Shown one piece after another: positions 1 through 64,000 of a DNA stretch of 64,000 bases; the first letter of the stretch is position 1; every line of letters starts with the position of its first letter. The notes under the pieces were generated by a model that worked only from the letters and a program-made list of their open reading frames with translations, ran no database searches and was not told where the DNA came from. The stretch comes from Gnetum montanum (Eukaryota; Plantae; Gnetophyta). The position numbers were made by a program, and so were the translations under genes. The DNA is taken from the NCBI GenBank assembly GCA_015680685.1, contig MNCI01002363.1, positions 568,866-632,865 on the forward strand. The letters run 5' to 3'.

Positions 1-14100: not shown

Positions 14101-17100
14101 ACTCATGATACCAAGTTGCGATTAGCTTGCAACGGGTACAAAATACTCAAAGATTTGCGCAGCAATGCCAATCAAGGGTCTCTGGGACATGATTAAGAAT
14201 CAGGTTCAATCCTAACAACTTGGAATGCTTATGTATGGATGTAAGAACCTTCAATATGCAAATCATATCAATGACCAGAAGCAGTAAAATGAAGGAAAGT
14301 GCAAATTGTTGTCAGGGATGATTTGAAAGAACCATTAGACATAGGAGGAACAAAGGCAATGAACATGCAGAAAAATGATCAAATTAATGAGACTTGGGGC
14401 TTGCATTCTACATGTAACAGGTTTGGTCTCAACAGTTTATGCTGAGATATGACAAATTTTGGAGAAGGAAACTACTAAAATTTGCTCCAGCTCATTATTT
14501 GACAAGGATTTGCAAGCAAGCGGTTACCAATACGAACCACACATGAGGCATCATTACATTTTTGAATATTCTTCTAATGTATCATGTTAGCTATATGTCC
14601 TCGGCTGTACCATGTAGGGGACAAGTACCCCTTTCAAGCAACGTACCCTACTAGACATGGTGGCTAAGGAACACTGTGAAGTTGTGTGTTTGCAAGAGAC
14701 CAAAGTTCAGCAGCAGGAGTTTCATTGGTTGCGCTGGCCAAGTTGGCACTCCCATTGTGTGCCATGTTAGGGGAGGTCTGGAGGTTTGGCAACCTTGTCT
14801 AAGTGGCCTTTTGGGGTGGTGGATGAATCCAAGTGGAGTATCAATATCCAGCTTCACCGAAAAGGTTTGCAAGTTACGAACTTCTATGGGGGCTCAACAA
14901 TGGAAGGAACACCTGCAAGAGTTGGAATGAATTGCACCCTTGATTGCTAACTAGCAATAGTGGATTTTGGTTGGGGATTTCAACCAGCATCTCCATACGT
15001 GGGAAAAGTCAAATCGGGACATGCCAGACCCTCTGGGGGGTCAGTAGTTTCAAGATTTTCTGACAGCACATGGGCTGGTGGATGTGGAGATTAGGGGGTG
15101 TCAATTCACGAGGTGCAATCAAAGAAAAGGCCATGACAGGCCCATGACCAGAATTGATCACATATGGGCAGGCTTGACCATGCTCATGGATAAAGGGGTG
15201 ATTGTCATTGGAAAAGAAAGAGTTGCATCAGATCTTCAGCCTCTTGTGTGTGTGTTGGGTCCCCCCAAAGATAGGGAGCCTAGACCGTCTAGATTCGAAC
15301 AGTCGTGGTTGATGCAACCATGGTTGATATCAATGATGGAAGATATCTGGAGGACCTCTTTTCTGGATAGTGACCCCAAAGATTTCCTCAAACAGGGGTT
15401 GACTTTGCTCAAGCACCACATTCGCAGGATCAGGTTAGAAGACAAATTCCTGCGGTGTCTGGAACAAATTCAAAAGGACCAAGAGCTGAATCAGACTCAG
15501 GCGGATGATGAGGGAGAGGTGCTAGGGGAGCTCCATGTGCTTGACAAAGAAGAGGAAACTTATTGGAGGCAGAGGGGATGGGTAAGATGGCTCCAAGAAG
15601 GAGATAGAAATACGCATTTCTTTTTTGCAGCTGCTCATTTAGCTTGCTTGGCCAAGTAGACCTGTATTAAGGATGGAGGGGTAATCGTGGAGGGGAAACA
15701 GGCGGTTGCCTAGGTTTTGTGGAAGTACTGGTCTACAATTTGGGAACAACGGTAGACAAAGCCGATCTCCATAGACATTCTGCAAGTGCTTAGGAAGGAG
15801 GACAATCAAAGATTGTCAATGCCCTTTACTCAGGCCGAGTTGAAGGGAGCGATGGCGTCCATGAAGGGGGGGAGGGCGTCAAGTACTAATGGGTGGCCGA
15901 TGGAGTTCTTTCAAACCTTTTATAGTGTGATGGGGGGAAATATCCTGGATGTGTTTAACGAGATGTTGTTCTAGGGGCAAGTGAGACAGGAGATCAACTA
16001 CTCCCGACTAGTGTTGATCTTGAAGACATCAAACCCTTCGAGCCCAGCCCACTTTCATCCTATTGGGGTGTGTAACACTCTTGATCAAGCTTTTCTCGAA
16101 AATGTTGGTGGCACGACTAGTGCCCATGATGCAACGCCTAGTTGGGGAACAACAAGCTAACTTTGTCAAAGGTAGATATTTGTAGGATCAAATTCTTCTA
16201 GTGCAAGAGATGATGCACTCACTTGGGTTAACATGATTTCCTAGCATGTGTTTGAAATTAGACATAACTAAGGCATATGACATGGTCTCTTGGAGTGCAC
16301 TACAGGAAATCATGTTATGTAAGGGTTTCCACCCACATTTTGTGAAATTGTGCCTACATATACAGCAATCAAGTGCATTCTCCTTGGATCTTTGGGGGGG
16401 TGGGGTGGGGGAGGGGGGGGTCGTGGATTGTGGGGGTTCACCTCCCCCCAACAAGGGGTTAAGATAGGGGGGACCCCCTTTCACCCTATCTATTCATTCT
16501 TGTGATGGATGCCATGAACACATATTGCAGGTTAGAATGGGTTAGAGGCCTAGAGGTTGGAGGGGTGCATTGGCTGGTGGAGCACTATGCCAACAATACG
16601 TTCCTATTCACAAGGGCCACCATTTCTCAAGTGCTTGCCATTAACCGGCCTCCTCTCCAAATGGCCAACAAGATTGGGCTAGAGGTTAACAAAGGTAAGT
16701 CTTTGGTGCACCTTCTTAATGTTGAGCAAACGGTGCAAGGAAGAATTGTCCAATTGTTGGGGGTCTTACTGGGGTCCATGGAGGATGCCTACCTGGGATT
16801 ACCTTTGTATGACTAGCATAAAAAACGTGTTTGGGAATGCTTGATCAGAAGAATGCAATTATGGTGGGGAAAGCTCCCCGAAAGAATTAAATTCTTTTTT
16901 TGGTTGATTGGACATGCTGCTCTCCCCGTGCAGCATGTGCTACGAAGGAGGGGGCTACGAGTGAATGCCACGTGTCCCCTTTGCATGGCGAGGGAGGAAA
17001 CGATGGAGCATTTTGCATGGCAATGTACTTATTTAGCATGGGTGTGGCAAGCTACGCAAATTCCACTGCCAATTACGCTGAATAGAGACTCGCCTACCAC

Positions 17101-20100
17101 AACCATCCTTTGGCAATTGTGGAGGACTAGAAACTACCAGATTTTTCAGGACATCGCTTTGCCATTACTGGCACAGCTAGCAACTACAAGTTTTGGGGCA
17201 TGGAGGGAAGCGCAGGTGGCAATGGGGGTGACCCTAACCTACAAACCATCTTGCGAGGAATACCATGCTACTTTAGTCATTTGGCATCTGGTGGATAGGG
17301 TGGGTTGGGCCTCAATGCTAGAGCAGTTCCATGGGGACCCAAACCTGGATGACGGGCCGTTCTATAACAATTGGCATGAGGACATCACTTTGTTTCAGGG
17401 GGTGAGAATTATGTTCACCGAGGCTACCATCACTAGGTACCTACAAGTACTAACGGAAGGGGAGGAGGTGGCGCTACAGGGGAGAGGGCTCCAAGATGTG
17501 TGGGAGTTTCTCCTGGGGACAATGCCCAAGATGGCCAATGGGCAGGTCCCTAACTCAACTTTGGAGCCTATGAGGTAGGATGTTGCGGTGCTCGTGGACC
17601 AGTTTTTCATCCACTCAGGCAACGCATGGAAGCTGCTAGGGGTGCATTTCAACTTCATGCGTTGTCTTCGAAGGGGAATTGTTGTGAACCTACCTTGTTA
17701 CTTTTTGGGGGTGTTGCGTCAAAGGAGGCAAGGAACCCCCTTGTGGCCCACCATCAGTGGTTAAAATTTCTACAGACTCTAGTGAGTCGAAGGAGGTTGC
17801 TTCCAAGGGGAGAGCAAACCGGGGGGTTGTTGGGGAGACTGAAGTGGGGAAGTTGTCGCAACCCCAAGAAGGACTGGAGAGACCCCAAGGGGGGATGGAC
17901 CTCTGACTAGGCCAGGGATGGGGGTTGAAGAAGATGATATGTTGAGGATGGTAGGGCTACTGGCGGACCTAGAGGCGGTGGAGGACAAGCATGCGGAGGA
18001 GCATGCGATTTGGGCAGAGCAGCTAAGATGGCGATAGGAGGAGTTCCAGAAGGAGCTGGAATAGCTAAGGTGGCGAGAGGCAAAGTTCCAACAAGAGCTA
18101 AAATAGCTGACCCAACACTATGAGGAGGCGATGAGGGTAGAACAAATGTAGCGTGACTTGGCAAAGGCAACGACCAAGTAGGATTTGGAAGAGAAGCTTC
18201 AATAGTAGATACGAGAAGAGCTCCAGGAGGAGGCTCAGCTCCAAGAGGAGCAGGCGAGGAAGAAGCAGCAACAATGAGAGGAAGAGGTGCAAGAAGAGGC
18301 AAAGATTCAAGCACGGCTAGATCAGGCCCATGAGGATCATGCACGTTCATGGCTACAAGAGGGGAGATGCTCCTAAATTTTGGACATCTAGTGTAGCACT
18401 CCGTGGGCCACGCTCTGAAGGCATATCCGATGCCAAATTCAAAAGCTGCATCTAGATGGGGAGAAGAACATTGAGAAGCAAGAAAGGACAAAGGCAAGCT
18501 TCAAGGAATTTTAGTAGGCGGCAACCTTTGTTGCCATCGAGTGCAATAGGGTTGTGCTAGATACCATTCACAGCCAAAAGCAATGCTGCTGTAGGTGCTC
18601 AACGCTTCCTATGTGTCTTTAGATTGTTTGTGGGTGAGGTCTCTTTTGATCGGTGTGACCTGGGTGTGGGCTTTAAATGTGTTTTTGTTTTCTTGTGTCT
18701 GTAGCTTCTTCTAAATTCTCTGAGAGAATTCTGGTGAGTGGGTGGGGGGGCCTGTAACCTCCAATTTGGGAGAAGGGGAGATGCTTTCTCCCCGTATTTT
18801 TTGGAGATGTTGATATGATGTACATGTTTTTGTTTCATTTAATTTTACACCCAAAGTTTCTCCAAAAAAACAAAAAAAAAACTACTAAAATTTAATTGTC
18901 TAAGATACTCAAATTGTTATAGTGGTTTTTAAACCCTACAATAAAACTCTGATTTTTTATATAGCCTTAAAAATAAAAAGGATATTGTAAACAATAGTGT
19001 TGTTTATAAAATATCTTACATTTGTAAAAAATATTACATTTATGAAATAGGCAAAACTTTCTCTATTAGATTGAAAGAGCCATCAAAAAACATACAGTAA
19101 AATAGATCTTCTAAATCACTTCTTTTAGAATATATTTAAAAAGATAACCCCTCTTAAAAGCATGTGGTTAATAGAAAATAGTAAAGTTCTTTATATAATG
19201 GAAAACTTTGTAGATTAAAAATCAGAATTCATTCAAGTAATCTTAATAGAGATTGAACTTATTTTACACAGAGATAATGCAGCCGAAAAATCCTAAAGGT
19301 AATGAACAAAGTGCAAAACTAAAACAAAAAACCAGAACAATCATTTAACAAAGTGCAAAACCAAAATAATAGAATAATGAGGTGTTTGCCTCATGGTAAG
19401 ACTCTTGATTTGAAAGCTTCAAGTCATGGGTTTAATTTTGGTGGGCAATGCTGCGTTATGAAGTTCTAATGGGACTATATAACTTACAAAATAGCAAATA
19501 AGATGTACAAGATTTACGAGGTAAAACCCTCAAAAACAAAGAGAAACCTCCATAGGAAAAAAGGCCCAACTCTTATTGTTTGATCAACCCAAATGAGGTG
19601 TTCTTATACAATGACCAAGGGATCTAGCCCTTAAATAGGCAAAGTCATGTTACAAAGTCTAACCTAGAAATTTCTAGAACATTCCAGAGAATTACTTCTA
19701 AATTAAAAATTGAACCCACAAAACTAACTAACAATAGTTTATCCCTTACAAAATGATCATATTTAACAATTAAATAATCTTGCTTTTGCATTGAACAACT
19801 AAACTACCCCATGAAGACATCACCACCTCCATTCATGACACCTCACTTCAATAACACACCTCCCACTAAAACTTGCATCAAGGAGAAAACATTTACACCT
19901 AAACAAACCAAAAGCAAGGACATGATACAAAAACTACAACTGCAATTATTATAAAACCTAGAAGCTCCCCACAATAACACCAAGGCCTTCCAAACACCCT
20001 ATAAAACTAAGATCATGTGTTAACCTATAAAACATAAATAGAAAATAGAAAATCTTGTGCTTATGCAAGAGACATCTAAATTGACCAATTTTAATCAATC

Positions 20101-23100
20101 CCTCTATAGCATCTACAAATTCATCTTTCTTCATGCAGTAAACATAAACTTGGACACAACACAAAAGACATTGTAAACAATGCAATATTCATATTTACAT
20201 GTTCAAAGAATAAAATAGACATCAAAATTTAATTCCCTTTAATGCTTCAGATATAACTCTAGTAGAAACAAACTTGCAATCTCTATTTACATGCCTACAT
20301 TTATCACATTTCCAACAAACTGGTATCCTGTTCTTTTTATTGCTCTGTATAAGCAACACTTCACTTTCTAGTAAAGTTGTGAAGGTGTTGTCACTTATTG
20401 TTGTCATTGCATGAACACTTCTTCCCAATAATGTTCCCAACAGTATCAACAAATGTTCATCACTTAAAACCTTGTGACCCATTACTTCTAGATTTGCTAT
20501 TGCAATATTAAATTTTGCCAAAAATTCAAAAAGCATTTCAGCTTCTTGCATTTCAAGCCAATACAATTTCCTATACAAAAAAACCTATTATAGGATGCAA
20601 TAGCTTGAAACCTTAGTTCTAATTTCCTAAGCAAATCTGATGTTGATTTTTACTCCTAGTATTCTACCAAAATTGCATCGCAATGCACCTACAAATCAAG
20701 GTCAATGGCTTTCGATTCCATTTTTGAAATTCTTTATTAGTCATGAAGAAAAATTTCTAGTCAAAACAATAACTCATTCCCTTTCATATAACAAATCTAC
20801 AATCTTCATCTTCCAAAGACTATAGAAACTTCCATCAAACTTTTGAATAAGAACCATTTTTGGATTCATGCACACTTAAGCAAGAATATCCAAAAGTAAA
20901 AACCAAAAATATAAGCAAATCTAAAGAAACACTTCAAAATTTGCATCCCCACTCATTTCTTTACACAAACAACATCCTCACAACATGGAATTTCTACAAC
21001 TCCCACTTTAGAACTTTCAAAAAAAAATTTCTCCACAAAATTGCACTTCTACACTATTAAATCTTGCTCTAGCCTGCATAAAAGAACCTGCCATAGAGAA
21101 AACTCATAAGGCCTCAACCTCTCTCTAATACTACTCTATTAGAGAAAAATAGCATGGTAAAGCAAATGGACAAAAATTATGTAAGAAAGAAAACACAGAT
21201 AACGTAATTGAAAATTCCTAAAAATACTAAGCAAAATACAAAATCAAAATAGTAGTTGCTGCAAAACAACAAACAAGAGACACAAGATTTAAACCTCCAT
21301 AGAAGAAGCCCAACTCTTATTATTCAAAAGATCCAAAAGAGGTGTTTTCATACAATGACCAAGGGATCCACCCCTTAAATAGGCAAGGCCATGTTACAGA
21401 CTCTAATCTACAAACATCTTAAAATTATCTTTCTAGAATTGTTTTAGCAATGTAAAACATTTTGGATAATCACTTCTAGATTAAAATCAAACTCCACAAA
21501 CCATCTAGAAAGAACCCATTAACTAACAATAGCTCATCCTTTACAAAAAGATCATATTTACCAATTAAACAATAGAGTTACAAGATTTAACTTCACATTT
21601 ATAACATCGGGTTCCAATACCTCCCCTCCTCTTGTATATAATTCTTTTTCTTTAGTTCTTAAGAAAATTATAAGAATTTTTTGCTAGTGATTGTTTACTT
21701 ATCCAAAAACTAGTTGTTATCCTTTAAAAGCTTGATTCTTTCTTCTTTATCTTTATTTTTAAATTTAAAAAATATTTTTTTAAGATTTAAACTAACTATT
21801 ACCTACTATATCTCAATTAGCCATTGCCTATAGCACTATATATTCTCTTTCTATTCCTTAAAAAATCAATTACAACTAATGATTATTCTAGTATGATTTT
21901 TAATGTTTTGCAAAAAAAAAAATGCAAGTTATGTATGGTACAAAGATTCAAATTGTCTTTTAACGAATGCAATAAAGATAATTTCCTCTAGAGAATACAA
22001 GGTGAAATGTAGTAAAGATACACATCTGGTTTAACAAAAGAAAGGAACCATCTTCTACAAAGATGGGCACAAACAATGCAGAGTTTGTTGACAGACACCC
22101 CATGTAATGCAAATTGGGGACAGGATGAATCACCGCTGCTTAGAAAGTGCAATCAGATGGAACAATTTGCATGCATATTGCATGATAAAAACATCACTCA
22201 CTCATCTATTATTACCAAATAGAATTAACACGAGTTCTACGGGATTTCTGAAAAGTATAGCAAGAACAAAAGCACAGGCTGTTGAATGAAAGACTTGTAC
22301 TGCAAGTCCAAGAAGGTTTTAGGATAAAAAGATTTTTAGGATTATTAATTTTTGTGATAAACGCCATCATCTTGTATGGTAGGTAATTAGGTACATCAGA
22401 TCTACAATCTGGACTTCTGTTAATTATTTTCAAAAGTTTTACTGCTCTAGATTTGCATTTGCTGTACCTTTGGACAATTGTAACATTAGAAAACAAAGAA
22501 AGTTGATACAATTGTTTCCTTTCACCATTTTATTTTCAGCATGTATGCCAATGCAAATATCAAAGCCATCAAACTTCCAAGCCTTGCAGCAGTTTTTCAG
22601 CAACAGCCATCATCATTGTTCAATCTTTATGATGACCTTAGATTGTTTTTATGTATTCATAGTTAAAATGCTAGTATGCTCAATTAGCAGATATAGAGCC
22701 ACCATTGGATGAACCGTATATTAATTTTGCAAGTGACACCTGAAACAAATATTCTCTTTAAAAGTATTTAGTTTGAATAATAGAGAACTCCACCAATGTC
22801 ATTGCCAAACCCAGATATGAAAGGAGGAGAGTTGGCTGTAAAGCCTTGCCAAATCTCATGGATGAGTTTCTTTTTCAGATTTTGCAAATGCTAGTGCATT
22901 TGCCAGATGCAATGCGCAACAGTCACATGATCGAAGATGATTTGAAGAAACCAAAAATAAACAAAGATCTAGCTCTTCATAGAGGCAAATGGCAAAAAAG
23001 AACTCAAGTAGATGACCTCATTTTGTTGGGACAAGGCTAGTAGGATGATGATGAGTTTGAATAATAGAGGAGGTTATAAATTGACTGTTAAATTCCTTTG

Positions 23101-24429
23101 GCTAGCATGTTTTCTCTTGTAATTTCATCATGATTAGATATCTAAGTTCACCCAAAAGTCTACTGCTATTAAATTGAAGCATAAGAAACATTACAATGAG
23201 CTCTCACACTACTGGGGGGAGGTTTGGACCAAGCGACCTACTCAACCCATCTCAGTCCATGTCAGTCCATGTGGAAAAGGTGCTCAATGCTGCGGACAAT
23301 CGCCGTCTACTGGCCCCCTTCTCCTGGCCAGAACTGACCAACACCATCAACAACATGCCAAGAGGCAAAGCGCCTGGACCGGATGGCTGGTTGCTGGAAT
23401 TCTTCAAAGTTTTCATGGACATTGTGGGGCCCAACCTTCTGGATGCTTTCAACATCATGCTGGCCAAACGACAAGTGCGGCGCGAACTCAACTGCTCTCA
23501 AATCATTTGCATTCCAAAACAGTTGAACGCCCGCCGCCCGGAACACTTTCGTCCCATTGGAGTTTGCAATGTCCTCATTAGAATATTCTCCAAACTCCTG
23601 GTCAACCGCCTGGGACCCCTCTTACCCAAGTTGGTTGGAAGCAATCAGGCTGGTTTCATTCAAGGTAGGACCCTCCAAGATCAGGTTCTTCTCATGCAAG
23701 AGGTCCTCCATTCCCTTCGTACCACAGGCTTTCCTGGTATGTGTCTCAAGCTGGACATAGCCAAGGCGTACGACACACTTAGTTGGGATGCCTTACAAGA
23801 TATCATGCATAAAAAAGGTTTTGATCGTGGTTTTATCCAATTATGTATGCATATCCAGTCCTCCGCGGGTTTCTCCTTCGACGTGGGGGGACGACTGTGG
23901 GGTTTCTCTTCGCCTAGTAGGGGTCTACGACAAGGTGACCCACTCTCTCCCTTGCTTTTCATCATTGCCATGGACCTCATGCAATATTATTGCAGCACAT
24001 CAGGCGTGGAGGGCTTGGATACTGTTGGGGTGGCATGCCGTGTTGAACACTATGCTGACGACACCATGTTACTTAGCCGAGCAGCGGCCCCACAGGCAAG
24101 ATGTATCAACATGGCCTTAACCAGACTGGCTGCTGAATTAGGCTTGGAAATCAACAAAACAAAATCAGCAGCGTATTTCAGCAATGTTGATCCATAGGTG
24201 AAGAACAGGGTGACACAAATCCTGAACATTCAATCGAGGACTGTCACCGATACCTACCTTGGTGTCCCGCTGTTCCAATGGGGGCGGACCAATGCATGGA
24301 CTCCCCTCCTGACCAAGCTCGAAAAGCGGATGAACCATTGGGCCAATCGCTTTCTTACATGGAAGGGCCGCCTCCTAGTGGCAACAGGGATCTTCACGGC
24401 CATCACACGGTTTGTGGCGGCGGTCGCCG

Positions 24430-24468
<39 letters not shown>

Positions 24469-27400
24469 GGCCATCTTTCAACAGATCAACACCATGATAC
24501 GAAGTTTCATTTGGCGGGGGGGCAAAAGGGGGAGCAAGCTTCATTTGGTCAACTGGCATCGCATTGCCCGCCCTCACAAAGCGGGGGGGCTGGGGGGGTC
24601 ACGTCCTTCGAGGACGAAAGCATGATGGGTCAGCAACAGCTCGTTCACAGGCTGATGCGCACGCAAGGGGAGCTCAGCCCCTGGGCCCGCATCATTCAAC
24701 GAAAATACACACCCTAGCAAATCGGCCCGCGCCCCTCGCGGCCCTGGCAGACAATCTGCCGGCATGAACAGGAAATGATGCACTTGGGCTGGACCCACCT
24801 CAAGCCTCGCGCCATGCTGACACAAAAATATCCACCGGAGGACGGCTGGCAGGAGATCTGGGGCGGGCGGCTCCCCAAAAAAATCAAACTGTTCCTCTGG
24901 CTCATTAAGTCCGTCGCGCTTCCCGTACGCGCCGTACTGCAGCAGCGCGGCATCATGCACGATGACACGTGCCCCCGATGTGAAAACGGCTCAGAAACCA
25001 TCACGCACTTCATTCATAGGTGCCCTTGCATGCTTGCCATCTAGCGCGCATCGGCAATGCCCCCCCCCCCCGAGACGGCTTAATGGTGACTCCTGGGCAT
25101 CCCTGCTTTTATGGCACGCCTGGAAGGCGCGTAATCGCACGATTTTTCTGCAGGTCAGAACTCCCCCTCCCCAACAGATCATTGCGCAGACCGGCAGGGC
25201 GTGGAGAGAGATAACGGGCGCCATGGGAACTACACCGACGTTCAAGCCTGACTGTAGCAAGTACCGCGCCAATGAGGAGCTTTGGCGGCTAGTTGTCCGC
25301 TGCGGCTGGGCCGACCTGCTACAGCGGTTGGTCGGCGACCCTAACCTTACTGATGCCCCTTTTTTTACTAACTGGCAAACTAACAGTACCTACTTCCAAG
25401 GACACGTGATTCGTCTCACTGAATCTGCTATTGCCAGCTGTTTGGGGGTCCCGGCCGCTAGTGAAATCATCCTGCCGACCACCCGTGGCCTCCAGGACAC
25501 CATTGCCTTTTTCGAGGGATCGGCCCCAAGAACGCAGAGCCGCCAAATCCCCCAATCTTCTCTCCCACGCCTCTGGGCCCGGGCCGCCGGCTTGGTGGAC
25601 CGCTTTTTCGTCCAATCAGGCAACATGTCAAAGCTCCAGGGATTGCATTTCACTTTCCTGCGATGCTTGAAATATGGTGTCCAAATTAACTTGCCGCGGT
25701 TTTTTCTTGAGAGCCTCCCTCTTAAGAGACGAGGTCGCCATTCGGGGCTGATTCTGGCGTTATGGAGGGGGGNNNNNNNNNNNNNNNNNNNNNNNNNNNN
25801 NNNNNNNNNNNNNNNNNNNNNNNNNNNNNNNNNNNNNNNNNNNNNNNNNNNNNNNNNNNNNNNNNNNNNNNNNNNNNNNNNNNNNNNNNNNNNNNNNNNN
25901 NNNNNNNNNNNNNNNNNNNNNNNNNNNNNNNNNNNNNNNNNNNNNNNNNNNNNNNNNNNNNNNNNNNNNNNNNNNNNNNNNNNNNNNNNNNNNNNNNNNN
26001 NNNNNNNNNNNNNNNNNNNNNNNNNNNNNNNNNNNNNNNNNNNNNNNNNNNNNNNNNNNNNNNNNNNNNNNNNNNNNNNNNNNNNNNNNNNNNNNNNNNN
26101 NNNNNNNNNNNNNNNNNNNNNNNNNNNNNNNNNNNNNNNNNNNNNNNNNNNNNNNNNNNNNNNNNNNNNNNNNNNNNNNNNNNNNNNNNNNNNNNNNNNN
26201 NNNNNNNNNNNNNNNNNNNNNNNNNNNNNNNNNNNNNNNNNNNNNNNNNNNNNNNNNNNNNNNNNNNNNNNNNNNNNNNNNNNNNNNNNNNNNNNNNNNN
26301 NNNNNNNNNNNNNNNNNNNNNNNNNNNNNNNNNNNNNNNNNNNNNNNNNNNNNNNNNNNNNNNNNNNNNNNNNNNNNNNNNNNNNNNNNNNNNNNNNNNN
26401 NNNNNNNNNNNNNNNNNNNNNNNNNNNNNNNNNNNNNNNNNNNNNNNNNNNNNNNNNNNNNNNNNNNNNNNNNNNNNNNNNNNNNNNNNNNNNNNNNNNN
26501 NNNNNNNNNNNNNNNNNNNNNNNNNNNNNNNNNNNNNNNNNNNNNNNNNNNNNNNNNNNNNNNNNNNNNNNNNNNNNNNNNNNNNNNNNNNNNNNNNNNN
26601 NNNNNNNNNNNNNNNNNNNNNNNNNNNNNNNNNNNNNNNNNNNNNNNNNNNNNNNNNNNNNNNNNNNNNNNNNNNNNNNNNNNNCAGTGGGCCATCCCTG
26701 ATGTCCCATTGTTTTGTATACTTGTGTACCATACTTCATAGTAATACAAACCCGAACATTTTCTCAAAAAAAAATGGCAAATCAATATAAAACATCGGGT
26801 CAATGAGGATTCAAGCCAACTGGAAGCTTCAATGAAAGCAGAATTGAATTGGTAATGCAGTTTTATTATATCACTCCTATGCTTACCTTCTGTTTTCTCT
26901 CTCTTGCTGCAGACCCTTTTAAGGATAATGCATATTTAAATGTATTTTTCTGTTTTTGTGAATGTTTTCTATTTCTTAGTCCTAGAATATATGTTAAGAT
27001 TTTGCAGAAAATCCAGTTGTAGATTTTATTATAGGCTACTTCCTTGCTTGCTGAAGATTTTATAAAATTTCCACTTTAATCTCTCAACTGCATTCCATTT
27101 GATCAAGGTAATCATGGTGTCATGCGCTTGTTTTTCCCATCAGATAGTTATGACATCAACAAGTTTTATTGGGTACAGAAACTCTATGACTTTTAGGTTA
27201 TTCTCAATTCTGAACATTGAAAGGCATTCAATCCATTCAAGCCAGGGAAGCAAGGAACTTCTCTTGAATCATTGTTGCTTTTGAAAAGTTGGAGCATCAT
27301 TGCATCATCTTCTTGGGGTCTTCTAGCATCAATCATACTCAAAAGCATCTTCATTTTCACCTCTTTCAACTTCAAAGGCACTTACATTTTCTTCTTCACT

Positions 27401-30400
27401 ATAAACTACTTCAAGATTAGCTAAAGATAATGTCTCTTAAGATGACTCATCAAAGTATTGAGTTCAACCCTTATAATTTCATCTTCTTCTTTGTCGTACG
27501 AGTTCATCATGCTTTTAAAAAATTCAACCTGATTCTTCAACCTTTTCAAAATGCATGAACAGATACAATTATAATCAACACTTCAATTAAATTGAAATCT
27601 TAGGTTTAATATTTACCACAAAGATAGCCAATTGCAAGAATATCTTCAATCAGGAAGTCAAAAGAAATGGATACTCGGCAACCTGCACTTCTTTAACCCT
27701 ATGGTATGGTTTCAAACTTCAAAGCTCAAATAAGCAAGAAACTCAAGCTTTCTACACCTTCATAATCCTCTTGGAGAAGTTACCGACTTTCCAAGAATCC
27801 TTAACATCTTAAAGCATTATAAAGTGCTAAATCCAATGAGACAACTCTAAAGCCCCTTCAACTATTCAATTACCCAGCAATTCCCTTCCAAAGGAAGCTT
27901 TCAAACTCCAAATCTCTACACTCATCAACTCTGATACCAATCTGCAGTGGTAACACCAATTATAATCCCCTATCTTGCACCTTAGCACAAGAACATAGCA
28001 GCTGGATACACCATGGAACCAAGCATCACACAATTGAAACAATCACACCTTAAATTTGGCAATCAAAAAATTTTTGCTTCACTAATCAAGCATTTGAACT
28101 TGTATATTATTCTGTTTGACAACTTTGGCCCCCAACTTCTTAGCTCCTTGCCCCTCTCCCAGTAACATCTATTACAAAATTGACAAATTCATTAGGGATA
28201 TCTTATGACATGACACTACTTATAAAAAGAGGATTCGCCTCCTATGACAAGATGAGTTGGCACAGTAAAAACAGTAGCAGACAAGATAATGAAATTAGTA
28301 AGAAATTCCAAGTGAAACTTGCTTGGTTGTAGGATAGGATGAAGATTTACACGGCTAAATATGACTCCATATGGAAATTCCCAGTGCCCCTTCTCAAGGA
28401 GATTTTTTTATGAACAATGAGAAACTACCAGTAATACGGCTGGTTCACAAAGCAGACGTTTAACCCCAGTTTAAAGGATGCTAGTTGACTTAATGTGTAA
28501 AAATTCACCTTTGAGCTATGAGGCTGTGCTCAAATAAAGTAATTTGATCGTTGAACTCTTTTTCTTGAGAGTGCTGAACACCAAACTGCCCTGTTTTTGG
28601 ATGGAGGTCATAGATTATATGAGTTTATGGAGTAGCTTAGTGCAGTATTGTCACCAAATCATAAATGGGATTACAGCTCATCTGTCACCAATTATCAGAC
28701 CCACCCCATGATGTCATTGGTATGCCAAACAAGTGTAACTAGAGCATTTACAGAGTCTGTTCCACCATATATATCATGTAGCTTTGTGTTAGAGACAGGT
28801 ACTACATGTTCATATATATTGTTCTCATTACGTTATATTTGCCAGGTCTACCTGTCTTCACTGTCCAGTTTTGTTCATGTAAAGGGTTATAAGAAATTTT
28901 CCTAGGAAATATTCAAATGTAGACATCTTAAAAAGAATGCAACCTGCTTATACATCACATAATCACTGCGTTTAAAGATACATATTAGCAGACACAACAT
29001 ATTCCTATCACCTAGAATTAAAACAGGTCAATAGATCAGGATCCCACAGAGACAAAATGGAACTTTTGCCATGATAGAATAGTTGAGGATGAATATTACA
29101 TTGTCCTGGAATGCCTTTCACAGGATCTCTTTAACAAGAATGGAGAATAGTTGCTAAAAACCTGCTTGAATTTGCCACCTTTGTGAATTGGCCTTCAGCT
29201 ATGATATTCAGGAATGTTTCAAACTGACTGCATTGTCCAATTATTCTATTAGAGACCTTACGTCCTTTTTCTAGATGGAACAATAAATTCAGTTTTAATC
29301 CTTTAAGGTCCAATTATTCTATTAGAGTCCTTACGTCCTTTTTCTAGATGGAACAATAAATTCAGCTTTGATCCTTTAAGGTGTAGAATACTGGCCTATC
29401 AAAAACATCAGGTGCAACGCATCGTGTGGTAAAGATTCATATGTTAAGGTGGATGTCGGGTGTGACTAGGAGAAAATCAAATCAACAACTCTCTTATTAG
29501 GGAAAGTTTGGGAGTAGCTCCCATATGTGCGAAGATTAAAAAAAGTTGTCTCAGATGGATTCATCATGTGTTAAGAAGACCAAAGAAAGCTTCTATTAGA
29601 ACAAGTCACTTTATTAAAGCTGAAGGGAACCAACAAAGTGGTAGACCAAAAATATGCTTGGTTTTCTGGCATAAATAAAGATATCCAAGATTTAGGTATC
29701 AATGCTTATGTGGCTCTTAATAGAAGTGAATGACATAAAAGCATTCATATAGCCAAGTCCATGTAGTTGGACTAAGGCTAGGATGATGATGATGAATAAA
29801 TTCGGTTTTAGTTTCAGAAATATTTTTCTGCCCATTTTGAAACTGAAGTGTTTTTTGCATCCATGTGGAGACTAAGAGAAACTATGCATTATACAAGTTC
29901 GGTTTCATATATTTCTTTTACACAAATTATATGTTCAAGCCATTTGTATAACGAGGTCTTCTGCACGGGGCTACATCGCATAAGGATCAAGCATCTGTAT
30001 TGCTTGTTTGAACAGTGAGAATGTAAGTGGCTAATTTTGTTCAGTTTTTCAAAGTGGAATTCTCCATTTCTACTCAGCCCAACCGCAGGAATTTTTGGGA
30101 CTGTCATGGCATCACGTGTTGCCTGAATGCGGCTACTGTGATCTGCTAAGGCAGCGTAGCCATCTTTTCTGGAAGGCTTTAAATTTTAATTTCAATATTT
30201 ATAAATTTACATTTTGGAAGAAAAGAATACATTACAACAAATACACCATACATGGTTACCACGAAATATCAGTATCTAAAGCATACAGTAAGCTGAAATT
30301 AGAAGGAAAAATAAATCATCACAGACAATGCATAATTTTAAGGTTTCAATGAATTACCTGCAAAGAACGTGACTGTTGCCAAATTGGTTATGGCCATCGT

Positions 30401-31868
30401 TTCGTAGATAAGAAATTCTGTCAGGAAATGGCCGAGAGCATAGAAAAAGGACAACAAGGTAACAAGATAAAGTGAGCCATTCTCAAGGTTAAAAGCACAC
30501 ATAAAGCAAAGTGTGCAAGTGAGCAACGTCCAAACTCCAAATGTCCGGCCATGAACTTCAGTCACTACCAATGAAGGTTGGAACAGAAAAGCAGGAAAAC
30601 CAACTGTTAAGTTTAATATCATATGGAACCATAAAATGCTTTGGGAAAAATTTTAGTTTGAATGTAAATAAAGAAATTCTGCCATCACATGGCTGCCTCT
30701 TGAGATGGCAATCGTCGTTGTAGCTCTTACAAATAAGCAGTACGTTAGTCTTCTGAAAACACAGCTTTTAAAATCAATGACAAAATATGAAGATTTCACA
30801 CTGTTCAAAAATTACGGGATTGGAAATCTGCAAATTGACAAAGTCACATAATTGCTAACCCAATACCAATGATCTAAGGTTAATAATAAAAGTAATCGAC
30901 AAAATGACGTAGAACATGCATGTGTTAAATGAACTAATTTAATATTATAGATGATGGTGTGTTGGGGGTAGCCTCTCGAAAAGAGGCTGAGCTTTTGCTT
31001 ATCCATCAAACCCTCCAAAGACGATGGTGTATGATGTTAGTCAGGAAAATACATAACATCCCTAGATATAAACATGGGGTACCCAAAGATTTTTTTTAAG
31101 TATTTTCAGAAGAATCCATGCACCATTAATGTCGCTGTGCCATGTTGGTTGGCACCATCTAAAAGTTTAACAAACATAACAGTAAGGTTTCAAGGCATTT
31201 GAAATTCTTAAACCGAGCTACCTTTTTTAATTCTAAACAAACTTTAGAATTCCATTGACTAAAAGAATTGCAAGTCAGTCGTGATTATGTAGCAGAATCC
31301 TTTATAGAAGCTGAGGTTGTTTGAACTTTAGCAAGCTTTGATCATTCAAAATTTACTTTCAATATTTTAAAATGTCTCCAAGCCTTTTCAGGATATTTTT
31401 GTAGTCTCCAGATTTTCCGTCGGTTTGACATTGATATGCTGTTAAGTTTACTGTTAAATGTTTCAAATCTAACTCATAGACAACAAGAAATTCGTGACTG
31501 CCCATCTTTCAGTCAATGCCTAAATATTACATTACAATGAAATTTCCAATTCAGTGGTGAATATATTCAAAAACACAACTATTCTCTTGGTGGGTAAGAC
31601 TTTAAAAGTTGTGCCAAGATGTCCCTGGCCAGAGAAAAACAGAATAGCACCATCTGCTAGCCAAATATTTTTTTAAAAAAAATCACCTTTGATTGCTAAT
31701 AATGTGATTCATTTATGCAAAAATGCAGAATGTCCGAGAAATGTGGGACTCACTTGGGGAGCGAGAAAACACAGCTAGGCGAAGAGCCCAGATGTCAAAA
31801 TATCCAAACCAAACAGAAGAGAGGCGCAATGTGCCCACCAACATCAGCCACCATGAAAGCGCCTTCAT
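11119..31868 (-). CDS. ERG28: ERG28-like sterol C4-demethylation scaffold protein; spliced gene join(31868-31754,30564-30358,11198-11119), 133 aa
   Basis: Exons of 115+207+80 nt = 402 nt join in frame over two phase-1 GT-AG introns: MKALSWWLMLVGTLRLSSVWFGYFDIWALRLAVFSRSP-MTEVHGRTFGVWTLLTCTLCFMCAFNLEN...TFFA-GTSILWMILHW...KTE*. Closely matches plant ERG28 proteins. Confidence 0.93.
13272..13555 (-). mobile_element. 5'-truncated RTE-clade LINE 3' end
   Basis: Minus strand shows the RLRWFGHV region and a W....HVA.P terminus, ending in a (GAA/TGA)n tail. Confidence 0.7.
14484..18878 (+). mobile_element. L1-clade LINE copy 1: EN-RT-zf-RVT plus C-terminal extra domain and coiled coil; poly(A) tail; 15-bp TSD
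   Basis: TSD AAACTACTAAAATTT at 14469-14483 and 18879-18893. CLQETK and GDFN (endonuclease), WLQEGDRNTHFF, LKLDITKAYD, HYANNT, CPLC..EETMEHF. Poly(A) at 18864-18878. Internal deletion near 16830 and many stops. Confidence 0.92.
16841..17720 (+). pseudogene. LINE copy 1 zf-RVT fused in frame to an env-like/Transposase_32-like domain
   Basis: One frame runs from KLPERIKFFFW..CPLC..H..C and LWQLWRTRN into GWASMLEQF..PFYNNW..FQGVRIMFTEATITRYLQV. After a TAG at 17576-17578 it continues LVDQFFIHSG...FMRCLRRGIVVNLP. Confidence 0.7.
18905..19255 (+). mobile_element. Penelope-like element remnant (GIY-YIG endonuclease end)
   Basis: IVVFKPYNK, then after a frameshift KDIVNNSVVYKISYICKKYYIYEIGKTFSIRLKE, then KSLLLEY and NLNRD. 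This follows the PLE order VVFKP / GVVYxIPCxCxxxYIGETGRxLxxRLKEH / KSAxAEH / NLNRD. Confidence 0.65.
19270..21571 (-). mobile_element. Non-autonomous gag-only Ty1/copia element (TR-GAG-like)
   Basis: Diverged direct repeats at about 19270-19776 and 21137-21571. Degenerate Met-tRNA PBS (CTCTAATACTA vs CTCTGATACCA) at about 21123-21133. The internal 1.35 kb holds only gag. Left boundary approximate. Confidence 0.7.
20222..20857 (-). pseudogene. Copia gag remnant (N-terminal domain, UBN2-like region, zinc knuckle)
   Basis: MVLIQKFDGSFYSLWKMKIVDLL start; RKLYWLEMQE..FN..IANLE..G..LLILLGTL; CWKCDKCRHVNRDC knuckle. Confidence 0.8.
22920..23055 (+). mobile_element. RTE-clade LINE 3' end
   Basis: DLALHRGKWQKRTQVDDLILLGQG* followed by a (GAT)n tail. 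Confidence 0.7.
23196..24197 (+). CDS. LINE reverse transcriptase domain ORF (333 aa, part of interrupted ORF2)
   Basis: All RT motifs in one frame: KAPGPDG, RPIGVCN, LKLDIAKAYDTLSW, GLRQGDPLSPLLF, HYADDT, GLEINKTKS. Confidence 0.9.
   Translation: MSSHTTGGRFGPSDLLNPSQSMSVHVEKVLNAADNRRLLAPFSWPELTNTINNMPRGKAPGPDGWLLEFFKVFMDIVGPNLLDAFNIMLAKRQVRRELNCSQIICIPKQLNARRPEHFRPIGVCNVLIRIFSKLLVNRLGPLLPKLVGSNQAGFIQGRTLQDQVLLMQEVLHSLRTTGFPGMCLKLDIAKAYDTLSWDALQDIMHKKGFDRGFIQLCMHIQSSAGFSFDVGGRLWGFSSPSRGLRQGDPLSPLLFIIAMDLMQYYCSTSGVEGLDTVGVACRVEHYADDTMLLSRAAAPQARCINMALTRLAAELGLEINKTKSAAYFSNVDP
25071..25772 (+). CDS. LINE copy 2 C-terminal extra domain (env-like/Transposase_32-like), open up to the gap
   Basis: LLWHAWKARN..TFKPDC..LWRLVVRCGWADLLQRL..PFFTNW..YFQGHVIRLTESAIASCLGVP..SLPRLWARAAGLVDRFF..FTFLRCLKYGVQINLPRFFLESL, with no stop codon. 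Confidence 0.7.
25773..26684. other. Assembly gap (N run)
   Basis: Run of N. Confidence 0.99.
27190..28330 (-). mobile_element. Copia-like remnant (PBS, decayed gag, probable LTR to the right)
   Basis: CTCTGATACCA (Met-tRNA PBS on minus strand) at about 27929-27939, with gag-like YEG..KFE fragments downstream on the minus strand. Boundaries uncertain. Confidence 0.45.
29235..29381. repeat. Tandem duplication of about 73 bp
   Basis: GTCCAATTATTCTATTAGAG(A/T)CCTTACGTCCTTTTTCTAGATGGAACAATAAATTCAG..ATCCTTTAAG occurs twice. Confidence 0.92.
29385..29795 (+). mobile_element. RTE-clade LINE 3' end
   Basis: WPIK..MLRWMSGVTR..GVAPI..LRWIHHVLRRP..GRPK and IHIA, then a (GAT)n tail. Confidence 0.85.
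30358..30564 (-). CDS. ERG28: ERG28 coding exon 2
   Basis: TEVHGRTFGVWTLLTCTLCFMCAFNLENGSLYLVTLLSFFYALGHFLTEFLIYETMAITNLATVTFFA. Acceptor TAG| at 30565-30566; donor CAG|GTAATT at 30357. Confidence 0.95.
31754..31868 (-). CDS. ERG28: ERG28 coding exon 1
   Basis: ATG at 31868, MKALSWWLMLVGTLRLSSVWFGYFDIWALRLAVFSRSP, donor A|GTGAG at 31753. Confidence 0.95.
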
Positions 31869-32899
31869 TTCAATGCCTTGAAAAAGGAGCACTAAAGACG
31901 TTACGCTACACTGATACTTGATTTGGTTTCCCCTGCTTGGATCGAAAATCTTCAGACTATTTCACAGTCTTATCCAAACCCAACACAAGAGACGCATCGT
32001 TAAGCAGTCTGTAAACCAAACAGAAGAGAAGAAAGGCAACCTACCTTATTACTTCACATTGGCATACCCTTTGGAAGCTAACTGTTACGTGAAAACCACT
32101 TAGCCTTTCCTTTGGAATCCATCCTGTAGTTTCATCAAAATAGAGAATCTTAAATATAAGTTCCCTTTGAAATTTGGCGGTGGCAAGTTGATCGTGAAGC
32201 CATTTCCTCGTGGAATTCGATAGATCAACAGACCACAACACGTGCACCATCACTCAACAGTTGGTCTCGGTTTCCTTTTATCAGTTCGTTGAATCAACCA
32301 CTATTCTCTTGCAACTGGGACCGTAACTCATGGTTGAAGAAAAATGTTAATGTCACGTCCTGTAGTAAGGTTATGGTTGACAGTAACGAGGATATCACTC
32401 AGGTGGACAACACTAAAAGGTTACAAATTTAAGAACCAAGTGCAAATCGTTTCAAAACAAATTGATCATGGTTTCCACCCTTCTTAATGATGAAGGATGA
32501 ATTAATTATGATTCACATTGCTTAAAAAAATAGGTTTCATGCTTTAAGTTCAAGTTCAAAGCTTTGAATTAGGTGCTTCAATGTTACTAGGTGCATTTCA
32601 CGTGTATTTTGATGAACCATCAAGAATATGAAAGAGAAATTTGAAAATTTGAAATTTAAAAGAATTTCCTTTCTATGCTTCAACTTCAATTCATGGATGG
32701 CAAATCAAGTTTACATGGTTATAGACTTGCTTGGAGAAATATATCTTGATGGACAAAGACTTTCCCATTCTAATTGGGCATGAATGTTATTATTATTCTT
32801 TTTTTTTTTGGGAGGTTTTGAGGCTTTTTTAAATAATGTTTGCTTATGTACATTTTTTAAAAAGGTAAACTTGGTTCTATAGTGGCCAAGCACATCCAA

Positions 32900-35800
32900 A
32901 GGACTAAAAGTTGACTACATTATTAACCATGCCAAAGACAAAATTGAAAATTCTAGAAAATATTGAACTAAAAAAGGAAAAGGAGATTAAGTAGAAGTTG
33001 AACTACCAAAGCTTCTAGTAGAAAATAAAAAGGTCTACCTTACAAACCAACAAGTTAAAAAAAAAGACAATTAAAATGTTGAAAGGGGAAAGTGGGACAC
33101 ATCACCACATACAAGTGATACAAAGGGTGATTTGCAAAGCTAAACTATCAAAATTTCCCTTGAATTAATTGAGTTGAGTGATTTAGGGTTTTCTTCCTTA
33201 AAATTCAACACTACCATGGTAGTAAAAGAAGGAAAGTAACACCCTTATCATAGAATCCTTACCTTGGTATGTGTTTGCGATGTAAGCCTTGTGAAGGGGT
33301 TAATTACCATGTTTGTGCCATATTGTATTCTTGTTGGTGATGTCTAGTGGTGTAGATTTTCCTTGATGTGATTGTCATAGTATAATATGATGTTTTGTGT
33401 GTTGATGGATAGCGAGGGTGTTTATATTTTTTATAGCATGTGCTTCATATGATTATAATGGCTATATGTTAATGTCTATGATTTTAAGCTTCATATGTGT
33501 ACTAACCCTATTAGCCTTTGTAGCTAGGTACCATGTTGTAGGGGGTGTGGTACATTTGGGAATGGTTTGTAAAGTGTGATAATGTGTGATATTTCTTGGA
33601 ATCTTCTATTTATGTGCCTTGCTTTGTATGTGTTATGTGTGGTTAGAGACTTTGGATTTAGATATAGTCTTTTGCCGATAATGGGATTTGAACTAGTAAT
33701 CTAGGAAAGAGCTACCTTTTTATGGCATGTTTTATGTTGGTAGATATGAGCAATGTTGTATTTCTTATGTAAAGCAGAAGGTTTTGCTAGTTGAAGTCAA
33801 TGACAACATGTTTCTTCTTTGATCTTACTACATCTCTCTTGATTGTTGTGCTATTAGAAGCTTTCTGAATGTGTTTTATGGTTTTTCAGTAGAGGTTTCT
33901 CCAATAGAATTTTTTGGTAAGAATTTTTCTTGAATTTTCCTTGTATAATTTAGGGTTTAATGGATTGTGCATGTGTGATTCCAAGATCTATATTAGAGAG
34001 GATTCTTAAAATAATTTGCTATGGCATTATTGATATGAGTTTTGTGTTGAATAGAGGTTTAATTAGTCACACATGAGCTTAATTTTTTTACAAATGTATT
34101 GTATTCTCAAGATATACTATGTTTTAGCTAGTTATATTTTCAAATTCTAAGTTTTGTGCTGTTATCTATCATTTTAAGAGTAATTTCATCATTTTGTATG
34201 ATCTTAATTGGCTTTCTGAAAATTTCCTTACTCTTAACTAAACATCTCACTTTTTTTAGATGTCTTGATTGAGAATTGGTGTTTCATGCCAATTGTCTCA
34301 CTTTCCCTAGACATCTTGATTGAGAGTAGACATTTTCACAGTGGACATCTCCCAAGATGTCTATGTAGTCATCTCTACAAAGATCTTTGTAAACGTTTTT
34401 GCAATTGTCTAAACATACATCTCCTAAAACGTCTTTGCAGATGTCTCCATAGTTGTCTTAATAACAACTTCTAGGATTTCAACCATGCATCTTCATGTTT
34501 TCTATATGTCTTCCTTTTATGTCTAAAACCCTAGTTTTCCTTATATTGTGTGCAATATTAAATCCATTGTAGGTGTGTTTAAATTGTGGAAATTTGTCTC
34601 AAAAGTGTAGTGGGATCTTGGAATTTTCACTATAAATTTAACATTGGCTTGGAAGCTTAGAATATTGTGTGAGGTTCCCACCAACAATGTTGCAATGACA
34701 AATGTGCTTGAGGAGTATTTATAACTTTTTTATGCCTATGGACTTGTATAACTTGTGCTAAGGAATGACATGAAATGGAATGGCCTATATTGGTGAGGGC
34801 ATGGTCCTAATAGCCTTGATAGCACAAAATGGTCTAGACTAGTGAGGGCTTTGTTCTAATAGCCCTAATGATTGGATGATATGAAATGATAATGGATTTG
34901 CCTAAATTGATGAGGGCATGGACCTAATAGTCCTAATGATGTATCACCCAATGATGATAGCAACCTAAACTGGTAAGGAAGATTAATCCTAGTAGTTCTA
35001 ATGGCATTATATGATGAATACATTTGCTAGATTGGTGAGGGAGGCATGATGACTTCCAATAGTCCTAATGGTATGGCTAATGGATTGATCATGGGTTGTG
35101 GATTTTGGCATGTGTTTTCTTACATTGTACTTTAATGTTGGGTTTAGTGGTTGTGAGATATGAATATGTGTTAGTTTTGGCTAAGGTTGGTACAAATGAT
35201 CTTATGCATAATGAGGTGTATATATTACTTGGATATGATGCTCACATGCTTACAAGGCAACATTTCCTCATATGCTATGATCTAGCTTTATAGTGCTCAT
35301 CTCCAATTTGATTGGGGATTCTTTATGGCTTGTCATTAGTTAGCCATGATGAAGTGACATATTCTTCTTATAAATGTTGCAAATGCATCAAGAATCCATG
35401 GCGATGCCGAGGCTTATTGATGTTGAATGTTTATGTACTTCTTATGCTTGTTATTGTTTGATTGATGAGATCTTGAGTAGATGGATTTTATTATATTTTT
35501 ACAACCTTGGAATGTGATTATATCTTGTTTTGGATTATTAATATTTAGATTAGTTGAAGTGGATCTACTATTGGACATAAATCTTTAATGAACAACATTT
35601 AGATTTATTAGTTATAACTAATGATGGCTAATCATTGATAGTTAGCTATATTTTCATATTAAGATTTTGATGTAGTGTACAAGTGGTCAGGACACTCCTC
35701 TCTTAGTTGGGAGATTGTAGGTTCAATTCTTACTTGTGCTTCTGAGTATGGTTGCAATGGAGTAGCTTTGTGGTGGGACCCTTTTCCTTCATGAGTCACA

Positions 35801-35911
35801 TCTACCTTGTATTGGTAAGGATTATGCTACCAACCCTAAATTGCCTTGCCCCACCCCACATCCACCGCATCCCCCCACCNCTAAGCTTTGCCTAAGTTAT
35901 GGGGTATTATA
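32900..35911 (+). mobile_element. Probable large decayed solo LTR or LTR-derived sequence
   Basis: TG-rich non-coding block with internal degenerate repeats, ending GGGGTATTATA (compare GGGGTATTACA LTR termini). 5' boundary and TSD not found. Confidence 0.35.
34788..35070. repeat. Degenerate repeat of about 50-65 bp, about 5 copies
   Basis: Recurring ATTGGTGAGGGCATGGTCCTAATAG(C/T)CCTAATG-like units. Confidence 0.7.
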
Positions 35912-35988
35912 GGAAATGAATCTACAACAAACCCCAAAAACCAATGTCCTAAAATTGCATTCTTCCTATGTCAAGATCCACCAATTTC

Positions 35989-37124
35989 TGTAACACTACT
36001 ACAAAAAATACTCTTTTAAAAGATGTGGGTACTTACAAAGAAATAATTTTACCTTTTATAGATATAAATGGCATGACCACTTCTAATCATTTAATTCTTT
36101 GCCTCTAATAGGCATAAGCAATGTGAGTGCCATTGACACTACTTAAAAGTATAAACAACATATTTTTTGTACTACTTATATAATATAATGGTACATGGGT
36201 TGCACCTCAATAGACCCTAATAGGATCCAATCCATAACTTTCAAGCAAATCTAGATTAGAAAATAAGAACAACACAATACAATAGAGAAAATTTCCTTCT
36301 TTTTATCATGAAAATTCTTAAAATATATAGAAAATATATTAGGATGAGGAGTCAAGCTCACTTGCAACTCTCCCAAGGATCTTAGAGGCCATACTTATTT
36401 CCTCTCAATCCTCAATTATTCATAATGGAGCCCAAGCTCAAGACAAGATACTTATAAGAGATTCTGCTAACTCATCTGAAGTGCTCTCCCTTGCCTCTCA
36501 CTTAACTTCCTTGCACAAGATCTCTTCTTACATAATTTCTCCTACTCATGGTTAGGGTTATGCTCTTTCTTGCCCCAACAATGGTGAATTACATTGATAT
36601 TTATAAGCAATCGAAAGATAAAAACCCTAGAAACCTTTCCTCAACTCAACTTGAGGTTCTTTAGATGTTTCCCAAGTCTTCTCGCCTTCTCTCTAGTTAT
36701 TTCCATTTTGCTTTGGCTATTTCTCGAATTGCATTGGACATTTTTGAAAGTTTCCCCATCCGTATGGGTTATCTCTAACCTTGTTGGAATGTCTATTTGA
36801 AAATCCAACACTTAGGCGAGATGTCTACTATTTTCGGTAGGCATCTAATCTGGTTCTTAGACATATACAATTTTGGGTAGATTTCTACAATCTTGGTTAG
36901 ACATCTATTTTGTATGTGCTAAAAAATGCTCATTTTGATGCTTGGAACCTCCATATGCCTCCAAAAAAAGTTCCCATAGATCTTAGGACCTCCTAAACTC
37001 ATCAAAATGAGCCAAAAACACCCCAAAACATTCCAAAATATCCAAGAAACATCCTTGACAAAATCAACACAAAAGACACCTAGCATTAGGGTAGAATAAG
37101 GAGATTGGAAGAGGTGTCCCTACA
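35989..37124 (-). mobile_element. LTR (3' LTR of a minus-strand gypsy remnant)
   Basis: Minus strand: purine tract AAGAGTGGGAGAGCTAG directly followed by TGTAGGGACACC at 37124. The other end is probably ...GTGTTACA at 35989. Confidence 0.55.
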
Positions 37125-37910
37125 CTAGCTCTCCCACTCTTAAAAATGTCATGCTTCATGATCTTTCACAAGTTGGAAGGCACCATGACCCCATGACTCA
37201 AGGCCATCACAATAATCATGACTCAATGCATTACAAACATGAGAATGAATATCATTGGAGGTTTTGATTTTGAGCTTCCCTTGTTCATGAAGGCTTGTCC
37301 TCATGCCCCACCATGCTTCCTTTATTTGAGTATCTCTTTGGAATGCTTTTCTTGCATCCCCATAATGATTCAAACCTATACAAAAATATTACAAAATATT
37401 TGTTAGCATAAATCCATGGAGTAGGCCTCCTTGCCCTATGTCCAAATAGTAATAGCATTTCTCTACTTACTGCCAATTGACATTTATCAACTTGCTACCA
37501 ATTGACTTCCCACATAGGGAAGAGGTGTCCCTACACTAGCTCTCCCACTCTTAAAAAAATATCATGCTTCGTGACCTTTCGTAACTTGGAAGGCATTGTG
37601 CCCCCATGACTCAAGGCCATCATAATAATCATAACTCAATGCATTATAAACATGAGAATGAATATCGTTAGAAGTTTTGATTTTAAGCTTCCCTTGCTCA
37701 TGGAGGCTTGTCCTCATGCCCTACCATGCTTCCTTTATTTGAGTGTCTCCTTGGAATGCTTTCCTTGCATTCCCACAATGACTCAAACCTACACAAAAGT
37801 GATACAAAAATATGATAAAATATTTTTTAGCATAAATCCATTGAGTAGGCCTCCTTGCCCTATGCCCAAATAGCAATGGCATTTTTCCACTTGCTAACAA
37901 TTGACATTCC
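37107..37910. repeat. Tandem duplication of about 411 bp spanning the PPT/LTR junction
   Basis: GGAAGAGGTGTCCCTACACTAGCTCTCCCACTCTTAAAAA at both 37107 and 37518, followed by homologous sequence. Confidence 0.9.
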
Positions 37911-38717
37911 TTATTCTTCTAGCATCTTTTTGCCAATACAAATTTTAGTCTAGGACCTACACAAGTGCCCAAAAGCATTAACCTGTATACTATTATCATT
38001 AACACCCAAGATTGAATAGTAGCACAATCAACATTCTTATCATTCATACGAAACTTCAAGCAATCAATCATAACATCTATATCAAATGCATCCTTTTTAG
38101 CATTTAAGAAAATTTCATCACCACAAATAGCATTCACCTTTTAATGAGTGGTGAGTATACCCTATGCCCAACCATACGAATCACAAGCATATATGCATGA
38201 TTTGATTGAATTCCAAGGACTTTTAGGTTTCTATGTACATTGGTCTAGGAGGTGAACCAACTGTTGCAATTGTTATCTATCTAGTTACATTTGTGAGTAC
38301 AAGGGTATGGTTAACTATAACTAAGGCATATGATTTCTGTCTTTTTATGTTTACAGTCACCTAAGAATAAAGAACAAGGAATAAGGGTATTTAATTGCTA
38401 AATTACTTTAACTAGCTAACACTTAACTAATCCTAACATAAGCATCCATTCCCACTTGTTGTATACATCTTGAACATGTATAACACTACTCGGTTACCAA
38501 ACATTAAGCATTGTTGGGATTACCAAGCATTACATGTATGCTTGAAGTGGTTGTATTTATATGTTTTCATTAATCACTATTTAATCTATTTGAATTAATT
38601 ACTTAATTACTTAAAAACATTAAAGGAAATTTCTTAAAATGTTAAATGCTTAAAGAAATAATTAATCTAGTCCAAATGCTACAAGGTTTGATCATAAAGC
38701 TCATCTTTATTGTTGTA

Positions 38718-39557
38718 TGATGAATCACCATTTGTGTCGGATGCGACATTGGGTATGTGACGTCAGGGCCTTGGTCCGACGTCACATATCCAACGTCGGG
38801 GTATATTCCCCAAGTATATAAATACTGTGCCTAGGCTCCCATTTTGAGTTAGTTTTGAATAGTTTTAGTTTTCAGTTTTCAAGCAAGGTAGTGAAGCTCT
38901 TGTAGTCTATTTTCCTTAGAGTTAGAATATTTTTTGAGTGCCTGTAGAAGGAGTCTAAAGTCTGTATAGTTCTTTGTTTGAGCACTGATGTACTTGAGTG
39001 CAACAGTGTGACAGGAATAAAATGAACTCTTTTGACAATCCTTGCAGTACTGAGAATAACTTAATATTTTCTTTAATACATTTTACTTTCTCGCTCTTTA
39101 TTTTAATGCATTTGAATTAAGTAATTTATTTCTAGCAATTAATGAACATGAGCATGACCACTTTGAGAATTCATATAGTACTTGGTAACCCAATAACACT
39201 TAACATTTGGTAGCCTAGTAGTGCTATATGTGTTCAAGAAAGTGGAATGGTTACTTGTGTTAGGCTAGCTAGGCAATAGACATTAGTTTTCAATCTACTC
39301 TACCCTTATTCTTGCTGTAGGCAATTACATCCATAAAGTATAAAAATGACAAAAATTCATATACCTCAATTGTACTTAAACCATACCTTCAAGCCTCACA
39401 AGTGTAGTTGGGAAGATGACAAACATTCTTAACATCATTTCACTTCCTAGAGAAACTAGTGTATGAGATAACTATAGGTTCACGAAATTTGACTAGATTG
39501 CACTTAATGCCTTAGTAATTTGTATGATTGGGCATAGGGGTACCTCGCCACTCACCA
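38718..39557 (+). repeat. 5' LTR of element A (840 bp)
   Basis: Colinear with 47704-48542; TATATAAATA near 38815. Confidence 0.9.
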
Positions 39558-39560
39558 CTC

Positions 39561-39576
39561 ACACCATTGTTGGGGA
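39561..39576 (+). promoter_or_regulatory. Primer-binding site of element A (tRNA-Asp type, decayed)
   Basis: ACACCATTGTTGGGGA equals GCGCCGTTGCCGGGGA after transition mutations; lies just after the LTR. Confidence 0.65.
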
Positions 39577-40619
39577 CCTTTTTGTTGTTTTGTGCACTAT
39601 CTAGGACCCAGAGAAAGTATTTAAATCATTGGAATGAGCCTAAGAGTCATATCTTATTTCATAATTACTACAATAAATTCTCAGAGCACACCATGATTTT
39701 TTATTTGCCAACTAAAAATGTCTTACTCTCACTAGAGCGCTTCTTTGCCCAAGGTTGATAATGTTCATTTGACAAAGCCTCAACAATACTAAATCATATA
39801 TACTCACCCTAATGAGTATGTGCCAAACTTCACCTTCATCCTACACTAGCATGAACAGCTACGGTGGCATGACATGGAGAGCAACATTGTGTTGTTGCCT
39901 GATTGTGCTGCTCTTGTAATGCTATATCAAATGCTTGCACGATGTGGTATTCAAGAACACCATGGGAAGTATAATGTGGAAGATGTTGACGTCAGGGATT
40001 ATCATCCCACCGAAGCACAATGCTTGTGGGATCGACAACTGGAATAGCGCTATGAGTTTTTGAAGGGAAAAGGGTTTAATGATCCTCCATTTCTATTGTA
40101 CCAACAAGCTAGTGAAAAACCCTTCTCTAGAGATCTTCCATACAATAACGCTTGTCTCTTTGACTTTGGCAATGGAGGTTAAAACTAGAATTTTCACTCC
40201 ACAATTCACAATCCTAATTTTGGTAATAAGAAATCTAATGACAAAGAAGGATCTAGAGGGGCAAGTCAAGACAGGGATGCCAACAAAAAACATGATCATG
40301 ATTGTGGTTGCGATTGTTGAAGAGGCAGTAGTAGGCACTATGATGGTGTTGATTCTCCTTCCTCTTCCCCTTCATCATCATCTTCTTCTTCTAGCTCTGA
40401 TCATGATTGTAGAAGGTGAGATCATGATGGAGGTGATCGAAATGAGCACAATGACTGACAGGATCATAATAATCAAGGAAATCATCGAGACAAGCAAGAT
40501 CAAGGATGCAGACATTCAAGAGAGGAACATTGCCATGAATGAAGGGGTAGTAGAGGGCATTGTAGGCACCATGATCAAGGCCTCAATGAGCCTCTATTTG
40601 CTACTTGGAGTATGCTTAA

Positions 40620-43600
40620 CATTGTAGAGGTAGTTAGAATCCCAACAAGGCATGTGAAAGATAGTCGAATCAAACAATTAAACATGAACAATATTCCTTG
40701 ATTTGAAGGAGGATATAACTCTGATTTGCAGAATCATCTTCAAGCTTTTCAATATGCATGTGCCTTGTAAAACAAAGAAAATAAGTGGCAAAAATTGAAG
40801 TTATTTCCTAGGACACTCATTAAAGAAGCAAAGAACTAGTACTAGTCTTTAAAGCTAGAATCTATCAGACGATGGAGTACCATGCTTAAGTTATTCAATG
40901 ATAAGTATCAAACGTACTTCAAAGTGTCTAAATTAAGAAAGCAAATCCAAGGCTAGAAGCAAGGAACACATGAACCCTTGGATGTTGCCATTGATCGATA
41001 CTATGCCTTGATGCACAAATGACCTAGCCATGGTTATTCTCAATTGGCTCAACTTCACCACATTGTAGATGGGCTTCGTAACGAAACAAGAAAAACCCTG
41101 GGTGTCTATGCCCAAGGGCGATTGTCAGAACTAACTACTCATCAGGTACAAAGGTTAATAGATTAGGTCACCAAAGAGGAGGGCACACTAAGAAAAAGAG
41201 AAAGTGGAAAGGAGTATAACTGTGATCCTTCCATCTGTAAGAGGAAGGTTCAATTCTGTGATAGTGAGGATGAATCTGTATTTGACAAGGGGATGCATAA
41301 GAAAGCCTTGCCACTTCAATAGTTCCAATCTGAACTTATGGCCAAGGTTGATTAGTTAAGAGACTCCATGGATAGCAGATTTCAAGCTGTCCTCAAAATT
41401 GTTGAGGAGTCCCAAGAACAAGGTAGTGACTATGAGTGCAAGAGGCGCAAGGAAGCTAAACGTGCATATTATAAAGGTAAGGAGAAAATTGTTGCAATAG
41501 AAGAAGTTGCAGATAGTGAATTAGATTATGATTATGGATGTGATGTATGCCAGTATGAACATCCTAAGGGATGTTGCCCCATTATGTCACATCTTTAGGA
41601 GTCTAGGGTGTATGCCTTACATCCATGACTTACAAAAAGGCAAACATCTAGAAGGTTACCTTATCCTCATAGTAATCTCAAGCAGTTCCACCAACAATAA
41701 TAGTATTATCCAAGTGAAGCTCCACCACAACTGCATGAATAGTACCAACAATGGCAACAATCATAATCATGGACGTTTGCACTGCCAAGGCAACAATACC
41801 CTTATCGGCAGCCTAATTCATATGGTTACCACATTTAGCAACCCATGTCTTCATGTGACTTTTCTAGTCACATTTCTAATATTCAATCTTACTACCACCC
41901 TTCTAATTATTATCGAACTCCTTCTCCACATGAAAGAAGGGTTGCCACCTCCTATCCTTATCCTCCTCCTATCCTTGCACACACTCCTCCTCCAGTTACA
42001 CAACTACCACCTGCTTCTCCTGTATAAGGTGAACTACCAGCTCAGCTATAACCACACAATGCTATGAGGGCTATTAATCTACAACCCAATTATTAATCAG
42101 AGGGGTCAAATGCCTGATCAAAGAAAAGACCTTTTTTTCAATGCCATAGTCCACCTAAGCCCTCACCTACATCCACAGTTAACAACCCTGCTCCTACCTC
42201 TTTCTCCATATCAAATTTCTTTAGGCCTCCTTCAAACCAAACTCTGTCAAGGATCCATACTGTAATGCTCACTCATATTGTGTCCAATTGGATCTATGCA
42301 GGAAACCTTCCTAGGAAATTAGCCAATCTTGGAAGTCCTTTGATTTATTTGTAGATTGTTGGAAACGAACCATGCAAGGCTCTTCTTGATTTAGGTTCTA
42401 GTGTTAATTTGATTTCTCATGAGATGTACATTTCCTGGAACCTACTTCCTTTCAAGAAGAGCAACATTAGATTGAAATTGGTAGACTAGTCCATCATTGT
42501 TCCATTGGGACTAGTAGAAGACATTGTGACTACTGTTTGTGGGTGGCCTTATCCTAGTGACTTCTTGGTAATCAAAGTGGAGAACTACAAAGGGGACTTC
42601 CAAATCATTATGGGAAGGGCATGGCTAAGCATCGTAGACACAATAATGGACATCAAAGATCTTTCCTTAGAGACATCTAAAGAAAATGCATTTGGAAAGA
42701 TTGAGAAGAAGAGAGTTCTATGCATCATGTACAATGATACCGGGTGCAATTGTGTGTAAAAACTTTGGGCCATCAAGCACACATCCATCTCTACCTGCAA
42801 GCAGTGTGTGCTAGAAGTAGAAATTCAAAGGTGTCTGTACAAGGTAGCCACAAAATAGGAGGGCAACTAGTGGCTGACCATTGATTCAGAAAGTAACACA
42901 CTTTGCATGAAACCAACTGAGAGCTTGACATGTGAATATGTCATGAGCATAGATGAACTAGAGCAAGTTCATCACTAACTCTCCAATGATACAAACAATG
43001 ATATCTATTGGGAAGAGTTGGAAATTCCTAAGAACTTCAAGCAACAACCCCTTGAACTGAAACCATTACCAGCTGGAATGAAATACATGTTTTTGAAAAA
43101 TAAAAAGCTGGTTATAATTAATGCAAGACTTACTATAGAATAGAAAGAGATGCTGTTGAAGGTAGTTGAAAGATGATCAGTAGCTTTTGCTTGGTCATAT
43201 CCTAAACTCACAGGGATTAATCTTAGGATATGCCAATATTGCATTTACATTGACTCGGCTATGAAGCCAAAACAACAATCATAGAGGTAGTTGAATCCCA
43301 AATTGAAGCAAATCATTAAGGAGGAAATCAAGCAACTCCTCAAGGTGGGCTTCATTTATCCCATTATAGATAGTGAGTAGGTTAGTCCACTNNNNNNNNN
43401 NNNNNNNNNNNNNNNNNNNNNNNNNNNNNNNNNNNNNNNNNNNNNNNNNNNNNNNNNNNNNNNNNNNNNNNNNNNNNTTCAATAGTAGATTGGTAGTGGT
43501 GCAGAAGTCTTCATGGATGACTTCTCCACTTGGAGCTACATTTGAGTAAGCCCTAGACTACCTTAAGGAAGTGTTGAAATAATGTGTTGAAACTAACTTG

Positions 43601-45690
43601 TGGCTCAACTGGAAAAAAGCCATCTCATGGTCCAGAAGGGCATTATACTAGGGCACAAAATCTTGCAAGTAGGAATTAAGGTGGACCTTGAAAAAATAAG
43701 GATCATCCAAGGAGTAACCTGTTAGCTAGAAATAGTTAAAGATGTTTGGTCATTCCTTGGACATGCTGGCCACTATCAGCAATTCATAGAGAACTTATCT
43801 AAGATCGTAAAACCATTGGTGGAGCTAACAAAGAAAGATGCTCCCTTTGTCTAGATAGTAGAATGTGAGAAAGCATTCCAACAACTGAAAGAGAAGCTTG
43901 TAGAAACTCTAATCCTACAAGCACCTGATTGGTCCAGATCATTTCATATCATGATAGATGCATTGAATTATGCCTTGGGAGTTATGCTAACATAGTTAGA
44001 TGATAAGAAACATCCATACTACATCCACTATGCTAGTCGAAGCATTGTGGGTGCACAATTGAACTACACCACCATAGAAAAAGAATTGATGGTTGTGGTG
44101 TTTGTTTTAGAAAAATTTAGGCATTATGTGCTTGGATATAAGGTGTTTGCGTACATTGATCATAGTGCCATCTACTTCCTAATGAATAAGCCAATGGTGA
44201 GCCCTCATGTCATATAGTGGCTGGTGATCTTGCAAGAATTTGATCTTACAATGGTAGATCGAAAGGGCACTGAGAATGTGGTTGCTGATCACTTGTTTTA
44301 GTTGCGATGGGACGACAAAGAGGATGAAAGTCCATTATCTAATACATTTCCTGATGAACTCCTCTTTGTTGGGGTAAGAACTTAACAAATGTCCAATGAG
44401 CCAAAATGGTATGATAACATTCTCACCTATCTTCCCACTCAAGAAATGCCACAAGGGTTTGACCACCGAAAGAAACAATAGTTTCTTCACTAGGTAAAGC
44501 ACTTCATGGAGATCAATGGACACCTCTACAAGGTGTGCACCAATGGCTTGGTTCATTAGTGTGTCCCTGATGCTAATCAACTGCATGTTCTCCAATATGC
44601 TCATGAAGGTCCTTGTGGAGGACACTATGCTAGGAGACACATGACCATTAAAATCCTAATGGTAGGGTACTATTGGGAAACACTCTTTAGGGATACTTAC
44701 CATTTCATCTACTCTTATGAATGATGCCAACGAGATGATTGAATAATTGCTCAAATGAAGGAACCTCAACAATGAATTCAACCATTAGAACCATTTGACA
44801 TTTGGGGCATTGATTTCATGGGTCCCATCATGCCCATGTTAAATGGAAAGGCGTATATCATAGTTGCTATTGACTATTGTACAAAATGGGCAGAAGAAGT
44901 AACCATCATTGATTGTACATCCTCTACTGTTACTTGATTTGCACAACAAAATGTTGTAAATAGGTTTGGTGTGCCACATGCATTAGTTTCTAACAATGGA
45001 ACTCATTTTATAGGCACTACTTTTCGAAAGCTCATGCAATGCTTAGGGGTTAAACACAAACTTATAACACCTTACCATCCCCAAGCTAATAGTCAAGTTG
45101 AGGTTATGAATAAGGAAATCACAAGAATACTAATAAGAACTATTAGCAAGTATAGAAAGGACTAGAGCACAAAACTCAATGATGCCCTTTGGGCCTACCG
45201 CTTAACTTGGAAACTTCCTATAGGCTACTCTCCCTATGAGCTTGTGTATGGTAAACTACCAACACTTCTTATTCAATTTTAATTGCATACACTTTCAATG
45301 GCTTGTAACCTTGACCTTCACTTAAGTCTAGTCCAAAAACAAATATTAATGAATCTCAACCTACTAGATGAAAATTGATTAGTAGTCCTATCATCTAACG
45401 AGTTGCACAAGGCCTATAACAAAAAGCATTATGACTTGAAAATTAGAAAAGTCAAATTTCAATTGAGAGATAAGGTTCTCTACTAGAACCCCACACACGT
45501 ACCTCAACGAATTAAGTTCCAAATGTTTTGAGAGGGATCTTACATCATTTATGAGGCTTTTCCTTCTGGGGCCATGATGATCTATAAACTTGAGAGCCCA
45601 AACAAGAAACAACTATTTAACATCCAACAAATTAAACCTTTCCATGAGCATACGCTAGTTAACACAACAAGCACCTCATCCAATGGATAA
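40620..45690 (+). pseudogene. Element A gag-pol pseudogene
   Basis: Gag KLKLFPRTL; protease ALLDLGSSVNLI (about 42380) and IIMGRAWL; RT EVFMDDF (about 43505); RNase H YASR..QLNYTTIEKEL, ENVVADHL; integrase H..GGH, WGIDFMG, SNNGTHF, TPYHPQANSQVE. Many stops and an N gap. The true start may lie further upstream. Confidence 0.9.
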
Positions 45691-47703
45691 CCGTGCTCTA
45701 TATTTTGGATCTCCTCCTCTCAACTTAGTCATGGGGGAGATGGCCAACCATGCTAACCATTTAAGCGGCTCCTTATTTTTTAACCTTTTTGTTTTACACA
45801 TTTTTCATTTTACAATTTTTTTACACATTCTTTATTTTACATCTTTTTTATGTTATTAATATTTTCTAATTTTTGTTTTACACCATTGTTAGTACATTTG
45901 ATATTTCTTGAATAGTTTACACTTTCTTTCATATTTTCTTTTATTTGCTGTGATTTTCTAACTTTTGTTAATAAGTGCCAAGTAGATTGGTAATGTGTAC
46001 TTGATGGTGGTATGTACTATTTAGGACATGCAAGTGAGTCCACAACACCCACCCATCCACACACTTTATGATTTTCCTTGTTTTGGAAATGTGCAGTCCT
46101 TTTTTCATTAATAAAGCTTTAATAAATTTGTCACTTTGGTAATTTTTGGAATTGGGAAGGATTCAAAGATTTGAATAGGGTGTGGCTTCAAGGGGATTTG
46201 ACATTCTTTGTACTTTTCTGTTTACTTGGGTGCATGTGTGTTTTCATAGACTTCTTATTGTTCCATGCCATCTAATAAAGGAAGCTGAATAAGTCCTTGT
46301 ATGGTGTGGTTCTTAAAAAAAAAACAATGAGAATTCAAAGTACACCCCTTGGATAAAATAAATGTAGACATCCTCACATGGTGTGGTTTTCATCAAGAGA
46401 AAAAAAAAGGATTCAAAGCACACCCCTTGGACAAAATAAATGCATGTGTCTTTGCATGGTCTGGTTTCCATTTAAAAAAAATAATGGGAATTCAAAGCAC
46501 ATCCCTTAGACCAAATAAATGGGCTACAAGCATTGGTTATAAGACTTGTCTCCTCTAACTAAGGTCCTTTCTCACTTCCTACTTCTTCTCTAATTTGGAA
46601 TAGTGATTGTTTTGTGGGAGCACTCTTGTGTCTTAGGGGATGAATTGATTTTAGAATGTCAATGTGAAGTCACTGAATGTGGTTAGTTTTGGTCTGGTCT
46701 AAGGATGGATCCTATTAAGTCATTTAACCACAAAATTCACAAGGGACTTCATGTAACCATAATTAGAAACTCCATTCCACTCTATCTCTCATCCATTTAT
46801 GCTTTCCATGCCTCACCTCATTGTCAATTTCATGTTTTGGTTTGATGTGTCGAAATTCTTAGCTAGTTACTTTTGGGTTTTTGTACTTAACCTTCTGTAA
46901 CCATTAATCATCCATGGAGCCCATGGACTCTTTGGTTTGAAGGTATGTAAGGGTGTAAAAGGCTTGTGCCTACTTTGGGAAGGACCCACTTGCATATCTT
47001 TTGGTTGGGTTAGTTAAGTTCTTTACCCTTAGACATTTTTACAATCAAATTCTTTTTGTTTACCAGATCAATGACATCCAATTGTACACATCTTCACAAC
47101 AATTTTCAGTGAATTCTTCTTTTCATTTTTGTGGATTCTTATGCCCTCTTCAAATATTTTCTTGTATTAAAATTTTTCAAATTTAATGGACTACTTAATT
47201 TAATTAACCTTATTTATCAACATTCTTGCTAATACTACTCAAGGAACCAATCAACCACAATCACAACCTAGCTAAGTGTAACCACCAACAAGATAAGGCA
47301 TTTAACAATTATGTGTTACACATTGCATACTAATTCATGATTTTGTTGTGATTGCAGTGGGAAGCATGGACTAGAAGTGGGATTATCTTCACCAAGCATG
47401 ATGCAGCAATATCACATAGACAGTTCATGATTGAAGGATGTCTTCTCTCTCTCACTCTCATTTTCCTACTACTAAGAGGTGTTGGGTGTTAGTGTTATCT
47501 AGGGTGTTCACTTCTCTTATCATGAACACCCCATTTTGTAAAGATTGTAATTTTGTATACTTGGGCACTCAGATTTTTTTTGTTTTATTTGAGTCAATTT
47601 GTTGTGTTAGTCAATAATTCCATACCTACATAATATATGCTGTAACGAACTTGTTCCTCCTCTTCTTCACTTGAGGATGAGTTTTCATTCAGTTGTGGAG
47701 GTA

Positions 47704-48542
47704 TGATGAATCATTGTTTGTGTCGGCTGCGATGTCGTGTATGCGACATCGTGGCCTTGGTCTAACATCTCATATTTGACATCGGGGTATATTCCCCAAG
47801 TCTATGAATACTATGCCTAGGCTTTCATTTTGAGTTAGTTTTGAATAGTTTTAGTTTTCAATTTTTAAGTAGGGTAGCAAAGCTCTTGTAGTCTATTCTC
47901 CTCAGAGTTAGAATATTTTCTAAGTACTCGTTGAAGAAGTCTAAAGTGTGTACGATTCTTTGTTCAAGAATTGATGTACCTAAGTGCAGTAGTGTGATGG
48001 GAATAAAACAAACTCTTTTGATAATTCTTACAACACTGAGAATAGCTTAATATTTTCTTTAATGCATTTTACTTTCTTGCTCTTTATTTTAATGCATTTG
48101 AATTAAGCAATTTATTTTCAGTAATTAATGAACACAAGCATGACCACTTTTAGCATTCATATAGTACTTGATAACCCAAAAATGCTTAACATTTGGTAGC
48201 CCAGTAGTGCTATATGTGTTTAAGAAAGTGGGATGGTTCCTTGTGTTAGGTTAGCTAGGCAATAAACATTAGTTTTCAATCTACTCTACCCTTATTCTTG
48301 TTGTAGGTGATTACATCCATAAAATATAAAATGAAAAAAATTCATATACCTTAATTACACTTAAATCATACCGTTGAGCCTCACAAGTGTAGTTGAGAAG
48401 ACAACAAACATTCTCAATGTTGTTTCACTTCCTAGAGAAACTAGTGTACAAGATAACTATAGGTCCACGGAATTCAACCAGAATGTGTGTAACGCCTTAG
48501 TGATTTATATGGTTGGGTGTAGGGGTATCTTGTTATTCATCA
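47704..48542 (+). repeat. 3' LTR of element A (839 bp)
   Basis: Preceded by the PPT; ends ATTCATCA followed by TSD TTGTA. Confidence 0.9.
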
Positions 48543-49669
48543 TTGTACACATTGAAGTGCTTAGATACAATAGTTCTTGAATAAAGATTTGTACACTCTT
48601 TGATTCCTATTGTAGGCACTTAGAAAATATTCTAACTTTCAAGTGGAAAAACTACTAGAGGTTCACTACAACTATGAAATCTAATGCCATAAATGTGGTG
48701 GAAGGTGCACCTTTATAGGCAAAATAGGGTGCCCCATTGATGGGTACACATTAATGGGTCAAGCCCTACATTGACAGGATTAGGTTGATGAGATCCCATT
48801 AACAAAGTTACATCGATGACATCTTGTCAATGTGGCCAAATCATGGTACTTCATCATACCCCCACAACTAAATGAAACTCATCCTTGAGTTCTTTACAAA
48901 ATTTGGGAAGGTATGGAATTATTAACACATAAAATAAATACACAAACAACATGACAAAAACTAAGTGTCTAGAGTGTACAATTTTACAATGATTACAAAA
49001 TTATGGTGTTGAGAAGAAAAAAATTGAACACTAGTATAAAATAGATAAGCACAATTCCTTAGATGGCTTGAAGATGTTGGAGAAGATCAAATAGTCTCAA
49101 GTGGTGGAGGCTCCTAAGGCTCCAAAGGACCTTCTCTTGCTTTAGGTGCCCAGGAAGTGGATGGAGCACGTCAAACGTTGTCATTTATATAGTGTGTTAT
49201 GCCTTCCATCTTGTATAATTTTTGGATGAGACATGAGAAGGAAAGTGCCTTTCTTCCACGTTCATTTTCTTTAAGTTGCTTCTCTATCTCAAGATAGATC
49301 AGCTGTGGAAGGTTGATAGGGAATCTACTACTTAGAGTGGCACACACACATGTAGAGAAAGTTGTGATCTTTCTTGGCCTCATTGTTGGATTGAGGTGGA
49401 AGGCTATGATTTTAAAGTATGCATGCTCCATTGTGGTGAGTGCACCATATTCCTTACAATCGACTCCACAACACTGCTATGTTCATTCTTTCTTAATGCT
49501 AGGATTTGCATGCATGGGAATTTTAGTAAGGTTGGCCCTAGTTTCTAGTAATCCAAGGGCCTCTATAATGGCTTTCACTAAGTAGGACACTAAAATATCC
49601 TTGATCTTAATCATTGAACTGACCTATTAATTATTCCAAAACAAGTATGTCTCTCTCCCATGTACCACT

Positions 49670-51179
49670 TGTACTATCTAAAATCGTCGGTGCAAGGCTA
49701 GAATGAAACAGACATCAAGAGATCTATAGACAGGCACAGAAGACTCTACCTGTGCTTGAGGGCAAGTTGGAATGGATGAAGGTAGAGTGCCTTGAATGGT
49801 CCGCACGCAGATCAAATGAGGACTTCCCCAACGTACACACTTTGCAATGCGTTGGGTTATACGTAAACGATGCACATTAAATGTAAACCATAACGTAAAC
49901 AGACACAATAATGTAAATTGGAATGTAAACGTAAACTAGAAAAATAAAGAAAATTGCAATAAATTTGGGCAAAAATGTAAATTGTTTTGTATTAAAAAAG
50001 TGATTACAGCGTGCACCGGTCAGAACGTAGTTGTGGATTAATCACAAGGTGGACATTTAGCCTTGGTGGATGATGATAAGTGCTGGGAGATGCAGGTTTT
50101 GGGTTGCAGGGAAATGCAGCGTCCAAGTCTAATGCCCAGTGTACAGAGGTTTTTTGCCTAGATTTTCTAAGTGTACCATATCTAGTTTTTTTTGTCTCTG
50201 TTTGTAAAAATTGCCCACCCTTGATCTAGTGAAAAATTGGGATTTTTATGAGATCTTGGGCGTTAGATTTGGATCTAGAAGGGTATGAGTGGCCGTGGGT
50301 GAGAAAATTTTGGGTCGGATGACATGTGGCTATGTTGCCCGAGTGCAAAGAATGTTACAACTATATAGCGTGCTGCATGCCAGCGTCCGTGCAGAGTATG
50401 TATGCTTAGCATATAGATCATGGAAGTGCATCATTTCAAGGTTGAATCTTCATTTTTGGGAGCCTAGGATGATGCCTGAAAATTGCCTTGCCTCTGAGAG
50501 TCGATTGTAGGTGGAGATCTTGTTCTGGGGTGCTTGTTTTGAGAGATCCTTGATGGTGCACGCTGGGTGTACACGCTGGGCATGTAGGAATGAAAACCCA
50601 TCATTTGGAGCCCAAAACTTAATTTTCAGGAGCCTGAGAGCTACTGGGGACCTTGGTGAAGGTCCTGGGGGGTTCAAATGCTCAATTTTGGCATGTTTTG
50701 GCTCATTTTTGGGACCCATAAGTTGCTGCACGCTGGGCGTGCAGGAATGAAAACCCATTATTTGGATCCCAAAACTTGATTTTTAGGAGCCTGAGAGTTG
50801 CTGGGGACCTTGANTTGCTAGGGACCTTGATGAAGGTCCTGGGGGGTCCAGACCCTCAATTCTAGCATGTTTTGGCTCATTTTTGGGGCCCAAAAGTTGC
50901 TGCATGCTGAGTTGCATGCTGAGTTGCACGTTGGGCATGCAGGCCTGTGTGCAAGAAGTATACTTAGTCAAAACTAAGTGTTTTAAGTTTGAAGCTTGCA
51001 GTTCTTATTTTCAGATGTTGATGTAGCCTCCAATGGATCTCAGGGAACTTTTACTTGCTTGATTCAACTCTGTTTGATGCTATTTGTGAAGTTTGCAAGT
51101 TTCGATCATGCTAGGAAGCATCATGACTTAGCTCGATTATTGTCCGAAAGTGTTAGGTCCAAATTTTTGTGGTGTTTCA
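49670..51179 (-). repeat. 3' LTR of element C (1510 bp; 2 internal units of about 170 bp)
   Basis: Colinear with 57603-59489; TG...CA termini. Confidence 0.9.
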
Positions 51180-52244
51180 TTGGCCCCTCTTTGTTGATGC
51201 TTGGAGGAATCGACCTGAGAAGCATTAACAAAGAAGTACAAAACACCACAAACAAACTGGTAGCAAGCATTGTCCTTTGGCACTTGGCCAGATGTCATCG
51301 CACCATGTTCAGAAGTACCTGGGATTGGGAAATTGAGTTTTGAGATGATATCTAGAGGAGATGTTTGCAATTTTGGGATTGGGAATTGATCAAAGGATTG
51401 TGCTAGTGTGGGAGTGGAGTGTTCATCTATGCTAAAGACCCGTGTTGGTTCTCGTCGATGGCGAGTGTTCGACGGACTTGGAACCACGGCATGAGGTGTG
51501 CGTCCTTTGGAGGAACAAGACTCTTGTATTAGGTTTAAGAGAACTTGTTGTTGCAACCAAAGCCACACGATGAGGCAAAACATGATGGTTTGAGACACGA
51601 GTATTTCTTCCAAGACAACTGCCTTTCCATATGGGGCTTGTATGGGAAGTACCAAGGGTCTTATGGTTCATTTTGCTCTTTGTTCTTTGATCTTTTTTTT
51701 CTTTTTGTTCTTTTTTTTGGAAAGAGCTTTCTTTCAATTTTGCACTCATGCTCATGTGCCATGTTGTGCATTGCAACTGCTTGATAGTGTCGCAGCATGC
51801 AATAGTGTGCTCAAAGTTTTGGGGTATACTAGGTGTATCTGGGAACTGTAACCGGGTAGGAAAGGGAATGAGAGTGTTGGGGAAATGGAGAATGTATTGG
51901 GAATTGAGAATGTACTTTTGAATAGATTGATTAACCTGGTTGCGTGCGTTAGAAACAATGTGGCACCTTGTCACTGTGATGAAGTGTATCTGTGTATGAG
52001 CACCACTGGGTGTCATCCTGCAAACACAACTCTAAGAAGACAAGAAAACCACAAGTGAATGAGTTAGCGAACACTTTAGACACGAATGTGGCCGATGCAA
52101 ATGGAGGTACCATGTGAAACTTAAGGTAAACAAAATGAGTAGCAATAGTGTTGTCAGAGCCGGTGTGATGAGTGATGCGGTAGGCATTGATGAAGAAATG
52201 TCATGAATTATAGCAGTAGATGAATGTGCCAAAGATGATCTTGC

Positions 52245-52772
52245 TAGTTTATAGTCTTAGTGGACTATCGTGGGTTAGTTTTACGTCATAACCCATTGGA
52301 CATTGCCAGTTTATCGTCGTAGCAGACGGTGTGATCCTAGTTTATAGTCGTGGCGGACTATGAAAAGGCAAGCTAGTTTATAGTCTTAGCGGACTCTGGT
52401 AAATGAGTGTAACAATTTAACGTCATGTTGGACGGAGCTCTGTGGCATTGGTTTATCGTCATGACTCCAGGACGTATCTGTGGTGTTAGTTTTGAGTCAT
52501 AACCTAGGACAGGTCTGTGGTATCAGTTTACCGTCATGATGCTAGGACGATCTGTGGTGCTAGTTTTTAAAGTCATAGCCCAGGACATTTTGTGGTATCA
52601 GTTTACCATCATGATGTCAGGACGAAGTGTGGTATCAGTTTTAAGTCATGATGCCAGGACTGCTTTATGGTGTTAGTTTTGAGTCATAACCCAGGACATT
52701 CAGTGGTATCAGTTTACTGTCATGATGCCAGGACGAAGTGTGGTATTAGTTTTAAGTCATGTTGCCAAGACT
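52245..52772. repeat. Tandem array of about 36-41-bp units in the 3' UTR of element C
   Basis: Units such as TGTGGTATCAGTTTACCGTCATGATGCCAGGACG alternate with TGTGGTGTTAGTTTTGAGTCATAACCCAGGACA; about 13 copies. Confidence 0.85.
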
Positions 52773-53198
52773 GTCGGTGTGGATGCATGCGTGTGTGTCC
52801 ATATGATCTTGTAAACAAAAGAAACTAGAGAAAATAATGTTAAATAGCAACTGAAGAAGACATGAACTAAAATGCACAAGTAAATAGAAAACTATGTGAA
52901 AGGGTGGTAGTTTAAGGCCATTTCAGGCCACAGTTTAGTTTAAGGCCTTTTCAGGCCATGAGAGAATGCGTAAGCTAGTACAACACAAATGAACGTGACA
53001 TATGCACAACAAAAGAATGTGAAGAGTATGTAGAGATCCAACTTGTTTTTGGCCACAGGGGTGTTTTGATCGTGTGGTTGTCGCCTAACCAGTTGTAGTT
53101 TTGGAAGCATTTTAGACTTAGGCTCCGCTGGGAGGCTTATGGTTTTTACCACTCGTTCAAGCATTTTAGCTCTAAATACTGTGTCGGTTGCCACACGT

Positions 53199-56100
53199 CT
53201 AGGCATTTTTGGCTCTAGGTGTTACGTTTGTTGCTGTGTGTGTTGCTTCAAGAGGCTTCCCTTTCAAGACTTGTGACATGTCTATGTTGTGGTCAGCTTG
53301 AAAGGGAGTGTTGCCGCCATGTATAATGACTTGTCCACCTTCGTATGGAAGGTGGATTTCTTGATGTATCGGTGAGGAAATGGCTCGTTGTTGTGCTAGC
53401 CAAGGTTTGCCAAGAATCATGTTGAAACTGGGCATCTCTTCTATGATAGTGAACTCCGCGCTGGTGGGGAATTGTTCACCTGCCATGAAGGCTAGGTTAA
53501 TCGTGCCCTTGACTGTGACACATGATTCATTGAAGGATTTTAGACACATGGTTTCTATTGGCATGATCTCGTTTGCCATGCCTAGTTTATCGATGACGGA
53601 GTATAGAACTACGTTTGTTGCTGCGCCATCATCAATGTGCACTGTGTGAATGGTACATTGTCCAACACGTATGCTAATCAATAATGGAGCTGTTGTGACC
53701 TCCCCTCGTTCGAGGTTGACTTTAACTGCATCATTGCAGAAGGCTAAGGTGTTTGAACCCAATCCCTGTGGTGTGTGTTGTGAAATCATTGTATGGATGG
53801 ATTCCATGTTAGCAGGGATGTCCTCTGTAACAGGAATGGATGCTAACGTTTGTGCTAAGGCTTCGCGATGAGCCAATGATGTCATGACCAAGTCGTACAA
53901 GCTCAAGGTTGTGTTCTTTTGTTTGAGTGTTTTTTTCACCTAGGCCAATGTAGCTACAAAGTCTGTGTTATTTGTCATTGTGTTGGTTGCCTCTGTATGG
54001 GTCAAGGGCTTGGGCCTGGTTTGTTTGGGATGAGGGGGAGGGCCCCCAGCGTTCGGTTGCTATGTACTCAGTGTGGCCTTTGCTTCGGCTATGGATGTTA
54101 TTCGTTGTTCGTTTGTCCTCTTCTTCTACCATTTGATAGGGTTACCCGTGTCGTTGGCAAGGTTGACTCTTGAAGGAGAAGAGGTTGAGACATTGCCTAC
54201 AGTTGGGCTCTAGGTAGGTGAGGGGCCATGGCGTGGTGGCACCTTTATGAAAAATGGTAGTTTGGAAGGAGTCGTTGGTGTTTGACTACCTTGTTGTGGC
54301 ACCTTGATAACGAAAGGTTTCTTTGCTATTGTCATTGGTGTGTCGTGCCAGTTTAACGTCTTAGCGGATGACTGTGGTGGTAGTACTTTGACCATGAAGG
54401 GTGTCGTCGGTGCCCTAGGTGGCACCTTGATGACGATGGGAGGCCTCTTGCTCGTGGAGGCAGAGGGGATTGTTGCCTTGCTGGGAGGCACACGGATCAC
54501 AAAAGGTTGCCGCACAGGTTTAGGCTTACTATCTATGCCAATGGAGTTTATGACATAAGAGGCATCATCTGTGCTGGGTTGATTCAGGGTGTTGACATTC
54601 AGTTGGCCCTGTTCTATCATTTCTTGTAGATCATCCTGTAACGCATGGTAGGTTTCGGTGTTGTGAGTAGACATCTGGTGGTAGTGATAGAATTGGTCTA
54701 ACTTGAAATGTCGTGGAACCGGGGGCTCATTTGGTGCTGCTAAGGTGGGGTTCCTTAGTAGCTCGCAGTACCTATTATGTCTTCAGCGGGCATTTTCTGC
54801 TACTTGTTTGTATTGGGCTTTCCCGATTTTGAGGAGTTTCTCTAGTAGTTCAGAGGGTTGCATGGGTAGCGGCGTATACTTAGAGCGATCCTTGCGCTGA
54901 AAGTTGGGCCTTGGGGTGGCCCCTGTCGTTGCAGGCTGGTTGGTACTGGTGTTTATTGTTTTTGTGCTTACGGCTACAGTTTCCATTGTTGTCTGTTATT
55001 TGGCAACGTGTTGGTTCTTGTAAGCCACATAGGCGAGATCATTGTTGGCTTGTGCAGCTTGTTCAATGTTCTTGATTTGCGTGAAAGCTTGGCTCAACGT
55101 TTGAGTGCTTAGGTAGTACAGTTTTGACTTAACGAAGTTATTCACGGCTTCCTTCAGAATCATAAGCAAATATGTTTCAGGGATGGACTCATGAAGTTTG
55201 TTAAGGACTATGCTCCATCGTTGAATGAACTTCTGCACAGGCTCTAGTGGCGCTTGTTTCACTTGTATCAGAGTGTCTAGTGTTGCTTTAGGCTTCAAGT
55301 TGTACTTAAACCTAGTAACGAATTGGTGTAATAGATCCTCAAGAGAGGATATGGAGTTACATAGCAGGGCTCGGTACTAATCTAAGGCTACGCTCGTTAA
55401 GGACATAGTAAACACATGCAAGATTGCGTGGGGCCAAGCTTGAAGCAATAGAGTCTCTGATTGGAATGTTACCAAGTGAGCATTCGGGTCTCCCTTGCCG
55501 TTGTACTTGGCTAACTGTGGGAGTGTGATTCCCTTGGGTAAAGCTAACGGTGGCATTGAAGAGCTAATTGGATCATTGTGGTAGAAGTCCAGTACTTTAA
55601 CTGCTTCAGTGTTGGCAGTTTTGAGGTGCTGTACCTCGTCAGCTAATGCTTGCATCCATTATTTTGCTTCTGCCCACTCTTGAGTGGTAGGCAGATTAGT
55701 TGGTTGGGGAGATTGTGTTATCAATTGCTGTTGCGGAGGAACGTCTAGGGTTGTGGTTTTGGGATGTGGCATGTTGAAGTGAGTGGGTTGTTGAATAAGG
55801 GGTATGGTTCCTCACCTAGCCACAAACTGTGAAGTGACACCCTAAATGTATGGGGCCAATGTAACGAAAGTGACCCCATGTGTTTGCACTGGCAGCATGT
55901 ACTGGGTGGATGTGGATGTGGGTAGTCCATGTCAGGATGCTGATGCTTGCGTGCTCGTTGACGCGTGGTGAGTGGCCATCTGTCCTATGGAAGGGTGGAA
56001 TGATGGGTTCACATAGGCATGGGGACTGAGGGTATGGTATGAATCCTCAGGTTCAGATTGTGCCTCAAAGTAATCTACATCATGTTGGTTTTGGGGCTCC

Positions 56101-56363
56101 TCAGTGGGTCACTGTGTGTTTTGGCTCCTTGCCAGAAGGAGCTGAGAGATGAGTCAGTGATGAGGCTCAGAAAGGGGGATGATCCTATATACAGAGGGGA
56201 TGAATTCATGACCTCCCATGTATGTGTGCTCGAAGTTTCATTTTGCCTCCTGTTCTGTGGTGTCAAGGGGAAGGTTGGCCTAAATCTTCACACAGATAAA
56301 GTTGTACTATTCTTATGTGAGGATTACGAAGGTGCGTGTGTTAGAGTTTTGAGATGACTCCAT
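53199..56363 (-). pseudogene. Element C gag-protease polyprotein (in-frame stops)
   Basis: LPKGITLPQLAKYNGKGDPNAHL (gag), FIQRW, YH..STHNTETYHALQDDLQEMIEQG (Ogre-type knuckle remnant), SLYDLVMTS..HREAL, protease VHIDDGAATNVV and FNMILGKPWL. Confidence 0.85.
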
Positions 56364-56413
56364 GATGATGTGTGACGAGGTAGTGTACAGGCTGGCTAAT
56401 TGTGCAATGTGTG

Positions 56414-56560
56414 CAGCGTGTGAACACTAAAAATGTTTCTAAGTGTCCAGCGTGTGAACACTGAAAATTTGTCTAAGTGTCCAGCGTGTGAACACTAAAA
56501 ATTTTCTAAGTGTTGTCAGCGTGTATAGCATAAACAGGAGAAAAATTTGGCTAAGTGTGA
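56414..56560. repeat. Tandem repeat of about 35 bp, 3-4 copies (element C 5' UTR)
   Basis: CAGCGTGTGAACACT(A/G)AAAAT..TCTAAGTGTC units. Confidence 0.85.
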
Positions 56561-56779
56561 AATTATGAATAGTGTACTCAGCATATAACCCTGTATTCTC
56601 AGTGTGTGAGGGTTATACACAGCGTGTGAACACTAGTCAAGCGTAGAGACCACTCTCACAGCGTACAGGCACTGTTGTCATTGTATAGGAACTGGTCACA
56701 GCGTGTGAACTGGGTTCACAGTGTACAGACTACAACAGTCAGCATGCAGACAGAGTGGTTAGCGTGTTGAAAATGGTGG

Positions 56780-57250
56780 CAGCATGTAGACAGGGTCTAT
56801 AGAGTGTAGGAAAACAGGATAGCATGTAGACAGGGTCTACAGCATGCAAGAAAACAAGGCAACATGTAAACAGGGTCTACAGCGTGCAGGAAAACAAGGC
56901 AGTGTGTAGACAAGGTCTACAGTGTGTAGGAACACAAGGCAGCATGTAGACAGGGTCTACAGCGTGCAGGAAAACAAGGCAGCGTGTAGACAAGGTCTAT
57001 AGTGTGCAGGAAAATAAGGCAGCATGTAGACAGGGTCTGCAACATGCAGGAAAATAGGGTAGCATGTAGACAGGGTTTGCAGCATGTAGGAAAATAGGGC
57101 AGCATGTAGATAGGGTCTACAGCATGCAGGAAAACAAGGTAGCGTGTAGAAAGGGTCTATAGTGTGTAAGAAAACAAGGCAGCATGTAGACAGGATCTAC
57201 AGCGTGCAGGAAAACAAGGAAGCGTGTAGACAAGGTCTACAGCATGCAGA
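56780..57250. repeat. 40-bp minisatellite, about 12 copies (element C 5' UTR)
   Basis: AGCATGTAGACAGGGTCTACAGCGTGCAGGAAAACAAGGC units, each containing a GTAGAC..GTCTAC palindrome. Confidence 0.92.
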
Positions 57251-57602
57251 GTAAGTGGTCAGCGTATACCAAGGGTGTAGTACAATATGCAACCTTATAG
57301 GTAAGAAAAACTAAGTGTTTTAAGATAAAAATGAAAGAATAAGGCAGCGTGTATCCTAGAAAAATGAAAATTTTGCAAAGCGAAAGGCTAAGTCACAGTG
57401 TGTACCTGGTACATCGTGCAGATCTGGCTGAAGAGGTTGCAGATCTGGATGAGAAAAACTCAGATCTAGAGCTGATGAAGGTAGATCTGATGGAACCAAG
57501 AGTAGATCCGGGACCATGAGGAGTAGATCTGAAGAGATCGGGCCTAGATCGAAGTAGATATGAGAAATGATGAAGAAGGGCCCTTCTTCTAGCACCATAA
57601 AC

Positions 57603-59489
57603 TGTACTGTCTAAAATCTTCGGTGCAAGGCTGAAATGAAATAGACATTAAGAGATCTATAGATAGGCACAAAAGACTCTACCTTCGCTTGAGGGCAAGC
57701 TAGAATGGACGAAGGCAGAGTGCCTTGAATGGTCCGCACACAAATCAAACGAGGAGTTCCCCAACGTACACACTTTGCAATGCGTTGGGTTATACGTAAA
57801 CGATGCACATTAAATGTAAACCATAATGTAAATAGACACAATAATGTAAACTGGAATGTAAACGTAAACTGGAAAAACAAAGAAAACTGCAATAAATCTA
57901 GTTAAAAATGTAAACTTTTTTGTATTAAAAAAGTGATTACAGCGTGCANAAAAATGTAAACTTTTTTGTATTAAAAAAGTGATTACAGCGTGCACCGGTC
58001 AGAACGTAGTTGTGGATTAATCACAAGGCGGACATTTAGCCCCAGTGGGTGATGATAGGTGTTGGGAGATGCAGGTTTTGGGTTGCAGGGAAATGCAGCG
58101 TCCAAGTCTGATGCCCAGCGTATAGAGGTTTTTTCCCTAGATTTGCTAAGTGTACCAGATCCAGTTTTTTTGTCTCCGTTTGTAAAAATTACCCACCCTT
58201 GATCTAGTGAAAAATTGGGGTTTTTATGAGATCTTGGGCATTAAATTTAGATCTGGAAGGGTATGAGTGGCCGTGGGTGAGAAAATTTTAGGTTTAATGA
58301 CATGTGGCTATGTTGCCTGAGTGCAAAGAATATTACAACTGTACAGCGTGTTGCATGCCAGCGTGTACACACTGGGCGTGCAGAGTATGTATGCTTAGCA
58401 TATAGATCATGGAAGTGCATCATTTTGAGGTTGAATCTTCATTTCTGGGAGCCTAGGATGATGCCTGACAATTACCTTGCCTCTGAGAGTCGATTGTAGG
58501 TGGAGATCTTGTTCTGGGGTGCTTGTTTTGAGAGATCCTTGATGGTGCATGCTGGGCATGTAGGAATGAAAACCCATCATTTGGAGCCCAAAACTTGATT
58601 TTCAGGAGCCTAAGAGCTATTGAGGACCTTGGTAAAGTTCCTAGGGGGTCCAAACGCTCAATTTTGGCATGTTTTGGCTCATTTTTGGGGCCTAGAAGTT
58701 GCTGCACGCTGAGATGCACGCTAGGCATGCAGGAATGAAAACCCATCATTTGGAGCCCAAAACTTGATTTTCAGGAGCCTAAGAGCTGTTGGGGACCTTG
58801 GTGAAGGTCCTGGGAGGTCCATACACTCAATTATTGCATGTTTTGGCTCATTTTTGGGGCCTAGAAGTTGCTGCATGCTAAGCTGCATGCTGAGTGTGCA
58901 GGAATGAAAATCCATCATTTGGAGCCCAAAACTTGATTTTTAGGAGCTTGAGAGTTGCTGGGGACCTTGGTGAAGGTCTTGGGGGGGTCTAGACACTCAA
59001 TTCTAGCATGTTTTGGCTCATTTTTGGGGCCCAGAAGTTGCTGCACGCTGAGCTGCACGTTGGGCGTGCACGCTGGTGTGCAGGAATGAAAACCCATCAT
59101 TTGGAGCCCAAAACTTGATTTTTAGGAGCCTGAGAGCTGCTGGGGACCTTTTTGAAGGTCCTAGGGGGTCCAAACACTCAATTTTGGCATGTTTTGGCTC
59201 ATTTTTGGGGCCCAAAAGTTGCTGCACGCTGAGCTGCACGCTGGGCATGCAGGCCTATGTGCAGGAAGTATACTTAGTTAAAACTAAGTGTTTTAAGTTT
59301 GAAGCTTGCAGTTCTTGTTGCCAGATGTTGATGTAGCCTCCAATGGATCTCAGGGAACTTTTACTTGCTTGATTCGACTCCGTTTGATGTTATTTGTAAA
59401 GTTCGCAAGTTTCAGTCATGCTGGGAAGCATCATGACTTAGCTCGATTCTTGTCCGAATGTGTTAGGTCCAAATTTTTGTGGTGTTTCA
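57603..59489 (-). repeat. 5' LTR of element C (1887 bp; 4 internal units of about 170-180 bp)
   Basis: AGGAATGAAAACCCATCATTTGGAGCCCAAAACTTG... unit at about 58562, 58731, 58900 and 59082. Confidence 0.9.
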
Positions 59490-60325
59490 CCACTCTTCAC
59501 TGGAAGTGATTGTGGGCCACATAGGAGAGTTATGTAGTTAATTCTTAACTTCTAGAGGTGCAAACTCCAAGAAAGATCCAAAGTTTAACTTTTGGAGGAT
59601 ATATTTTTAGACCTCCTTGTTCACGATCTACTTGAGGCAGGCCTTTGTCAAGATAACCTTAAGGTTTGGTCTAGGCTCTAGTGCTTCATCTCGGTTAGAC
59701 TGTTACATTGCGGCTGCTTCCTTAAGAATTTGTTGGATAGATTCCACTTTGAGCTTCTCTCAAAGAGGTCCCATGGCATGGGTCTGTACTTGCTCATTGA
59801 GTTTTTCTTGGCCCCTTCCTGTTCTTGGCTATTTTTCCCTCAGTTGGGATAGTTCTCCTTTCTATGCATGCTTTCCTTTTGGCACCATCTGTAGTCACAA
59901 CATAACCAAGGATTAGCATTCAATATGTAACTTATAACATTTTACATTAGGCAGTTACACTTAGGCTAAGTTTTGACCATGGTAGATTGATTATTTTATT
60001 ATTATTTTAATGATTTTTAACTTAGAATGTTATTAAAGCTTGTCGGAAGGGTTTACCTCTCATGATTTGATGTTTTCATGTTGATTTCTTAGTTAAACGT
60101 TTGTGGGAGTTAGAAATTTTTTCAAAAAAAATTTTCATCAAAAACTTAAGGTTTGTGGCCCCCACAATGAAGAGCTTACCTTTGGTAGCTATAGGGTTGA
60201 AGAACGGAGTGATTTGAATAAATGAGTAGGAAGATATGGCCCTTGAAAGGTTTTGGGCTCTTGAAAATTTAAAAACTCCCCTTTCATTTATGAGCAAATA
60301 TGAAAAATTCTTAAGTGCTCACACG

Positions 60326-60335
60326 TATTTATAGG
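60326..60335 (-). promoter_or_regulatory. Candidate internal TATA box for the element B env-like ORF
   Basis: CCTATAAATA on the minus strand, about 270 bp upstream of a GT-AG intron that ends at the ORF ATG. Confidence 0.45.
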
Positions 60336-62059
60336 CATTTTTGCCTTGGGTCAATGAGATCTTGTCGATGGGTGGGCTACATATACGGGGTCCCATCAAT
60401 AGAGCTGTACTGGAAAATTTTTCACATTGAATATCTCAAAAAATACAAGGAGTTTTTGCATGAAATTAGAATCTATGGAGAGTCATAAAAGTTGTGAACA
60501 TGATGAAAATGTTAGAAGAGGGCTTGGAAATTTATAAAAATGGAGAATTGATGGGAAAATGAAATTTCAATGGAGAAAATGCCTTAAGTAGTGCACATTT
60601 AGATTTAACCAATGGGGTGCACAAAAGATTTGACTACGAAAATGCCTAAGGATAAGGAACTTAACTAACCTAGCCAAGAGACATGTAAGTGGGTCCTCCC
60701 CATAGTAGGCTCATGCCCTTTTTTCCCTTGCAAATATTCAATCCAAGGAGTTCATGCACCCCATAGTTGATTAATGGTTATGAAAAGTTAAGGATTGAAT
60801 CCAGAAGAATCTACCTAAGAACCTTAACATGTCAAGCTAAGACATCGAACAAGACATTAAAATTAGTAGTGAGGTGAATTATGGAAAGCATTGATGGATG
60901 AGAGAGAAGACAGAATGGAGTTCATAATCATGGTCACATAAAGTCCCTTATGGATGTTATAGTTAAATGACTCGATAAAGTCCATCCTTAGTCTAGATCA
61001 AAACCAACCACTTTTAGTGACTTTGCATTGCCACTTTAAGATTAGTCCACCTCCTTAAGACACAAGAATGCTCCCATAGATTAATCACTATTCTTTATTT
61101 GAGAAGAAAAGAGAAGTAGGAAGTGAGAAAGGGCCTTAGTTAGAGGGAACCTTTAGGCATGGGTAACATGTCTTTCTAGTTCCATAACTAGTGCTTATAG
61201 CCCATTATTTTGTCTAAGGGTTGTGCTCTAAATTTCCATCATGTTTTTTTTTGAATTTTATGTTTTTATGGATTTTNGAATTTCCATCATGTTTTTTTTT
61301 GAATTTTATGTTTTTATGGATTTTTGNATGAGAACCACACCATGAAAAGGCTTATTAACTTCTTATTATTGGTCAACATAGAATGGTAAAAAATCCATGA
61401 AAACACAATTACACTCAAGTGAGTAGAAAGGCATAGAGAACATTGAGTTTCCTTGAAGTCATATCCTTTGCAAACCTTTAAATCTTTTCCAAGTTTGAAA
61501 ACTACCAAGGTCATAAGTTCATTAGAGTTGCATTAATGAAAAAGGGACCGCATACTTTCAAAAACTAGGAAGACCATAGAGTTTGTGGATGGATGGATGA
61601 TGTGGACTCACTGCCTATTCCATGAAAAAGAAACCATGTCTTAGTCATTAGTCATCAAAATTCAAGGAATAGAAACTAGACATTAGTAATCAAAAACATT
61701 AAGTACAAACCACCATTAGCAAAAAACTACAACATGACTATGTCCTGTTGGCAACAAAGTACTTTATTAGAAACAAGAAGAAAAATTCACACCTAAATAA
61801 AGTAAAATATAAAAGAAATTGGAAAATTTTCAAGAATTTTAAAACATACTAATGATGTTGTAAAACAAAAATTGGGAAAAATAATAAAGTGTAAAACAAA
61901 AAGTTATTAAAAATAAGGAAAGTGTAAAACAAAAAGTGTAAAAACAACAAGGTGTAAAACAAAAAGTAGAAAAAATTGAAGTCATTTTAATGATTAGCAT
62001 ATATGGCCATCTCCTCCATGACTAGGTTGGAAGGAGGAGATCTAAAAAATTGAGCATGG

Positions 62060-64000
62060 TTATCCATCCAAGGAGGTGTTACTTTCATTGGCTTACTTAG
62101 GTGCATGGAAAGGTTTAATTATTGAATGTTGACCTGTTGCTTCTTGTTTGGGCTCTTAGGTTTGTAAATTAACATGGCCTCAGAAGGAAAGGTTTCATAA
62201 ATGATGTAAGGCCCTTCCCACAATGTTTGAAACTTAGTCTTTTAAGGAACATGTGTAGGGTTCTAGTAAAGGACCTTTTTTCTAAGTTGAAATTTAACTT
62301 TCCTTATTCTAAGGTCATGGTATTTTTTGTTGAATGCCTTGTGCACTTCATATAATAGGACCACTAATTGATTCTCATCTAGCACATTAAGGTTGATCAA
62401 TCTTTCTTTCTATGCTAGGCTAAGGTCAAGATCTAGGTCATAGGCTATTGAAAGTGTATGAAGCTTGGATTGAATTAGAAGAGTTGGTAATTTTCCATAC
62501 ACCAACTCATAGGGAGAGTAGCCTATAGGAAGTTTCCATGTGGAGTGGTAGGCTCAAAGGGCATCATTGAGTTTTGTGCTCCAATCATTCTTATATTTGC
62601 TAATTGTTCTTGTTAAGATTTTTGAGATCTCCCTATTAGTAACCTTAGCTTGATTGTTGGCTTGGGGGTTGTAAGGTGTTAATTTATGTTCAAGCCCCAA
62701 GTGTTGCATGAACTTGCAAAAAGTAGCACTTGTAAAATGAGTTATATTATCAAAGATAAGTGCATGTGGCATCCCAAACCCATTTACAACATTTTGTTGT
62801 ACAAACTAAGCAGCAGTGGAAGATGTATAGTCAGTGATAGCTATTGCTTCTACCCATTTGTACAATAGTCAATAGTGAATATTATGTATGCCTTTCCATT
62901 TGACATGGATGTGATGAGACCCATGAAGTCTATGCCCTAGATATCAAATGGTTCTAGTGATTAGATCCACTACTAAGGCTCCTCCATTTGAGTGGTCATC
63001 CCACCATCGCATTGGCAGCGTTCATAAGAGCAGATGAATTAGTGGGTGTCCTTGAAGATTATTGGCTAGTAATACCCTACCATTAAGATCTTAATGGACA
63101 TGCATCTCCCTACATAGTGGTCCCTATAAGGACCATTATGAGCATCTTGGAGAACATGTAGTTGATTAGCATCAGGAATGCATCAATGAACTAGGCTATC
63201 GATGCACACCTTGTAAAGATGTTCATTAATCTCCATGAAGCATTTCGCTTGATTAAGAGACTATTGTTTCTTCCTATGGTCTAACTCTTGTGGCATCTCT
63301 TGAGTAAGAAGATAAGTGAGGAGGCCATCATACCATGTAGGTTTAGTAGACACTTGTTCATTGATTACACCAACAAAGAGGAGTTCATCAAGAAACTAGT
63401 CTAAAAGCAGGCTCTCCTCCTCTTTCTTGTCCCATCATAACTTAGACAAGTGATCAGTAACCACATTCTTAGTTTCCTTTTGATCTATCATTGTAAGATC
63501 AAACTCCTATAAGATCACTAGCCATCATATGACATGGAGCTCATTGTCAACTTGTTCATCAGGAAGCAAATTACACTATGATCTATGTGCACAAACACCT
63601 TGTATTCAAGCACATAGTGTCTAAATGTTTCTAAGGCATAGTTCGAGCATCCATCATGATGTGAAATGGATGGAACCAATCAGGTTCTCATAGGATTAGA
63701 GTTTCTATAAGATTTTCTTTGAGTTACTGAAATGCCTTTTCACATTCCTTAGTTCATATGAATAGAGCATCTTTCTTTGTAAGCTTGACTAATGGTTTAG
63801 CGATATTAGAGAAATTCTCTATGAATCATTGGTAGTAGCGAGTGTGTCCAAGGAATGACTAGACATCTTTAATGATTTTTGATTGATAGGTTATTCCTTG
63901 GATGATCCTAATCTTTTTAGAGTCTACCTCAATCCTAGCTTGAGAAATTCTATGCCTTAGCACAATGTCCTCCTAGATCATGAGATGACTCTTTTGCCAA
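62060..64000 (-). pseudogene. Element B pol pseudogene (RT end, RNase H, integrase)
   Basis: Homologous to the reverse complement of element A 43600-45690; integrase core motifs in ORF 62554-62772. Confidence 0.88.

Follow-up and report, generated by a model that had tools for sequence, protein, structure and literature searches.

An L1 lineage in Gnetum montanum whose ORF2 runs on into a domain of predicted VANC-like fold

The window analysed, a 64,000-nt stretch of the Gnetum montanum genome in whose positions all coordinates are given, contains two L1 elements on the forward strand. Copy 1 (14484-18878, +) lies within a perfect target-site duplication (TSD) and is 5' truncated, ORF1 being absent from its three-frame translation. 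Copy 2 is 5' truncated near the start of its reverse transcriptase (RT) frame, and, as no TSD was found, 23195 gives its 5' end only approximately. The following features were identified:

14469..14483, + strand: left TSD of copy 1, 15 nt, identical to 18879-18893
14544..15659, + strand: copy 1 ORF2, decayed APE endonuclease and linker (Exo_endo_phos_2, E 5.4e-6, stops read as X)
15810..16810, + strand: reverse transcriptase of copy 1, spread over three frames (tblastn with the copy 2 RT, 45-50% identity)
16856..17134, + strand: copy 1 zf-RVT finger and W..W..RN motif (PF13966, E 1.5e-13; motif by translation)
17222..17728, + strand: copy 1 extra domain, starting at an in-frame ATG, with one in-frame TAG at 17576-17578
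17906..18340, + strand: decayed region of copy 1, rich in E/Q/K/R/A and containing a 42-nt repeat; by composition a likely coiled coil
18362..18540, + strand: copy 1 decayed J-domain-like segment, weak (3.2 bits, J profile), with HLD at the HPD position
18857..18878, + strand: copy 1 3' end, TTTCTCC then an A-rich tail (18864-18878)
18879..18893, + strand: right TSD of copy 1, identical to the left TSD
23178..24197, + strand: copy 2 reverse transcriptase frame (RVT_1, E 8.5e-29)
24814..25035, + strand: copy 2 zf-RVT finger (PF13966, E 4e-15)
25223..25771, + strand: copy 2 extra domain, stop-free, with an in-frame ATG 37 codons past W..W..RN
25773..26684, no strand: assembly gap of 912 N, covering most of the copy 2 tail (expected coil and J region)
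26760..26774, + strand: 3' end, TTTCTC then poly(A), probably that of copy 2 across the gap

Profile matches to an APE endonuclease, RT and zf-RVT in ORF2 place the elements among the L1-type APE LINEs, in agreement with the first-pass annotation. A third, longer L1 from a different data set (L001) adds a plant-type DUF4283 ORF1 (E 7.7e-19), a part missing from the 5' truncated window copies. Copy 1 combines its TSD with poly(A) and has no LTR; copy 2 and L001 end in poly(A), and a TSD was found for neither. The 3' end of copy 1 matches those of the other two elements. All copies seen are decayed, and the true 5' ends are missing in all three elements. Their RTs form one clade (SH-aLRT 100) in a quick tree that places L001 on a long branch, and the sister clade (SH-aLRT 95) consists of RNase H-bearing plant L1s (PITA-labelled proteins; PF13456 in 11 of 17 rows), of a type described with a C-terminal RNase H in ORF2 in sections of PMC5203782. 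The two groups share the order APE-RT-zf-RVT-W..W..RN and, as judged from L001, the DUF4283 ORF1. The present L1s differ in lacking RNase H and in carrying a different domain and a long tail after W..W..RN. Translated in six frames, the window and L001 scored at most 3.8 bits with an RNase H profile, whereas 51 of 120 control ORF2s matched it; the reported absence of RNase H is thereby borne out, and an RNase H identity of the tail was rejected.

Both window copies continue past zf-RVT and W..W..RN into the same domain, as had been claimed, and the motifs quoted in support are present in the translations. The C-terminal regions of the two copies align without gaps (97/224 identities, 43%, E 1e-64). 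The earlier reading took the domain for the end of ORF2, at about 160 aa; the shared domain stands, but it comprises about 180 residues and the coding region goes on beyond it. Its position inside the TSD and A-rich tail of copy 1 was likewise found as described. The zinc finger leads into the domain in frame in copy 1, and in L001 the domain occupies the same frame and position. The proposal that finger and domain share one copy 1 ORF is right for the part of the domain within ORF 16817-17578, its first two thirds, but not for the remainder: the LVDQFF...VNLP part lies 3' of the in-frame TAG. In copy 2, a frameshift falls between zf-RVT and the W..W..RN motif with its adjoining domain. A stop separating zf-RVT from the domain had been named as a point against the fusion; between W..W..RN and the Met that opens the domain, the frame is stop-free in all three elements, with spacings of 37 (copy 1), 37 (copy 2) and 39 codons (L001). 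The junction is also bridged gap-free by contigs of other copies from three DNA runs whose organism labels differ (X1 record 2, X5 record 7 and X8 record 24); other copies' contigs diverge from copy 1 beyond 17728.

The Met itself, retained in 3/3 elements, coincides exactly with the start of the stand-alone relatives of the domain (MGG...EP), and P0004, a Welwitschia transcript protein, begins at the same residue. Such a coincidence would be expected if the tail were mainly a separate third protein, comprising domain, coil and J-domain and made from the conserved ATG via reinitiation or a subgenomic RNA, with the link to ORF2 incidental or secondary. Such a protein would be compatible with an anti-silencing role. 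The stop-free lead-in of nearly constant length and the gap-free bridging contigs argue against a separate protein, which we regard as rather unlikely. Among the copies seen, none has a single unbroken frame from the domain to the J-domain.

The extra domain is 45% identical between the two copies, compared with 45, 46 and 61% for segments of the RT. Codon-position identity in the domain is 0.62/0.63/0.30; synonymous sites are saturated, and a dN/dS proper is consequently not obtained. This combination of RT-level protein conservation with saturated synonymous sites agrees with the purifying selection previously suggested, and it contradicts the notion of passive cargo, that is, a functionless 3' transduction or a nested fragment of another element. 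L1s do transduce their 3' flanks (parts of PMC7264820), and every copy seen is decayed. Still, blastn likeness between the copies extends over just 71 nt of the region, and frame and spacing are the same in three deep branches. Passive cargo was accordingly rejected as highly improbable. The L1-type extra domains also form one clade (support 99).

An exhaustive protein search returned 19 relatives of the domain, the longest of 593 aa and none fused to any enzyme. The nearest constitute an unnamed stand-alone MGG...EP family, whose named members come from Ginkgo, Taxus and Welwitschia. Three of the 19 match Pfam PF20167 (Transposase_32; E 1.5e-5 to 0.037). In the Pfam scan the copy 2 domain scored 12.5-12.7 bits against a gathering cut-off of 45, and copy 1 and L001 gave no match to this family. 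In the Atlas comparison 23 of 30 matches of the copy 2 domain were Transposase_32 clusters (best 0.92), and the likenesses to Transposase_32/ATHILA were 0.92 and 0.90. Judged by sequence, the extra domain is a remote relative of Transposase_32/ATHILA, below the Pfam cut-off. Its similarity to the Transposase_32 (PF20167), ATHILA ORF1 (PF03078) and plant mobile domain (PMD) proteins, which excerpts of PMC11728184 and PMC6317226 present as accessory ORFs of LTR retrotransposons, is thus remote and far under that threshold. Of the earlier label, "Transposase_32-type, env-like", the remote kinship survives, whereas the PF20167 cut-off is missed and no transmembrane helix was seen. A membrane env protein was rejected, the top 19-residue Kyte-Doolittle mean over five segments being 0.5-1.3 (highest 1.31). 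The charge of the domain varies, with K+R/D+E of 22/12 in copy 2 and 14/18 in copy 1.

Fused long forms were not found among 1,878 candidates when the domain was compared with proteins of 343-2000 aa, and a four-sequence profile run against 3,119 candidates matched only its own member P0004. Scans with a pattern made from the two-copy alignment yielded no relative, either in metagenome contigs (0 of 132 stretches) or in prokaryote genomes (0 of 22). None of 120 long ORF2 relatives contains the extra domain or has PF20167 or PF00226 listed. The L1 variant is real and apparently undescribed in the literature searched.

The tail past the domain likely consists of a charged, coiled-coil stretch followed by a J-domain, both new in this analysis and missed by the first-pass annotation. 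In copy 1, the segment 17906-18340 is 60% E/Q/K/R/A, includes a 42-nt tandem repeat (18021-18108), and TAG accounts for 7 of its 8 stops as far as 18340; its composition makes a coiled coil likely. The tail of L001 matches Pfam DnaJ (PF00226) with E 2e-9 and 37.8 bits against a cut-off of 27.8, inside the element and before its poly(A). The corresponding segment of copy 1 is far weaker: its 3.2 bits were obtained with a custom J profile and are reached by 5 of 2000 shuffles, it has no Pfam match, and it does not rank among the best 15 of 3,108 six-frame chunks. Stops in its frame are not fewer than in the other two frames (13, 12, 10). A BLASTP comparison of the tails of copy 1 and L001 yielded E 0.17, and phmmer of the segment against the PDB gave only two unrelated matches (E 0.43-0.47). 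At the copy 1 stops 18512 and 18515, other copies have CAG. The HPD motif is intact in neither element, reading YLD in L001 and HLD in copy 1, and no variant reaches 40% at this site in other copies; decay through C-to-T and G-to-A changes could have turned HPD codons into either reading. A J-domain was not found in the stand-alone relatives scanned. As to expression, three reads from one oligo-dT run fall on 251 nt of the tail, too few to interpret.

The AF2 model of the copy 2 domain (pLDDT 86.8) was compared with 48,161 chains, and VANC21, encoded by the Mutator-like transposon VANDAL21 (PDB 9LNK/9LNJ), was the sole match with Z of at least 2 (Z 5.8, rmsd 4.1, 167/183 aligned), a Z inside the range that the structure-comparison tool calls common. 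A model of the stand-alone relative P0015, built without L1 rows (pLDDT 90.6), matched VANC21 with Z 8.1, rmsd 3.9 and 186 residues aligned, the next best match having Z 2.5. Foldseek ranked VANC21 first for this model (prob 0.84), with E-values that were not significant (4.0 for copy 2, 0.11 for P0015). The likeness is one of predicted fold over the whole domain, the matched chain residues being 297-525, at a sequence identity of 8-10%. A PDB sequence search with a 19-row profile returned 0 matches at E ≤ 5, and the viral model library contained no match at E ≤ 0.001. VANC resembles MAIN/PMD (portions of PMC13547354 and 10.1101/2024.09.27.615353), and the domain is predicted to belong to a Transposase_32/ATHILA/PMD/VANC fold group. 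The models further suggest that the products of Transposase_32 or "env-like" ORFs are not envelope proteins but nuclear proteins of the VANC type. VANC differs from the present case in being a separate gene of a DNA transposon, whereas here the domain prolongs a LINE ORF2 in frame. It is also reported, in part of PMC13547354, as dicot-specific, and the models suggest the presence of the fold in gymnosperm elements.

VANC21 has been described as binding a DNA motif and removing methylation, its targets being tandem motif arrays (as given in parts of PMC5735166). The anti-silencing or chromatin function proposed earlier for the domain thus gains structural support from the VANC21 match, but a shared fold alone shows no function. 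The 3' UTRs of copy 1 and L001 showed no tandem motif array, the true 5' UTRs being missing in all three elements. The tail is most likely a counter-silencing or chromatin-binding module. That the lineage extended its ORF2 into a VANC-fold domain which binds its own DNA or chromatin and blocks host methylation is the reading we favour, at a roughly even chance. A whole accessory gene, start codon included, would have been captured once from another plant mobile element, and the domain probably took the place of RNase H. The charged tail may serve multimerisation, as predicted for VANC and Athila proteins (for VANC, a coiled coil of this kind is predicted in part of PMC13547354), and the J-domain would recruit Hsp70, provided that active copies had an intact HPD. 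Its action could fall on source copies or on a copy just being inserted, with the module working within ORF2p or being made as a shorter product from the conserved ATG. The more specific version, in which an old seed-plant L1 exchanged RNase H for a DNA-binding domain that is VANC-like and sequence-specific, a multimerising coil and a J-domain recruiting Hsp70, is held only tentatively. ORF2p is usually scarce and cis-acting, and is therefore a poor fit to a trans-acting demethylation factor. The anti-silencing reading is also weakened by the unconserved charge of the domain, by the broken frames between domain and J-domain and by an HPD intact in neither element, and because the same fold occurs in the host silencing factors MAIN and MAIL1 (sections of PMC8616336).

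The same fold match, to a DNA-bound protein, together with the fusion of the domain to the enzyme that chooses the target, would also suit a targeting tether, by which ORF2p binds chromatin or a DNA motif where it inserts and so directs target-primed reverse transcription, methylation remaining unchanged. A cis-acting ORF2p can bear such a tether, one copy per particle. Conversely, the sole target site seen, that of copy 1, is an ordinary AT-rich 15-mer, and the 19 stand-alone relatives do without the enzyme fusion; we consider a tether unlikely, if worth retaining. Among viral replication proteins, polyomavirus T antigen and hepadnavirus polymerase are known to carry or require J-domains, and with a J-domain located within L001 the tail could be a chaperone or particle-assembly module. 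Hsp70 would then be brought in for folding or activation of the RT, and the ribonucleoprotein would be organised by the globular domain and coil. This appears improbable, as HPD reads YLD and HLD and the VANC-like fold of the globular domain is left unexplained.

Protein anti-silencing factors are established in plant DNA transposons, namely VANC and TnpA (parts of PMC5735166 and 10.64898/2026.08.24.746577), and none was found described for plant LINEs in the literature searched. If the counter-silencing reading is true, LINEs too would possess a protein of their own against host silencing. On the more specific version, it would travel with the RT to every new insertion, and the VANC/PMD/Athila fold would be a single mobile module common to DNA transposons, LTR elements, LINEs and hosts. 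A domain under RT-level selection in an L1 ORF2 moreover offers a defined construct for probing this widespread, poorly understood fold, and the J-domain hints at a possible link of Hsp70 to retrotransposition or de-silencing. A foreign domain likewise ends ORF2 in insect R1 LINEs, which captured a viral SF1 helicase for which counter-silencing was proposed (in sections of PMC4686597); LINE clade, host and domain all differ from those described here. Separately, an anti-silencing role is suspected for the accessory ORFs of LTR elements.

Two decayed L1 copies lie in the plant DNA of the window, both carrying a region of about 180 residues after the zf-RVT finger and W..W..RN motif of ORF2 (hereafter the extra domain). 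A profile search run exhaustively over 1.84 billion representatives returned 19 matches at E ≤ 0.001, one of which led to L001, a contig from another data set holding a longer decayed L1:

Copy 1, 14484-18878: perfect 15-nt TSD, endonuclease, RT, zf-RVT, A-rich tail
Copy 2: RT and zf-RVT, with a 912-nt gap after 25772; no TSD detectable
L001: DUF4283 ORF1, endonuclease, RT, zf-RVT, then the extra domain
L001, 7546-7770: J-domain within the L1, upstream of the 3' UTR and poly(A) end (37.8 bits in Pfam, E 2e-9)

As the first-pass annotation had claimed, both window copies run past W..W..RN into the same domain, with 43% identity over 224 residues and zero gaps, while blastn joins the two copies in just two short matches (129 and 71 nt). 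TTTCTC followed by poly(A) closes each of the three elements, and 37, 37 and 39 residues separate W..W..RN from the first Met of the extra domain. The single ORF described for zf-RVT and extra domain in copy 1 holds as a common frame, but one TAG falls within the domain. L001 likewise has the domain in the zf-RVT frame (4 in-frame stops across 378 codons), and in copy 2 a frameshift separates zf-RVT from W..W..RN. Copy 1 has lost an internal stretch between the end of RT and zf-RVT (window 16857); contigs of other copies diverge from it at 16855-16858, and copy 2 is longer there by more than 100 residues. A 37-C run (24430-24466) lies at a frameshift within copy 2 ORF2.

Between the two copies the extra domain is 45% identical across 167 codons, compared with 45, 46 and 61% for three RT segments and 45% for the zinc finger. 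Nucleotide identity per codon position is 0.62/0.63/0.30, and pN/pS is 0.46 (bootstrap 0.38-0.56) with dS saturated. The protein is therefore conserved about as well as RT, in agreement with the selection previously proposed; that the tail is passive cargo appears very improbable.

Contigs matching the copy 1 tail came from four runs labelled as four organisms; one of these runs, X1, possibly derives from the source of the window itself. The best run placed 386 contigs on this tail, 279 of them less than 90% alike, and several contig pieces (among 32 listed of 1,215) spanned the junction of W..W..RN and extra domain ungapped. Coverage by other copies falls about tenfold past the domain (17729-18160); either the linker there evolves fast or its version is specific to the copy. 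A quickly built RT tree contained 118 rows, namely the three elements plus those 115 of the 120 ORF2s whose matches were of sufficient length; in it copy 1, copy 2 and L001 form one clade (SH-aLRT 100). Its sister group (SH-aLRT 95) comprises 17 rows, 13 of them proteins with the PITA prefix, which we take to denote loblolly pine. None of the 120 long ORF2 relatives among the matches listed (26-42% identity) carries the extra domain. The L1 variant is real, and the domain marks an L1 family rather than a local accident. At the 5' end of its contig, L001 1-205 is an inverted near-copy of 1937-2146, which could stem either from inversion at the 5' end or from misassembly.

The reported lack of RNase H after zf-RVT was confirmed: with a nine-segment profile neither the window nor L001 gave more than 3.8 bits, whereas 51 of 120 control ORF2s matched, which rules out membership of the RNase H-type L1s. 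Since 11 of the 17 sister-clade rows carry RNase H, the extra domain likely took its place.

The five named relatives among the 19 come from Welwitschia, Ginkgo and Taxus, which points to a gymnosperm as the probable host. The remaining matches are mostly stand-alone proteins, many beginning MGG...EP, and the L1 domain starts at a Met matching their start. P0003, P0005-P0009 and P0011-P0021 make up an unnamed, diverse stand-alone MGG...EP family mostly overlooked by Pfam; the Ginkgo protein P0003 apparently has two copies of the domain. Because the L1-type domains, joined by a transcript protein from Welwitschia, group in a single clade (support 99), the phylogeny is consistent with a single capture, for which the proposed LTR element is a candidate donor.

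The earlier assignment to env-like Transposase_32 survives only as remote kinship. The window domain scored 12.5-12.7 bits (E 0.12-0.14) against a Pfam cut-off of 45, so that membership of PF20167 was rejected, and no transmembrane helix was found in the domain. Three of 19 relatives gave E 1.5e-5 to 0.037. In the ESM Atlas, 23 of 30 matches were Transposase_32 clusters (top score 0.92, with 169 features in common), and ATHILA ORF1 reached 0.90; these two families are related according to PMC11728184.

Structural models pointed to VANC21, the anti-silencing protein of VANDAL21 transposons. With the copy 2 domain modelled by AlphaFold2 (pLDDT 86.8, pTM 0.83), VANC21 was the sole chain at Z ≥ 2 among 48,161 solved chains (Z 5.8, rmsd 4.1, 167/183 aligned), with Foldseek E 4.0 and TM 0.45 (others among the matches listed ≤ 0.23). 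A model of the stand-alone relative P0015 (pLDDT 90.6), built from an alignment without L1 rows but sharing 15 rows with that of copy 2 and hence not fully independent, gave Z 8.1, rmsd 3.9 and 186 aligned residues (runner-up Z 2.5), and VANC21 ranked first in Foldseek (prob 0.84). Although Z of the order of 5.8-8.1 can arise from a common arrangement, alignment over the whole domain, the margin over the next match and agreement with published work argue for a VANC-like fold, which is predicted both for the extra domain and for the stand-alone MGG...EP proteins. VANC is described as resembling MAIN/PMD (PMC13547354; 10.1101/2024.09.27.615353, available portions). The origin differs, the domain here being encoded by an L1 LINE; the element is an L1, yet outside the RNase H type, PF20167 (by cut-off) and VANC (by origin).

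The domain had been taken as the end of ORF2; it is present, but the tail and J-domain downstream were overlooked. In L001 a 660-codon frame, offset by one base from that of the extra domain, follows 3' with 11 stops, where the other two frames have 37 and 76. Its internal stops are all TAG (9/9), which would fit C-to-T decay of CAG codons. The J-domain closes this frame about 370 nt from poly(A). J-domains rank top in PDB comparison, and the HPD position reads YLD. The copy 1 tail has a stretch of 60% E/Q/K/R/A, then an HLD-bearing segment 415 nt short of poly(A), which aligned in register with a 77-sequence J profile at 3.2 bits, equalled by 5 of 2,000 shuffles. This segment was absent from the top 15 of 3,108 chunks, and stops in its frame are no rarer than in the other two. 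Both adjoining stops are CAG in other copies, giving FKEFQQA, similar to J helix III, and no variant of the HLD codons reaches 40% or more among these copies. In copy 2 the corresponding region falls in the 912-nt gap.

The leading reading of the tail, which we give even odds, is a counter-silencing module. VANC21 recognises a 9-base motif and clears methylation from its own family (PMC5735166), and coil-based multimerisation is predicted for VANC and Athila proteins (PMC13547354). For the tail we infer DNA binding, multimerisation and a methylation effect: the VANC-like domain would bind family DNA or chromatin and the putative coil would multimerise, possibly with Hsp70 help. The tail may act where a new copy inserts, as a portion of ORF2p, or else be made as a shorter protein that starts at the conserved ATG. 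Counting against counter-silencing, the 3' UTRs of copy 1 and L001 hold no tandem target arrays, the charge of the domain is unlike between copies, and host silencing factors also use the VANC-like fold. Insertion targeting by the tail is a less probable reading, though the likeliest of the others; that the tail is mainly a separate third protein seems rather unlikely, and a chaperone or particle role is improbable as its main one.

No LINE with the extra domain or J-domain was found in the literature, a search that left out Repbase, Dfam and most subscription journals, where the architecture may already be catalogued; in the available main text of an L1-wide survey, 'DnaJ' and 'gymnosperm' each occur zero times (PMC5203782). 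Other features of the window are:

1452-2201, minus strand: part of a decayed gene for a subtilase (Peptidase_S8, E 0.002)
20222-20584, minus strand, between the two copies: copia-type gag fragment (E 0.0068)
22960-23060, (GAT)n-ended, just upstream of copy 2: presumably akin to a plant RTE LINE 3' end
50450-59000, minus strand: probable Ty3/gypsy-type element whose frames resemble gag and protease (Gag_p24_C E 0.0085), without strong match to the extra-domain profile
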